Shown here piece after piece: positions 1 through 64,000 of a stretch of 64,000 bases of DNA. How positions within the stretch are numbered: the first letter of the stretch is position 1; every line of letters begins with the position of its first letter. A model generated the notes under the pieces. The model ran no database searches. It was not told the DNA's origin and saw nothing but the letters and a program-made list of their open reading frames with translations. Where the stretch lies: assembly GCA_000493945.1 (NCBI GenBank), contig AWNW01000001.1:51055-115054 (forward strand), read 5' to 3'. The translations under genes and the position numbers were made by a program. This DNA comes from Candidatus Hydrogenedens terephthalaticus JGI OTU-1. Lineage in GTDB: Bacteria > Hydrogenedentota > Hydrogenedentia > Hydrogenedentales > Hydrogenedentaceae.

Positions 1-833
1 GTTGCCACTTTATCAAACATGATGGGCAGGCTACTTTGTGCTTTTGAACTTGATGCGGGATTGTTAATGTCAGTTATGAGAAATCTTTCGATACCTTCAC
101 GCAAACGGTAAACCGTATTGGTTCCTGCATTACCATAGCCATCGAGCGTTGAACTTGTTATGTCTGCATCAACAACACGCATAATACCTGCATTATCCTT
201 TGTTTGAACGGCAGTAATAAGTTCGGGTTTTGCCAATGACATTAATCCATAAACCAACTGTGCAGGTGCGTTTCCGGAACCAGATACAGGACCTGCTCCA
301 AGTGCGTTTAATACATTTACCATAGGTGTAATATCTACCATAGGCCATTCATCACCAACGCGGTCCATGACCAATCCTAAATAGATATAACTTGAATCCA
401 TAGCGGAGGCACAAGATACCGTGTCGTTTGCATATACATTTATGCACCAATCATCGCGGTCGGGATATTTTGCACGGGTAATTGTTTGACGGTAGTCGGA
501 ATCCGATGGACAAAAGGCAATCATAGGGTCGTTGAGATATTCTGGATATATTAAGAATGTGCTTGGGCATAGGTCTGCACGAACCTCAATATTGCCATTG
601 ATTTGTGGATAGGCTCCGAATTGAACAGGAGGAAATCGTTCTCCTTTCGCTTCATTGGAATACATTTTGAGAACCAGTCCCCATTGTTTCAGATTGTTCT
701 GGCAACTGGAACGGCGAGCCGCTTCGCGTGCACGGGCAAGTGCAGGTAATAGGATGGCTGCAAGTATGCCAATGATGGCAATTACAACCAACAACTCGAT
801 TAAAGTAAATCCTTTCTTTTTTAACATACGCAT
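1..833 (-). CDS. DUF1559 / prepilin-type N-terminal cleavage-methylation domain protein (H-X9-DG family); 5' partial relative to the window (runs off the left edge)
   Basis: Hand translation of the minus strand from ATG at 833 gives [61 protein letters not shown]... The N-terminal [14 protein letters not shown] type-IV-pilin-like methylation motif and the body are typical of DUF1559 proteins, which are abundant in Planctomycetes/Verrucomicrobia. It is absent from the ORF track because it leaves the window. Confidence 0.7.
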
Positions 834-974
834 ATCCTTTCTGGTATTGTTTTTTTGCCACGCGTATAGCGTGTTTATTACCATATATAGAGACAGATTG
901 ATATACATCTGGGTTTCATTAGAATTTGTTATTTTCAAAAATAATTTACAATTTCTTTTAAGGAGAAAAAGATA

Positions 975-1385
975 ATGAAAAAGTTGACGAAAAAAACAAT
1001 GCCGTTTATTATTGCTTTATTTCTTATTATTGGATTTTCGGGATGTGTATATAAGCCCGTTCAGGAAGGAGAGTTGACCCTATTGTCTACACAATTTGGT
1101 TATAAAGTAGAAGGACCTTTGGGTTTTGTGGGTACGATTACAAAAGAGAGTGTGGATATGGAAGATTGGAACTTCTCAGGAAAATTTGTATTTCCGAATC
1201 AGTTATGTTTTTATTTAGGAAAAACGGTATCTATAGCCGAGAGTTATCCTGAACAAATTGAAATACGGCTTTATGCAATTTCTTCTTTAATTGGGCAGAT
1301 ATTGCTACCACGAGATAAGGAAGTTCCTGTTCAGTTTAAGATAAAGGCTTCGAATGATGCCCGTTTCCGTGTTATATTTTATTAA
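975..1385 (+). CDS. hypothetical lipoprotein
   Basis: N-terminal signal peptide with lipobox-like IIGFSGC. No recognisable domain. Confidence 0.4.
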
Positions 1386-1413
1386 TTTGTCAGAAAATAT
1401 TAGATAGAAAGAC

Positions 1414-2004
1414 ATGAACATAACTAAAGAAGAGTTGCGGAAGACGGTATTGTTTGGAAGGAAATTACTTCCGCCCGAGGAAGTAAAGGAAAAAAGTGAA
1501 AGGATAAAAGAGTTATTTTTCTCATTGGCTTTTTGGAATTCAAACGAAAACTTTTTTGTATATATGTCTGATGAACGGGGAGAAGTGGAAACAAAACCTA
1601 TTATTTATTCATTACTTGAAAGAGGAAAGAAGATATGGATACCGCGTGTTAAAGGTCATAATTTAATATGGTATCAAATTGAGGAGAAGAGAATACAGGA
1701 ATTGGAAATTAGTCCCTGGGGGATATTCGAGCCTTTACCGAGTTGGGAACCCTCTACGGATAGAATAAAAGAAAAGACCGTTTGCATTGTTCCGGGAATT
1801 GTATTTGACCGTCGCGGTTATCGGATTGGGCGTGGAAAGGGATTTTATGACCGATTTTTAAGTTGCAATAGGCAGTGTATTTCTGTAGGTTTTTGTTATA
1901 GTTTTCAGATGGTAATGTTATGTCCGCATAGGAACTGGGATGTTCCAGTTGATTGGGTTATTACAGAAGATAATGTCTTTCATCCTCATAATTCTTTATC
2001 GTAG
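1414..2004 (+). CDS. 5-formyltetrahydrofolate cyclo-ligase (MTHFS / YgfA family)
   Basis: Size about 196 aa. The C-terminal motif VPGIVFDRRGYRIGRGKGFYDRFL is typical of 5-FTHF cyclo-ligases. Confidence 0.65.
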   Translation: MNITKEELRKTVLFGRKLLPPEEVKEKSERIKELFFSLAFWNSNENFFVYMSDERGEVETKPIIYSLLERGKKIWIPRVKGHNLIWYQIEEKRIQELEISPWGIFEPLPSWEPSTDRIKEKTVCIVPGIVFDRRGYRIGRGKGFYDRFLSCNRQCISVGFCYSFQMVMLCPHRNWDVPVDWVITEDNVFHPHNSLS

Positions 2005-2026
2005 GTATAAGGTAGATGAGTTTTTT

Positions 2027-2851
2027 ATGAAGAATAGAGAATATCAATATGTAGAACTTAGCAAGGGGAAAACATGTTTTGAAAAAGTGGGGGATAGTTC
2101 AAAACCTGTTATCGTGCTTGTACATGGTTTATCTACGCCGATGTGTATTTGGGACAAAAATATTTGTGAATTGTCTAATTATTGTTGTGTTATCCGATAT
2201 GATCTTTACGGTAGAGGGAATTCTGCCCGTCCTATGGTTCGTTATAATTCGGATTTGTTTGTTAACCAGTTATATGAATTGATACAGACCTTAGCACTTT
2301 CTTTGCCTGTAAGTCTTGTAGGATTAAGTATGGGCGGTGCTATTGTAAGTGACTTTTCTGTGCGTTATCCTGAAATGGTGGATAAAGTTGTATTAATTGC
2401 TCCTGCGGGTTTATTAAAGCGAACATGGGGAATGATGTTAATGGGTATACCTGTTGTTGGAACAATCCTATATGAAGTCTTCGGGAAAAAGGCTTTAATA
2501 AAGGGCATTTTGGAAACAATAGGGGATTCTGTGGAAGATAAAATCTATATGCAGAAAGTTTATGAAGAACAGATGAGGATACACGGATATAGAGAAGCAC
2601 TCTTGTCTACATTAAGGTATGGTCCTTTATGTGATATGGAAGATGTATATATTCAATTGGGAAAACAGAAACGGGAAGGATGCTTAATATGGGGAGAGAA
2701 GGATAATGTTGTGCCTTTTTACTTGAATAAACAAATAATGGAATGGGTTCCGTGGCTTGCTTTACATGCTGTAAAAGATGGAACCCATGCAGTAAACTAT
2801 CAAAAATCTGATATAGTAAATCCTATATTGTGTTCGTTTTTTAATAGATAA
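2027..2851 (+). CDS. alpha/beta-fold hydrolase
   Basis: VIVLVHGLSTP oxyanion-hole region and GLSMGG (GxSxG nucleophile elbow). The track ORF begins at 1940 and overlaps the upstream gene; the internal Met at 2027 (MKNREYQYVEL...) is the more plausible start. Confidence 0.6.
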   Translation: MKNREYQYVELSKGKTCFEKVGDSSKPVIVLVHGLSTPMCIWDKNICELSNYCCVIRYDLYGRGNSARPMVRYNSDLFVNQLYELIQTLALSLPVSLVGLSMGGAIVSDFSVRYPEMVDKVVLIAPAGLLKRTWGMMLMGIPVVGTILYEVFGKKALIKGILETIGDSVEDKIYMQKVYEEQMRIHGYREALLSTLRYGPLCDMEDVYIQLGKQKREGCLIWGEKDNVVPFYLNKQIMEWVPWLALHAVKDGTHAVNYQKSDIVNPILCSFFNR

Positions 2852-2868
2852 ACGAGAAAGGAGAAAAT

Positions 2869-3849
2869 ATGGATTTCTCTAAATTGCTGGAAATTGCTTT
2901 TAACTTTCGTGAAGCACGGGTATTACTCACAGGTGTTGAATTAGATATTTTTACTTTGTTATCGGAGCAGGAAATGGATTTACAGGAAATATGTAAGGAA
3001 TTACATTCAGAAGAAAGGTCAACTCAGTATTTGCTGGATGCAATGTGTGCTATGAAATTATTGGAAAAGAAGGAGGGGAAATATAAAACATCTACAGAAG
3101 TAGTTCCTTTTTTAAGCAAACATGGGTCTGAATGTATGTTGCCTATGTTAGAACATTATGCAAATTTATGGCACCGCTGGTCGCAACTTACCGATATAGT
3201 GAAAGGAAAGACGATTACAATAAAACCTGTTGACCAGATGAGCTCAGACCAGTTGAAGGCGTTTATTTTGGGTATGCATGTACTTGCGTTGAGAGCATCG
3301 AAACCGTTGTTAAAAAAATTGGGCACTGTTCCTTATAAAAAAATGTTAGATGTAGGAGGTGCATCGGGTACCTATTCTGAAGCCTTTATTGAGATAAATC
3401 CACAATTGCAGGCAACAATATTTGATTTGCCTCCTGTTATAGAGATAGCCAAAGAACGACTAAAAGATTCACCCTATAAAGACAAGATAGATTTTTATGT
3501 TGGGGATTTTTATAAAGATGAGTTACCGAGTGGCTATGATTTTTTGTGGTTATCGGCAATAATACATCAGAACAGTCGGGAGCAAAATGTAGATTTATAT
3601 AAGAAATGTTTTGCTGCACTGGAAACAAGGGGGGTATTGTGGATACGGGATTATGTGATGTCAGAAGACAGAACAAGTCCGAAAACAGGGGCATTGTTTG
3701 CAATTAATATGTTGGTAGGGACACAAGGAGGAGGGACATATACCTTCGAGGAGATTAAAGAAGACTTAAATTATGCAGGATTTAAGAATGTTCATTTTAA
3801 GATTCATGGGGAACAGATGGATACTGTTATAGAAGCAGTTAAAGAATAG
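2869..3849 (+). CDS. class I SAM-dependent O-methyltransferase (COMT / family 2 OMT-like)
   Basis: An N-terminal dimerisation/wHTH-like region followed by LDVGGASGTYS (SAM motif I) and DFYVGDFYKDELPSGYDFLWLSAIIH, typical of O-methyltransferase family 2. Confidence 0.65.
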   Translation: MDFSKLLEIAFNFREARVLLTGVELDIFTLLSEQEMDLQEICKELHSEERSTQYLLDAMCAMKLLEKKEGKYKTSTEVVPFLSKHGSECMLPMLEHYANLWHRWSQLTDIVKGKTITIKPVDQMSSDQLKAFILGMHVLALRASKPLLKKLGTVPYKKMLDVGGASGTYSEAFIEINPQLQATIFDLPPVIEIAKERLKDSPYKDKIDFYVGDFYKDELPSGYDFLWLSAIIHQNSREQNVDLYKKCFAALETRGVLWIRDYVMSEDRTSPKTGALFAINMLVGTQGGGTYTFEEIKEDLNYAGFKNVHFKIHGEQMDTVIEAVKE

Positions 3850-4278
3850 GAAGGTATTAGTTGCTTTTTTCTGCGAATGCGGCAGATAACATAATAGAAA
3901 TTACAGTGAAATATAAATAGAAAAAAAGTGCCTCTGCAGAAGATGCTGTTTTGGGATAACTTTGTTTTTTAGTTATTGTGTCCGTATGTTTCTTTTTCAT
4001 CGTCTTATCCTTTCTACAGTTATTTGTGTTGTCTGCTTTAAAAGACGATACAAACGAGAAAGCAATTCATTTCCTGAAAAATTATTTTTATGAATATAAA
4101 AATCATTTTTGGAACGCTGAAACAAGATATTGTTGGAATAGTTTAAAGAGTAAATAACATAAATTTTTCTATACGGGAAAATGATGGATAATTGTAGGAC
4201 GCAACGAAGAGGTAATATGGATAATCTGATTGAAGATTAGATAATAAAAGGGTTAACAGAATAGGTGATGAAAAAATA

Positions 4279-5697
4279 TTACTCTTGTGAAGGAGAATAA
4301 GGGGGTAGGGATGAGATATGGGTAGGGATTAGGAGATGTATAGCTATAACGGAACAAATTCCTATAATGCCTGAGATAATCATTACCATATCCAGACCTG
4401 TAATTTGTATTGTCGGGGCAAAAAAGAATTGTAGGGGTGTTCGTAGAAAATGAAAATAGGTATTTGATGAAATCTGAAATAAGGTTCCGTATTCTGCGAC
4501 ATAACCGGCTAAAATAGGTGCAATTCCCGCAACCAATCCGTTCAGTGAACTGTTTAATGCTAATGGTGCTGTGGCTTTACCACGAGGTGTTGTAGAAAAA
4601 ATAAGGTTTGTAAGGCATAGATTAATTCCTGCCACACAAATACCCGAAACAATATGCAGAAATAATATTAAGTACCATTGGACAATATCATTTTTTAATT
4701 CTGCAGATATGAAGCACGAAATGACAGTGGCAAAGAAAATAGGGATGCATAGATATAGCAAGGAGCGATTTCCGTAGCGAATGGAGAATTTTTTCCAGAA
4801 AGAAAAGGATACGACATTGGCAAATTGGTTCAAGACGGTTAGGCAGATAATAAGCAATAGAGAATAACCAATCCGTTTCATCAGAAAGACCGGTAAAAAG
4901 GGATTGGCAAAATTAAAGATAGCGTTCCAGATGATACAGAATGCCATTGTTCTACGAAAATAAACATTTTCTAATGATTCTTTAAATGGCTTCCAGAATG
5001 AATTGCTCTGAAGTGGAGAGTTAGTTTGTTCGTTAAAATGACTCATTAAATCGCGAATATTATGTATGGCTATTGATGAACCTAATCCTAAAATTCCGGC
5101 GAGGATGAATACCCCGGAATAACCAAAAAGCATATATTGTGAGTAATTATTTTTTATAAATTCTAAACCTAATGCCCCGACAAAACTTGCAATGGCACCT
5201 AACAATGTGGCAAAGATGAATCGTTGAGTTAATACCTGATAGAAGGTATCTGGATTGAAAAAATCGCGAAACCATGTGCTGAAGGCACAACCACCTATAT
5301 TTGCAGATGATACATAGATGATATATAAGACAAAGAAAATGGGGAGAACCTGACTTTTGATAAAGAAAAGAGGAATAAGTCCACAGAGCAATATTGCTAC
5401 TCGACTTAAAGTTAGAGAAAATAGAGCGATAAATTTTCTTTTTGGATATCTTTCAACTAAGAATGTTGCGGGTATTTGTAGAATTTGAGCCAGAGGAATT
5501 AGGGCATTTAAAAGACCAACCACAACATAACTTGCACCAAGATATAAAGCAAAAGCACTAAGAAACGCTCCAGTGCTAAGGCTTGTCATACCTTGCGCTA
5601 ATGTTGCATCAATAACAAAAAAATTTTTATTTTTATCAATATAATCGTTATTGATATTCTCTAAATCTTCTTTATTTGTTGAAACAAGAATGCTCAT
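4279..5697 (-). CDS. polytopic membrane protein, probably an MFS-type transporter
   Basis: 472 aa with about 12 predicted hydrophobic segments arranged as two halves. No catalytic motifs. Confidence 0.45.
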   Translation of the reverse strand: MSILVSTNKEDLENINNDYIDKNKNFFVIDATLAQGMTSLSTGAFLSAFALYLGASYVVVGLLNALIPLAQILQIPATFLVERYPKRKFIALFSLTLSRVAILLCGLIPLFFIKSQVLPIFFVLYIIYVSSANIGGCAFSTWFRDFFNPDTFYQVLTQRFIFATLLGAIASFVGALGLEFIKNNYSQYMLFGYSGVFILAGILGLGSSIAIHNIRDLMSHFNEQTNSPLQSNSFWKPFKESLENVYFRRTMAFCIIWNAIFNFANPFLPVFLMKRIGYSLLLIICLTVLNQFANVVSFSFWKKFSIRYGNRSLLYLCIPIFFATVISCFISAELKNDIVQWYLILFLHIVSGICVAGINLCLTNLIFSTTPRGKATAPLALNSSLNGLVAGIAPILAGYVAEYGTLFQISSNTYFHFLRTPLQFFFAPTIQITGLDMVMIISGIIGICSVIAIHLLIPTHISSLPPYSPSQE

Positions 5698-5772
5698 TCA
5701 ATATATGGTAGTAGTTTTGTTATTATACAATATGTTGTTATAAAAAAATAGAAATAATCAGAATATAAAAAA

Positions 5773-5794
5773 TAGTGCATCTATAGATGCACTA
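5773..5794. promoter_or_regulatory. perfect 22-bp palindrome tagtgcatcta|tagatgcacta in the divergent promoter region between the MFS-like gene and recF; a candidate operator or bidirectional hairpin
   Basis: The reverse complement is identical to the sequence, and T/A runs lie on both sides. Confidence 0.35.
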
Positions 5795-5928
5795 CAATAT
5801 TATCTCTATTTTTTGTTTATGAGTTTATCTTCGTAATATTATACCATAAACAATAAAAAAAATTACATTTATTTCAAATAATCCGCAAAAAAGTTAAAAA
5901 GTTTCACTAATTCAAGAAAATTGTAGAT

Positions 5929-7005
5929 ATGTATTTAAGAAATTTTTATGCACGATATTTTCGATGTATTACAGATTTGAATGTAGAATTTCATACGGGT
6001 ATGAATATCATTATAGGAGCCAATGCACAGGGAAAAACTTCTTTATTGGAGGCGGTTCATTTTTTATCATTGGCACGCAGTTTAAGGACAAATAATGAAA
6101 AGGAATTGGTTCAATATGAGAGAGATGGTTTTTTGCTTAAGGGAAAAGTTGTTTCTAATGAAGATATGATAGAGCCAATATCCATTGATATGAAATGGGT
6201 AAAAGGGAATAAGAAAATTTATGTTAATGGTATTAGTCTTGAAAAAGTGAGCGAATTAATTGGAAAGATGCGGATAGTTTTCTTGACGAGTGATTTTTCA
6301 GACCTTGTAAGTGAAGGAGCAAGTTACCGTAGGAGGTTTATGGATGTTCAACTTTCGCAGATGGATAGTGTATATCTTTATGCGTTGCAAGGGTATCAGC
6401 GGGCACTTCGTCAGAGAAATGAATTACTGCGTAAACCCGATGTAAAACAAGACGAATTATGGATTTGGGAAGTGCAAATGGCGGAGTTTGCTAAAACACT
6501 TATAAGTAAACGGAGTGCTTTTATAAAAAATCTCAAACCTTTTGCATCCGATATTCATAATCAAATTATATCGGATGAAAAATTAGAAATTTGTTATTTG
6601 CCGGATGTTTTAGAGGAGGTTTTTTTGAAGAAATTAGAGGAAAATCGTAAAGCAGATATTCAGAGGGGGCAAACCATTTATGGTCCCCATCGAGATGATA
6701 TAGAAGTGAAAATTAATGGCTATCCTGTTCGTCAATATGCATCCCAGGGACAGAAAAAAACCTGTGCTTATGCAATTCGTATTTCAGAGATTTATTTAAG
6801 CAAAGAGAAGAAAGAGGATTTTCCTATTGTGCTTGCAGATGAATTATTTTCTGACCTTGACCCCCAACGAGGAAAGAAATTTTTAGAAACAATTCCTGAT
6901 GGAATACAGGTTATAATAACAGCGGTGGATGAAATGTTCTGCAGAAATTTAGAAAGGAAGTTTGATATGTATCGAATCAGGAGTGGTAATCTTGAAAAGT
7001 CGTAG
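5929..7005 (+). CDS. recF: DNA replication and repair protein RecF
   Basis: N-terminal LNVEFHTGMNIIIGANAQGKTSLLEAV (Walker A, RecF/SMC-like) and the C-terminal RecF signature region. Size 358 aa. Confidence 0.85.
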   Translation: MYLRNFYARYFRCITDLNVEFHTGMNIIIGANAQGKTSLLEAVHFLSLARSLRTNNEKELVQYERDGFLLKGKVVSNEDMIEPISIDMKWVKGNKKIYVNGISLEKVSELIGKMRIVFLTSDFSDLVSEGASYRRRFMDVQLSQMDSVYLYALQGYQRALRQRNELLRKPDVKQDELWIWEVQMAEFAKTLISKRSAFIKNLKPFASDIHNQIISDEKLEICYLPDVLEEVFLKKLEENRKADIQRGQTIYGPHRDDIEVKINGYPVRQYASQGQKKTCAYAIRISEIYLSKEKKEDFPIVLADELFSDLDPQRGKKFLETIPDGIQVIITAVDEMFCRNLERKFDMYRIRSGNLEKS

Positions 7006-7303
7006 GAATAAGCCTGAAAAAATATCCGAGATAATTTCAGATGTAAAAAAATCCGAGGTTCTTAAACTGAGTTTAGAATTAGTTCCTGTATGGAAGCAAT
7101 GGAAACAGATAATTGGGGAGGAATTTGCATCGCTGACAGAACCCTCAGGGTTTCGAAGAGGAAGACTTCATATTAAAGTGAAGAATACTACCGTTATGCA
7201 CCGATTGACCTTTGAGAAGGAACAGATATTAGAAAGAATAAGAGCAATTCTTCAAAAGGACATTATTGAAGATTTGTTCTTCGAACTGGACGAAAATGAG
7301 TAA
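6962..7303 (+). CDS. DUF721 domain protein (the small gene often found next to recF)
   Basis: About 110 aa with the pattern ...WKQIIGEEFASLTEPSGFRRGRLHIKVKNTTVMHRLTFEKEQILERI typical of DUF721/COG5512. The 5' end overlaps the recF 3' end, so the true start may be an internal Met. Confidence 0.5.
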   Translation: MICIESGVVILKSRRNKPEKISEIISDVKKSEVLKLSLELVPVWKQWKQIIGEEFASLTEPSGFRRGRLHIKVKNTTVMHRLTFEKEQILERIRAILQKDIIEDLFFELDENE

Positions 7304-7420
7304 TAAAGATTTATTTAATAACCTATAAGACATAGGTAACAATTTATATTTTCTTTCTCTATCGTAGGGAAACGGAATGCCGTGCTCTTACTTCGTTGTA
7401 AGATTCTTGGGGTAAAAAGA

Positions 7421-7533
7421 ATAAACCACAGAGGACACAAAGGAAAAGTTTACACAAAGGACACAGAGAAAGTTTATAGTAAAATGAAATAGATTCTCCT
7501 CTGTGAACTCTGTAAAGTCTCTGTGTTCTTTGT
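7421..7533. mobile_element. MITE-like imperfect palindromic element flanked by the 10-bp direct repeat ggtaaaaaga (7411-7420 and 7534-7543)
   Basis: The 113-bp AT-rich segment contains mutually inverted copies of the motifs ccacagagga and acacaaagg(a)acacagag. Flanking 10-bp direct repeats resemble target-site duplications. It lies between the convergent 3' ends of the DUF721 gene and gyrA. Confidence 0.3.
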
Positions 7534-7838
7534 GGTAAAAAGATTTAACTACCTAAAAAAGCCAGAAGCGAGAATACTTCAGATATATTGTTCAAATACA
7601 GGAATACATGATGGATTTTTTTCATTCGTTTTTATTCGTGTAATTCGTGGTTATAATTTTCTTAATCAATTTTAAATCTAATCTACAAAGAGAAAGAATA
7701 AAGTATGTCAAGTTGTAAAATTTTCTCTTTTTTTAATTCATATTTTTGGTGTTCTTCATATCATTATAAATTTTCTATTCTAAAGCCCATGTGTTACCTA
7801 TGTCCTATAGTTCTTTCTTTAATTTATTACTTTGTTTC

Positions 7839-10373
7839 TTATTCGGAATTTTGTTCGTTATCAGGGGCATTTTCAAAAAGGTCGCCTATTTCATCTGCAT
7901 TTTCTTCTTCAGTATAGGAACCTTCGGGTAATTCTTCTTCCGCGTCACTCTTTTTGATGGCTTTATCTGCGGATGCAATTTTAGCACCTTCGCGCAGGTT
8001 CATTAGTTGCACACCTTTGGTATTTCGACCAATGACGCGGATGCTTTTAACAGGGATGCGGAGCATTTTCCCATCGGTGGCAACAACCACAATGTCTTCG
8101 TCATCGCTTACGGTGAGCATGGTCACGACATTGCCATTGCGTTCCTGTGTCTGTATGTTAATAATCCCTTTTCCTCCGCGATGTTGAATACGGTATTCTT
8201 TTACTTCAGTCCGTTTACCATAGCCGTTTTCTGTAACAGTGAGGACGGTTAAATTATCTTTAGCAACGGAGACACCTACGACATAGTCGCCTTTATTAAG
8301 GCGAATACCAACTACACCCTGAGCCGTTCGACCCATAGGACGAACATCTTTTTCAGGGAAGCGTATTGCAAGACCGCTATGAGTCGCTAAAAGGACATTG
8401 TCTATTCCTGATGTAACAAGGACATCTATAAGTTCATCACCTTGTTCTAAGGTAATTGCCTGGATACCTGTGGAACGCGGTTTGCTATAAGCAGATAGCG
8501 GGGTTTTCTTGACGAGACCTTTTTTAGTGACCATGAAGAGGTATTTGCTTTCATCTTTTAAGTTTTTAATAGAAAGGAAAGCCGTTACTTTTTCTTTATC
8601 TCCGAGAGCAAGCAAGTTTTTAATATTCCTACCTCTTGCTGTTCTGCCTGCTTCGGGAATTTCGTGAACTTTCTGCCAGTAAACACGCCCTTCATTTGTG
8701 AAAAACATAAGGTATTCATGAGCGGTCGCAGTAAAAACATGTTTAACAAAGTCATCTTCGGGGGTTTCCATCCCCATGACACCTTGACCTCTTCGCCGTT
8801 GTTTTCGTGATGTTGTCTGGAGCATGCGTTTAATATATCCCTGATTGGATACGGTTATAATCATGGCTTCATCAGCGATAAGGTCTTCAATACCAAAATC
8901 TTCAATGGTTTCTAAAATCTCTGTTTTTCTCTCATCTCCATATTTTTCACGGATTTTTTCTACTTCTTTCCGCACTTCTGCGAGAATATTTTCACGGCTT
9001 GAAAGGATGTGTTTTAGTCGTTTAATTTCTTTGAGCAGATTGTCATATTCTTCCTGTAATTCTTTTCGTTCTAATCCGGTTAATCTGCGTAAGGGCATTG
9101 CAAGGATGGCTTTTGCCTGTTCAACGGAAATATCCAATTTCTTGCACAATTTTGTTTGGGCTTCTTCCGCATTTGCAGATTTACGAATTAGATTGATTAC
9201 TTCATCAATTTGGTCAATGGCTTTTAATAGACCTTCAAGGATATGTGCACGGCGTTCTGCCTGTTCTAAATCAAAACGAGTTCTGCGTTCTACAATTTCA
9301 GCACGGTATTGGACATAGTGCTGAATCATATCTTTCAAATTTAATACGCGTGGAATGTTGTTTACTAATGCGAGGAAATGGATTCTTGATGTATTTTGTA
9401 ATTGAGTATGTTGGTAAAGTTGGTTTAAAACGACCTGAGGATTGGCATCGCTTTTGAGTTCAATGATTAAACGCATTCCTTCGCGGTCGGATTCGTCGCG
9501 AAGGTCAGTGATACCTGAAACTTTGTTGTTCTCTACGGCTTTTGCAATAGATTCAATCACGGTTTGTTTTGTAACCTGATACGGGATTTCTTCAACGAGC
9601 AAACTTTTCTTTTTCGTTTTTTCCTGGGAGACGACTTTAATTCGTGCCCGAAGTTTTACCTGTCCCGTTCCTGTTTTGTAGGCACGAAGAATTCCTTCTT
9701 TACCACAGATGATAGCCCCCGTAGGGAAATCGGGTCCCGGCACAATCTTTATAAATTCTTCGACGGGAGCGGAAGGGTTGTCTATATAGTAGATAATTGC
9801 GTTACAGATTTCTGTTAAATTGTGAGGAGGACAATCCGTAGCCATACCGACCGCGATACCATAAGACCCGTTTACAAGGAGGTTGGGAAAGCCGGAGGGT
9901 AATACGGTAGGTTCATCGAGACGACCATCGAAATTGGGGCGCATCTCAACAGTATTTTTTTCTATATCCGTTAGCATTTCTAAAGCAATGGGTGTTAATC
10001 TTGCCTCTGTATATCGGTATGCTGCTGGGCTGTCTCCATCTATAGAACCGAAGTTGCCCTGACCATCAACCATAGGATAACGCATGTTCCAATCTTGGGC
10101 TAATCGGACAAGGGCATCGTAAACCGCCTGGTCTCCATGGGGATGATATTTTCCTAAACATTCTCCGACGATAGTGGCACATTTACGGTATGGACGATTG
10201 GGAGTTAGTCCTAATTGGTGCATGACGAAAAGTATTCGTCTTTGAACCGGTTTTAGCCCATCACGGATATCGGGTAAGGCACGACTTACAATTACACTCA
10301 TGGAATAATCGAGGAAAGCGGTTTGCATTTCCTGTTCAATGGGGACTGGCTTTATATTCTGATTCACCGCCAT
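7839..10373 (-). CDS. gyrA: DNA gyrase subunit A
   Basis: The N-terminus (PVPIEQEMQTAFLDYSMSVIVSRALPDIRDGLKPVQRRIL) has the type IIA topoisomerase A-subunit features, active-site Tyr region, beta-pinwheel C-terminal domain repeats and an acidic C-terminal tail. 844 aa. Confidence 0.95.
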   Translation of the reverse strand: MAVNQNIKPVPIEQEMQTAFLDYSMSVIVSRALPDIRDGLKPVQRRILFVMHQLGLTPNRPYRKCATIVGECLGKYHPHGDQAVYDALVRLAQDWNMRYPMVDGQGNFGSIDGDSPAAYRYTEARLTPIALEMLTDIEKNTVEMRPNFDGRLDEPTVLPSGFPNLLVNGSYGIAVGMATDCPPHNLTEICNAIIYYIDNPSAPVEEFIKIVPGPDFPTGAIICGKEGILRAYKTGTGQVKLRARIKVVSQEKTKKKSLLVEEIPYQVTKQTVIESIAKAVENNKVSGITDLRDESDREGMRLIIELKSDANPQVVLNQLYQHTQLQNTSRIHFLALVNNIPRVLNLKDMIQHYVQYRAEIVERRTRFDLEQAERRAHILEGLLKAIDQIDEVINLIRKSANAEEAQTKLCKKLDISVEQAKAILAMPLRRLTGLERKELQEEYDNLLKEIKRLKHILSSRENILAEVRKEVEKIREKYGDERKTEILETIEDFGIEDLIADEAMIITVSNQGYIKRMLQTTSRKQRRRGQGVMGMETPEDDFVKHVFTATAHEYLMFFTNEGRVYWQKVHEIPEAGRTARGRNIKNLLALGDKEKVTAFLSIKNLKDESKYLFMVTKKGLVKKTPLSAYSKPRSTGIQAITLEQGDELIDVLVTSGIDNVLLATHSGLAIRFPEKDVRPMGRTAQGVVGIRLNKGDYVVGVSVAKDNLTVLTVTENGYGKRTEVKEYRIQHRGGKGIINIQTQERNGNVVTMLTVSDDEDIVVVATDGKMLRIPVKSIRVIGRNTKGVQLMNLREGAKIASADKAIKKSDAEEELPEGSYTEEENADEIGDLFENAPDNEQNSE

Positions 10374-10408
10374 GTATTTTCTCCTAAGGTGTTAATATCT
10401 ATTAGAAG

Positions 10409-12898
<2,490 letters not shown>

Positions 12899-13037
12899 TT
12901 AAGTAAAGGTATTATATCAAAATTTAATAGTAAAGGGCAATAATAAACAGGATAAAATGAATGCAATATTTGAAGAATAACACAATTTTATTAATAGGAA
13001 AAATCGCTTGCAAATAGGCATCAATCAATAATTTAGG

Positions 13038-13066
13038 AGAAACAAAAATGGTGGGCGATACTGGAC
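13038..13066. repeat. 29-bp direct repeat agaaacaaaaatggtgggcgatactggac, identical to the tRNA-Val 3' end plus 11 nt of flank; the distal att-like boundary of the island
   Basis: Exact 29/29 match to 19986-20014. The sequences diverge immediately outside the repeat. Confidence 0.8.
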
Positions 13067-13457
13067 GATTTCAGAACTTTTTTTGAGCAAAATCTTGACA
13101 CTGACTGATATAAAATTACATCCCCGTTTTGCTCAAAGATTGCGGGCAAAAATTTCCTTCCCCTTGCATCCCTCCAATTTTTATCCACTCGTTAAAAGTT
13201 TTTTACATATTTTTTACACCGTTATCTTAATTCTTAAAAATTTTATACATATAACTTTTTGTATCTATGCAAAGTTGCCCGAGACTGCTCCCTGTTCTTG
13301 TCGAAGGGCAACGGAGAGCAATTTAGGAGAAGGCGGTACTCCACCCGAATTGCATATCTATTGTTGTGCGATGGGCAGAGTGCCCCTTCAATTTTTGTCT
13401 TCATTTCTTAATCCTTCCTTATCTTCCACCTTAGCATAGGACGGTAAAGGCGGTTTT

Positions 13458-13688
13458 TCATTCTTCATCCTCGTATAAATCATTTAATGTTTGCTTAAGA
13501 CTCTGAATATTTCTATATTCTGCTTCGCTTGATAATCTTGAAACATCATATTTCTGTGCAATCTTGATGTCCTTAAAAGAAAGACAATTCCCATGAACAA
13601 ATATTTCTCTTATCTGACTTCCCACAAAAAAATTTCTGCTTATCAAGATTTTGACTTTCAATAAGGAAATTGAGCAATGCTTTATCAA
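13458..13688 (-). CDS. hypothetical small protein, possibly frameshifted or a degraded gene remnant
   Basis: 76-aa ORF. A second frame directly upstream (…YFWSNLRKTKPIIDKALLNFLIESQNLDKQKFF) would fuse to it across an A7/T7 homopolymer at about 13626-13632, suggesting a roughly 105-aa protein interrupted by a frameshift. Confidence 0.25.
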   Translation of the reverse strand: MIKHCSISLLKVKILISRNFFVGSQIREIFVHGNCLSFKDIKIAQKYDVSRLSSEAEYRNIQSLKQTLNDLYEDEE

Positions 13689-13735
13689 TAATCGGTTTTG
13701 TTTTTCTTAAATTGCTCCAAAATATATGTGTTTCT

Positions 13736-14026
13736 CTAAACCTGCTTTTTCCAAATTTTCTTGGCTAAAATTTTTAAGTCTTTATAATTGCCTTTAATAA
13801 GAGATTCCTTTTTCTTTCTTGACCAGCCCTGCACTTGTTTTTCTCTATAGAATGCTTCATCAATTCTATCATATTCTTCATAATAAACAAGTTCTACAGG
13901 TAAACGGGTTTTAGTATAGTTGGCACCTTCACCATTTTGATGCTGCCATAATCTTCTTTCAAGATTAACAGTACTTCCGGTATAATAACTACCATCAGCA
14001 CATTTTAGAATGTACATGTATCCCAT
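13736..14026 (-). CDS. GIY-YIG nuclease family protein (UPF0213 / YhbQ-like)
   Basis: MGYMYILKCADGSYYTGSTVNLERRLWQHQNG carries the canonical GIY...YIG motif with the conserved Arg/Glu. 96 aa. It is the last gene of the R–Fic–M–GIY-YIG operon. Confidence 0.8.
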   Translation of the reverse strand: MGYMYILKCADGSYYTGSTVNLERRLWQHQNGEGANYTKTRLPVELVYYEEYDRIDEAFYREKQVQGWSRKKKESLIKGNYKDLKILAKKIWKKQV

Positions 14027-14050
14027 AGGTTACCTCTGTCTTATCATCGG

Positions 14051-15721
14051 TCACTTCGATACGGCCTTCGGCCTACTCAGTGACCGTTTCACTGGCCGCT
14101 GAGTAGTGGAGTGTTTTAAAACGGTTGCTGAGTAGTCCCAAAGGGACGTATCGAAGCCGGTTGCTGAGTAGTCCCAAAGGGACGTATCGGAGCCGGTTGC
14201 TGAGTAGTCCCAAAGGGACGTATCGGAGCCGGTTGCTGAGTAGTCCTGAAGGGATGTATTGGAGTTGGTTGCTGAGTAGTCCCGAAGGGATGTATTGGAG
14301 TCGGTTGCTGAGTAGTCCCGAAGGGATGTATTGGAGTCGGTTGCTGAGTAGTCCCGAAGGGATGTATTGGAGTCGGTTGCTGAGTAGTCCCGAAGGGATG
14401 TATTGGAGTCGGTTGCTGAGTAGTCCCGAAGGGACGTATCGAAGCAACCGTTTCGTATAGCAGTTATATATTCTCTAATCACATTCAAGGCATCGGGCAA
14501 GTCGTTTTTATCTATGGGTCTGCGTTGTGCTCCAAGGTCATAGCCGTCATTTTCAATCTTTACAAATAAAATAGAATCGGTTTTCTTTGCGAGCTGTTTA
14601 TCCATCAAAAGAATTGAAGTCTTAACACCCGAATATGGCTGAAAAACACCGGCAGGAAGCGATACAATCGCATAGAGATAATTTTCAACCAGCATTTTTC
14701 TGAGTTGTTTGTATGCATTAGCACTTTGGAAAATGATACCTTCAGGAACGATCACTGCGGCTCTACCGGTTGGTGTGAGGTGTTCTGCAATGTAATCCAC
14801 AAACAGCACCTCGCTGCGGTTGCTCTGCACGCTGAACTTTTTATGTGGTTTGATTCCGCCTTTCGGCGACATAAAAGGAGGATTGGCAAGAATCACATCG
14901 GCGTATTCATTCCAGCGGTCTTCGCTGGTAAGGGTATCATATTCAAATATTTGAGGCTGAACAAAGCCGTGCAGATACATATTTACAAGTGAAAGCCGTA
15001 CCATATCCGGCGAAATATCGTAGCCCTTGAAATTTTCAAAAAGTTTTTTGCGTTCCTCTACACTAAGCAAATCACCCCTGTAACCGCCATTATTGCCATT
15101 CTGTGTTTTATATTTTGGTGATGTATTTTCTTTTAGAATATGTTTGTATGCAGAAATCAAAAATCCAGCAGTACCGCAGGCAGGGTCTAAAACGGTTTCA
15201 TGTTTCTGTGGATTAACAATTTCTACCATAAAATCTATAATATGCCGTGGTGTTCTGAATTGACCCGCATCGCCTTGACTGCCGAGTACCGAAAGCAGAT
15301 ACTCAAAAGCATCGCCCAGTCGTTCGGAATGGTCGTATGTAAATTCATTGATGGTTTTGAGAAAAAGTTTTAATGTTTCGGGGTCGCGATAAGGAAGATA
15401 GGCATTTTTAAAGATATCACGGAAAAGTTGAGGCAGATTTGGATTCTGATTAAGATTTACAATGGCTTCGCTGTAAAGGGCGAGCATTTCATAACCGCCG
15501 ATGTGTGGGTCAAATATCTTGTTCCAGGCATAGCGTTCATAATTGCCGGTGAAAAAACTTGGTTTTCCGCCGAGTTCAATGGCTTCCTTGTCCATGTCAT
15601 CCATGAACTTATACACAAGCGCAATAGTAATCTGCTCCACCTGACTTTTAGGGTCAGGCACTTTGCCCACAAGTATATCGCGGGCTGTATCAATTCTTCG
15701 TTTTGTTTCGTTGTCTAACAT
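14051..15721 (-). CDS. hsdM: type I restriction-modification HsdM-like N6-adenine DNA methyltransferase with a C-terminal 12-aa tandem-repeat extension
   Basis: HsdM N-terminal domain, motif X/I (GQFRTPRHIIDFMVEIVNP...VLDPACGTAGFL) and motif IV NPPF. From about residue 432 the frame runs through nine repeats of TSLRDYSATDSN-like units encoded by 36-bp DNA repeats. Confidence 0.75.
   Translation of the reverse strand: MLDNETKRRIDTARDILVGKVPDPKSQVEQITIALVYKFMDDMDKEAIELGGKPSFFTGNYERYAWNKIFDPHIGGYEMLALYSEAIVNLNQNPNLPQLFRDIFKNAYLPYRDPETLKLFLKTINEFTYDHSERLGDAFEYLLSVLGSQGDAGQFRTPRHIIDFMVEIVNPQKHETVLDPACGTAGFLISAYKHILKENTSPKYKTQNGNNGGYRGDLLSVEERKKLFENFKGYDISPDMVRLSLVNMYLHGFVQPQIFEYDTLTSEDRWNEYADVILANPPFMSPKGGIKPHKKFSVQSNRSEVLFVDYIAEHLTPTGRAAVIVPEGIIFQSANAYKQLRKMLVENYLYAIVSLPAGVFQPYSGVKTSILLMDKQLAKKTDSILFVKIENDGYDLGAQRRPIDKNDLPDALNVIREYITAIRNGCFDTSLRDYSATDSNTSLRDYSATDSNTSLRDYSATDSNTSLRDYSATDSNTSLRDYSATNSNTSLQDYSATGSDTSLWDYSATGSDTSLWDYSATGFDTSLWDYSATVLKHSTTQRPVKRSLSRPKAVSK
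14122..14445. repeat. tandem array of nine 36-bp direct repeats (consensus cggttgctgagtagtccc[a/g]aaggga[c/t]gtat[c/t]g[g/a]ag[c/t]) plus a partial copy upstream
   Basis: The period is exactly 36 bp. There are two sub-variants (gacgtatcggagcc type and gatgtattggagtc type), and the first and last copies are identical. All six frames are open across the array. No unique spacers are present, so this is not CRISPR. Confidence 0.9.
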
Positions 15722-15781
15722 AAAGATTCCTAATCATTTACATATATTGAAAATTCGTATTTTTTCACTATATCTTTGCTT

Positions 15782-15814
15782 ATATGTCGAAAAAAAGCGT
15801 TTTTTTCGACATAT
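15782..15814. promoter_or_regulatory. perfect 33-bp palindrome atatgtcgaaaaaaa-gcg-tttttttcgacatat in the fic–hsdM intergenic gap, with a third half-site-like copy (acatgtcgaaaat) at 15822-15834
   Basis: 15-bp arms are perfectly inverted around a GCG centre. The element could form a strong hairpin (internal terminator or attenuator) or serve as an operator separating hsdM/GIY-YIG expression from hsdR–fic. Confidence 0.4.
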
Positions 15815-15835
15815 CAAAAAAACATGTCGAAAATT

Positions 15836-16954
15836 TCAAATTTTTTTATCATATTCATGGCTTTCATTAGCGGATAAATCAAAATTTTTAAAAAGTAAGA
15901 ACAACGGCTCATTAATGTAATAATTCGATTTACCGAATTTTTCCATTTTCAGTAAACCTCCTTCTACAAGTTGGTCCAAGTAATTTGCTGCTGTCTGGCG
16001 GTGCACCTTTAAGTCTTTTTGCAAAAACTCGATTTTTGTATAAGGTTGCTTAAAAAGATTATTCAATAAATCCTGAGAGTAAAATTTATAGTTGTTCCTG
16101 ATTTTTTGTTTATACTCCTGCATAAGTTCTTTTATTTTGTTTATCAGAATAATAGTGCTATTCGAGGTAACTTCAACTCCTCGTAACAGATAGAGAATCC
16201 ATGCCTCCCAGTTCTCTTTATCCCTAACCTCCTGTAAAAGTCTATAATAATCTAATTTTGTTCTAATAATATAACTGCTTAGGTAAAGTACTGGTAAGTC
16301 GAGCAAACCTTTTTGAATAAGGTAAAGAATATTGAGAATTCTTCCTGTTCTGCCATTTCCATCATAGAATGGATGAATTGATTCAAATTGAAAATGAATG
16401 ATAGCCATTTTAATTAAGGGATCAATCGGATGAAGAGAGTCATTGTTAATATAATCAATCAAATTATTCATTAATGAAATAATTTGTTCATGACCCTGAG
16501 GTGGAATATATACAGTTTTTCCAGTATCGAGGTTCTTTAATTCTGTTCCTGGGAGAGTTCTATAGCCAGCATTATTATGAATAATTGTTTCTTGAATTTT
16601 TAAAATTAAGTTGTTTGAAATAATAAATTTTTTATTGTGCATTAGTTCAAAACCTTCCCGAACAGCCTGAGCATATCGCTGGACTTCTTTAGCTGCAGGG
16701 TTTGATATAAAGTTTTCAAAAAGATTATCCTTATAAATCTCGTCATGCGTGGTAATGATATTTTCAATAGCCGAGCTGTCTTTTGCTTCAAGTAAAGGCA
16801 AGGTATAGAGCAATATGGTTTCATTAGGAATTGTTTTAGAAACACCTTTTAATTCCGCAAGATATCTATGTGCAGCAGCAAGCTGTTTAAGTACTGCTTT
16901 TGTCTCCACATCTTTTTTTGGCGGAAGTGGTGTTAAAATGTAGTTATCATTCAT
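15836..16954 (-). CDS. fic: Fic/DOC family protein (AMPylation-type Fic domain with a C-terminal winged-helix domain)
   Basis: Canonical Fic motif HPFYDGNGRTGR (HxFx[D/E]GNGRxxR). 372 aa. It starts 12 bp after the hsdR-like stop. Confidence 0.85.
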   Translation of the reverse strand: MNDNYILTPLPPKKDVETKAVLKQLAAAHRYLAELKGVSKTIPNETILLYTLPLLEAKDSSAIENIITTHDEIYKDNLFENFISNPAAKEVQRYAQAVREGFELMHNKKFIISNNLILKIQETIIHNNAGYRTLPGTELKNLDTGKTVYIPPQGHEQIISLMNNLIDYINNDSLHPIDPLIKMAIIHFQFESIHPFYDGNGRTGRILNILYLIQKGLLDLPVLYLSSYIIRTKLDYYRLLQEVRDKENWEAWILYLLRGVEVTSNSTIILINKIKELMQEYKQKIRNNYKFYSQDLLNNLFKQPYTKIEFLQKDLKVHRQTAANYLDQLVEGGLLKMEKFGKSNYYINEPLFLLFKNFDLSANESHEYDKKI

Positions 16955-16966
16955 ATTTAAAAAACC

Positions 16967-19495
16967 TCACGCTACAAACTTGTTCAATGGCACAAAATCT
17001 TTAATATACTCAGGAATTGAACTCCGCAGTTCAGGTGGTAATTTCTTGAATGCTTCACCGTAGGGTGAAACATTCAAAAGAGCAAAATTCTTATTGTCTA
17101 TGATTGCCCTGAAATCAGCATCAAGAATGTAAGCATTAAAGACTGTTTTGGCATAATTAAAATACTCTTCTTTGGGCAAATATCTGCTGTCAAATTTATC
17201 AAACTCTTCATCCAGAAGTTCATTTTTTGTCTTAAAGTAGGGGATAATCCCAAATATCTTCTCTATGATTTCCCGCATGGAAACACGGCGGTCAATCTGA
17301 ATGGAGGAACGAAGTTTTTCGAGTGTAAAATATTCCTCGGGCTTATCAAGTATATGCTTTTCAAGATAAGCCAAAAGTTCGTCCCACTTACCTTCCTCTG
17401 CCTGCTCTTTAAGAATCGGATGTTCAATGATAGTTTTTTCAAATTTTTCAAAATACATTCTATCAATCTTCATTCCGTCGGGACCGATAACAAAATGTTC
17501 GAGTTTTATTATCTGGTCTGACTGTGAACTGTCATAACTGTAAATGCCTGATGGCTCTCTAAATTCTAAAGCGGTATTTTCTCCTGAGCCTGGTTTTGGC
17601 AGTTTGAGTACTTCATCATAATTAAACTTTTCTTCAAAATACTCGCAGTTAGCAAAAAAATCAAACATTTTGAAATTTTCTTTTTGCTTCTCGCCAATCT
17701 GCACTTTTTGTTGCAGATCAGTAAGATCAGTAGCGAAGTTGTATTTTCTTGTGCCTCTACCTTTAATCTGAATAAAATCGGTAGGAGAAAAAATGGGTCG
17801 CATCAGGCAAAGATTGAGAATATCAGGACAGTCATAGCCCGTTGTCATCATGCCGACAGTTACGCAAACGCGGGTTTTGCTGGTTTTATACGAGGGGTTA
17901 AAATTACCCGTGCCTGAGAGGCGGTTATTTGTAAAATTGATGGTAAACTGTTGAGAATCAACAATTCGGGATGTAACTTGAATGGCAAAATCTGAATTGT
18001 ATTTTCCAGGAAACATTTGATGAGCCATTTCATTCAATATTTGGGTAATTTTCGCTGCATGGTTTTGCGAAACACAATAGACAATGGTTTTTCCAATCTC
18101 TCCGCTTATCGGATCCCTGTAAGCATTTTCCAAAAAGGCTTTGCAAAATTCGCGGTTAGTGCTTTCTGAAAAGAACTTTTTCTCAAAATCCTTATGAATA
18201 AAAATTTCTTCCACTTCTTCGCCTTCATCATTTTGTATGGTTACAAAGTAGCCTTTATCGGAAAGCAGTTGGGTTGTAATTTCTGTCCGTGCATCTACAA
18301 CTACAGGATTTATGAGAAATCCTTCTTTTACGCCATCGAGTAAGGAATATCTGAAAGTGGGCTCTCCATTTTCACAGCCAAAGGTTTTATAGGTATCTAA
18401 AAGCAAACGGCGTTCGAGTTGTCGCGGATCATTTTCACCAAGTTTTGATGTATCAATATGTTTTAGATAGTCTTTGGGTGTTGCGGTGAGTCCCAGTTTA
18501 TAACCTATGAAGTATTCAAAAACTGCTCTGCTGTTTCCGCCAATACTTCGATGTGCCTCATCAGAGATTACCAGATCAAAATCATCAGGTGCGAAAAGTC
18601 TTTTATATCTGTTCTTTGACAAAAAGGTTTGCACAGTTGAAACCACAATCTCTGCTTTTCGCCAGTCATCACGGTTTTCTTTGTAAATAGCTGTTTGATA
18701 GTCATTTCTTAAGTATGCGACAAAGGCTTTATATGCTTGGTCTTCAAGTTCGAGCCTATCGACTAAAAACAAAACACGCCGAGCATTTCCTGTTCGAAGG
18801 AACAACTTAATAACCGCAGCCGATACAAGTGTTTTTCCTGTACCTGTAGCCATTTCAAAAAGAAAGCGATCTTTTCCTTCTTTCACAGCATTTTGAATGG
18901 ATTGTATTGCCAATACTTGATATCTTCTTAAAAATTTTAACTTATTTTGTTCAATGAAACTTTTTCTGGTTTCTTCATTTATGTAGGAAGGGTCGTTTTT
19001 ATAATCCGGTTTTTGTGTAAGTACAATGTAATCATCATTGACTGTTTCACTGACTAATCTTTTTCTATCCGGCTTAAAAGTAGAATATCCCTTTACTGTT
19101 TCTGGCGAGGGGAAACGGCTTATAATATGAGGGTTGCCTCTTTCCAAATCCCAGAAATAATGAATATTCCCATTTGAAAGTATAATAAAGCGGCAATTTT
19201 GAGAAATAGCATACCGTCGAGCTTGTTCTTTACCAAAAAGAGGGTTTTTATCTTCTGCTTTTGCTTCTAAGACAATAAAGGGGAAGCCCTGCTCATCGAG
19301 TAATAAAAAGTCTATAAATCCGTTGCTTGTCTTCTCAAAATCCTCTCCAAACTCATTTAACTTTTCTATTGTGAGTTTGACATTATTTTCAAGAAGAATA
19401 TTAGCCTTGCCAGATTCATTATCAAAGAAACGCCATCCGGCTTCTTCAAGAAGTTTATTGATTTTTATCCTTGCTTTTGCTTCTTTCTCTGCCAT
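16967..19495 (-). CDS. hsdR: type I restriction enzyme R-subunit-like (HsdR-family) nuclease-helicase
   Basis: N-terminal HsdR_N / PD-(D/E)xK nuclease (IDFLLLDEQGFPFIVLEAK) followed by SF2 helicase motifs I (EMATGTGKT) and II (VISDEAH), and a C-terminal helicase domain. 842 aa. Confidence 0.7.
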   Translation of the reverse strand: MAEKEAKARIKINKLLEEAGWRFFDNESGKANILLENNVKLTIEKLNEFGEDFEKTSNGFIDFLLLDEQGFPFIVLEAKAEDKNPLFGKEQARRYAISQNCRFIILSNGNIHYFWDLERGNPHIISRFPSPETVKGYSTFKPDRKRLVSETVNDDYIVLTQKPDYKNDPSYINEETRKSFIEQNKLKFLRRYQVLAIQSIQNAVKEGKDRFLFEMATGTGKTLVSAAVIKLFLRTGNARRVLFLVDRLELEDQAYKAFVAYLRNDYQTAIYKENRDDWRKAEIVVSTVQTFLSKNRYKRLFAPDDFDLVISDEAHRSIGGNSRAVFEYFIGYKLGLTATPKDYLKHIDTSKLGENDPRQLERRLLLDTYKTFGCENGEPTFRYSLLDGVKEGFLINPVVVDARTEITTQLLSDKGYFVTIQNDEGEEVEEIFIHKDFEKKFFSESTNREFCKAFLENAYRDPISGEIGKTIVYCVSQNHAAKITQILNEMAHQMFPGKYNSDFAIQVTSRIVDSQQFTINFTNNRLSGTGNFNPSYKTSKTRVCVTVGMMTTGYDCPDILNLCLMRPIFSPTDFIQIKGRGTRKYNFATDLTDLQQKVQIGEKQKENFKMFDFFANCEYFEEKFNYDEVLKLPKPGSGENTALEFREPSGIYSYDSSQSDQIIKLEHFVIGPDGMKIDRMYFEKFEKTIIEHPILKEQAEEGKWDELLAYLEKHILDKPEEYFTLEKLRSSIQIDRRVSMREIIEKIFGIIPYFKTKNELLDEEFDKFDSRYLPKEEYFNYAKTVFNAYILDADFRAIIDNKNFALLNVSPYGEAFKKLPPELRSSIPEYIKDFVPLNKFVA

Positions 19496-19985
19496 AATTA
19501 AGCCTTCTCAATGTATATCATAATCATATTCCTCTTTCCCGCAATAGACAGTGGGTGTTCTTGGTTCGGTGTTAAGAAATCTAACTATATCTTTTTTTCT
19601 CAATACTTTCTTTGATACTCTACCTTTTGCACAACTTGTTCTTATACGAATCGAATGCATAACATAGACCTTTTGTAGCATATTATACGAATTTTATGTG
19701 TAATTGTTAGTAAAATTACTGATAACCACTTAACTAAATTTAGATTGCTAATTTTCATAAAATTATACAAAAACAATACTTGAAACAAACAAAACAGGGA
19801 TTAAGATTAAGAAATTACGGTTTTGAAACTATAAAGGCTTATTTGAGTTATTAGAAGGGGTGTATTAATTTCGAAAAATAAATATGGAAAAAATTAAGGA
19901 ATTATTACTAAGCAAACAAAGTAAGAAAATATTTTTCGCAAATAATTAATTTTCGTTCAAATTCAATGAAGTTTTTATAGTGAGA

Positions 19986-20014
19986 AAGAAACAAAAATGG
20001 TGGGCGATACTGGA
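19986..20014. repeat. 29-bp direct repeat (tRNA-Val 3' end plus flank); the proximal att-like boundary of the island
   Basis: Identical to 13038-13066. Confidence 0.8.
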
Positions 20015-20076
20015 CTTGAACCAGTGACCCCTTGCATGTCAAGCAAGTACTCTAACCACCTGAGCTAATCGCCCAC
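19997..20076 (-). tRNA. tRNA-Val (anticodon GAC)
   Basis: Reverse complement GTGGGCGATTAGCTCAGGTGGTTAGAGTACTTGCTTTGACATGCAAGGGGTCACTGGTTCAAGTCCAGTATCGCCCACCA. It has a 7-bp acceptor stem GGGCGAT/ATCGCCC, T-arm ACTGG-TTCAAGT-CCAGT, anticodon stem CTTGC/GCAAG, GAC in the loop, and an encoded CCA. Hand-folding gives an 8-nt anticodon loop (TTTGACAT), one T more than the canonical TTGACAT. Confidence 0.8.
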
Positions 20077-20150
20077 TCAGTATAAATGGGAATATAAATT
20101 ATATCAATCTATTAGGGTATTGTCAAATTATTGAATATTTAAGGCGATGT

Positions 20151-21518
20151 TTATTTTTTTGTTGTGTCGTTGGGTATGGCTTTGACATTTTCTATATCTA
20201 CTTTGAATGGGTAGATATTTTCAGGGAGAACTTTCATTTGTGTGCAAATGCTGTACGGATTGCCAAAGGAACCGGGAAATCGGACTTCGACATAGTAAGC
20301 ACTCCAGCCGGTTTTGGGTTGAACCAATTTTGCTTTGGCTTTTCCCTTTCCTTTTAAGGGTGTGCTTTCCCATTTGGAGTTTCTAAAATCGCGGTTGTTG
20401 GAATCGGCTTTCCAAAGGTAAGCAGTTCCTTCCGGATTATCCCATTTTACGGTTATGGTATTTCTTTTCGATATTTCCCAGGACACTGAAGGGAACGATT
20501 TTTTCTCTTTTGCGAATAGGAAAAATTCGGCTAATGTAGCAATGCCTGTGGGTGATGCATCATGCCCTGTATTGGCTTGATAACACAAATATTTTGGAGC
20601 AGGGAAGTCCGGGAAGTATAGATTGGCAGAGTCTACAGTCCAATAGGGGTCGTTAGTGCCAAGAAGAATTAACTTGGGCAATGTAAGTGAATTTCTGTAA
20701 GTATAAGGGTCAACGATGCTTAATAATTGTTCTCCTTTCGGTAAATGCATTCTCTGAGGAATTTTAAGACGGGTGTAATCTTCTATTTCGCTACTGAAAG
20801 TGCCGTAGCATTCTAATTGATGGAGCATTTGTTGTTTCATGTTCAGCACATCAATAACAGCAGGGGCAATGGCTACAACTCTGGGGTCTCCTGTTGCTGC
20901 GGTTAGCCATGTTGTCCAACCTCTTTTAGAGCCACCTGTAAGAACGAATCGTTTGATTTCATGGTTGTCTGTATCCTTCTGCACCAACTGTATAGTATCC
21001 ATAGCACGGACGGCACTTTTTACCATAGGTAGTAATAATGGCCATTCATCTCCTTCTCCGTTGAGATATTTATCGTAGGTGTATGCGATAATTTCATCTT
21101 CATTTCTTCCATCAAATAAGGGTTGATTGGGAACCTGAGACAGAACTGCGATAACAGAATTTGTCTTTTTCGCAACTGTGACGGCAACTTTAAATTCCAG
21201 AGAATTAATATTGGGTTCTTTTTGTCGGTTTGAGCCTCCACTAATAACAAGCATGGCTATGTCAGAATTCTTTATTTCAGGTGGACAGAGTAGAACAAGC
21301 CAATGAGTCCAGACTATATTCTGCCATGTCTGTGATGTCAGCCGAACAATTTTTGCTTTGCAACCCTCTACATCTTTTGTATCTACAATTTCATAGGAGT
21401 AGGTTGGGTCGGGTTTGGTTACATAACTTTTTAAGTCGGCATGAGTAAATGATGGGATGAATAAAAGGTTTAAAAACAAGGGGAAGAAAAACACAATGGC
21501 TAATTTGTTCTTTTTCAT
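20151..21518 (-). CDS. secreted PhoPQ-activated-pathogenicity-related (PqaA-like) predicted alpha/beta hydrolase
   Basis: Signal peptide MKKNKLAIVFFFPLFLNLLFIPSFTHA. The TGGSKRGWTTWLTAA motif resembles the PqaA family nucleophile region. Confidence 0.45.
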   Translation of the reverse strand: MKKNKLAIVFFFPLFLNLLFIPSFTHADLKSYVTKPDPTYSYEIVDTKDVEGCKAKIVRLTSQTWQNIVWTHWLVLLCPPEIKNSDIAMLVISGGSNRQKEPNINSLEFKVAVTVAKKTNSVIAVLSQVPNQPLFDGRNEDEIIAYTYDKYLNGEGDEWPLLLPMVKSAVRAMDTIQLVQKDTDNHEIKRFVLTGGSKRGWTTWLTAATGDPRVVAIAPAVIDVLNMKQQMLHQLECYGTFSSEIEDYTRLKIPQRMHLPKGEQLLSIVDPYTYRNSLTLPKLILLGTNDPYWTVDSANLYFPDFPAPKYLCYQANTGHDASPTGIATLAEFFLFAKEKKSFPSVSWEISKRNTITVKWDNPEGTAYLWKADSNNRDFRNSKWESTPLKGKGKAKAKLVQPKTGWSAYYVEVRFPGSFGNPYSICTQMKVLPENIYPFKVDIENVKAIPNDTTKK

Positions 21519-21569
21519 AAAAGGTCTCCTATTGAATGTTTTAATAAAATGTGTTTATTTTAAGACATG

Positions 21570-22778
21570 CTATTGTTTAAAATGGTTTCTCTTGCGAAAA
21601 TGGGAGAGGTCGTGAGGTAGGATATTTTCTTTTCTCATTCTTCCCGGGGTAATGCCGTCTTGTTCAATACTTTTCCGAATTCGCAGGTAGGACTCATAGC
21701 GGATAATGGGGATTTCTCCTTTTTTAATTGCTTCGCGTACGGCACAGTTGGGCTCGTGTATATGAGAACAGTCATTAAAACGACACATTTCTGAGAATCG
21801 GGATATTTCGGGGAAGTAGTAATCAAGGGAGCGTGGGTCCATGTCCCAAAAGCCTAATGAACGGATACCTGGGGTATCTATTAATTTGCCACCGTTGGGC
21901 AGACAGTAGAGTCGTGTATTGGTGGTAGCGTGCTTCCCTTTTTCCGTTTTTTGACTGATTTCTAATGTTGTTGCATCTACATCCGGACAGATACATTTAA
22001 GAAGGGAAGTTTTACCAACACCGCTATGACCTGCCATTACGCCCGTTTTGTTTTCCAATAAATTTATAATTTCTTCAATTCCTTGTCTTTTTACACAACT
22101 GGTAAAGAGCGTTTTCAATCCGAGGTTTTGATAAATTTTTACTTCTTCAGGTAGGGTATCTATAAGGTCTATTTTATTGATAACGATTACAGGTTCTACA
22201 TTCCCATTTTCAGCAACGATAAGAAATCGGTCTATGAGGCCGGGTTTAAAGGCAGGCTGTTTCACAGATGCAACAATAAATAGGATATCTATATTCGCAG
22301 AAATAACCTGTTCAGGTGGTCCTTCGCGGTCAACAGAAAGCCTGCTTAATTTTGATTTTCGTGATGCAATCCCACGAATAATAGGTTCCCCTTTTTCTTC
22401 GTAATCAACGAAAACACGGTCTCCGGGAGCAATGAGACTGGATTCTTTTTCCCGAAGTCGCTCATCTATTTTGCATTGGATTTCTTTCTGTTCCGTTGCG
22501 TTATCAAGCAGGACAAAAGCCCATTTTTTGCTATGTGAGACTACGGTTGCATTGGGTTCAAATGTTTCAGGGAGATGGGATTCGTGTTGAGGATTATCCG
22601 GTAGATGAACTTCTGCCCGTCGGAGACGTATAGAATCTTTTGAAAAGGCTTCATCGTAACGATTTTCCCAGTTTTTTATACGTGTCTCTGACCTTTTACT
22701 TTTTTCTAATTTTTTCTTTTTCATGGTCCTATAAATTTCAACAGAGTTACTTGTAAATAAATCCAAAAGATTATACAT
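21570..22778 (-). CDS. rsgA: ribosome small-subunit-dependent GTPase A (RsgA/YjeQ) with a basic N-terminal extension
   Basis: Circularly permuted GTPase motifs (NKIDL ... GHSGVGKTSLL ... DTPG) and a C-terminal zinc-binding region CRFNDCSHIHEPNCAV. Confidence 0.85.
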   Translation of the reverse strand: MYNLLDLFTSNSVEIYRTMKKKKLEKSKRSETRIKNWENRYDEAFSKDSIRLRRAEVHLPDNPQHESHLPETFEPNATVVSHSKKWAFVLLDNATEQKEIQCKIDERLREKESSLIAPGDRVFVDYEEKGEPIIRGIASRKSKLSRLSVDREGPPEQVISANIDILFIVASVKQPAFKPGLIDRFLIVAENGNVEPVIVINKIDLIDTLPEEVKIYQNLGLKTLFTSCVKRQGIEEIINLLENKTGVMAGHSGVGKTSLLKCICPDVDATTLEISQKTEKGKHATTNTRLYCLPNGGKLIDTPGIRSLGFWDMDPRSLDYYFPEISRFSEMCRFNDCSHIHEPNCAVREAIKKGEIPIIRYESYLRIRKSIEQDGITPGRMRKENILPHDLSHFRKRNHFKQ

Positions 22779-22799
22779 GTATTATGGAGGTTTTTAAAA

Positions 22800-23309
22800 T
22801 TAAATGCCACTTTTTGACTTATCTCTGGTAGTGGACCTCGGTTTTTTGGAAGTATGGAGAGAGGCACATACGGATTTCATTTTACAGTTAACGAAAGGCA
22901 AAAGTTTGTCATCTGGTAGCGGTTTTTTAATAATTTTATCCAATGTCCATTTTCTAAGCGTAGAAGTGAGGGCAACTCGAACTTCATACATGGCTTTATG
23001 AAAAGCACAAACATGTTCAATATCGTCTGTGTCTTTGCAGTAATCTCCCAAAATTTTCCCTTCACATGCTTCTACAATTTCAAGGAGTGTGATTTGTTCC
23101 GTTGGTAGATTTAATGTAAAACCACCGGAAGGTCCTCTATGAGCATTGAGCAATCGTGCTTTAGTAAGAAGTGTCATAATTTTAGAGAGGTAGGAAGTGG
23201 AAATATGGATATGTTTTGCAAGTTCAAGATGGGAAACAGGTTCTTTTTTATTGTGAAGGGCTATGAATGTTAATGCCTGTATGGCTGTAATTGTTGTATT
23301 GCTGAACAT
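22800..23309 (-). CDS. Rrf2 family transcriptional regulator (NsrR/IscR-like, predicted Fe-S binding)
   Basis: N-terminal Rrf2 wHTH (TAIQALTFIALHNKKEPVSHLELAKHIHISTSYLSKIMTLL) and three clustered Cys (CEG...C...C). It lies immediately downstream of hcp on the same strand. Confidence 0.8.
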   Translation of the reverse strand: MFSNTTITAIQALTFIALHNKKEPVSHLELAKHIHISTSYLSKIMTLLTKARLLNAHRGPSGGFTLNLPTEQITLLEIVEACEGKILGDYCKDTDDIEHVCAFHKAMYEVRVALTSTLRKWTLDKIIKKPLPDDKLLPFVNCKMKSVCASLHTSKKPRSTTRDKSKSGI

Positions 23310-23377
23310 AGAAAGAATCCTGTTGTGATATATTAGGGGAACAGGTATGGAACAACCTGTTCCCCGTTATCTTTTGA

Positions 23378-24688
23378 TTATGATACAACTTGTAGAATTT
23401 GTTTTACATCTTCGGAGGCATTTGTGCCGATAGGTTTCAGGTCATATTTGTCCTGTAAAATTTTTAATACATTAGGGGTGATAAATGCAGGTAAAGCAGG
23501 ACCTAATCGGATACCTTTTACCCCTAACGACAATAAAGTCAGTAGCACAGCAACGGCTTTTTGCTCAAACCAACTTACTACAAGTGTAAGAGGTAGGTCA
23601 TTTACACCACAATTAAAAACTTTCGCTAAAGCAAGGGCGGTTTGGATAGCACCGTAAGAATCATTGCATTGACCCATGTCCAATAAACGAGGGATACCTT
23701 CAACATCTCCATAATCATAATTACGAATACGATATTTACCGCAGCCTAATGTAAGGATAAGAGATTCCTTCGGAGTGTTTTGGGCAAAATCGGCAAAATA
23801 GTTGCGGCCAGGTTCGGCGCCATCACAACCACCAATAAGGAATATATGTTTGATTTTACCGGCTTTAATTAAATCAATTAGTTTATCTGCGACAGAAAGA
23901 ATGTAAGACCAATGAAAGCCAATCGTGCTTTCTTTTATTTCAGTAGGTTGCAAAGGACCTATTTCAAGTGCTTTTTTAATAACAGGAGAGAAATCACCCT
24001 CGTTAAGACGAGGCGCACCAGGAACACCGGTGCAATGAAGCGTAAATAATCGGTCGAGATAGGTATTATGACTCGCAGGGATAAGGACACAGTTTGTAGT
24101 AACAACTATAGGACCGCCAAATCTTTCAAATTCTTTTCGCTGTAGTTGCCAAGCACCACCATAATGGCCAACAAAATGTGGATATTCCCGTAATTTCGGA
24201 TACATGTGGGCGGGCAGCATTTCGCCATGAGTGTAAACCTTAATCCCTGTGTCTTTAGTTTGTTCCAACAATTGTTTTAAATCCAATAAATCATGTCCTG
24301 TGATTAGGATACCGGGACCTTCCTGAATTCCTTCTTTGACTTTTACTGGCGATGGATTTCCGAAAGTTTCTACATGGGCATTGTTGAGTAATTCCATTGT
24401 TTTTAAGTTCATCTTTCCACATTCGAGAACTAATTCCAAAAGATGTGCCATGTCAAAATTAACATTAGTCATGGTCGCAAATAATGCGCGTTCGATAAAT
24501 TCTTCAATTTCCGGGTCTGTCTTTCCTAAACGGCGAGCATGATGTTTGTATGCGGCCATTCCTTTCAACCCGTAGAGTAAAGTTTTCTGCAAAGATTCCA
24601 TATCGGCATCTTTTCCGCAGACACCTTTCTGGGTACAACCGGTACCGTTAAAGGTTTGTTCACATTGGTCGCAAAACATGTTTGTCAT
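23378..24688 (-). CDS. hcp: hybrid-cluster protein / hydroxylamine reductase (short form)
   Basis: N-terminal Cys cluster CDQCEQTFNGTGCTQKGVCGKD and the prismane-family body. It is 436 aa, shorter than the E. coli-type 550-aa Hcp. Confidence 0.8.
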   Translation of the reverse strand: MTNMFCDQCEQTFNGTGCTQKGVCGKDADMESLQKTLLYGLKGMAAYKHHARRLGKTDPEIEEFIERALFATMTNVNFDMAHLLELVLECGKMNLKTMELLNNAHVETFGNPSPVKVKEGIQEGPGILITGHDLLDLKQLLEQTKDTGIKVYTHGEMLPAHMYPKLREYPHFVGHYGGAWQLQRKEFERFGGPIVVTTNCVLIPASHNTYLDRLFTLHCTGVPGAPRLNEGDFSPVIKKALEIGPLQPTEIKESTIGFHWSYILSVADKLIDLIKAGKIKHIFLIGGCDGAEPGRNYFADFAQNTPKESLILTLGCGKYRIRNYDYGDVEGIPRLLDMGQCNDSYGAIQTALALAKVFNCGVNDLPLTLVVSWFEQKAVAVLLTLLSLGVKGIRLGPALPAFITPNVLKILQDKYDLKPIGTNASEDVKQILQVVS

Positions 24689-24740
24689 AATCTTTTCTCC
24701 TACATTTAAGGTTAATGTTTTGAGAACAAAATAATTATTA

Positions 24741-24757
24741 TAGATATATTATATCTA
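24741..24757. promoter_or_regulatory. inverted repeat tagatata-t-tatatcta about 55-70 bp upstream of hcp; a candidate operator for the downstream Rrf2/NsrR-like regulator
   Basis: 8-1-8 palindrome in the hcp promoter region. NsrR and IscR operators are AT-rich inverted repeats of similar geometry. Confidence 0.35.
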
Positions 24758-25024
24758 AAATATATATAAATGTCAAATCAAATTAGATAAAAAATTATTG
24801 TTAAATAAAAATTGATAAAAAAATAGAAAGGTAGGGAATTATTCGTCCTCATGTAGCATGGGCATATTGAGTGGAATTCTTAGCCATGCATCACAAGAAT
24901 AAACACAAATGAGAGAGAAGATTTTTTTGATAGTAATTTTTAGGGAATATTGAGAAGGTGCTTAATGTTATGTAAATCGAAATTGAAAATAACTAACCCT
25001 GAAAATAAAACAAAGGAGAAAACA

Positions 25025-25741
25025 ATGAGTACATCACGCAGAGAATTTTTGTTAGCAAGTAGTTCATTAATAACGGCAAGTTCAATTATTGGAGCACCGA
25101 TATTTGCTCAGACAGGAAATGGAAGTCAGGAACATAAACTTCCGGAGTTGCCTTATGCGTATGATGCCCTGGAACCTTACATAGATGCACGAACTATGGA
25201 GTTGCATCACTCCAAGCATCATGCCGCGTATGTAAAAGGGCTGAACACAGCGGAAAAGGCTCTTGAAGAGGCACGAGCAAAAAATGACTTTGCTTTGGTT
25301 CAGCATTGGTCAAAGCAAGCCGCATTTCATGGTGGAGGACATTTTTTACATAGTATGTTCTGGAAGATAATGGCTCCCCCGAATAATGGTGGAGGTGGTA
25401 AGCCTTCCGGTGAATTATTGGAATTGATTGAAAGGGATTTTGGTTCCTTCGATGCATTTCAAAATCATTTTACAGCAGCGGCAAATGCTGTAGAAGGAGG
25501 AGGATGGGCTTTGCTGCATTATCGCCCGGCAGATGGAAAATTGATTGTCCTTCAAGCAGAAAACCAGCATAAACTATCACCGTGGGGTGTGTTTCCAGTA
25601 CTGGGTGTAGATGTATGGGAACATGCATATTATTTGAAATATCAAAATAATCGTGGTGAGTATGTGAAAGCATGGTGGAATGTTGTGAATTGGGAACAGG
25701 TAGAGAAGAATGTGAAAGCGTTGAAGGGCGTTGCTCTATAA
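25025..25741 (+). CDS. sod: Fe/Mn superoxide dismutase with a twin-arginine (Tat) signal peptide
   Basis: Tat-type N-terminus MSTSRREFLLASSSLITASSIIGAPIFAQ, then PYAYDALEPYIDARTMELHHSKHH and the C-terminal DVWEHAYY metal-ligand motif. A Gly-rich insertion (PPNNGGGGKPSGE) is present. The track ORF starts at 24950; 25025 has a ribosome-binding site. Confidence 0.85.
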   Translation: MSTSRREFLLASSSLITASSIIGAPIFAQTGNGSQEHKLPELPYAYDALEPYIDARTMELHHSKHHAAYVKGLNTAEKALEEARAKNDFALVQHWSKQAAFHGGGHFLHSMFWKIMAPPNNGGGGKPSGELLELIERDFGSFDAFQNHFTAAANAVEGGGWALLHYRPADGKLIVLQAENQHKLSPWGVFPVLGVDVWEHAYYLKYQNNRGEYVKAWWNVVNWEQVEKNVKALKGVAL

Positions 25742-25765
25742 AAAGCGGTTAAACTAAGATATAAA

Positions 25766-25796
25766 ATAAGCCCACCCAGATATGAGTGGGCTTATT
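25766..25796. terminator. bidirectional rho-independent terminator hairpin (aagcccac-ccagatatga-gtgggctt) between the convergent sod and PHP-domain genes
   Basis: 8-bp GC-containing stem with A/T runs on both sides (ataaaat ... attaatt). Confidence 0.55.
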
Positions 25797-25808
25797 AATT
25801 AACAATGG

Positions 25809-27221
25809 CTAAAATATTTCAATCGGGTTTGTGTAAACCCAGGGAACCCATTTTTTATTCAAATATAATTGCGCTTCTACGCGATATTTTCCCTGCTCTG
25901 TGGGTTTCCATTCAAAGTCTCTGCCTTCGTGTTCTTGAACAGCAATTCCATGACGATAGATGATAAATTTACATGGATAAGGAGAAGCCATTTTTAAAGA
26001 TAGATTAGGAGTTAAAGGAATTCTTTCTCCACAAACTGCTTTTACATTTCCATCATCCGCAAAGAAAACAAAGCCTGTTGTTTCGGCAAGCATTTCGAAA
26101 CCTACAAAGACACGGCCTTCTTTTAAGGACTCCAAAATAGACTGTTCTGATAGGTCATGTGCAAGAACATGGGTAGCGACATAACGAACCATGAGGGGAT
26201 AAGGGTCTAACTGCACATGAAATACCGTTTTTCCCGGTTCCAATTTTCCAAAGAGCACACGCAATAATAGACGGGAAAAGAAGTTTAATTTGTATTCACC
26301 TATTTTATGAGGGCTTGTATCTTCGACATATAAAGTTCCCTGTGGAGTTATTTTCCCGACAAAACCTGTATTTTGATGACAATCGTTTGCTGCAATTCCG
26401 ACAATTTTTCGACTTATATTCATTTCATCCCATCTTTTTATAACTTCTGTTAATGGGCTGAAAATACTTCTTAGAAGTTGTTCGTGGTATTTATTAAGGT
26501 TAAGGATTATATTGGGTGCTAATTTGTAAAGGATAAATTTTTTATCAAGGCTTTTAAAATTGGTGTGAATGTTATAGATTTCCATTCCGTTAAGTTCGGG
26601 TAGTTGCCATTCACGGGGTTCTTCGGAATGAGCAAAGAATAATAATCCTCCTTTTTCGTGGATTTCTTTTGCGAGACTTTGCGGGTCTTTTTTGCAATCA
26701 AGAACAGTGTCAGTAGGTAGTCCCCAGGGCATAAAGCCGTAATTCATTTCATAGCCCGGTATAAAAATAACACCGTCATGTTCTCCGCGCCATTGTTTAG
26801 AGTAGTCTGCTTTTCCTTCATCACAATGGTCAGACATACAAATAAATTGTCGCTTCTCCTGTTTTAATGCTCTAAGAATTTCTTCAAAGGGAACCTGACT
26901 GTCATGGGATAATTCGGAATGACTGTGGCAAACACCGGCATAATCATTCCAACCATCATCGTAAGCAGGGGGTTGATATTGTCTTCGGAGTTCTTCCCAT
27001 GCTTGTTTCTCACGGGGAAATTCCACATAGCGGTTATAGATTGCGTTACGGAACAGAAACAGGAAAGCAATTAAAATCAGGACAATGAGGATTGATATAC
27101 TATATATTGTCCATTTTAATGTTCGTTTTAGGATAGAGGATGTCATGAGAAAATCCTTTAATTGGAAGGTTTGATATTTATAATAAGAAAATAATTGAAA
27201 GAATGAGGTAAAGTATAACAT
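25809..27221 (-). CDS. membrane-anchored PHP-domain (polymerase/histidinol-phosphatase-like) metal-dependent phosphoesterase
   Basis: N-terminal TM helix. PHP-like motifs CHSHSELSHD, SDH, FFAHSE and EIYNIHTN. Confidence 0.45.
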   Translation of the reverse strand: MLYFTSFFQLFSYYKYQTFQLKDFLMTSSILKRTLKWTIYSISILIVLILIAFLFLFRNAIYNRYVEFPREKQAWEELRRQYQPPAYDDGWNDYAGVCHSHSELSHDSQVPFEEILRALKQEKRQFICMSDHCDEGKADYSKQWRGEHDGVIFIPGYEMNYGFMPWGLPTDTVLDCKKDPQSLAKEIHEKGGLLFFAHSEEPREWQLPELNGMEIYNIHTNFKSLDKKFILYKLAPNIILNLNKYHEQLLRSIFSPLTEVIKRWDEMNISRKIVGIAANDCHQNTGFVGKITPQGTLYVEDTSPHKIGEYKLNFFSRLLLRVLFGKLEPGKTVFHVQLDPYPLMVRYVATHVLAHDLSEQSILESLKEGRVFVGFEMLAETTGFVFFADDGNVKAVCGERIPLTPNLSLKMASPYPCKFIIYRHGIAVQEHEGRDFEWKPTEQGKYRVEAQLYLNKKWVPWVYTNPIEIF

Positions 27222-27251
27222 AAAAGTAAAGTGAAATTATAGGAGATTACA

Positions 27252-27713
27252 ATGAAACATAAAGGTCCTTATATATATGAGTATCCACATCCTGCTGTAA
27301 CTGTGGATGCGGTAGTATTCAGGAAAGTGAATAGAGATTGGGAAGTTCTATTGATAAAACGCATGAATGCTCCTTTTGAAGGATATTGGGCTTTACCGGG
27401 TGGATTTATTGATGAGCATGAAACATTGGAGCAGGCAGTAGAACGGGAACTTTTTGAAGAAACTTCGTTAAAGGGAGTTAAATTACAACAATTGAAGGCT
27501 TTTAGTAATCCATACAGAGACCCTCGAGGTAGAACCATTGGTGTGGCGTTTGTTGGGATATTAAAAAATTTGGATGTAGAAGTCCGTGCTAATGATGATG
27601 CAAAGGAAGTTCAATGGTTTTCAATAGATAATCTACCGGAATTAGCATTTGATCATGCAGAAATAATGGATTGTGCTATTGAATGGTTAGAGGAACATGT
27701 AAGAGAAAAATAA
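27252..27713 (+). CDS. NUDIX hydrolase
   Basis: Nudix box GGFIDEHETLEQAVERELFEETSL. It lies upstream of pncB and nadE, so NAD/ADP-ribose-related metabolism is plausible. Confidence 0.8.
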   Translation: MKHKGPYIYEYPHPAVTVDAVVFRKVNRDWEVLLIKRMNAPFEGYWALPGGFIDEHETLEQAVERELFEETSLKGVKLQQLKAFSNPYRDPRGRTIGVAFVGILKNLDVEVRANDDAKEVQWFSIDNLPELAFDHAEIMDCAIEWLEEHVREK

Positions 27714-27735
27714 TTTTATTTATATAGGGAAGTAT

Positions 27736-29217
27736 ATGCAAAAGTTTGAAATAGAACCGTGGTTTGAAAGAAAAAATCTTGCGTTGTTGACTGACTTATA
27801 TCAGTTAACAATGATGGCTGGATACTTTAAAGAAGGACGAGGGCAAATTCCTGTTACTTTCGATTATTTTTTTCGTAGTTTACCGCCGCATTCAGGTTTT
27901 GCTATTTTTGCAGGATTAGAGTCGTTTCTTCTTTATTTAAAAAACTTACATTTTACGGAAGACGATATTGATTATTTAAAAAGTTTAAAGATATTTGATG
28001 AGGATTTTTTAACATTCCTTAAAGATTTTAAAATTCATTTGAAAGTAAAGGCGGTACTTGAAGGGACTTTAATTTTTCCATTTGAACCTGTGGTGCAGAT
28101 AGAGGGACCGTTATTGGAAGCCCAATTGGTAGAGACGGCATTACTTAATATGTTGAATTATCAGACATTGATAGCCAGTAAGTCGGCGCGGGTATGTTTA
28201 GCTGCAGAACCGGATCCCGTAATAGAATTTGGTCTTCGCAGAGCCCATGGACCGGATGGGGGAACAAGTGCCTCGCGTGCTGCATATATTGGTGGTTGTA
28301 TGGCTACCTCAAATGTAATGGCAGGTAAGGTGTATGGCATTCCTGTAACAGGAACCCATGCTCATAGTTGGGTTATGAGTTATCAGAGTGAATTAGAAGC
28401 GTTTCGTGCTTTTGCAAGACTTTATCCAAAACGATGTGTTTTGTTGGTAGACACCTATGATCCGATAAAGAGTGGAATTCCCAATGCAGTTCAAGTGTTC
28501 AAAGAGATGAGAGAAGAGGGAATAGATGTGAAGCCTGCTATTCGCATTGATTCGGGAGACCTGGCTCGTATAAGTAAGGTGGCGTATCGAATGATGAGAG
28601 AAGCAGGATTTGAAGAGCCAATGATTATAGGCTCGAATGATTTGAACGAAGATTTAATTGCGGATTTGAAACGACAGGGTGCGAAGATTAATGCATGGGG
28701 TGTAGGAACTCATTTGATAACTTCGTATGATTGTCCCGCTTTGAATGGCGTTTATAAACTGGTGGCAGTATATCGGGATGGGGGTTGGGAATCGCGGATT
28801 AAAATCACAGGAAATATAGAAAAAAGCACAGACCCCGGTCGAAAAGTTCCTGTGCGATATTACACAGAAGATGGAAACCTATTAGGGGATGTTATGTATT
28901 TAGAAGGAGAAGAATATCCTGAGAAAGGTAGTATTCCAACGCGTTCCCGATTGTTTCCACATATCCCCCAAAAATTAGAAGGGGCTGGATATGCTAAACC
29001 TTTATTGAAAGAAGTTTTTAGTGATGGAGAGATTAAAATACCGTTGGAGACGGTGCAAAATATTCGAGAACGGGTTAGAGAACAGATAAATTCACTATCG
29101 GAAGAATATAAACGACTTCGAAATCCGGAGGTATATCGTATATTTTTATCCCCTCGTTTGGGAGAATTAAAAAATCAGATATGGCAAAACCCCGAAGCGG
29201 GAATTGTATTTCAATAG
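27736..29217 (+). CDS. pncB: nicotinate phosphoribosyltransferase
   Basis: N-terminal LTDLYQLTMMAGYF and the conserved NAPRTase core. 493 aa. Confidence 0.85.
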   Translation: MQKFEIEPWFERKNLALLTDLYQLTMMAGYFKEGRGQIPVTFDYFFRSLPPHSGFAIFAGLESFLLYLKNLHFTEDDIDYLKSLKIFDEDFLTFLKDFKIHLKVKAVLEGTLIFPFEPVVQIEGPLLEAQLVETALLNMLNYQTLIASKSARVCLAAEPDPVIEFGLRRAHGPDGGTSASRAAYIGGCMATSNVMAGKVYGIPVTGTHAHSWVMSYQSELEAFRAFARLYPKRCVLLVDTYDPIKSGIPNAVQVFKEMREEGIDVKPAIRIDSGDLARISKVAYRMMREAGFEEPMIIGSNDLNEDLIADLKRQGAKINAWGVGTHLITSYDCPALNGVYKLVAVYRDGGWESRIKITGNIEKSTDPGRKVPVRYYTEDGNLLGDVMYLEGEEYPEKGSIPTRSRLFPHIPQKLEGAGYAKPLLKEVFSDGEIKIPLETVQNIRERVREQINSLSEEYKRLRNPEVYRIFLSPRLGELKNQIWQNPEAGIVFQ

Positions 29218-29227
29218 GAGATAAACA

Positions 29228-31159
29228 ATGAGACTTGTTAAAGTTGGAACTTCTTCAGTTTCGGTAAAAGTCGGAGATTTTCAAAGGAATACCGAAAATT
29301 TATGTGAAGTTATTGATACTGCGCGAAAAGAAAAGGTGCATTTGTTGGTAACCCCCGAATTGGCTATCAGTGGATATAGTTTAGAAGACCGATTGTTTTG
29401 GGACGATATAGTGGAACATAGTTGGACTTCGCTACTAAAAATTGCAGAACATACAGAAGGGATAGGTGTTTTTGTCGGACTTCCTGTCCAAAAAGAATCA
29501 TATTTGTTTAATGCAACTGCTTTTGTATGTAATCGAAAAATACATGGATTAATTTTGAAAAAATATTTGCCTACTTATCAGGTGTTTTATGAAGGAAGAT
29601 ATTGGTCTTCATGGGAAGGAGGGACTACAGAAATTCATGGGATACCCGCGGGGGATATTATTTTTGAACTGCCTTACGGATTGGTTTCTGCTGAAATTTG
29701 TGAGGATATATGGTCTTCTCATTCTCCCTCTGCAGACCGTGCCATACATGGAGCCGAGATTATCTGTAATTTAAGTGCATCTCCATTTAGCCCGCTGAAA
29801 AATCAGTTGCGAAAGCAATTGATTCTAACCAATGCTATGCGGATTAAGGTTGTTTATATTTATTCCAATCTATTAGGATGTGATAACAGTCGGCTTATTT
29901 TTGATGGAGGAGGGATTATTGCTACTCCGGAGGGTTCTGTCGTTATGGGACCGATATTATCCAATAAACGATGGACACTTACTACAACGGTAGTAAATTT
30001 GAATGAAGTGACGCGAATACGGAAGGAAAATTCTACATGGAAAACGGAGGCTTTACAGTCAGAAAGGGAAAACATAACGAAGAGGGTTGTTGTAGAATAT
30101 CCCCAGTTTAGTCCGTCTCCACTAAAAGAATGGGTGAATACATTACCTCAAAGTTTTTATATCCCTGAAGATAAATCTACGGAGAGTATTCAAATAGAAA
30201 ATAATTATTTTGAGCAATTGTTCTCAGCGTTGTCTTTAGGACTTCGGGATTATTTTGAGAAAGTGGGTGTATTTGATAAGTTTTTAGTGGCTCTATCGGG
30301 GGGTAGGGATAGTGCATTAAGTTTACTACTTGCGGTAGAAGCCGGGAAAAATTTGAAAGAAGGAAGATGCCCGAATAAATATAAGGAAAAAGTGGAATGT
30401 ATTTATTTACCCCACAAAAGTTATAGTAGTTCGGACACAAGAAAAGCGGCTGAATTATTAGCCAAAGAATTGGGAGTTCCCTTTCATGTGGTAAGTATTC
30501 ATGAAGAATCGGAAATTGCATATAAAAAGGCAGTGGAAATTGTGGGTGGGGAAGAGAATGTCAAAGCACTTACACGACAAAATCTACAAGCACGAGTTCG
30601 TGGTGCTATGATGCTGAACTGGGCAAATAATGTGAATGGATTGTTGCTGGTTACCTCCAATTTGAGTGAGTCAGCAGTTGGTTATACAACAACGGGAGGG
30701 GATAATGAAGGTGGCTTTTCCCCGATTGCTAATGTTCCAAAAACAGTTATTTCGGCACTGTTAGAATATCTTGCAGAGACGAGAAAAATTCGTGCTTTGG
30801 AGATGATATTAAAAATACCTCCAACAGCAGAATTAGCACCTAATCAGACGGATGAGGGAGACCTGATGCCGTATAAGGTGCTGGACGAATTAATTTTCCT
30901 TTTTGCAAAACAGAGATTTTCCCTTGTGGATTGCTGGAAAATTATATGTTTGAGATTTCCAGAATTTTCATCCAAACAACTTAAGAAGTGGACAGAAGAT
31001 TTTGCAAAAAGGTTTGTTGCAAATCAGTGGAAACGAGACCAACACCCTGTATCTTTGAAGGTGTTAGAACCTGATTTTGACCCTAAGACAGGTTTCCGTT
31101 TTCCTGTAATTCAAAGTATTGATGAAGAATTAGAAAAATTACGAAAGGCTAAACTGTAA
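29228..31159 (+). CDS. nadE: glutamine-dependent NAD+ synthetase (N-terminal nitrilase/CN-hydrolase domain plus NadE domain)
   Basis: CN-hydrolase region (VHLLVTPELAISGY, catalytic Cys context AEICED) and the PP-loop SGGRDSALS in the synthetase domain. 643 aa. Confidence 0.85.
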   Translation: MRLVKVGTSSVSVKVGDFQRNTENLCEVIDTARKEKVHLLVTPELAISGYSLEDRLFWDDIVEHSWTSLLKIAEHTEGIGVFVGLPVQKESYLFNATAFVCNRKIHGLILKKYLPTYQVFYEGRYWSSWEGGTTEIHGIPAGDIIFELPYGLVSAEICEDIWSSHSPSADRAIHGAEIICNLSASPFSPLKNQLRKQLILTNAMRIKVVYIYSNLLGCDNSRLIFDGGGIIATPEGSVVMGPILSNKRWTLTTTVVNLNEVTRIRKENSTWKTEALQSERENITKRVVVEYPQFSPSPLKEWVNTLPQSFYIPEDKSTESIQIENNYFEQLFSALSLGLRDYFEKVGVFDKFLVALSGGRDSALSLLLAVEAGKNLKEGRCPNKYKEKVECIYLPHKSYSSSDTRKAAELLAKELGVPFHVVSIHEESEIAYKKAVEIVGGEENVKALTRQNLQARVRGAMMLNWANNVNGLLLVTSNLSESAVGYTTTGGDNEGGFSPIANVPKTVISALLEYLAETRKIRALEMILKIPPTAELAPNQTDEGDLMPYKVLDELIFLFAKQRFSLVDCWKIICLRFPEFSSKQLKKWTEDFAKRFVANQWKRDQHPVSLKVLEPDFDPKTGFRFPVIQSIDEELEKLRKAKL

Positions 31160-31160
31160 T

Positions 31161-40587: not shown

Positions 40588-41748
40588 ATGGAGCGAAGAA
40601 CCTTTTTAGGGCAAGTATTTTTCGCATTTCCTATATTAAATATATTGAAATCCGTTTTTTCAGAAGGGGTGGATAATCAAAGTGGAAGAGGGATTAATGA
40701 AAAATTAGTAGATGATGGGAAAAATATATGGGGCAAATTTTTTGGATTTAATTTATTGAATTATTTTATGGTTCATGGGAAGAAACCGTTTGAGGAAGAA
40801 GAATTTGCTCTTCTTCATCGTTTGGGCTTTAATTTTGTGCGATTGCCTATGGACTATCGGTGCTGGACTGATGAGAAGTCCTTATATCAGATACGGGAAG
40901 AGGATTTGAAAGAAATAGATAAAGCCATTGAGTTTGGCAAAAAATATAATGTGCATGTTTGTTTGAATTTTCACCGTGCTCCGGGGTGGACTGTGGCAAA
41001 ACCTGATGAAGCAATGAATTTGTGGGAGGATGAGGAGGCTCAAAAAGTCTGTTGTTATCACTGGCAAACTTTTGCGAGGCGCTATAAAGATATTTCTCCA
41101 ATGCAATTGAGTTTTAATCTTTTGAATGAACCTGGAAATGTTTCAGCAGAAAAACATAAGAATGTTATAAGCAAATTAGTAGATGCTATCCGCAGTGGGG
41201 ATGAAAAAAGACCTATTCATTGCGATGGAAGATTTTGGGGTGCTATACCTCCAGAAGAATTGTCCGATTTAGGTATTATTGCAAACTTACATATGTATAA
41301 ACCCTTTACAGTTACGCATTATAAAGCCTCATGGGCAGGGCAATGGGATAATGTCCCTGTTCCTGACTATCCATATAAGGAGGGAGATTTTGTATGGGAC
41401 AAGGAAGGAATTCGGGAGAGAGTAATTAACCCATGGAAAAAACTTGAAGATAAAGGGATACCGGTGTTCGTTGGCGAATTTGGAGCATTTAATCAAACCC
41501 CGCATAAGGCTGTGATGAGATGGTTAGAGGATACATTGAGTTTATTCCGTGAAGCGGGATGGGGTTGGTCTATGTGGAATTTTAAAGGATCTTTTGGACC
41601 GATTAATTCGGATAGAATGGATGTTGAGTATGAGGAATGGGAAGGGAATAAAGTTGACAGGCAAATGTTAACATTACTTCAAAAGTTTATACCTAAAAGT
41701 AGTTTTTTGATAGGAATTTTGTGTTACTCTTATTTCGTTTATTTTTAA
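40588..41748 (+). CDS. glycoside hydrolase family 5 (cellulase-like) with a Tat signal peptide
   Basis: MERRTFLGQVFFAFPIL twin-arginine motif. GH5 catalytic contexts FNLLNEPG (acid/base) and VFVGEFGA (nucleophile). The track ORF starts at 40558. Confidence 0.7.
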   Translation: MERRTFLGQVFFAFPILNILKSVFSEGVDNQSGRGINEKLVDDGKNIWGKFFGFNLLNYFMVHGKKPFEEEEFALLHRLGFNFVRLPMDYRCWTDEKSLYQIREEDLKEIDKAIEFGKKYNVHVCLNFHRAPGWTVAKPDEAMNLWEDEEAQKVCCYHWQTFARRYKDISPMQLSFNLLNEPGNVSAEKHKNVISKLVDAIRSGDEKRPIHCDGRFWGAIPPEELSDLGIIANLHMYKPFTVTHYKASWAGQWDNVPVPDYPYKEGDFVWDKEGIRERVINPWKKLEDKGIPVFVGEFGAFNQTPHKAVMRWLEDTLSLFREAGWGWSMWNFKGSFGPINSDRMDVEYEEWEGNKVDRQMLTLLQKFIPKSSFLIGILCYSYFVYF

Positions 41749-41877
41749 TAATTTATACAAGCCTGTCAGATTTTTATCTTTTACATAAATATCTTCTATA
41801 ATATGAAAACTTTTATTTTTCTTCTGCGGTTCTTAAGTAAGTGCACAGAATAGAAAGAAGACATATAAGGAAGTAAA

Positions 41878-42939
41878 ATGAGTGTAGCCATAATAACGGG
41901 TTCAGGCGGCTTAATAGGTTCTGCCTCAGTTCGGCGTTTTGCTAAAGAGAATTTTACAATTGTTGGGATTGATAATGATTTTCGTTCCTATTTTTTTGGT
42001 GAGGAGGCAAGTACCCGCTGGTCGGTAGAAAAACTAAAGGAAGAATTTTCCAATTACCATCATTATAATGTAGATATTCGTGATTATAATGAATTGGAAA
42101 AGATTTTTAATGAATATCAGAAAGATATTTCTATAGTTATACATACGGCGGCACAGCCCAGTCATGATTGGGCGGCAAAGGAACCGTTCACTGATTTTGG
42201 AGTAAATGCTTTAGGGACATTGAATTTACTGGAATTAACACGAAAGTATGCAATTCATGCGGTATTTATTTTTACTTCTACTAATAAAGTGTATGGAGAC
42301 CTTCCTAATTTTTTGCCTTTAATAGAGCAGGAGACACGGTGGGAAGTAGAACCGAGCCATCCCTGGGCAAGGTATGGAATTGATGAAACAATGAGTATTG
42401 ACCAGAGCCAGCATTCTATTTTTGGAGCGTCAAAGGTTGCTGCGGATGTTATGACGCAAGAATATGGCAGATATTTTGGAATGAAAACGGCTATATTCCG
42501 TGGGGGATGTCTAACAGGTCCTCAACATGCGGGAGCAGAATTGCATGGATTTCTTGCTTACTTGATGAAATGTGCAATGACAGGCAGGGAATATCGGATA
42601 TATGGGTATAAAGGAAAGCAAGTCCGAGATAATATTCATGCGAATGACCTTGTAGAATGTTTTTGGGAGGTGTATAAATCACCTCGTGTTGCTGAGGTTT
42701 ATAATATAGGAGGTAGTAGACACAGTAATTGTTCTTTGCTGGAAGCGATAAAGATGAGCGAAGAAATTGTCGGGAAGAAGATGAATTATGTATATGTAGA
42801 CCAGCCAAGAAGAGGTGACCATATCTGGTGGATAAGTGATGTGAGGAAGTTTCAAAATCATTACCCGCAATGGAAATATAAATATGATATACGCAAGATA
42901 TTAGAGGAGATTTATTATGGCCTCAAAGGCCGAGTATGA
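41878..42939 (+). CDS. NAD-dependent epimerase/dehydratase family (extended SDR) protein
   Basis: N-terminal Rossmann motif [11 protein letters not shown] and the nucleotide-sugar epimerase-like body. Confidence 0.7.
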
Positions 42940-43714
42940 TTTATGTGCGATAACGAAGAATACGCTTTTATACTCTATTGTTATTCCCGCACATAACGAA
43001 GAAAAGAATATATTGCCGACAGTAGAAGAATTAATTCAAGAGTTGCGGAGGGAGAATATTCCTTTTGAAATTGTAATTGTAAACGATAATAGCACGGACA
43101 ATACGCTTCAGATGATTAAGGAAATGAGTAAGCAATATCCGGAAATTGTTCCTGTAGATAATCCGTTGCCCGGTGGTTTGGGTCGTGCTATTCGTAGTGG
43201 ATTAAAAAATGTTAAAGGTGATGTAATTGCCATTGTAATGGCAGACCGTTCCGATGACCCGAAGGATATTATTCGTTGCTATCGAAAAATTGAGGAAGGA
43301 TATGATTGTGTATTTGGTTCTCGTTTTCGAAAAGGAAGTGTAGTTACACATTACCCCCAGGTGAAGTTAATTGCCAATCGAATTGTTAATAAATTTTTAC
43401 AAATACTTTTTTTAACCCGTTTTAATGATTTAACCAATGCGTTTAAGGTATATCGCCGTCATGTGATAGAAAGCATTAGTCCCTTACAATCGGCACACTT
43501 CAATATAACTATTGAGATGTCATTATCTGCACTCATTCGTAAATATAAGATTGCAGAAATTCCGATTTCATGGTATGGAAGAACATGGGGACAATCTAAA
43601 TTAAAACTTCGGGAAATGGGAAGAAGATATTTATGTACCATGTTAATGATTTGGTTTGAGCGATTGTTAATTCTGGACGATATTATGAAGGAGAAGAACC
43701 ATCCTTCACGATAA
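42917..43714 (+). CDS. family 2 glycosyltransferase (dolichyl-phosphate mannosyltransferase-like)
   Basis: [13 protein letters not shown] ... [11 protein letters not shown] (GT2 DxD region). Confidence 0.75.
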
Positions 43715-43727
43715 AAATTTTTCCATG

Positions 43728-44534
43728 CTATTTTTTCATTTTTTGTCGGAATAACTCCCATTCGGGTTCATTTTCAAAAATCCAGTGGTAATAATCTTTC
43801 TGTTTTAAATTTGAACCTGCTTCTTCATCTGCTACAAATATACAATTAGGATGTAATTGTAGTGCTGTAGCAGAAATCATAGCGGTAAATGGACCTTCGA
43901 CTGATTCAGCAAGTATTTTACTTTTGTGTTTTCCTGTTACCAATACTATGCATTCGTTGGCTTCAAGAATAGTTCCTACTCCCATAGTTATAGCTCTTTT
44001 GGGCATTTCTTCTGGATTGGGGAATAGATGTTTATTTTGTTCAATCGTTATCGGCGATAATGCCTTTTCTCGAGTTCTTGAAAACATAGATGATAATGGT
44101 TCGTTAAAACCTATATGCCCGGACTCTCCGATGCTCAATAATTGCAGGTCTATACCTCCAAAATCTTTTATCTTTTCCTCATATTCTTTGCATTCTTTTT
44201 TTATGTCCGTAGCCATACCGTTAGGAATATGTGTATTCCGCAAGTCAATGTTTATATGGCGAAAGAAAGTGTTATACATAAAGTAATGATATGACCCCGG
44301 ATGTTCTGGTGATATTCCTATGTATTCATCTAAATTAAAAGTTACTGCAAGTGAGAAGTCGAGGTTTTCCTGTTTATACATTTCTATTAGTCGTTGATAT
44401 AAAGGTACCATGGTTCTACCTGTGGCAAGACCCAGGACTAAATGTGGCTTTTTCCTCAGTCTTTCTGCGATAATATAGCCAACGAGTTCAACAGCGTCAC
44501 GAGAAGTCGGTTGAATAATAACTTGCATAAACAA
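43728..44534 (-). CDS. nagB: glucosamine-6-phosphate deaminase
   Basis: LVLGLATGRTMVPLYQRL and FNLDEYIG motifs of NagB. 268 aa. Confidence 0.85.
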   Translation of the reverse strand: MFMQVIIQPTSRDAVELVGYIIAERLRKKPHLVLGLATGRTMVPLYQRLIEMYKQENLDFSLAVTFNLDEYIGISPEHPGSYHYFMYNTFFRHINIDLRNTHIPNGMATDIKKECKEYEEKIKDFGGIDLQLLSIGESGHIGFNEPLSSMFSRTREKALSPITIEQNKHLFPNPEEMPKRAITMGVGTILEANECIVLVTGKHKSKILAESVEGPFTAMISATALQLHPNCIFVADEEAGSNLKQKDYYHWIFENEPEWELFRQKMKK

Positions 44535-44573
44535 ATTTCCTTATAATTGAAAGTATTAAAATAGGTATAAATC

Positions 44574-45221
44574 ATGAAAAAAGTATATACAACTACTGAA
44601 GAAGTATTCCACGCCCTTACCCATGGACTTGCTGCGGGATTAAGTATAGCAGGTTTTGTGGTGATGTTAATATTGGCAATTCAGAAAGAAGAACCGTGGA
44701 CCCTTGCAGGAGTTATAACTTTCGGTATCGCTTTAATTTTGCTATATTTGAGTTCAACTTTATATCATTCCTTCCCACAGGGAAAGATTAAAAGATTTTT
44801 TCAGTTTATGGACCATGCTTGCATTTATGTGTTGATTGCGGGTACTTATACTCCGTTTTTGCTGGTATATATGCGGGGCCCCTGGGGTTGGTCGCTTTTT
44901 GCTTCCCTCTGGATACTTACTTTGTTAGGATTTGTATTTAAGATTTTCTTTATTGGCAAATGGAACCGTCTGGCTACTTTTATTTACATACTTATGGGTT
45001 GGATAGCCATTATAGCGGTAAAACCTGCAATTCAAATGATACCTGCCGGTGCTTTATTGCTTATGCTTATTGGTGGAATTTTATATACCGGAGGAACTTT
45101 CTTCTACTTGTGGGAGCGATTACCCTTTCATCATGTAATATGGCACTTATTTGTTATGGGGGGAAGTCTAATCCATTTTTTATGTGTGTATTTATATATC
45201 CTCGCTCAAAACGCTTCATGA
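44574..45221 (+). CDS. hemolysin III family / PAQR channel protein
   Basis: Seven TM helices. N-terminal EEVFHALTHGLAAGL and the conserved His motifs of the HlyIII family. Confidence 0.8.
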   Translation: MKKVYTTTEEVFHALTHGLAAGLSIAGFVVMLILAIQKEEPWTLAGVITFGIALILLYLSSTLYHSFPQGKIKRFFQFMDHACIYVLIAGTYTPFLLVYMRGPWGWSLFASLWILTLLGFVFKIFFIGKWNRLATFIYILMGWIAIIAVKPAIQMIPAGALLLMLIGGILYTGGTFFYLWERLPFHHVIWHLFVMGGSLIHFLCVYLYILAQNAS

Positions 45222-45249
45222 AAATGTCAATTTTGTGATTTTTCCTTTC

Positions 45250-46440
45250 TTACAGGACTTTGCTGATGGCGTCGGTTAATCGGTCTATATTATTTGTTGT
45301 AATTCCGGCAACATTAATCCTTCCGGAATTAACAATATATATGGAAAATTCTTCTCTCAGTCGGAGAACCTGGTCTTTTGTTAAGCCTGAAAAGGAAAAC
45401 ATTCCCTTTTGTTTCTCAATGAAACTAAAATCTTGAGTAACACCTTTTTCTTTTAATTTTTCAACAAACAATTTCCGCATGCTTTTTATCCGTGTACACA
45501 TTTCCTGAACTTCTTTTTCCCATTCCTTGCGGAGTTCCTCAGAATTTAAGATAGTATGAACGATATAAGCACCATGCGCAGGCGGATTGGAGTAATTGGT
45601 TCGAATAACAACTTTCATCTGGCTTAGAACTTTCTGGCAAGTTTCGCTGGTACCACATACACCAATCAACGCTCCACACCGTTCGTTATATAAACCAAAA
45701 TTTTTGGAAAAAGAACTGCAAATAAAAACTTCGGGAACATTATTAACGATGATTCTTACTCCTTTTGCATCTTCTTCCAATCCATCTCCTAACCCTTGGT
45801 ATGCAAAATCAATCAAAGGGAGAATGCCTCTTGTTTTAATTACATTAGCAACGGTATTCCACTGTTCTTCATTTAAATCAATTCCTGTTGGGTTATGACA
45901 ACAGCCATGTAGCAAAACAATGTCCCCTTCAGGAATGGCTTCTAATGTGGACAGCATTTTATCCCAATCAAGGTCGTGAGTTTCCGCGTTGTAGTAAGGA
46001 TAAGTTTCAATTTCAAATCCTGCTAATTGAAATATTTTTGCGTGATTTTCCCATGTTGGATTACTTATCCATATTTTTTTGCTTCCGATATTTGTTTTGA
46101 TTAAGTCTGCAAAAACTCGTAAAGCGGATGTTCCACCTACAGTCTGAACAGTTGCTACCCTTTTATCCAATACACAGGGATTATCCTTTCCTAAAACCAG
46201 GTTCTGTACTTGTTCACAAAATTCAGGAGACCCTGAAATAGGAAGATAACTTTTTGTCTGTTCTTTTTCCAATAAGATTTTTTCAGCTTTTTTTACTGTG
46301 TTGAAAATGGGAGTTTTATTGGAGTTATCTTTATAAACTCCCACCCCTAAATTTATTTTTTCAGGATTACTATCTTTTAGAAATGCTTCGGTTAATCCCA
46401 GAATAGGGTCTGGAGGAGCCATTTTAAATCTTTCCAACAT
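45250..46440 (-). CDS. aspC: aspartate/aromatic amino acid aminotransferase (class I)
   Basis: N-terminus PPDPILGLTEAF..INLGVGVYKD and PLP-lysine context SFSKNFGLYNERCGAL. 396 aa. Confidence 0.85.
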   Translation of the reverse strand: MLERFKMAPPDPILGLTEAFLKDSNPEKINLGVGVYKDNSNKTPIFNTVKKAEKILLEKEQTKSYLPISGSPEFCEQVQNLVLGKDNPCVLDKRVATVQTVGGTSALRVFADLIKTNIGSKKIWISNPTWENHAKIFQLAGFEIETYPYYNAETHDLDWDKMLSTLEAIPEGDIVLLHGCCHNPTGIDLNEEQWNTVANVIKTRGILPLIDFAYQGLGDGLEEDAKGVRIIVNNVPEVFICSSFSKNFGLYNERCGALIGVCGTSETCQKVLSQMKVVIRTNYSNPPAHGAYIVHTILNSEELRKEWEKEVQEMCTRIKSMRKLFVEKLKEKGVTQDFSFIEKQKGMFSFSGLTKDQVLRLREEFSIYIVNSGRINVAGITTNNIDRLTDAISKVL

Positions 46441-46484
46441 ACTTTCCCCTTTCTCTTATTGGTTTTATTCTTATTATTTTTTAT

Positions 46485-47009
46485 TTATCTTTTATTTTCT
46501 TCGATACTTTTACGTGCTTTTTCGTCCAACTCCAATTCATAGCGGTCTACTTCTGTTAAGTGTCTATCTGTTACGATGATGATATGAAAACCGTATTTGG
46601 TTTCAATTATATCGCTTAATTGTCCGATAGGAGCAGACCAAACATAACTTTCGAAGGGAGGTTCAAAGGAATTTCGTCCATAATATCCCAAGTCTCCTCC
46701 GCGTCTTGCACTTGCAGGGTCGTTTGAATAATCTTTTGCAAGTTTTTCAAATGATTCACCCCGAGCAATACGCTGTTTTAGTTCTGTTATAAGTTCCAAA
46801 GCCCTTTGACGGTCGGCAGGGTCATTAGGAGAAAATTTAATGAGTATATGCTTTGCACGGACATACGAAGTTTTAGGCTTTATATGTCCTGCCATCCAGA
46901 TAATAGCGACCATGATAACAAAAAGAAGAATAATCCCGCCCCAAATATATTTTGTCCAATCTTTAGGTTCTTCTGGGGGGAGGTCATCTTTGTAAATCGT
47001 TTCTCTCAT
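46485..47009 (-). CDS. membrane-anchored parvulin-type peptidyl-prolyl cis-trans isomerase
   Basis: N-terminal TM helix. PpiC rotamase domain (VRAKHILIKF ... GGDLGYYGR ... GFHIIIV). Confidence 0.75.
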   Translation of the reverse strand: MRETIYKDDLPPEEPKDWTKYIWGGIILLFVIMVAIIWMAGHIKPKTSYVRAKHILIKFSPNDPADRQRALELITELKQRIARGESFEKLAKDYSNDPASARRGGDLGYYGRNSFEPPFESYVWSAPIGQLSDIIETKYGFHIIIVTDRHLTEVDRYELELDEKARKSIEENKR

Positions 47010-47032
47010 ACTTTATCCCGATTCCTTATTAT

Positions 47033-48055
47033 TTATATTCCTAACTGTTTGAACATGTTTCCATAAAGTTGAGCGTAAAAACTTATTACGATAAATCCTA
47101 TTATGACACCGACAGCCAATAAGATTAATATGCTGAAGATTTTGCTTGCAACTTTAAGAGCCTGCTGTGCGTCCAATAAAAAATATTCCGACACTTTTTG
47201 CAGAGTTTCATCTAATTTTCCTGATTGTTCGCCTATGGCTATCATCTCCTGACCTAATCGTCCTATCCAGGAAAGTGTCTTAAATGATTTTTCAAGGTTA
47301 CTTCCATTTCGAATAAGGTGAACAACGGCAAATATATCTTTCTGATAATCGGAGGATGGTAAAAGTTCGGAGGATTGAAGTAAGGCTTCTGTAATGGGGA
47401 TGCCACTGGAATAAAGTAATGCCAATGATTTGAAAAATCGGGCTAATGAGAATTTGTGAATTATAAAACTGAATGGATAGATGTATCTTAATATTCCATA
47501 TAAAGTAGACTGAAAACTTATTAAGTTTTTCAAAAATATAAAGATCATTATCAGGGCTATAAAAACGATAATTACTTTTATTTGAAACGAAATATAGGAA
47601 GAAAAATACATGCTTAATGAAAAAGCCTTTTCTAATCCAATATGCTGAACAATTCCTAAAGCGAAACTCCCTAAAAACCAGCCCAAGACCAATTGACTTA
47701 TCGGGTATATTAAGGAAGCAATTGTGGAGCGTTTCATTTTCCACAGGTCTTCATAATAGGAACTTAAGTCTCTTAAAATTGTATCTAATCTACCGGATTT
47801 TTCACCAGCGGACACAAGTTGCACAAATAAATCAGGAAATACTTCAGCCTTTTGTAATGCTTCACTTAATGTTGCCCCACGAATGAGGTCATCTGCACAA
47901 TGATACAAAATCGTTTTTACCTTTCGAGATGGAAAGTTATCCCCGACAATTTGCAATGCCTGAATAATAGGTATACCTCCTTCGTATGCAGATGCAAGTT
48001 GTCTGCATAAAATTGACATGGTTTTATAGTTTAATATAAACTTTCCAAAACTCAT
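47033..48055 (-). CDS. type II secretion / type IV pilus platform protein (GspF/PilC family), orphan
   Basis: Two T2SSF-type domains (...VSAGEKSGRLDTIL... / ...IAIGEQSGKLDETL...) and three TM segments. No cognate ATPase or pilin is present in the window. Confidence 0.7.
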   Translation of the reverse strand: MSFGKFILNYKTMSILCRQLASAYEGGIPIIQALQIVGDNFPSRKVKTILYHCADDLIRGATLSEALQKAEVFPDLFVQLVSAGEKSGRLDTILRDLSSYYEDLWKMKRSTIASLIYPISQLVLGWFLGSFALGIVQHIGLEKAFSLSMYFSSYISFQIKVIIVFIALIMIFIFLKNLISFQSTLYGILRYIYPFSFIIHKFSLARFFKSLALLYSSGIPITEALLQSSELLPSSDYQKDIFAVVHLIRNGSNLEKSFKTLSWIGRLGQEMIAIGEQSGKLDETLQKVSEYFLLDAQQALKVASKIFSILILLAVGVIIGFIVISFYAQLYGNMFKQLGI

Positions 48056-48221
48056 ATAAATAAGTATTCCATAAAATTAAACAATATTTTAACATAATGG
48101 CGATGTTTGTTACTTATTATGAGTAGTAAGGAATAAGAAGTATATTTGAATAGTTGTAAGTATTTGTTTCGTTAATTGTATAAGTTTTTCAAAAAGTTTA
48201 CATAACTGAGGTGTTGTATTT

Positions 48222-50399
48222 ATGAAAAAGAGAACCAGATGTTATTTTGTTTTTATCGTTCTTGTAACTTTTGTTGTTTTACTTTCCATTGATGGCTGGT
48301 CGGCAACAAAAAAGAAGAAAAAGGTTGAAGATGAAGTGCCACAGCCGCGTTCTTCTCCATGGGTTTTACGACACCGCTATACTTTTTCGTGGGAAGATAT
48401 GGGGATTGATTTTGATGAGATGAACGGGGATTGGCATATTTTTAATACTGTGCCCGATAATTATTCGGAGATGACAGTGATTGAAGGTTATGGTCCCTCG
48501 ATACAATTAAAAACAGGTGAAGAGATTTCCGCAGAGTCCCTGGGCAATGCGTTTACAGACAGGGTTGCGGTAGATAGTGTGTTTGGACCCGCAACACATT
48601 TTACGGCGGTATTCCCGATAAAAAATAATATTTTAATCCAACAGCGTGCCACGAGTTTTAAGCAGTGCAGTTTTGTCCTTTTTACTACACTGGTAACCAA
48701 TAATGGGACAAGCCCTATAACTATTTCAAAAATCAAGCCGTTTGTTTTCCCTCCTGTAGCAGGATTAATTAAACGAGTTCCTAACGAAAAAGTACGGAGA
48801 CCATTAGCCAATGTTAATGGATACTGGACTTATGTCTCAGAAGAAGAATCCCAAATATTAGAACTCACTACGAATAAAGGGCAGAAAATTGTTTTTGCCG
48901 TTTGTCCTCAGGGCAAATCTCGTTCTAAAATAGTTACGGAAGGGGATAGTGATAACTGGACAGGAGCAATAGAATGTGAATATTTACCTTCTTTGACAAT
49001 TGCACCCGGGGAAACTCTTGAAAGTGACCCGGTGCTTGTTTCTTTCAGTAATGATGCATATAAACTTCATACTACTTTTATATGGGCAATTTCCTTACTT
49101 TCTCCAACCCATTCTCAAATGGTAATTGAAAAACCTATTCGAGGTTGGATTTCTGTTGACCCTGAAAAGGCAAGTCTGGGGAATTTATCTAAAATTGCGG
49201 GTTTTTCAAGTAATGTTGGTATAAATGCTATATGTATCCCGAACGGCTGGGAACAACCATTGGGGTCTTTAAAAGGGAATACAAAGACCTTATCAAAAGA
49301 TATGAAATCTGTAATTGAACAATTAAAAAATCATGGTTCGTTAAAAGTGGGGTTATCATTAAATCCATGGGCTGTTCCCGCTGGAAGTGAATTTGCAGTA
49401 CCTGTATCCGATGAATATGCCTTTGTAAAATTTAATACCCCCAATGGATTAGAAATTGCAAAGAAACGATGGGAGAAAATTTTGTCCTGGAATCCCGACT
49501 TCATCGTTTGTGATATTTCTGTTCCGGATACCGTTTTAGAGCAGGTTAATGCAACTTATACGGAAGCAATGTTTCAAGGATTAAAGGAACTTTCCAACTA
49601 TTTTAAAAATATTCCTGTATATCCAAAGTTTTCTGATGCGGTTCTTAATACAGAACAAGAATTAACTCAATTCTGTGCGATTAGCGGAACATTAGCAAGT
49701 TTCAACACAGGAATTGGACCTGTAAAAGTCAATAACCAATTGGCAAATACTCAAAATTTTCTTTCAAATACTTTCCTTCAATCTTTTACGGGACCTGCAG
49801 TGTGGTTAGGAGATTTTAATAATTCAAACATTGCAAAAAAAATGCTTCAATTAACTCTCAAAACAAAACTAATGTTTTCACCTTTTGATGCAAACAAAAA
49901 AGAACCATCGGTTTGGTACTATCGGAGTTATGCAACTCAAGACAGTTTTAATAATTCGCTTATTTATGTTTCAAAAAATGTGGAACCTTTCCCAGCGTTA
50001 TTTCTAAAAAGTATAAATAACGATGCAATCTTCTGGGATTATGCAAAAGAAAAATTTATAGAGGATAATGAAACTATTCAAAGTAACCCGGAAGAGAAGT
50101 TTATTGGTTTAATGGTTAAAGCAGATATGCCATCCGTAGTTGGGATAAAAACAGCGAACCAATGTGGAATGGAATTTATCAGTTCTACTCGGTGGCTGAA
50201 TGAAGAAAAGAGATTAGAAGTTTTATGTAAAGATACAATGACATGTCCCGCTACTTTATATATTTATAAACCCGAGTCCTATAAAATAAATAAGGTTTTG
50301 ATTGACGGTAAACCCCTTAAAAGTGTAAAACTATCTGATAATATAATTTCTATTTCTTTTAAAACTGCACCTGAAAAAGTTGAATTAGTTGTGGATTGA
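48222..50399 (+). CDS. hypothetical secreted protein
   Basis: Signal peptide followed by a KKKKK region. 725 aa. No recognisable catalytic motifs. Confidence 0.35.
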   Translation: MKKRTRCYFVFIVLVTFVVLLSIDGWSATKKKKKVEDEVPQPRSSPWVLRHRYTFSWEDMGIDFDEMNGDWHIFNTVPDNYSEMTVIEGYGPSIQLKTGEEISAESLGNAFTDRVAVDSVFGPATHFTAVFPIKNNILIQQRATSFKQCSFVLFTTLVTNNGTSPITISKIKPFVFPPVAGLIKRVPNEKVRRPLANVNGYWTYVSEEESQILELTTNKGQKIVFAVCPQGKSRSKIVTEGDSDNWTGAIECEYLPSLTIAPGETLESDPVLVSFSNDAYKLHTTFIWAISLLSPTHSQMVIEKPIRGWISVDPEKASLGNLSKIAGFSSNVGINAICIPNGWEQPLGSLKGNTKTLSKDMKSVIEQLKNHGSLKVGLSLNPWAVPAGSEFAVPVSDEYAFVKFNTPNGLEIAKKRWEKILSWNPDFIVCDISVPDTVLEQVNATYTEAMFQGLKELSNYFKNIPVYPKFSDAVLNTEQELTQFCAISGTLASFNTGIGPVKVNNQLANTQNFLSNTFLQSFTGPAVWLGDFNNSNIAKKMLQLTLKTKLMFSPFDANKKEPSVWYYRSYATQDSFNNSLIYVSKNVEPFPALFLKSINNDAIFWDYAKEKFIEDNETIQSNPEEKFIGLMVKADMPSVVGIKTANQCGMEFISSTRWLNEEKRLEVLCKDTMTCPATLYIYKPESYKINKVLIDGKPLKSVKLSDNIISISFKTAPEKVELVVD

Positions 50400-50473
50400 T
50401 GTTTAAATACCTTTTTGTTTGTAATAAAATATTACAAACGGAAAAATTTGACTAAATACAGAAAAGGGGTTTT

Positions 50474-52138
50474 GTGATATACACCCGTTGGCAGAGACAA
50501 GCAACGAACACAGTTCGATTATTTGAAATATTTCAAGTTTTTGCGAAGTATGGGTTTTACGATTTTCTTTCCCGTTTGGGTTTGCTTCAACGCCTCCCGT
50601 GGTCTTTATACAGACAAATTAAAGAAGGTTTTCCCGATATTGATTTAACCTGGGGTGAACGGTTAAGACGGGCATTAACAGAATTAGGTCCTACTTTTAT
50701 AAAGATGGGACAGATACTTAGTACCCGTCCCGATCTTGTTGGGTCATCTATTGCTCAAGAGTTAAGTCTACTACAGGACCGTGTTGCCCCCCTTCCTTAT
50801 GAAGAAATTGTAAAAACTATAGAGAATGCTTTTAATAAACCTATAAATGAAATATATCCGAATTTTGATAGTAATCCAATAGCCGCAGGCTCGTTAAGTC
50901 AGGTTCATAAGGCGGTATTAAAAGATGGGAGATCTGTAGCAGTTAAAGTAAAAAGAGCAGGTATTGACCGTATTATTGCCGCCGATATTGAACTTATGAA
51001 AACCATAGCCACATGGTTAGAAGGGCATCCGGATGTTGCTTTTTTACGACCTTTGGGTATTGTAAATGAGTTTGCTCGTTCCATACGAAGAGAATTGAAT
51101 TTTTTAGTTGAGGCAAGGATTATACAAGTATTTCGTAAAAATATGATGAATCAAAAGAATGTCCTTATTCCTAATGTATTTAAGGGATATACTACGCCAG
51201 AAATTCTGACGATGGAATGGGTAGATGGAGTGCGAATTGACCAATTTGATCAATACGAAGCCCGAAATTGTGACCGCAAAACCATTGCCCGTTTAGGATG
51301 TGAAATTCTTTGTAAAATGATATGTGAAGATAGACTGTTTCATGCAGACCCTCACCCCGGTAATATCTTTATTACTTGTAACAATCAGATTGCCTTTCTC
51401 GATTTGGGGATGGCAGGAAATTTAGACGCTCAGGATGTGATGTTGATAACCAATTTACTTATGTCTATTTTTCATCAAGATGTAAAACAATGTACAAAAG
51501 CGGTGTTGGCACTATGTTCTCGGTCTGATTTTAAGGAAATTAAATCCCTTGAAAATGAAATATCCGATTTCCTTGCGTTTGAAGCGTATTTAATTATTAG
51601 CACAGGACAGGTAGGAAAAGGGATTGAAAGGGCTATTGAGATATTAAGGAATCATGGATTAGAGTTAGAATCTCGTTTTACACTTTTACTCAAAGCATTG
51701 GCAACCATAGAGAGTGTCGGAAGGCAGTTAGACCCAGAACTTGACTTTGTTTCCATTATACAGCCTTATTTTGAACGATTTATATTGTCTAAATACGAAC
51801 TTCCAAATTTATCTCGTGAAATTACTCAACAATTGAATTCGCTCTGGAGATTTTTTGTTGAATTGCCCGACGATGTTCGAAGTATCACCACACAAATGCG
51901 TTCCGGAGAATTAAAATTTCATGTTCATCATGAATATTTAGAAAAATTAGCAAATATACTCGACAAATCCAGCAGTCGAATTTCAATAAGCATGATAACC
52001 TCCGCATTAATAGTAGGCTCAAGTCTTTTAGTAACGACATCATCAGCGACTAAAAACTTAGGCACAATAGGATTTTCGATAGCCGGGGTTCTTGCTATTT
52101 ATCTGATAATTTCTATATTGTTTTCTAAAAAGTTATAG
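50474..52138 (+). CDS. ubiB: ABC1/UbiB family atypical protein kinase
   Basis: FIKMGQILSTRPDLV, AAGSLSQVHKA (Lys region), HADPHPGNIF and C-terminal TM helices. Confidence 0.85.
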   Translation: MIYTRWQRQATNTVRLFEIFQVFAKYGFYDFLSRLGLLQRLPWSLYRQIKEGFPDIDLTWGERLRRALTELGPTFIKMGQILSTRPDLVGSSIAQELSLLQDRVAPLPYEEIVKTIENAFNKPINEIYPNFDSNPIAAGSLSQVHKAVLKDGRSVAVKVKRAGIDRIIAADIELMKTIATWLEGHPDVAFLRPLGIVNEFARSIRRELNFLVEARIIQVFRKNMMNQKNVLIPNVFKGYTTPEILTMEWVDGVRIDQFDQYEARNCDRKTIARLGCEILCKMICEDRLFHADPHPGNIFITCNNQIAFLDLGMAGNLDAQDVMLITNLLMSIFHQDVKQCTKAVLALCSRSDFKEIKSLENEISDFLAFEAYLIISTGQVGKGIERAIEILRNHGLELESRFTLLLKALATIESVGRQLDPELDFVSIIQPYFERFILSKYELPNLSREITQQLNSLWRFFVELPDDVRSITTQMRSGELKFHVHHEYLEKLANILDKSSSRISISMITSALIVGSSLLVTTSSATKNLGTIGFSIAGVLAIYLIISILFSKKL

Positions 52139-52140
52139 AG

Positions 52141-53031
52141 ATGGGTTTGTTTATGCGTGCCTTGATGAAGATAAGAACGAATGCGAAGATAAATCTTTAT
52201 CTGGATGTCGTTGATAAATATTCCGATGGCTTTCATCAAATAGAATCAATTTTTCAAACGGTGACTTTATCGGATACCCTTACCTTTTATGAAATAGCTA
52301 AAGGTATTTGTATTACCACAAACTATGCCTTATTGACTACAGATGAAAGAAATATTGTTTTTAAAACAATAAAAAAAGTAAAAGATATTTTAAAAATAGA
52401 TAAAGGGATTCATGTCCATATTAATAAAAATATTCCTATGGGCGCAGGATTGGGTGGAGGGTCTGCTAACTCCGCAGGCACTTTGTATGGGATAAATAAA
52501 TTATGGAATTTAGGGTTACGGGATAATAATTTAATAGATATAGCCAAAGAATTGGGTTCCGATGTTCCATATTTTCTTAAAGGGGGAACGCAGGCAGTTA
52601 CTGGCAAAGGGGAGAAATTATCCGCATTAATTCCAATTTCTGATATATGGGTTGTCCTAATTCATCCTCCGTTATCCCTATCAACTGCGAAAGTTTATCA
52701 AAATCCTGCATTAAAAATCCGACCTTTACATAGAAGTGCAAATAAGTATAGTTTGCGGTTCAGAAAAGTAATATATGATTTACAGAAAAGTAATTGGGAG
52801 AAAGTCATATATAATCGTTTAGAATTACCTGCTTTCTGTATTTATCCTGAATTATATGAATTGAAATTAAAAATAAAAAAGATGGGTTTCCCGTATGTTG
52901 GAATGACAGGCAGTGGGTCAACCTTTTTTGTTATCGTAGAGTCTAAAAAACAAGGTAAAGAGTTAATTCAGAAACTAAATTGGAAGACACATCTTGTAAA
53001 CACAACCTCAATGGCTATAGAGGAATTATAA
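52141..53031 (+). CDS. ispE: 4-diphosphocytidyl-2-C-methyl-D-erythritol kinase
   Basis: N-terminal AKINLYLDV and the GHMP kinase motif PMGAGLGGGSANSA. Confidence 0.85.
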   Translation: MGLFMRALMKIRTNAKINLYLDVVDKYSDGFHQIESIFQTVTLSDTLTFYEIAKGICITTNYALLTTDERNIVFKTIKKVKDILKIDKGIHVHINKNIPMGAGLGGGSANSAGTLYGINKLWNLGLRDNNLIDIAKELGSDVPYFLKGGTQAVTGKGEKLSALIPISDIWVVLIHPPLSLSTAKVYQNPALKIRPLHRSANKYSLRFRKVIYDLQKSNWEKVIYNRLELPAFCIYPELYELKLKIKKMGFPYVGMTGSGSTFFVIVESKKQGKELIQKLNWKTHLVNTTSMAIEEL

Positions 53032-53097
53032 ATTTATTGAACAAATTCCCCTATTTAAAGGATATAATTAGAAACAAATATAGATAGAAAGAATTAT

Positions 53098-55509
53098 ATG
53101 GAAAAAGAAAGAAAAATATATAGGAATGTTTTTTTTACACTTTTAATGCTTATTTCTTTGTGTATACTTTTGCCACAAGAGTTATTTGCAGTTAAAACTG
53201 CTGTAAGTAATGAAGGGACAACAGAGGGTATAATGGAAGGAGAGGGAACAATAGAAGGAGGAGGTATTTTAGAAGGTAGTCTGGAAGGGATAACCGAAGG
53301 GGAAGGGACACCCGAAGGGGAAGGTTTGTTTGACCCCTGCAATATAGGACCGTGTATAGAGGAGTGTGACGATGTATTAGGCGAAAGCCATTTTGAACAG
53401 GACCTTGCAGGATTTTATAAGACATGGGTGGGTCTCAATGTGGATGAGATGGATTTAGATGAGAATGGGATGATAGATGTAGTTCAAGCATGGTTATTAG
53501 ATGAAGTTTTAAGGGAAAATACCCATGAGATACATTGTTGTGTAAAACAGGTATTTCGTCATAATGTGGAAAGTGTGAGGTTATATGCCGATGAAATACA
53601 GTCGGCTCAACCCGTTATATTTCTGTTAATAAACAGACAGCAGTTTGAAAGTGTGCTTACAGGATTAGTGACGGTAGGGGAGAAGACGACTATTGATATG
53701 CTGTTAGGTATGATTGATGAGTTGCCCATAGAAGTGCCAATGCCAGATATGGAACAATTCGACCTGAGTATGGGAATGTATTTAAGTAAAATAGGGGATG
53801 CCGATAGAGATGGAGTATGTAATTATGGAGAATATCGCTGGAATTTATTGAATGGATATGGTATAGAAGGGTATAAAAAAAGCGCATTAAACGATAAAAA
53901 TGTAGGTAATGGCGGGGGATGTATATGGTGTGGAGAAGGGGATCCACCAGAAGGTGAAGGTATTTTCGAGGGTATACCCGAAGGTATCATAGAAGGGACG
54001 ATAGAAGGAGAAGGTATTGTAGAAGGCGAAGGTATTTTAGAAGGTAGTCTGGAAGGGATAACCGAAGGGGAAGGGACACCCGAAGGGGAAGGTTTGTTTG
54101 ACCCCTGCAATATAGAACCGTGTATATCGGAATGTGATGATGTTTTAGGGGAGAGCCATTTTGAAGAGGATTTGCGTTGGTTATATGAGTATGTAGGAGA
54201 AAGACCAGATACTGCAGATTTAGATACAAACGGAGTTATAGATGTAGTTCAAGCATGGCTATTGGATGAGGTTTTACGAGAAAATACCCACGAAATACAT
54301 TGCTGTGTAAAACAGGTATATCGGCATAATGTGGAGAGTACAAGGTTATATGCCGATGAAATACAGTCGGTTCAACCGCTTGTATTTTTGCTGTTAGATA
54401 GAGCAAAATTTGAGGGTGTAGTGTCTGGATTAATAACGGTAGGGGAGAAGACGACTATTGATATGCTGTTAGGTATGATTGATGAGTTGCCCATAGAAGT
54501 GCCAATGCCGAATATGGAGCAATTTGATCTGAGTATGGCAAGATATTTAAGTAAGATAGGGGATGCCGATAGAGATGGGGTATGTAATTATGGAGAATAC
54601 CGCTGGAATTTATTGAATGGATATGGTATAGAGGGATATAAACAAAGTGTATTAAATACTAAAAATGTAGGTAATGGTGGAGGATGTGTATGGTGTGGAG
54701 AAGGGGAACCACCAGAAGGCGAAGGTATTTTCGAGGGTATTCCCGAAGGTATCATAGAAGGGGAAGGAGAAACTCCCGTATACAGTTCTTTGACAGTTAT
54801 CTTAACCCCGGATGAAGCAGTTTTAAACGGTGCTCAATGGCAAATTGAGGGTGATGAAAATCTATATAATAGCGGAGATAAAGTGGAAAATCTTTATGCG
54901 GGTATTTATAAAATATTTTTCACTCAGCCCGTAGGCTGGTCTACTTCTGAATATATTCAAGTGGAGATTGGTGAGAAAGAAGATAAAATCATAGAAGTAA
55001 ATTATTGGAAATCGGGCGGAATTGTAATCAATATTTTCCCGGATGAAGTAGTTAAATTAAATGCGAAATGGAAAATACAAGGGCAGGAAGAGTGGAAGGA
55101 AAGTGGAAAAATAGCAATATTCCCTATAGGTTTTTATGAAATTGTATTTTCCAATATAGAAGGTTATGTAACACCACCTCAAAAGCGGGTCTATATTCCT
55201 CATGCTTCCTATATTAGTTTAGATGTCAGTTATCAGAAAGTTAAACCGTTAGATAAAGATGAAAAAAGAAACCTTGCTTTACAGATATTTTCAACATATA
55301 ATTCTTGCGATATAGATGGTGATGGAGTGCTTATTTTTTCAGAAATTATACAAAAATATCCACAAGTAACACAGGAATTTTTCACGGAAATTGATGCTGA
55401 TATGAATCAGGCAATATCTATGGGAGAACTTGAGAATTATATTAAGGAACTAAGTACAACCACCTGTGGAATTATCTTCGGAAATTGCAAGAAAAGTTTC
55501 TTCCCTTAA
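53098..55509 (+). CDS. large secreted repeat protein with an internal ~256-aa tandem duplication, (EGxG/TEGE) linkers, DADRDG calcium-binding-like loops and a C-terminal DIDGDG dockerin/EF-hand-like motif
   Basis: Signal peptide. Two near-identical modules (EGEGTPEGEGLFDPCNI.PCI.ECDDVLGESHFE ... VVQAWLLDEVLRENTHEIHCCVKQV ... GDADRDGVCNYGEYRWNLLNGYGIEGYK ... GGGC.WCGEG.PPEGEGIFEGIPEGIIEG). The opposite-strand PSPS ORFs in the track are artefacts of these repeats. Confidence 0.6.
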   Translation: MEKERKIYRNVFFTLLMLISLCILLPQELFAVKTAVSNEGTTEGIMEGEGTIEGGGILEGSLEGITEGEGTPEGEGLFDPCNIGPCIEECDDVLGESHFEQDLAGFYKTWVGLNVDEMDLDENGMIDVVQAWLLDEVLRENTHEIHCCVKQVFRHNVESVRLYADEIQSAQPVIFLLINRQQFESVLTGLVTVGEKTTIDMLLGMIDELPIEVPMPDMEQFDLSMGMYLSKIGDADRDGVCNYGEYRWNLLNGYGIEGYKKSALNDKNVGNGGGCIWCGEGDPPEGEGIFEGIPEGIIEGTIEGEGIVEGEGILEGSLEGITEGEGTPEGEGLFDPCNIEPCISECDDVLGESHFEEDLRWLYEYVGERPDTADLDTNGVIDVVQAWLLDEVLRENTHEIHCCVKQVYRHNVESTRLYADEIQSVQPLVFLLLDRAKFEGVVSGLITVGEKTTIDMLLGMIDELPIEVPMPNMEQFDLSMARYLSKIGDADRDGVCNYGEYRWNLLNGYGIEGYKQSVLNTKNVGNGGGCVWCGEGEPPEGEGIFEGIPEGIIEGEGETPVYSSLTVILTPDEAVLNGAQWQIEGDENLYNSGDKVENLYAGIYKIFFTQPVGWSTSEYIQVEIGEKEDKIIEVNYWKSGGIVINIFPDEVVKLNAKWKIQGQEEWKESGKIAIFPIGFYEIVFSNIEGYVTPPQKRVYIPHASYISLDVSYQKVKPLDKDEKRNLALQIFSTYNSCDIDGDGVLIFSEIIQKYPQVTQEFFTEIDADMNQAISMGELENYIKELSTTTCGIIFGNCKKSFFP
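53273..54040. repeat. first unit of a 768-bp in-frame tandem duplication inside the 53098 gene
   Basis: For example, gaaggtagtctggaagggataaccgaaggggaagggacacccgaaggggaaggtttgtttgacccctgcaatata occurs at 53273 and again exactly 768 bp later. Confidence 0.85.
54041..54808. repeat. second unit of the 768-bp tandem duplication (about 85-90% nt identity to unit 1; the distal boundary is approximate)
   Basis: See the first unit. Similarity fades around 54770-54810. Confidence 0.75.
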
Positions 55510-55629
55510 AAAAATCTTGCAAAAAATATTCAAAAAATGTTATTTTTATATATATTATGGTTTAAAAGGATTTTTACATAATAATATGCGGGGATAAAAC
55601 CTGTCAAAAAACAATAGGAATATGTTTGA

Positions 55630-58314
55630 ATGAGAAGTAAAATATCTTTTTTAGGGCTGGCTGTAATTGTCCTCTTTTTTTGTGTATTTTATGGGATTGT
55701 GAATAACACCTCCTATGCACAGGATTTGATTGTGAAGGGAGATTATCATACTGCGGATAGAAATCAAGATTATAAAATTGATTTAAGCGAACTTCTGCGT
55801 ATTATTCAGTTTTTTAACGCACGAGCGTATCATTGTGATCCGGAGGGAGAAGATGGATACGCACCGGGGACAGGTGACCAATCCTGTGAACCTCATGATA
55901 GCGATTATGAACCGAATACTCCTTGGCGAATATCTTTAAATGAACTTCTTCGTTTGGTACAGTTTTATAATGTGTGTGGTTATGAAGTAGACCCCTCTAA
56001 AGAAGATGGCTTTCGACCTGTTTTATGTCCTGTAATTATTGAAGGAGAGCCCGAAGGAACTCCCGAAGGTTTAGAAGGGGAAGGTTTTTCGGAAGGAGTT
56101 TTAGAAGGGGAAGGAGAGACCTATAATTATGCTCGTATTATTGTTGATAGAAGGGATTCAGTTCCGAATACAGAGATAAATATCCCGCTTACTCTTGAGA
56201 CTAAAAATGTTGCGTTGGGATATGTACAATTTGACCTGATTTTCAATTCCAATCGGATACAGTATCTGGATTATATGATAGGTCCGGCTATTCAAACTAC
56301 GGGTCGGAATCTGTCTGTAGGACAAATTATTCCTGGAAAAATAAGATTGACAACAACAGGGACATCTACTTCCGGGATGACATCTGGCATATATGCTATT
56401 TTGAGATTTAAGGTTTCCGACAATGTAGAGTTTAATGATGTCTATTCTATTTATGCCGAAAGCATAATGGCTACCAGTTATCCTGACGGATTGATTTATC
56501 CTCTTTCCGTGCTGGCAGGGTATATTCGTATTTATAGTTCGTTCCCGTATCCTCCAACTGCGGAGTTCTCAGCCACTCCTGTAAAAAATATAATTAATAG
56601 TGAAATTGAATTCCGTGATGAAAGTAAGATGGGAAATGGAACGGAACCTACCTGGCAGTGGAATTTCGGGGATGGAAGTTTTAGTTTTTTGAGAAATCCT
56701 ACACATATATACCAATCTCCGGGTGTGTATACGGTAACTTTGACTGTTACGACCAGTGCGGGGCAGAGTATAAAACAAAAGACAGGTTATATTGAAATAA
56801 TTCATGGCTCTCGAATATATGTAAAGAAGCCGCAAACAAAGAATCCAAAAGAAGAAATTGAGCCTGATGGATTATCATGGGCGACAGCATTTCCTACTTT
56901 ACAGGAAGGAATAGATAAAGCGTTCGAATTAGGTGGAGGAGAGGTATGGGTTGCTGCGGGAGATTATAACGAGGTTCGTTCTAATCCTTATGGTGCGTTA
57001 ATACTCCGAGAATTGGTGAATGTATATGGTGGTTTTCAAGGCACAGAAACAGAATTAAATCAAAGGAACTATCAAACGAACATCACTATTATTAATGGTA
57101 GTGTAGCAAGAAATGGACAACCTGCCTGGCATGTGGTTAGAGGTGAAAATTACAGTGAATTAAATGGGTTTATAATAAAAGGTGGTGATTCCCGTTACGA
57201 TACTGTTTACAGTGATGCTCAGGATGGAGGCGGTTTATATATTCCCGCAAAGAAGATGGTTGTCAAGAACTGTTCTTTTTTCCAGAACAAAGCGGTCGGA
57301 GTAGGTGCGGGTGTATGCTGTATCAGCGGAAAATTATCTATATACAATTGCAATTTTATTGAGAATATGATAGAAAATATTTCTTCTGCTTCCAGTTATA
57401 ACTATGGTTCTGCTATTTATGTGTCAGATAGTGTTGTTAATATTCAGAATTCCCGTTTTGAATCCAATCGCATTTCCTCGCAGGGAATCTGGCAAACCTC
57501 TACCCAGAATATAACCGCTGTTTCCGCGGGTGGAGGGATATTTGCCTATAACTCCTCATTATCAATAGATAACTGTCTATTCTATTCAAACACATGTTCC
57601 GCAGAAGGAATAGGTCATGGGACTGTCGGAGGTGGAGTGTATGGTGCTTTTGCAAAGGCATTAGGCGGGGCTATTTACCTGTGGTATAGTGACATCAATT
57701 TGAGAAATTCAGATTTTAGAAATAATAGTGTTTCCACGAATGACCATAATGGTTTTTCCCGTGCAAGTGCAGGGATGATTTATTTGACCCGAAGTTCTGC
57801 AAAAATTGTGAATGTTATTGGATTTAGAAATAAGGCTTATGATTTTAGTTCCTCTATTGAAAGAACAGGTGGTGTGCATATAGACCTATGTGAAAATGTT
57901 GTATTTTCAAACTGCACCTTATATGACAATCAAGCAGATTTAACCACAACAAGTCATGGAGGTGCTGTTTTTAACTATTACAGCAATGTAGCATTTGCGA
58001 ATACGATTGTCTGGCAAAATTCTGGTCAAGGAACATATTCTCTCGGGAATGATGCGATATTTATGTATTGTAATACACAGCAAGTGAAAAATGGAACAGG
58101 AAATATAAGTTCAGATCCATTGTTTATTTTCCCGAGTGCGGGTAATTTTAGATTAAACAATGGTTCTCCGTGTATAGACAGAGGGATGGATACAAGTTCT
58201 AATGAATGGGGAAATGTGTTGACAGATATTGAGGGGAATCTTCGTGGACGGGATGCGATTCCGGGTGTTACCGGGGATGGTTCTGATTACGATATGGGTG
58301 CCTATGAATATTAA
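55630..58314 (+). CDS. secreted multidomain protein: two dockerin-like motifs, an EGE linker, a PKD domain and a Pmp-like (GGAI/FxxN) right-handed beta-helix
   Basis: Signal peptide. Duplicated DYKIDLSELLRIIQFFN...DPEGEDGY / ISLNELLRLVQFYN...DPSKEDGF motifs. PKD signature WQWNFGDGS...YQSPGVYTVTLTVT. The C-terminal region is rich in GGAIY/GGGIFA/GGGVYG and FxxN repeats as in chlamydial polymorphic membrane proteins. Confidence 0.6.
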   Translation: MRSKISFLGLAVIVLFFCVFYGIVNNTSYAQDLIVKGDYHTADRNQDYKIDLSELLRIIQFFNARAYHCDPEGEDGYAPGTGDQSCEPHDSDYEPNTPWRISLNELLRLVQFYNVCGYEVDPSKEDGFRPVLCPVIIEGEPEGTPEGLEGEGFSEGVLEGEGETYNYARIIVDRRDSVPNTEINIPLTLETKNVALGYVQFDLIFNSNRIQYLDYMIGPAIQTTGRNLSVGQIIPGKIRLTTTGTSTSGMTSGIYAILRFKVSDNVEFNDVYSIYAESIMATSYPDGLIYPLSVLAGYIRIYSSFPYPPTAEFSATPVKNIINSEIEFRDESKMGNGTEPTWQWNFGDGSFSFLRNPTHIYQSPGVYTVTLTVTTSAGQSIKQKTGYIEIIHGSRIYVKKPQTKNPKEEIEPDGLSWATAFPTLQEGIDKAFELGGGEVWVAAGDYNEVRSNPYGALILRELVNVYGGFQGTETELNQRNYQTNITIINGSVARNGQPAWHVVRGENYSELNGFIIKGGDSRYDTVYSDAQDGGGLYIPAKKMVVKNCSFFQNKAVGVGAGVCCISGKLSIYNCNFIENMIENISSASSYNYGSAIYVSDSVVNIQNSRFESNRISSQGIWQTSTQNITAVSAGGGIFAYNSSLSIDNCLFYSNTCSAEGIGHGTVGGGVYGAFAKALGGAIYLWYSDINLRNSDFRNNSVSTNDHNGFSRASAGMIYLTRSSAKIVNVIGFRNKAYDFSSSIERTGGVHIDLCENVVFSNCTLYDNQADLTTTSHGGAVFNYYSNVAFANTIVWQNSGQGTYSLGNDAIFMYCNTQQVKNGTGNISSDPLFIFPSAGNFRLNNGSPCIDRGMDTSSNEWGNVLTDIEGNLRGRDAIPGVTGDGSDYDMGAYEY

Positions 58315-58351
58315 TCAGGATATTGAAAAAGAATAATAGAGTAGTAGCAAT

Positions 58352-59884
58352 TTAATCTTTTTCAGGAAATCTCTCGCGAATTTGTAATACTTCTTCAATA
58401 TTGGAGAAAAATATATCTACTAAATCGGGGTCAAATTGTTTTCCTCGTTGTTCGGCGAAGTACTCTTTGATTTCGTCTAAAGTCCATGCCCTTTTATATA
58501 CTCGCTCTACTCCTAAAGCATCGAAGACATCGGCTATCCCTACGATTCTTCCAAAAATATGTATATCTTTTCCTTTTTTGCCGTTGGGGTAGCCATTTCC
58601 ATCAAAGCGTTCGTGATGTTCCAATGCAATTATAGCCGCAGATTGTAATACAACCCCCTTGGTTTTACTTAACATATCATAACCAATGGTAGTATGCGTT
58701 TTTATTACATCAAACTCTGAAGGTGTTAAGGGTCCAGGTTTATTTAATATTGCGTCAGGTATTCCTACTTTTCCAACATCGTGAAGGGGTGAGGCTAAAC
58801 GAAGAATTTCCGCCTCTTTATTAGATAGACCTAATTTTGATGCTAATAATTTTGAATATTCCGCAACCCTTTTTACATGGCTCCCTGTTTCGCGAGAACG
58901 AGTTTCTACAATTTCACCTAATGTGAAGACGATTTCTCTTTGTGCAGATTCTATTTCATGTATTAAACGGGCATTTTCTATGGCTGAAGATCCATGGTTG
59001 GCTATGATTTTTAATACTTTTAAGTCCGTTTCAGAAAAGGTTTCACCATCTAACTTATCCGTGACATTAAGAACTGCAATTACATCCTGCTCATTAATTG
59101 CCAGAGGATGTGATTCCATAAATTCCGATTTTTTTCTCTGTAGTGGAACAGAAATAAAGGATGTATTTTTTAATCCGATTAAGAAGTTTTGTAAATCAGG
59201 ATTTTGACTGATGTCTTCAATTAGTAACGGTTCTATGTTCTTTACAACAATTCCCGAAACAGTTTTGAAATCTACAGGAATGGTTTTTCCATTAAATTCC
59301 GAAGGTAGTCCGGTACTGGCAACGACTTTAAGGTATTTGCCATCCTCAACGACTTCAAGTATAGAACCCCGTTTTGCCTGTGTATGTTCTAATGCAGCAT
59401 TCAATATAAACCTAAAAAGTTGTTCTTCATCTCTTATAGCGGATATATTTTCACTAATCTTGAATAGTTCTGTAATTTCTTTTAAACGGGCATTTTCCTG
59501 AATGAGCCGATTTCTTTCCAGTGCATTGTTTACTACCGTTTTAATTTCTGTGATATTGAAGGGTTTTAGCACATAATCGTAAGCCCCCTCCTTTACTGCG
59601 GCTCTTGCTGTTTCTATGGTAGCATATCCCGTCATAATGATAGGGACAATACCCGGATTAAGTTCTCTTGCTTTGTGTATCAGAGTAATTCCATCCATTT
59701 TAGGCATCATAATATCTGTAAATAAGACAGCAATCTCGCTATCTTCATGAATAGTTTTTAGTGCGGTCTCCCCGTCAGGTGCCAATTCTACAGAAAAACC
59801 CTCATCTGTCAAAAGGTCAAAAAGTAATTCACGGATGATTAATTCATCATCAACTATCAGAATTTTTTCTTTTTTGAACGGCAT
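58352..59884 (-). CDS. response regulator with REC, GAF and HD-GYP (c-di-GMP phosphodiesterase) domains
   Basis: REC domain (ILIVDDE, phospho-acceptor FTDIMMPKMDG), a central GAF-like region, and HD...HHERFDGNGYPNG, the HD-GYP signature. Confidence 0.85.
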   Translation of the reverse strand: MPFKKEKILIVDDELIIRELLFDLLTDEGFSVELAPDGETALKTIHEDSEIAVLFTDIMMPKMDGITLIHKARELNPGIVPIIMTGYATIETARAAVKEGAYDYVLKPFNITEIKTVVNNALERNRLIQENARLKEITELFKISENISAIRDEEQLFRFILNAALEHTQAKRGSILEVVEDGKYLKVVASTGLPSEFNGKTIPVDFKTVSGIVVKNIEPLLIEDISQNPDLQNFLIGLKNTSFISVPLQRKKSEFMESHPLAINEQDVIAVLNVTDKLDGETFSETDLKVLKIIANHGSSAIENARLIHEIESAQREIVFTLGEIVETRSRETGSHVKRVAEYSKLLASKLGLSNKEAEILRLASPLHDVGKVGIPDAILNKPGPLTPSEFDVIKTHTTIGYDMLSKTKGVVLQSAAIIALEHHERFDGNGYPNGKKGKDIHIFGRIVGIADVFDALGVERVYKRAWTLDEIKEYFAEQRGKQFDPDLVDIFFSNIEEVLQIRERFPEKD

Positions 59885-60034
59885 ATTTATTTATTCCTGC
59901 CAATATACGGAGTTTTTTCATTAAAAAAACAATAAATATAATAAATTTATTCTGATTGATATTATATATATAATGATAGTTAAAATGAAATTTATGGTAA
60001 TTAAATATTATTAAATTTTTATGAGGAGAATGAT

Positions 60035-61441
60035 ATGTATATTCACGATTATTTTATGAAAATAACATTAACTATTTTGCTATCTTTTTTGTCGGTTTTT
60101 ATTTTATGTTTAGATTCATATTCATTAACTGCGGGTGTTGCAAAAGGCATAATAACACCGGATATATCCAGAGAACCGATTGGTGTGTTTGGTAATAAAA
60201 TGAATAAGGTAGGAAGAGATATTTATGCTCGTGTCCTCGTTCTCAATGATGGTTTCCAACGGATAGTAATAGTAACCTATGACTTGAACTGTCTTGATGT
60301 TGCTACTCCAATTCTTCGGGAACGATTGAAAAAAGAATTAAGTATACCGATAGAAAATTTTATTCCACTTGCAACCCATAATCATTGCGCCCCTATACAA
60401 ATTGTTCCGGAAAATTTTGAATACGGTAGATGGTTGGCAGAAAAAATTTATCAACTAATAAAAGAAGCCATTGACCATGAAATAGGACCTGTTTCATTAG
60501 AGTTTGGGTTTGGGTATGTTTATCATTTGTTTAGTTTGGGAAATGCCCCTGTGGATTATGAAGTTCAAGTATTAAAGGTGGTAAAAGATGACGGCACTCC
60601 TGTAGCCATTCTTTTTAATCATCCTACACATCCTTTACAGATAAAAGAACAGAATGATGTAATTGATACAGGTCATTTTGGTTATGCTATAGAATATGTG
60701 GAAGAAGCGTTTCCAGATACAATGGTCTTATTTGCAGATGCCTGTGGTGGAAATCAATTTACTAAGAACATGATGCACGCTCCTTTGCCTATTGTCCAGA
60801 AATATGGTAAAGAACTGGCTGATGAGGTGATTCGGATTGCAAAGAATAAACAAAGAAGTATAGATGGGAATATTGTTAGTTCTTTTCAAGTTATTCCTTT
60901 GTCATTAAATAAACCAATACCTTTTGAGGATGTCCAACGACTTGCATTTTTTTATCCGACGGATATTGGTTATATCCATTATCCTGCCCCGGAACGCGAT
61001 ACAAATTGGGTCCGTTCATTATTTAAACACTATAAAGAAAAAATACCTTTTCCACAGAAAATTTCAGATATGATTTGCACAGATGATGAATTTTTAATCG
61101 AGAATAATCCGGATGGTAGGGAATTTCCATGTAGATTTGAGGAATCTATAGTTGTTAAAATAGGTGAACTTATTTTTGTTGCTTTACAGGGGGAAGTATG
61201 TGCCCCGATAGGTATGCGTATCAAAGACGCTTTTCGTTATGAACACCCGATAATGTTGTTTGGATATATGGGTGAGCATAATTTATATATACCTACTCGA
61301 GAGATTGTGCGTCTGGATATATATCAAGCACGAGTAATTCAGGAGCAATACGCTTCACCTGTAAAGTGGTCGCCTACTGTGGAAGATGAAATGGTTAGTG
61401 CCGTTCAAAGTCAGATTAAAGATATTCTGAGAAAAAAGTAA
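60035..61441 (+). CDS. neutral/alkaline ceramidase-like family protein (paralog of 34879-36180)
   Basis: GVAKGIITPD...IYARVLVLNDG...PLATHNHCAP mirrors the other copy and the ceramidase N-terminal pattern. Signal peptide/TM at the N-terminus. Confidence 0.45.
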   Translation: MYIHDYFMKITLTILLSFLSVFILCLDSYSLTAGVAKGIITPDISREPIGVFGNKMNKVGRDIYARVLVLNDGFQRIVIVTYDLNCLDVATPILRERLKKELSIPIENFIPLATHNHCAPIQIVPENFEYGRWLAEKIYQLIKEAIDHEIGPVSLEFGFGYVYHLFSLGNAPVDYEVQVLKVVKDDGTPVAILFNHPTHPLQIKEQNDVIDTGHFGYAIEYVEEAFPDTMVLFADACGGNQFTKNMMHAPLPIVQKYGKELADEVIRIAKNKQRSIDGNIVSSFQVIPLSLNKPIPFEDVQRLAFFYPTDIGYIHYPAPERDTNWVRSLFKHYKEKIPFPQKISDMICTDDEFLIENNPDGREFPCRFEESIVVKIGELIFVALQGEVCAPIGMRIKDAFRYEHPIMLFGYMGEHNLYIPTREIVRLDIYQARVIQEQYASPVKWSPTVEDEMVSAVQSQIKDILRKK

Positions 61442-61459
61442 TTACTGGAGTAGATGTGA

Positions 61460-62206
61460 ATGATAAAAGCAGTAAGTTTTGATTTTTGGGGAACATTGTT
61501 TCGAGACGCATTTAGTAAAGAAAGGCAGGAATATAGAGCCAAAGCCATTGTAAATACTTTTAAGCAAGGGGTATCGTTGGAGAATGCTTTGGAAGCAATG
61601 TCAGTGGTGGGAAAAGAATTTGCACGATGCCATATTGAAGAGCAACGAACATTAACACCTGAAGATGCAGTGGATATGGTTTCGTTGCAATTGGGTATAG
61701 ACCTTAATAAACGCGAGTATGAGTTTCTTGCAGAAGAATTTGCTACTGCTATATTAGTATTTCAGCCGGAACCTATAGAAAATGCTCTGGATGCAGTTCG
61801 ATTTACCTCACAGTTTGTTCCCGTGGGTCTTATCTCAGATACGGGTATATCTCCGGGAAAATCACTACTTAAATTGCTTGAAATACATGGCTTTACTCAA
61901 TATATTTCCTCATATCGTTTTTCAGATGAAGAAGGTGTTGCAAAACCCCAATCCATCATGTTTGAAAAAACGGCTTATGAATTAGGTGTGAAAACAGAAG
62001 AAATGCTACATTTAGGAGACCTGGAACCTACAGATATAATCGGGATAAAGAGTGTGGGTGGTTATGCAGGTCTTTTTGCCGGGATAAATCTTAAATATAT
62101 GACCTCTACAACGGCAGATTTTTTATTTACAAATTGGCTTGAGTATATTGAAAATCTACCAAGAATTTTAGATAACCATTTTGATAACAAAAAATCCGAT
62201 CAATAA
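61460..62206 (+). CDS. HAD-superfamily hydrolase
   Basis: Motif I FDFWGTLF (DxDxT-like), plus the downstream HAD motifs and the lysine/aspartate region. Confidence 0.7.
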   Translation: MIKAVSFDFWGTLFRDAFSKERQEYRAKAIVNTFKQGVSLENALEAMSVVGKEFARCHIEEQRTLTPEDAVDMVSLQLGIDLNKREYEFLAEEFATAILVFQPEPIENALDAVRFTSQFVPVGLISDTGISPGKSLLKLLEIHGFTQYISSYRFSDEEGVAKPQSIMFEKTAYELGVKTEEMLHLGDLEPTDIIGIKSVGGYAGLFAGINLKYMTSTTADFLFTNWLEYIENLPRILDNHFDNKKSDQ

Positions 62207-62222
62207 ATGACTAACTATTCGA

Positions 62223-64000: not shown

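Follow-up and report, generated by a model that had tools for sequence, protein, structure and literature searches.

A probably decayed type I restriction-modification/Fic cassette in a tRNA-Val island of Candidatus Hydrogenedens, with its recognition half replaced by a GIY-YIG/hairpin unit

Integrase-less islands flanked by tRNA genes are remnants of integrative elements that resemble cis-mobilisable elements. In type I restriction-modification enzymes, the C-terminal linker region of the methylase subunit (M) is where M contacts the specificity subunit (S). REP/RAYT systems consist of a transposase derived from IS200/IS605 elements together with repetitive extragenic palindromes. An engineered fusion of the M and S subunits of EcoKI is functional, and assembles into an active enzyme only with additional free M, as described in passages of Roberts et al. 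2012 (PMC3510504). SoFic, a Fic AMPylase, is a single-gene anti-phage defence described as stand-alone (PMC12249575), and Ssn nucleases, in the account given in sections of Chenal et al. 2025 (PMC11893778), cut single-stranded DNA beside their hairpin repeats and modulate transformation. The locus compared here with these systems lies within a 64-kb stretch of the Candidatus Hydrogenedens terephthalaticus genome (the window) and very probably represents a decayed, ordinary type I restriction-modification/Fic cassette, carried by an island inserted at tRNA-Val, the recognition half of the cassette having been replaced by a GIY-YIG/hairpin unit. The island is ~6.9 kb, is flanked by gyrB (10409-12889) and gyrA, and has the following features:

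13038-13066, no strand: distal 29-bp att-like repeat on the gyrB side, a perfect match to 19987-20015
13067-13360, no strand: island-specific end sequence with no recognisable gene, not common to the cassette relatives
13361-13701, minus strand: frameshifted 3′-remnant of gene X (13473-13701) plus conserved 3′-flank (13361-13457), located by tblastn and blastn
13736-14026, minus strand: single-domain GIY-YIG nuclease gene, putatively Ssn-like, 96 aa (Pfam GIY-YIG, 9e-19)
14050-14084, minus strand: complete hairpin-repeat motif, sense orientation, immediately 5′ of the GIY-YIG gene (motif search)
14051-15721, minus strand: HsdM-like methylase ORF, truncated, 556 aa (N6_Mtase, 2e-51; PADLOC MTase_I, 8e-97)
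14122-14448, plus strand: 36-nt tandem array of 8.8 units, the same motif in antisense orientation (TRF, motif search, folding)
15775-15854, no strand: conserved AT-rich palindrome/direct-repeat element of the Fic-M spacer (inverted repeats I1 and I8)
15836-16954, minus strand: SoFic-type Fic AMPylase, 372 aa (Fic_N, Fic, SoFic-like_C; PADLOC SoFic, 1e-118)
16967-19495, minus strand: HsdR-like restriction subunit, full length, 842 aa (ResIII, HSDR_N, Helicase_C; PADLOC REase_I, 1e-56)
19508-19986, no strand: island-specific end between hsdR and the tRNA-side repeat; cassette homology starts only at 19497-19538
19987-20015, no strand: tRNA-proximal 29-bp repeat, with an 18-nt overlap with the tRNA 3′-end
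19998-20074, minus strand: intact tRNA-Val(GAC), the integration target (ARAGORN, Rfam, synteny in six relatives)

The perfect 29-bp direct repeat (AGAAACAAAAATGGTGGGCGATACTGGAC) reported in the original prediction is confirmed, with the second copy located one base to the right of the position first given. By chance none is expected, judging from 100 shuffled versions of the window, and the 64 kb hold no third copy. Given the location of the tRNA-Val gene (Rfam tRNA, 66.7 bits), the repeat spans the last 18 nt of the gene and 11 nt of flank, exactly as had been proposed, and takes in the encoded CCA. In six related Hydrogenedentota genomes (gyrB 83-94% identical), in which the gene order is Prismane-Rrf2-RsgA-PhoPQ-related-tRNA-Val-gyrB-gyrA, the tRNA-Val gene lies ~155 nt from gyrB, the core is present once, and the empty-site sequence continues directly into the gyrB-side flank of the window, past 13038-13066. 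As six relatives have an empty site with one copy, the island is a genuine insertion. This agrees both with the proposed site-specific integration into the tRNA-Val 3′-end and with the single 29-mer core anticipated beside tRNA-Val and gyrB at an empty site. The reported lack of an integrase or recombinase also held: no integrase signal was detected in the small ORFs of the island (Pfam) or in ten ORFs of candidate size in the window outside the island, and a XerD tblastn and motif scan of the 64 kb found none. No excisionase or mobilisation gene, or remnant of one, was detected in the island. Small ORFs in the two end segments had no Pfam match, with no integrase remnant in 19508-19986, and neither segment has a phage match. 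An integrase-bearing copy of the island was likewise not found, and it is therefore the att-like repeat and the empty sites that argue for an integrase-mediated origin. In common with integrase-less tRNA-flanked islands, direct repeats of a tRNA 3′-end surround defence cargo at a site that is empty in relatives; the differences are the very small size, the lack of any detected integrase, excisionase or mobilisation gene and the occurrence of the cargo cassette elsewhere without such repeats.

The four minus-strand ORFs of the island are co-directional and separated by gaps of 12, 114 and 24 nt, and their assignment as HsdR-like, Fic, HsdM-like and GIY-YIG proteins was upheld by Pfam and PADLOC profile searches. 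The HsdR-like protein, with an N-terminal PD-(D/E)xK nuclease followed by an SF2 motor, has the same length, 842 aa, as in relatives, and its gene has 85% nucleotide identity to that in locus L006. The SoFic translation carries the catalytic motif HPFYDGNGRTGR and the inhibitory motif SxxxEN, and motifs NPPF and LDPACGTAGF are intact in the methylase translation. For the GIY-YIG gene, a start at 14017 is likelier, resulting in a protein of 93 aa. Searches with two S halves (tblastn) confirmed that there is no Methylase_S-like sequence in the island, or anywhere in the 64-kb window, and the methylase ORF does end in a tandem-repeat tract, the 36-nt array that TRF places at 14122-14439 within its 3′-end. 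As a counterpoint to decay, hsdR, SoFic and the M core are full length with intact catalytic motifs, and therefore either the decay is recent or these genes are still under selection for some function.

Comparison with relatives identifies what the window copy has lost. Of the 118 other top HsdM matches, 82-92% identical over residues 1 to ~430, 110 carry PF01420, with the S domains fused to the methylase. The fused M·S proteins (623-968 aa, mostly ~810-880) have two Methylase_S stretches, and so two TRDs, and match both the PADLOC MTase_I and Specificity_I models. Cassettes with the organization R(839-842 aa)-SoFic(361-369 aa)-M·S(823-846 aa) and near-identical spacing are shared by at least four further lineages, among them Bacteroidales, Brevinematales and Thermotomaculum. 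There are also an R-M·S-X member without Fic (L006) and split R-M-S members (L113, L114). The homologues of gene X have weak HEPN matches, and an RNDAAH (Rx4H-type) motif is seen by eye in the translation. R-SoFic-M·S is the conserved architecture of the cassette family. The R-Fic-M order, first regarded as reversed and non-canonical, is thus part of a conserved layout with equal spacing, and the split R-M-S order also exists; the absence of hsdS is likewise not a design feature, as S is normally at the C-terminus of M and the window copy has lost it.

As in EcoKI/EcoAI-like type I systems, the HsdR has an N-terminal PD-(D/E)xK nuclease and an SF2 motor, the methylase, which has NPPF, belongs to the gamma class of N6-adenine enzymes, and the cassette relatives have two HsdS-type TRDs; the R-M-S order agrees with the order described for EcoKI. 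The best NCBIfam match of HsdR is the EcoAI family, although the score of 220.9 is far below the equivalog cut-off of 550. The window copy differs in having no S at all, and the family in that a SoFic gene usually separates R from M·S and in that the M·S fusion, engineered in EcoKI, is natural and predominant. The Fic protein has the Fic_N, Fic and SoFic-like_C domains of SoFic as defined in PADLOC/DefenseFinder, matches the PADLOC model over its full length and retains the catalytic motif. Here and in four relatives it is, however, a fixed member of the R-SoFic-M·S cassette, its NCBIfam score of 374.8 is below the 550 equivalog cut-off, and the small downstream antitoxin-like ORF reported for E. 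coli SoFic is not evident in the 114-nt spacer.

The similarity of HsdM to its relatives ends at residue ~424-426; it is 92% identical to P0003 over residues 1-429, followed by no similarity. In an alignment of ten sequences, the window HsdM has lost the linker and both TRDs, including the ~45-70 residue C-terminal linker kept even in the split M proteins of the family. Nucleotide homology to five relatives extends from 19497-19538 to 14450-14484. Beyond the GIY-YIG gene, the X remnant consists of the last ~77 codons in two frames (tblastn, L006 X residues 162-238, E=1e-19), and this region matches L107 15378-15632 by blastn, extending beyond the X stop codon. Relative to these cassettes, the window lacks ~1.75 kb, made up of the S half and codons 1-161 of the HEPN-like gene X, with the 36-nt tandem array and the GIY-YIG gene in its place. 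The abrupt end of homology at the M/S boundary, with a frameshifted X remnant beyond the insert, therefore argues for replacement rather than design. The GIY-YIG unit is absent from all five intact cassettes, and it recurs in L020, again with this left end and followed by the X-tail, where it cuts short an unrelated PRiA4_ORF3 gene. Judged from these breakpoints, the GIY-YIG gene and repeat tract form an element of their own, which has taken the place of the S half and of part of X. Of the original view of a four-gene operon, the common direction and close spacing stand, whereas a single ancestral operon does not, with the GIY-YIG gene appearing to be a later replacement insert. The fused relatives and the breakpoints support the first of the two alternatives then offered, a decayed type I island without hsdS.

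The truncated methylase ORF has its stop codon within the motif at 14050-14084, which folds into an outer 8-bp stem with an inner hairpin (z=-3.7), a structure conserved with covariation across loci, in which the inner helix covaries. The repeats have the form CTGAGTA-[hairpin]-GTAYCGAAG inside the stem, or the short TGAGSNNNNTCGAA form, and the last array unit (14412-14448) is a complete motif. Among 80 GIY-YIG loci, all of them the nearest matches to one query and perhaps of common ancestry with restriction cassettes, 71 have the motif within 400 nt of the gene, at a density of 3.99 per kb near the gene versus 0.09 per kb farther off; elsewhere in the 64 kb there are only two other matches, both weak. 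The array has one unit fewer in metagenome contig L001, which differs from the window almost exclusively within the array, and three other assemblies break within the array. Relatives of the GIY-YIG protein number in the thousands, at 68-89% identity, in many phyla, and the closest proteins of solved structure are 1zg2 and 1ywl, both UPF0213. With its predicted place in a small-nuclease subfamily and its covarying flanking hairpins, the gene resembles the published Ssn/NTS pairs. As in sections of Chenal et al. 2025 (PMC11893778) that describe Ssn and NTS/SRM, there is a single-domain GIY-YIG protein (~94 aa in Ssn), oriented 20-50-nt hairpins with conserved unpaired sequence on one or both sides and a layout of gene plus repeats that is insertion-sequence-like. 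The published SRM consensus, however, has no match in the window or in the loci of the 80 relatives, and the nearest solved structures belong to UPF0213, with cd10448 or UPF0213/cd10456 as candidate families. The likeness to REP/RAYT systems, which the discussion of PMC11893778 also brings up, is in a small nuclease gene flanked by presumably recognised, locally amplified hairpins, but the REP/RAYT nuclease is of the HUH type rather than of GIY-YIG fold and the window repeats cluster solely at the gene and are not dispersed.

Decay of an ordinary cassette would have proceeded as follows. In a Candidatus Hydrogenedens lineage, a small integrative element would have entered the 3′-end of tRNA-Val(GAC), immediately upstream of gyrB, by site-specific recombination, duplicating the 29-bp core, with its integrase later lost or acting in trans. 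The cargo would have been a compact, horizontally spread type I cassette of fixed layout, with hsdR, a SoFic-type AMPylase (in most members), M·S with both TRDs and an HEPN-like X (in some members). Later, a separate unit would have swapped out ~1.75 kb, from M·S residue ~424-426 to X codon 161. This unit would have brought in a 93-aa single-domain GIY-YIG gene and its own structured hairpins, amplified here into the 36-nt array, and the repeat-encoded methylase tail would be accidental read-through. With the recognition half so replaced, the system would be a broken ordinary one and not a new one. A methylase with neither a DNA-recognition module nor its own C-terminal linker would presumably not methylate specifically, HsdR could not be recruited and restriction is therefore probably dead, although SoFic may still be active as a stand-alone abortive-infection toxin.

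It is extremely improbable that the 29-bp repeat is not an att site but the result of chance or local duplication, with the cassette acquired by homologous recombination. An integrase is absent from the window, and in other genomes the intact cassettes are not bordered by comparable repeats, but the two copies match perfectly and occur nowhere else in the window, such a repeat is not expected by chance, it starts within the tRNA gene and stops 11 nt beyond, and the empty sites of six relatives hold one copy exactly at the junction. The second of the original alternatives, a functional, undescribed S-independent defence or abortive-infection module, accords with four intact, tightly spaced ORFs on one strand, with the catalytic motifs kept by R, Fic and M and with GIY-YIG relatives often located inside type I operons. 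It is nevertheless very improbable: all close relatives have S fused to, or directly after, M, the homology stop and X remnant point to a separate element in place of the S half and part of X, the exact arrangement is found solely in one species population and the methylase tail is a copy-number-polymorphic repeat. Restriction-modification that still works, with specificity supplied in trans by an orphan HsdS or a second M·S elsewhere, is improbable given that S-like sequence is absent from the window and that the truncated M lacks the linker, kept even in split M proteins, through which M contacts S. In its favour, the R and M catalytic cores are intact, the search for S covered the 64-kb window and, because the EcoKI M·S fusion needs extra M according to passages of PMC3510504, a free M can serve beside a fused M·S.

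We regard it as possible, if rather doubtful, that the GIY-YIG/hairpin unit has a recurrent, functional accessory role in type I systems, at the hsdM/hsdS junction, rather than being a mere selfish insert. It might restrict incoming single-stranded DNA or promote hsdS cassette exchange, and the window would then record an exchange of this kind in which S was lost, compatible with decay of the island as set out above. A co-oriented HsdS-like ORF starts at most 1.3 kb downstream in 16 of the 61 GIY-YIG lineages left after redundancy was removed. Methylase_S is encoded next to the gene on its downstream side in 19 of 59 loci, and N6_Mtase on its upstream side in 14 of 67. In four loci the preceding gene ends on a stop codon that overlaps the GIY-YIG ATG, and in the three with a long upstream ORF ending there (L038, L048, L071) that ORF encodes an N6-methylase. 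The window unit is located precisely at the transition from conserved M to variable S, and cleavage of single-stranded DNA by Ssn nucleases at their own repeats, as reported in part of PMC11893778, is consistent with such a role. Against this, many relatives are in unrelated contexts, the published Ssn repeat consensus fails to match and Ssn membership is putative, the activity is predicted from sequence, and the 80 loci derive from one query, with perhaps a common ancestry with restriction cassettes. As the gene often looks like an integrated operon member, a selfish insert may be too simple a description, and the linkage of GIY-YIG and type I genes sensed in the original prediction has an unexpected basis in this recurrent location just upstream of hsdS. 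An Ssn-hsdS association is not mentioned in the title, abstract, repeat, association and family results, discussion or repeat-definition method of PMC11893778, or found by full-text search, and this placement is possibly the one new point.

The AT-rich element of the Fic-M spacer contains a perfect 15-bp hairpin (z=-4.4), with similar 40-nt repeats at the matching place in L108 and L008, and is a possible operator or attenuator.

The only tRNA gene that ARAGORN detects in the window, tRNA-Val(GAC) (19998-20074, minus strand), contributes its final 18 nt, including the encoded CCA, to a perfect 29-bp direct repeat, AGAAACAAAAATGGTGGGCGATACTGGAC, that extends into 11 nt of the downstream flank and is present at 13038-13066 and 19987-20015. 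The original prediction had correctly described a perfect repeat but placed its second copy one nucleotide away from this position. There is no third copy in the 64-kb window, even with up to three mismatches, and no occurrence in 100 dinucleotide-preserving shuffles of the window, so within this region the repeat is not the common sequence that the original prediction had named as grounds for doubt. The insert is thus bracketed by direct repeats of a tRNA 3′-end, as in a tRNA-integrated island, and is flanked by gyrB and gyrA at one end and by a PhoPQ-related gene at the other. A scan with GyrB as the query, using one genome per species, returned six related genomes, labelled Candidatus Hydrogenedens, Hydrogenedentota or uncultured, with GyrB identities of 83-94%. 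In each of the six, Prismane, Rrf2, RsgA, PhoPQ-related, tRNA-Val(GAC), gyrB and gyrA follow one another in this order, with ~155 nt separating the end of tRNA-Val from gyrB, and when aligned they have one copy of the core that runs straight into the sequence located beyond the distal repeat in the window. The empty site that had been anticipated, a single 29-bp core beside tRNA-Val and gyrB, is therefore present in all six relatives (L012-L017). As judged from these alignments, the island is a true insertion that fits the classical picture of integrase-mediated entry at a tRNA 3′-end. The gyrB ORF itself (10409-12889; TTG start, 826 aa) agrees with public gene calls, and its adjacency to gyrA and the upstream tRNA-Val are retained in the six relatives.

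Proteins of the locus have exact matches in three sources, all of which carry the island: a JGI metagenome contig, Logan assemblies and the single-cell assembly GCA_000402275.1. Public assemblies have no exact record of the 556-aa methylase, and a 544-aa variant and the flanking genes served as queries in its place. A search of JGI metagenome contigs with the gyrB-side junction, designed to detect occupied and empty sites in one species, gave no matches, although the JGI contig L001 carries that junction. No integrase domain is recognizable in any island ORF, the small island ORFs having no Pfam match, and neither tblastn with XerD nor a scan for the recombinase C-terminal motif gave a match in the whole window. 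Ten candidate-sized ORFs elsewhere in the window are, based on Pfam, housekeeping genes and not integrases. The tyrosine or serine integrase typical of a tRNA-integrated island was therefore not found, and would have been deleted or have acted in trans. The two island-specific ends had no blastn match in phage genomes, and no convincing direct repeats flank the intact cassettes in four loci from relatives (L008, L107, L108, L109). The island offers a clear case of a defence islet that adjoins gyrB, is flanked by att repeats and has no integrase. Between the repeats, there are four minus-strand ORFs separated by gaps of 12, 114 and 24 nt.

Features of the island between the 29-bp repeats
13067-13360: island end, gyrB side, ~290 nt; no match found
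13736-14026, minus strand: GIY-YIG gene, 96 aa (93 aa from the likelier start); domain at residues 1-73
14051-15721, minus strand: HsdM-like ORF, 556 aa; N6_Mtase 2e-51, PADLOC MTase_I 8e-97
15836-16954, minus strand: SoFic, 372 aa; Fic_N, Fic and SoFic-like_C, PADLOC SoFic 1e-118
16967-19495, minus strand: HsdR-like, 842 aa; ResIII 8e-39, HSDR_N 2e-5 and Helicase_C, PADLOC REase_I 1e-56
19508-19986: island end, hsdR-tRNA side, ~480 nt; no match found

The ORF, domain and repeat analyses bear out the observation of four co-directional genes between the repeats without an hsdS or integrase; HsdR, SoFic and HsdM are supported by both Pfam and PADLOC, and GIY-YIG by Pfam. The HsdR translation contains D..EAK, GTGKT and DEAH, consistent with the nuclease plus SF2 translocase of a type I enzyme, and the HsdM translation has LDPACGTAGF and NPPF, as in gamma-class N6-adenine methyltransferases. 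With 220.9 bits against a cut-off of 550, the best NCBIfam match of HsdR is the EcoAI family (NF046051), and it is related to the EcoAI/type IB family and lies outside that equivalog. Pfam does not identify Methylase_S in the 556-aa ORF, and there is no S-like sequence anywhere in the 64-kb window. HsdS, with its two target-recognition domains (TRDs), is consequently missing from the window both as a subunit and in fused form.

The methylase and its closest relatives share 82-92% identity, but this is limited to the first ~430 residues of the window protein. In 110 of the 118 best matches, a set that leaves out the window's own protein and the 544-aa population variant, N6_Mtase is followed by PF01420 (Methylase_S) in proteins of 623-968 aa, mostly ~810-880 aa, from Bacteroidales, Spirochaetota, Brevinematales, Ignavibacteria, Acidobacteriota and others. 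Two Methylase_S stretches are present in both of the fused proteins tested (n=2), and one fused protein matches both PADLOC MTase_I and Specificity_I. These domain matches indicate that, in the family of the island HsdM, the specificity subunit is normally fused to the methylase C-terminus (M·S). For EcoKI, an engineered M·S fusion has been reported as functional (PMC3510504). The fused gene is the last of three in a cassette of constant layout: R (839-842 aa), then SoFic (361-369 aa) and M·S (823-846 aa), separated by 12-18 nt and about 110-120 nt, respectively. This cassette is found in a Bacteroidales MAG, Brevinematales bacterium NS, Thermotomaculum hydrothermale and a fourth metagenomic lineage. 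One relative has no Fic, and has R and M·S followed by a 239-aa gene designated X, and in two others R, M (468-492 aa) and S are separate genes. The order R, Fic, M had been regarded as reversed, but R-then-M is the norm in these cassettes, and EcoKI is also described with this order.

The compact R-SoFic-M·S cassette is conserved across distant phyla and switches sharply to variable sequence at M|S. Nucleotide homology between the window and five relatives (L006, L008, L107, L108, L109; 72-85% identity across phyla over window 14450-19538) begins at 19497-19538, ~2-43 nt upstream of hsdR, and ends at 14450-14484. Such a sharp stop in similarity at the start of the S module would be expected from recombination that exchanges S modules while the scaffold is conserved. 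Some relatives have additional genes or repeats. In Brevinematales bacterium NS (L107 12495-15536), a 754-aa AAA_13 ATPase that matches the PADLOC candidate system PDC-S06 (1e-182) is encoded between M·S and an X homologue with a weak HEPN_RiboL-PSP match, and in L109 (12487-13188) M·S is followed by tandem repeats of ~52 nt (ATAGGAGCGACCATATGGTAACAA...) that have no sequence relationship to the array in the window. When the whole island was compared with plasmids, only a distant system of R, a 677-aa methylase and a TrlF ATPase on E. coli IncF plasmids was found, and it was set aside. This distant relative, 66% identical in parts at the nucleotide level, is carried by >50 conjugative plasmids of E. 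coli and other enterobacteria; in pL37-4 (L112, NZ_CP034592.1, 8987-16535), where it adjoins finO, it consists of a DEAD/DEAH helicase-type R, the 677-aa N-6 methylase and a TrlF-family AAA-like ATPase.

The fused relative P0003 and the window methylase are 92% identical over residues 1-429 and then have no identity. In a ten-sequence alignment, the window protein follows the family up to '...YITAIRNG' but has neither the conserved linker (ADEKPC..ALLVKKEKLAENGEYNLTGDRYR) nor the two TRDs. It is without ~45-70 C-terminal residues that are conserved among the relatives, and is shorter in real sequence than even the split M proteins. Further downstream, 13473-13701 encodes residues 162-238 of X in two frames (E=1e-19), and the ~100 nt beyond this remnant match the 3′-flank of X in Brevinematales. 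X homologues have weak HEPN matches, and an RNDAAH (Rx4H-type) motif is visible by eye in the translation. As homology to M stops at the S boundary, and a remnant of X with its flank lies downstream, the alignments indicate that about 1.75 kb, namely the S half of M·S and 161 codons of X, has been replaced by about 750 nt that hold a tandem array, the GIY-YIG gene and, between them, a structured spacer. Read-through of the array accounts for the TSLRDYSATDSN repeats at the unusual C-terminus of the methylase.

In type I enzymes, M depends on S for DNA recognition, and HsdR is active only in complex with the M2S core. Given these dependencies, and a truncated M that has no C-terminal linker, the restriction-modification system is most likely dead. 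As hsdR, SoFic and the core of M are still intact, the decay was probably recent. Of the two readings that had been offered, a decayed type I island is therefore the correct one, with the amendments that S is normally fused to M and that it was replaced by the GIY-YIG/hairpin unit. The other, a new and functional S-independent module formed by the island genes, is not supported, as the S of the relatives is normally fused to M and was lost here by replacement. A further rival is rescue by an S subunit supplied in trans, against which stands the loss of the linker from the window methylase. A functional role for the GIY-YIG unit is also a rival to simple decay; the recurrence of this unit beside type I genes speaks for such a role. 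The cassette in the island is a degenerate new copy of known kinds of system, and type I-like loci without hsdS need to be checked for M·S fusion and truncation before they are labelled as new systems.

SoFic, with three Pfam domains above their cut-offs and 350 of the 361 PADLOC profile positions covered, has the HxFx(D/E)GNGRxxR motif as HPFYDGNGRTGR, and scores 374.8 bits against the cut-off of 550 for NCBIfam NF046030, and so falls outside that equivalog. Its catalytic and inhibitory motifs are intact in the translation, and SoFic may therefore still be active in the island. SoFic is a validated stand-alone abortive-infection AMPylase with anti-phage function (PMC12249575), and is among the commonest defence genes (PMC10924106). 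Usually counted as stand-alone, in the R-SoFic-M·S cassette it is a fixed partner of a restriction system. No description of Fic embedded in type I operons was found in the searchable literature, a coverage that excludes most subscription journals. The spacer between SoFic and the methylase contains a conserved AT-rich element (15775-15854), which in the window forms a perfect 15-bp hairpin (ATATGTCGAAAAAAA/TTTTTTTCGACATAT) and in relatives is present as 40-nt direct repeats (L108 9883-9962; L008 9913-9985). The element could serve M·S expression as an operator or attenuator.

The 3′-end of the methylase ORF contains the 36-nt tandem array (14122-14439, 8.8 copies). The array is one unit shorter in the JGI contig from the same species (L001 17074-17361), resulting in a 544-aa rather than a 556-aa ORF, and three other assemblies, the single-cell genome and two from Logan, break within it; the array is unstable. 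Copies of the island in the population are otherwise identical. Variable tandem repeats of the motif that also makes up the array are present before or after the gene in other GIY-YIG relatives. The motif was defined as a 5-nt stem, TGAG, up to 60 nt, GAR and the complementary stem, and evaluated in 80 loci (L027-L106) drawn from metagenomes with an alignment of the GIY-YIG family. It is present within 400 nt of the gene in 71 of these loci, with 3.99 motifs per kb close to the gene and 0.09 per kb at greater distance. Two forms can be distinguished, the short stem-TGAGSNNNNTCGAA-stem and the long stem-CTGAGTA-[inner hairpin]-GTAYCGAAG-stem. The motif search required the outer stem but set no condition on the inner hairpin, in which three of the four pairs have compensatory changes and 89.7% of cells are paired. 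Two copies in the window, the one adjoining the gene (14050-14084) and the final unit of the array (14412-14448), adopt the predicted fold with z of about -3.7 to -3.9. These two, L020 4850-4975, L033-L035 and L087 exemplify the two-helix hairpin of this GIY-YIG subfamily, with its invariant internal-loop bases CTGAGTA...GTAYCGAAG and covarying stems. A search of Rfam with 12800-20200 at E<=1 returned only the tRNA and two sub-threshold chance matches, placing the repeats in no known RNA family. A hammerhead-like reading of 'CTGAGTAG...GAA' was dropped on inspection, as core position 8 is U and not G.

The 93-aa GIY-YIG protein has thousands of relatives, and the top 120, from many phyla and often on very short contigs, are 68-89% identical to it. 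Among solved structures, those of the UPF0213 proteins 1zg2 and 1ywl are nearest to it (E=4e-15). At 93-96 aa, it has the size of the Ssn proteins (<150 aa), which are described as single-domain GIY-YIG nucleases of ~94 aa that cut ssDNA beside flanking hairpin repeats and modulate transformation in Neisseria (PMC11893778). The window gene is similarly a small single-domain nuclease gene flanked by oriented hairpin repeats. In contrast to Ssn, the published consensus for its hairpin repeats (SRM), HGTCWYN(0-2)YYVSBRHN(0-5)WNVSBRGN(0-2)RNCYNB, used as a regular expression, matches nothing in the window or the 80 loci, and assignment of the window repeats to SRM was rejected. We therefore say, by analogy, that the GIY-YIG protein and its repeats would work like an Ssn/repeat pair and, as the repeat consensus has no match here, do not file it as a member of Ssn. 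In the relative L020, with 86% identity, the unit has the same left end as in the window, ACGGTTGCTTCGATACG...CTACTCAGCAACCGTTTT, then GGTCACTGAGTAGG-hairpin-CGTATCGAAGTGACCGAT, and the same downstream tail of X with its flank (L020 4853-5430 versus window 14452-13362), but it truncates an unrelated PRiA4_ORF3 gene. This suggests that the GIY-YIG unit carried part of its earlier flank along when it moved.

Based on tblastn with M, R and Fic from the window and S halves from relatives, type I or Fic genes are located <=2.5 kb away in 28 of the 80 GIY-YIG loci, usually in the order hsdM, GIY-YIG, hsdS. Among the nearest long ORFs, Pfam identifies N6_Mtase upstream in 14 of 67 loci and Methylase_S downstream in 19 of 59. 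After clustering of the GIY-YIG genes at 95% nucleotide identity into 61 lineages, a co-oriented HsdS-like ORF starts within 1.3 kb downstream in 16, in a sample that comprises the closest relatives of one query with short flanks and may share descent with restriction cassettes. In four loci, the ATG of the GIY-YIG gene overlaps with the stop codon of the gene before it; in the three where a long upstream ORF ends there (L038, L048, L071), this preceding gene encodes an N6-methylase. The window gene, located exactly where conserved M gives way to variable S, thus mirrors a recurrent placement. In the searchable literature, most subscription journals lying outside its coverage, no description of a GIY-YIG gene with hsdS or hsdM was found. 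In about one in four of the sampled lineages, an Ssn/NTS-like pair with a different repeat is found a short distance upstream of hsdS. We consider it rather unlikely that the GIY-YIG subfamily and its covarying, non-SRM hairpins are specifically associated with type I hsdM|hsdS junctions in many phyla, acting as a homing-like selfish element or by breaking or recombining DNA where M meets S and so driving specificity turnover, the window then being one event that ended in loss of S. If the targeting is real, Ssn-type nucleases would gain a biological context in the evolution of defence systems. The R-SoFic-M·S cassette and the GIY-YIG-hsdS association raise the value of the island somewhat. 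In a Kapabacteria-like lineage (L021-L026, about 4560-5000 and 5290-5600), the same GIY-YIG family edges a variable defence region that encodes a PLD-helicase, an Eco57I-type methylase and an AAA_15 ATPase, and the differences between strains are 19-, 23- and 149-nt tandem copies of the hairpin motif.

What the first reader, a model, noticed from the sequence alone, without database searches (positions are those of the whole stretch)
14051..14460. Nine 36-bp tandem repeats are fused in-frame to the C-terminus of the HsdM-like methyltransferase
Seen directly: nine 36-bp tandem units occur in two sequence sub-families, plus a degenerate tenth copy. The methyltransferase frame reads through them as (T/S)SL(R/W)DYSATDSN-type 12-aa repeats, about 125 aa in total. 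The repeat length is a multiple of three, so copy-number change by recombination or slippage would vary protein length without a frameshift, which is a possible phase- or length-variation mechanism. The array occupies the position where hsdS would normally begin. All six frames are open across it, so it may instead be a recent non-coding expansion that merely extends the ORF. A GGCCTTCGGCC tetraloop hairpin lies just 3' of the array, at 14068-14078.
Basis: seen in the sequence. Interest (0 to 1): 0.6.

Follow-up and report, generated by a model that had tools for sequence, protein, structure and literature searches.

The report
Hairpin-repeat array truncating a methylase gene
The nine 36-bp repeats are real, but they are most likely not a protein domain: they are amplified copies of a hairpin-forming DNA unit that travels with a tiny GIY-YIG nuclease gene, and here this cassette has replaced the DNA-recognition half of a restriction-modification methylase.

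Summary
The array is real: 9 x 36 bp at 14122-14445, read in frame by the ORF 14051..15721(-). That ORF is a truncated gene. Its homologs are 800-870-aa fused M/S type I methylases, and homology stops at residue ~425, exactly where the repeats begin. No S domain is left in the window. About 0.75 kb (array, one inverted unit, a 96-aa GIY-YIG gene) replaces ~1.76 kb of an intact relative.

Each repeat is one arm of a structured unit: a 5-10-bp outer stem enclosing YTGAG ... YCGAA, often with an inner GNA-triloop hairpin. The same unit occurs in another phylum, in tailed-phage intergenic regions, and at 2.4/kb versus 0.06/kb around close relatives of this GIY-YIG gene (68 of 80 loci). Its stem covaries (0/500 shuffles). 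In 24 of 45 distinct loci the next gene downstream is hsdS.

In the methylase frame, 6 of 7 variable positions change the amino acid. No homolog outside this locus carries the repeats. I conclude the "C-terminal repeat domain" is an incidental read-through of an amplified non-coding element. The element family, a REPIN/RAYT-like partnership with a UPF0213 nuclease at hsdM|hsdS junctions, is the interesting part. I found no description of it.

The parts
14451..15721 (-). M (methyltransferase) half of a fused M/S type I methylase gene, apparently intact up to residue ~425 (...ITAIRN)
   Evidence: Pfam N6_Mtase 1.9e-51; PADLOC MTase_I 7.9e-97. It is 85-92% identical to the first ~425 aa of 800-870-aa homologs that carry PF01420. 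tblastn and blastn homology ends at window ~14435-14450.
14122..14445 (+). Nine tandem 36-bp copies of the unit, in the CTGAGTAG...GTATCGAAG orientation on the + strand. This is antisense to hsdM and to the GIY-YIG gene. The internal copies lack the 3' strand of the outer stem, and units 4-8 have a decayed box (GTATTGGAG).
   Evidence: TRF; pattern matches; unit listing and frame analysis. An internal unit does not fold better than shuffles (z = -0.04), whereas the terminal unit does (z = -5.0).
14410..14450 (+). Terminal complete unit: CGGTTGC-TGAGTAG-TCCC GAA GGGA-CGTATCGAA-GCAACCG. It is the element boundary next to the hsdM breakpoint.
   Evidence: DNA fold -11 kcal/mol, z = -5.0. Inverted-repeat pair I6, 14048-14066 / 14432-14450. 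The closest relative L112 has the same end sequence, AAACGGTTGCTTCGATAC.
14087..14121 (+). Degenerate partial unit (GCTGAGTAG only) followed by the AT-rich spacer TTTTAAAA
   Evidence: Sequence. The same layout (partial unit plus AT-rich centre) is seen in phage contig locus L101 and in L112.
14048..14086 (-). Single inverted (gene-sense) unit: CGGTCAC-TGAGTAG-GCC GAA GGC-CGTATCGAA-GTGACCG. It ends 21 nt upstream of the GIY-YIG start codon, and its GTGACCG strand supplies the TGA that ends the methylase ORF.
   Evidence: Pattern match on the - strand at 14057-14080. DNA fold -10 kcal/mol, z = -4.1. Together with the last array unit it folds into a long hairpin, -31.1 kcal/mol, z = -6.8.
13736..14026 (-). 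96-aa stand-alone GIY-YIG nuclease gene (UPF0213 / prokaryotic Slx1-like minimal domain)
   Evidence: Pfam GIY-YIG 8.9e-19. PDB 1ZG2 (4.4e-16) and 1YWL (2.4e-13), both named 'UPF0213 protein'. At least 487 relatives in metagenomes; the 80 kept are 68-86% identical.
13487..13698 (-). Remnant (3' third) of the 239-aa gene that follows hsdMS in an intact relative. It marks the far edge of the replaced segment.
   Evidence: blastn, 72% identity over 216 nt to L110 5983-6194, inside the 239-aa gene at L110 5497-6216.
15836..16954 (-). Fic-family gene (SoFic type) lying between hsdR and hsdM; absent from the intact relative L110
   Evidence: Pfam Fic_N, Fic and SoFic-like_C; PADLOC SoFic 1e-118; L110 gene order.
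16967..19495 (-). hsdR (842 aa), partner restriction subunit, full length
   Evidence: Pfam ResIII, HSDR_N; PADLOC REase_I. Same length as the hsdR gene of L110 and about 85% identical in DNA.

Best explanation
The 36-bp array is non-coding repeat DNA. It is one arm of a palindromic two-unit element that accompanies a small UPF0213 GIY-YIG nuclease gene, and that arm has been tandemly amplified.

Shown:
1. The methylase ORF is the M half of a fused M/S type I gene. Its S half and two thirds of the next gene have been replaced by a ~0.75-kb cassette: [9 antisense units][partial unit][1 sense unit][GIY-YIG].
2. The unit is a conserved structured motif, an outer stem enclosing YTGAG...YCGAA, often with an inner GNA-triloop hairpin. 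Its stems covary.
3. Such units flank close relatives of this GIY-YIG gene as [antisense unit then sense unit] doublets on both sides of the gene.
4. These cassettes most often sit immediately upstream of hsdS in type I operons.
5. GIY-YIG-less copies and other tandem arrays of the unit exist elsewhere.

Inferred:
- The cassette is mobile. It may move by homing or in a transposon-like way, with the structure-specific Slx1-like nuclease acting on the hairpin or cruciform units.
- It landed in, or recombined into, the M/S linker by an illegitimate event at an AAAC microhomology.
- The arm then grew by replication slippage or unequal exchange between units.
- Antisense units have no stop codon in any frame, so the methylase ORF simply runs through them to a TGA in the sense unit. 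Any translated tail is a by-product.
- The R-M system has probably lost target recognition.
For: Truncation and replacement:
- Homologs are 800-870 aa with PF01420, and coverage of the query stops at 76-77%.
- No S-domain remnant is found by tblastn.
- The intact relative L110 has hsdR, hsdMS and a 239-aa gene. The window keeps hsdR, the M half and a remnant of the 239-aa gene at 13487-13698. L110 has no unit.

Unit structure:
- The terminal and inverted units fold as two-stem hairpins, z = -4 to -5. The doublet has z = -6.8.
- On 150 instances chosen by the core alone, the outer stem is 71% paired versus 52% in shuffles. The covariation score is 0.509 versus 0.191, with 0/500 shuffles reaching it. 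Slid controls give at most 0.19.
- 42% of inner regions have hairpins of 3 bp or more, versus 3.6% in shuffles. Loops are mostly GAA, GCA, GTA and AAA.

Association with GIY-YIG:
- 314 core matches versus 7 and 13 for two control patterns.
- 68 of 80 loci have a unit within -400..+700 of the gene start, at 2.42/kb versus 0.06/kb outside that zone, in an ordered antisense-then-sense pattern on both sides.
- The gene is flanked by direct repeats of 50-288 bp made of doublets.

Mobility:
- The closest relative (86% aa identity, L112) has the same left end but truncates a PRiA4_ORF3 gene.
- 26-33-bp duplications of the hsdM 3' end flank cassettes in L182, L185, L188 and L191.
- The downstream neighbour is HsdS in 24 of 45 distinct loci. 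HsdM lies upstream in 24 loci.

Other arrays and solo copies: L077 has 8.1 x 38 bp in a Sphingobacteriales MAG, intergenic and without GIY-YIG. Twelve of the 80 GIY-YIG loci have arrays. The unit is also found in phage intergenic regions.

No sign of coding constraint: 6 of 7 variable positions are non-synonymous.
Against: - No nuclease activity, cleavage site or transposition event is demonstrated. The link between the GIY-YIG protein and the units is association only.
- None of the phage loci that carry the unit encodes a GIY-YIG relative nearby. The units may therefore have a function independent of the nuclease, for example at the RNA level.
- Only one locus with the unit exists in the 64-kb window, so there is no evidence of spread within this genome.
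- The cassette here lacks the downstream doublet seen in most relatives.
- A 120-nt block (13362-13481) shared with L112 lies beyond the gene remnant. A single simple replacement event does not explain this.
- hsdR and the M half are still intact ORFs, so loss of function is inferred, not shown.
- AlphaFold places one beta-strand in each repeat, though at low confidence (mean pLDDT 56, single sequence). A folded tail is therefore not excluded.
Confidence: 0.72

Rival explanations
1. The repeats are a genuine, selected C-terminal repeat domain of the methylase, and changes in copy number tune or switch its activity (length or phase variation).
For: The array is in frame, the unit length is a multiple of three, and there is no stop until after the array. 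Two assemblies differ by exactly one unit, 556 versus 544 aa. AlphaFold draws one beta-strand per repeat.
Against: - The protein has lost the whole S/TRD half that its relatives use to recognise DNA.
- No homolog outside this locus has the repeats.
- 6 of 7 variable positions are non-synonymous and radical.
- All three frames of this strand are open, so being in frame is not special.
- The same units occur antisense, intergenic and in other phyla.
- The AlphaFold model is low confidence: pLDDT is 56 for the best model and 35-49 for the others.
- A 36-bp unit cannot switch the gene on and off by frameshift.
Confidence: 0.06
2. The units are primarily cis-acting RNA elements, for processing, stability or translation control in operons, rather than DNA substrates of the nuclease. 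On this view the array is a pile of antisense copies with no RNA function.
For: In tailed-phage contigs, most hits with a clear hairpin lie between co-directional genes, with a start codon about 6-60 nt downstream. Some overlap the Shine-Dalgarno sequence (...CGTATCGAAGGAGG...ATG). The sense unit lies 21 nt upstream of the GIY-YIG start here and 24-100 nt upstream in relatives. The stem covariation fits RNA as well as single-stranded DNA.
Against: - No Rfam family matches, at gathering or at relaxed thresholds.
- The units nearly always come as inverted doublets, which read the same way (antisense unit then sense unit) on either strand. The apparent sense orientation next to genes is therefore automatic.
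- Inner loops are mostly 3-nt GNA loops closed by C-G, including GCGAAGC. By my own knowledge this is a classic very stable DNA mini-hairpin; stable RNA hairpins favour tetraloops.
- The long direct repeats, duplications of host sequence and truncated host genes point to DNA-level mobility.
Confidence: 0.2
3. The array is an assembly artefact, a collapsed or expanded repeat or a chimeric join, and the natural gene has a normal end.
For: Several assemblies break inside or at the array (L003-L006). Two assemblies disagree on copy number. Units 6-8 are identical, giving 108 bp of perfect repeat.
Against: The same junctions are seen in the NCBI MAG, a JGI metagenome contig, a separate NCBI assembly (GCA_000402275.1) and three Logan read-set assemblies. 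These junctions are the M half into the array, and the array into the partial unit, the inverted unit and the GIY-YIG gene. The JGI contig is 99.9% identical across 21.6 kb and spans the array. Only the exact copy number is uncertain.
Confidence: 0.03
4. The units are ordinary REP/REPIN elements mobilised by a RAYT (Y1 transposase), and the GIY-YIG gene is a bystander.
For: Long-form units have GTAG directly 5' of a short palindrome, and the units occur as inverted doublets. These are the REP/REPIN hallmarks described in PMC3733652 and PMC3116915, as listed.
Against: The gene that the doublets flank is a GIY-YIG gene in 68 of 80 loci, with a 40-fold local enrichment. The short-form units lack GTAG. 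There is only one locus in 64 kb, whereas REPs are normally numerous. No RAYT was seen next to any copy, although I did not screen all ORFs for one.
Confidence: 0.05

Closest known systems
REP / REPIN elements with their RAYT transposase (Enterobacteria, Pseudomonas)
   Same: Short imperfect palindromes arranged as inverted doublets that can fold either unit by unit or as one long hairpin. A single nuclease gene is flanked by the repeats, and solo copies lie in intergenic DNA. The long-form units even carry GTAG next to the palindrome.
   Different: The flanked gene is a ~90-aa UPF0213 GIY-YIG domain, not an HUH/Y1 transposase. The conserved boxes (YTGAG / YCGAA) lie in the hairpin loop. Copy number looks low (one locus in 64 kb). 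The cassettes sit preferentially at hsdM|hsdS junctions. The units are also on phage contigs and in several phyla, which suggests horizontal rather than vertical inheritance.
Free-standing GIY-YIG homing endonuclease genes (for example the phage T4 seg genes)
   Same: A small GIY-YIG gene inserted between conserved genes of an operon. It recurs at the same relative site in many hosts, with duplicated or co-converted flanking host sequence.
   Different: Seg and I-TevI-type enzymes are ~200-250 aa with a separate DNA-binding domain. This protein is the bare catalytic domain. It is accompanied by structured repeats, which known homing cassettes lack.
Rickettsia palindromic elements (RPEs) and similar MITE-like repeats that insert in frame into ORFs
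   Same: Palindromic repeat DNA whose sequence has open frames, so that host ORFs read through it and acquire extra peptide segments as a by-product.
   Different: RPEs are single ~100-150-bp insertions inside otherwise complete genes. Here the repeat is a 9-copy tandem array at a truncation point and is linked to a nuclease gene.
In-frame repeat variation in type I R-M genes (the 12-bp repeat in the central region of EcoR124 hsdS; simple-sequence repeats in hsdM/hsdS of Haemophilus and Neisseria)
   Same: Tandem repeats inside type I R-M coding sequence whose copy number can change.
   Different: In those systems the repeat lies in an intact hsdS or hsdM gene and changes spacer length or switches the frame. 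Here the specificity domain is gone, the unit is 36 bp of a structured mobile-element arm, and no functional output is evident. This comparison rests on my own knowledge of those systems.
'Restriction-linked' cargo genes inside type I R-M operons (Fic, RhuM, Bro-N/KilA-N and others)
   Same: The GIY-YIG gene occupies the same hsdM-[cargo]-hsdS slot. Fic, RhuM, Bro-N and PDDEXK_3 genes are its frequent upstream neighbours.
   Different: Those cargo genes are not known to carry their own flanking palindromic repeats.

Membership tests
Type I R-M methylase, fused M/S form | N6-adenine methyltransferase domain with catalytic motifs | tested here: met
   PF02384 1.9e-51, residues 133-450. DPACGTAGFL and NPPF are present. 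PADLOC MTase_I 7.9e-97.
Type I R-M methylase, fused M/S form | C-terminal specificity (TRD, PF01420) half | tested here: not met
   No PF01420 hit. Homologs have it. tblastn with two S halves finds nothing in the window.
Type I R-M methylase, fused M/S form | Adjacent hsdR partner gene | tested here: met
   16967..19495(-), ResIII/HSDR_N, PADLOC REase_I.
Protein tandem-repeat domain | Repeats conserved at the protein level, or present in homologs | tested here: not met
   6 of 7 variable sites are non-synonymous. Only the same locus (P0002) carries the repeats among the listed homologs. A search with the tail alone returned nothing, but it also failed to recover its own parent protein, so it is uninformative.
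Protein tandem-repeat domain | Confidently predicted fold | tested here: inconclusive
   AlphaFold2 on a single sequence: mean pLDDT 56, pTM 0.45; the other four models score 35-49.
Phase-variable simple-sequence repeat in an R-M gene | A change in copy number shifts the frame or removes the start, switching the gene on and off | tested here: not met
   The unit is 36 bp, a multiple of 3. The 8- and 9-copy alleles both stay in frame.
CRISPR array | Repeats separated by unique spacers | tested here: not met
   The units abut with no spacing; period equals unit length, 36 bp.
REP/REPIN-RAYT | GTAG (or CGTC) tag next to an imperfect palindrome; inverted doublets | tested here: met
   Long-form units read CTGAGTAG plus a hairpin. 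Antisense-then-sense doublets are seen. Short-form units lack GTAG.
REP/REPIN-RAYT | Associated Y1/HUH RAYT gene flanked by the repeats | tested here: not met
   The flanked gene is a GIY-YIG gene (PF01541) in 68 of 80 loci.
REP/REPIN-RAYT | Many dispersed copies per genome | tested here: inconclusive
   One locus in the 64-kb window. The whole genome is not available. Up to 4 copies lie on one 29.5-kb phage contig.
UPF0213 / prokaryotic Slx1-like minimal GIY-YIG | Stand-alone ~90-100-aa GIY-YIG domain similar to BH0048 and EF2693 | tested here: met
   PF01541 8.9e-19 over residues 1-73. 1ZG2 4.4e-16 and 1YWL 2.4e-13. For the family description see PMC1564403.
Free-standing homing endonuclease cassette | Recurrent insertion at one conserved site between host genes | tested here: met
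   The downstream gene is HsdS in 24 of 45 distinct loci. Duplications of the hsdM 3' end flank the cassette.
Free-standing homing endonuclease cassette | Sequence-specific DNA-binding domain and demonstrated cleavage of the empty site | not testable with these tools
   The protein is the catalytic domain only. Biochemistry is needed.
Any Rfam RNA family (including hammerhead and other ribozymes) | Covariance-model match | tested here: not met
   Only a tRNA in the window at gathering threshold. Only chance-level miRNA hits at E up to 10 over 12850-14600. Nothing in 16 related loci.

The most novel reading that the evidence does not exclude
UPF0213 stand-alone GIY-YIG nucleases, a large family with no known function, are the partner enzymes of a family of structured palindromic units. 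This would be a GIY-YIG counterpart of the REPIN-RAYT system. The cassettes home to the hsdM|hsdS junction of type I R-M operons and leave solo units in phage and bacterial intergenic DNA. By making breaks and supplying repeats at that junction, they could drive exchange, loss or replacement of specificity (hsdS) modules. The window would then show one such outcome: an S half deleted and one arm amplified.
Probability: 0.3. Interest if true: 0.8.

Novelty: new variant of a known kind. Interest (0 to 1): 0.55.

Why it matters
For the finding as written, the result is deflationary. The repeat tail on HsdM is a by-product of repeat DNA that cut the gene in half, not a new way of tuning a methylase.

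The repeat unit matters more than the tail. It belongs to a widespread, covarying hairpin motif that is tightly linked to a very common nuclease family of unknown function (UPF0213), and it sits preferentially just upstream of hsdS. If that partnership is functional, three things follow:
- UPF0213 proteins would get their first proposed substrate.
- A second nuclease class would join the REP-like 'repeat plus domesticated or selfish nuclease' systems.
- It would suggest a concrete mechanism for the well-known rapid turnover of type I specificity genes.

There is also a practical point. These arrays break short-read assemblies and create spurious in-frame ORF extensions in annotation.

Tried and rejected
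- CRISPR-like array: rejected, there are no spacers.
- Known RNA families, including ribozymes: no Rfam hit in the window or in 16 related loci. I considered a hammerhead-like reading, because CUGAGUAG-stem-CGUAUCGAAG looks superficially like CUGAUGAG-stem-CGAAAC. I dropped it because the G8 position is not kept, there is no third stem, and the Rfam scans returned no ribozyme family at all.
- Genome-collection scan for two CTGAGTAG boxes 30-40 nt apart. Of 71 loci, nearly all were unrelated: cyanobacterial heptamer repeats of the GTGCTGAGTAG type, or coding CAG-rich repeats. Only L077 was a true relative. The source species itself was not recovered.
- GIY-YIG relatives next to the phage copies: none found.
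- Protein search with the repeat tail alone returned nothing, but it did not even recover its own parent protein. The repeat composition probably defeats the scoring, so the search is uninformative.
- AlphaFold of the tail: low confidence, not decisive.
- Remnants of the S domain elsewhere in the window: none.
- Other copies of the unit in the 64-kb window: none.
- Seven of the ten allowed literature searches and three papers searched for key terms gave no description of UPF0213 genes flanked by palindromic repeats or sited at hsdM|hsdS. The library lacks most subscription journals, so this is not proof of novelty.
- Promoter and terminator scan of 13300-15900: nothing above the shuffle expectation.
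Full report
**What is there.** Tandem Repeats Finder reports 8.8 copies of a 36-bp unit at 14122-14439 (96% matches, no indels, score 524). A 20-mer from the unit matches nine times against zero expected. Cutting the region in 36-bp steps gives nine full units at 14122-14445. Units 1-3 read ...CCCAAAGGGACGTATCG(A/G)AGC and units 4-8 read ...CC(C/T)GAAGGGATGTATTGGAGT. Unit 9 is a hybrid that keeps the canonical GTATCGAAGC. A partial copy at 14087-14121 keeps only GCTGAGTAG. The ORF 14051..15721 on the minus strand reads through the array as 12-residue repeats. Two details of the finding are wrong:
- Only four of the six frames are open: all three on the minus strand and one on the plus strand.
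- GGCCTTCGGCC lies at 14063-14073. It is a 4-bp stem with a 3-nt loop, embedded in an eleventh, inverted copy of the unit at 14048-14086.

**The gene is truncated.** The window comes from a Candidatus Hydrogenedens population, judging by the names attached to the gyrA and gyrB clusters. The best homologs of the 556-aa product are 800-870-aa proteins that carry both N6_Mtase and the type I specificity domain PF01420. They are 85-92% identical to the query but cover only its first 76-77%. Residue by residue, homology ends at ...ITAIRN(G), where relatives continue ...KPETFIAEEKPC... into the S half and the window continues CFDTSLRDY.... tblastn with two S halves finds nothing elsewhere in the window.

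An intact relative (L110) has hsdR, hsdMS (848 aa) and a 239-aa gene. The window aligns to it over hsdR, over the M half up to about 14450, and again at 13487-13698, which matches the last third of the 239-aa gene. So about 1.76 kb of the relative is replaced here by about 0.75 kb: the array, the partial unit, the inverted unit and a 96-aa GIY-YIG gene (13736-14026). L110 contains no copy of the unit. A SoFic-type Fic gene also sits between hsdR and hsdM here but not in L110.

**The repeat is a structured unit.** The terminal unit reads CGGTTGC-TGAGTAG-TCCC GAA GGGA-CGTATCGAA-GCAACCG. The inverted unit reads CGGTCAC-TGAGTAG-GCC GAA GGC-CGTATCGAA-GTGACCG. The boxes are the same while both stems differ but stay complementary. 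Each folds as a two-stem hairpin (z = -5.0 and -4.1). The last array unit plus the inverted unit fold into one long hairpin (-31 kcal/mol, z = -6.8). An internal array unit, which lacks the 3' strand of the outer stem, folds no better than shuffles. The element is thus bounded by inverted units (pair I6), and the array is an internal amplification of one arm.

**The unit exists elsewhere.**
- A scan of one genome per species for two boxes at repeat spacing returned mostly unrelated cyanobacterial heptamer repeats. It also returned one true relative, L077, from a Sphingobacteriales MAG. There a single inverted unit (GTCATGC-TTCGATAC-GCAGGC GCT GCCTGC-TACTCA-GCATGAC) and an 8.1 x 38-bp array of the opposite arm lie in an intergenic gap with no GIY-YIG gene.
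- A scan of viral contigs for CTGAGTAG-N3-15-CGTAYCGAAG gave 32 loci. Most have a palindromic inner segment and a complementary outer stem of varied sequence. They are real tailed phages with portal, capsid and tape-measure genes. The units lie between genes, often preceded by an inverted copy, and up to four occur on one 29.5-kb contig.
- No Rfam family matches in the window or in 16 of these loci.

**Link to the GIY-YIG gene.** A metagenome scan found at least 487 relatives of the 96-aa protein; the 80 best (68-86% identical) were fetched with flanks. Their surroundings are full of the unit, in a long form as above and in a short form (stem-YTGAG-N4-6-YCGAA-stem).
- The short-form core occurs 314 times in 354 kb, against 7 and 13 for two control patterns. 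Of these, 193 have five or more contiguous stem pairs.
- Units lie within -400..+700 of the gene start in 68 of 80 loci, at 2.42/kb against 0.06/kb outside that zone.
- The order is fixed on both sides of the gene: an antisense unit, then a sense unit.
- On 150 instances chosen by the core alone, the ten flanking pairs are 71% paired versus 52% after shuffling. The covariation score is 0.509 versus 0.191 (0 of 500 shuffles reach it), and slid controls stay at or below 0.19.
- Inner segments of long-form units form stems of 3 bp or more in 42% of cases versus 3.6% after shuffling. Loops are mainly GAA, AAA, GCA and GTA.
- The gene is often flanked by direct repeats of 50-288 bp built from these doublets.
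- Twelve of the 80 GIY-YIG loci have tandem arrays of units (16 TRF rows in all, which also include L077). None of those twelve is as long as the array here.

**Where the cassettes sit.** The next gene downstream is an HsdS (PF01420) in 24 of 45 distinct loci. An HsdM homolog lies within 3 kb upstream in 24 loci, and other upstream neighbours are typical type I 'cargo' genes such as Fic, RhuM, Bro-N and PDDEXK_3. In L185 the 33 bp that encode the end of HsdM and precede the hsdS start codon are present on both sides of the cassette, and HsdM now ends inside an antisense unit (...GLGFDKLSPRI*). Reading into a unit is therefore a general property of these cassettes. L182, L188 and L191 show similar 26-33-bp duplications of this junction region. 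The closest relative (L112, 86% aa identity) has the same left end (AAACGGTTGCTTCGATAC...), one antisense unit and two sense units. It lies in a different place, where it cuts a PRiA4_ORF3 gene. The protein itself matches only UPF0213 structures of unknown function, 1ZG2 and 1YWL. This is the stand-alone 'prokaryotic Slx1-like' minimal GIY-YIG group described in PMC1564403.

**Coding or not.** In the methylase frame, seven positions vary among units. Six of them change the residue (F/S, D/N, R/Q/W, D/G/N) and one is silent. The canonical box survives only in units 1 and 9 and in the inverted unit. Units 4-8 carry GTATTGGAG, as expected for passengers free of either protein-level or motif-level constraint. 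AlphaFold on the last 159 residues gives a low-confidence model (pLDDT 56) with one strand per repeat, which decides nothing.

**Copy number.** A JGI metagenome contig that is 99.9% identical over 21.6 kb has eight units instead of nine, giving a 544-aa product. A separate NCBI assembly (GCA_000402275.1) and three read-set assemblies break inside or just 3' of the array. A divergent strain (L004) has an extra 30-bp unit whose hairpin is shortened symmetrically to GCTTCGC. The array is therefore real, and its content differs between strains. The 8-versus-9 difference lies within a run of identical units and could be an assembly effect.

**Interpretation.** Shown: truncation of an M/S gene by a cassette; the structured nature of the unit; its strong association with UPF0213 genes; and the preference of those cassettes for the hsdM|hsdS junction. 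Inferred: that the nuclease acts on the units; that the cassette is mobile by homing or a transposition-like route; that the array grew by slippage or unequal exchange; and that the R-M system is now blind. The shared AAAC at the breakpoint suggests an illegitimate join.

Not explained:
- units nested inside the loops of other units;
- the absence of GIY-YIG genes near the phage copies;
- a 120-nt block (13362-13481) shared with L112 that lies beyond the gene remnant.

I found no description of this partnership in seven literature searches. The library is incomplete, so novelty is provisional.

Noticed in passing
window 15836-16954 (-): A SoFic-type Fic gene (PADLOC SoFic 1e-118) sits between hsdR and the methylase gene. 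The intact relative L110 has no gene there. Fic genes also accompany the GIY-YIG cassette in at least 7 other loci (L124, L144, L135-138, L152).
   Followed up: partly
window 13362-13481 (-) and L112 3312-3435: A 120-nt non-coding block is 74% identical between the window and the closest GIY-YIG locus. In L112 it directly follows the GIY-YIG stop codon. Here it lies beyond the remnant of the 239-aa gene. It has no Rfam hit and its function is unknown. It does not fit a single simple replacement event.
   Followed up: partly
L090 (about 480-560), L108, L135, L096: Nested units: the inner hairpin of a long-form unit carries a complete short-form core in its loop, for example TGAGTAG-TCC-TGAGCACAGCGAA-GGA-CGTATCGAA. 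It looks as if units insert into, or grow inside, other units.
   Followed up: no
L185 2927-2960 and 3404-3440; also L182, L188, L191: 26-33-bp direct duplications of the hsdM 3' end / hsdS start flank the GIY-YIG cassette at 96-97% identity. In L185 the GIY-YIG ORF reads on through the downstream units to a stop just past the hsdS start codon, which it overlaps.
   Followed up: partly
proteins P0003-P0120: The M half of this fused M/S methylase is 82-92% identical in contigs attributed to Bacteroidales, Cloacimonas, Spirochaetota, Brevinematales, Ignavibacteria, Treponema and even Methanofastidiosum. The S halves differ. This suggests very recent wide horizontal spread with swapping of specificity modules.
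   Followed up: no
L095 8920-11031 (+): A phage portal protein (PF04860) is fused to a C-terminal 2'-5' RNA ligase / LigT-like domain that also weakly matches the anti-CBASS Acb1 family (E = 2.8e-4).
   Followed up: no
L008-L075 (many cyanobacterial loci): The two-box pattern picked up dozens of Nostoc, Calothrix, Anabaena and Desertifilum loci with tandem heptamer-type repeats (GTGCTGAGTAG / TGAGTAG...), often just after stop codons. They are unrelated to the unit studied here.
   Followed up: no
L146 3288-3780: Five 99-bp tandem copies (98% identical) of a complete doublet lie directly downstream of a GIY-YIG gene. This is another, differently built amplification of the same element.
   Followed up: no
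window 20001-20074 (-): One tRNA gene (Rfam 66.7 bits) lies just beyond hsdR, at the edge of the R-M/Fic/GIY-YIG island. It is a possible island boundary.
   Followed up: no
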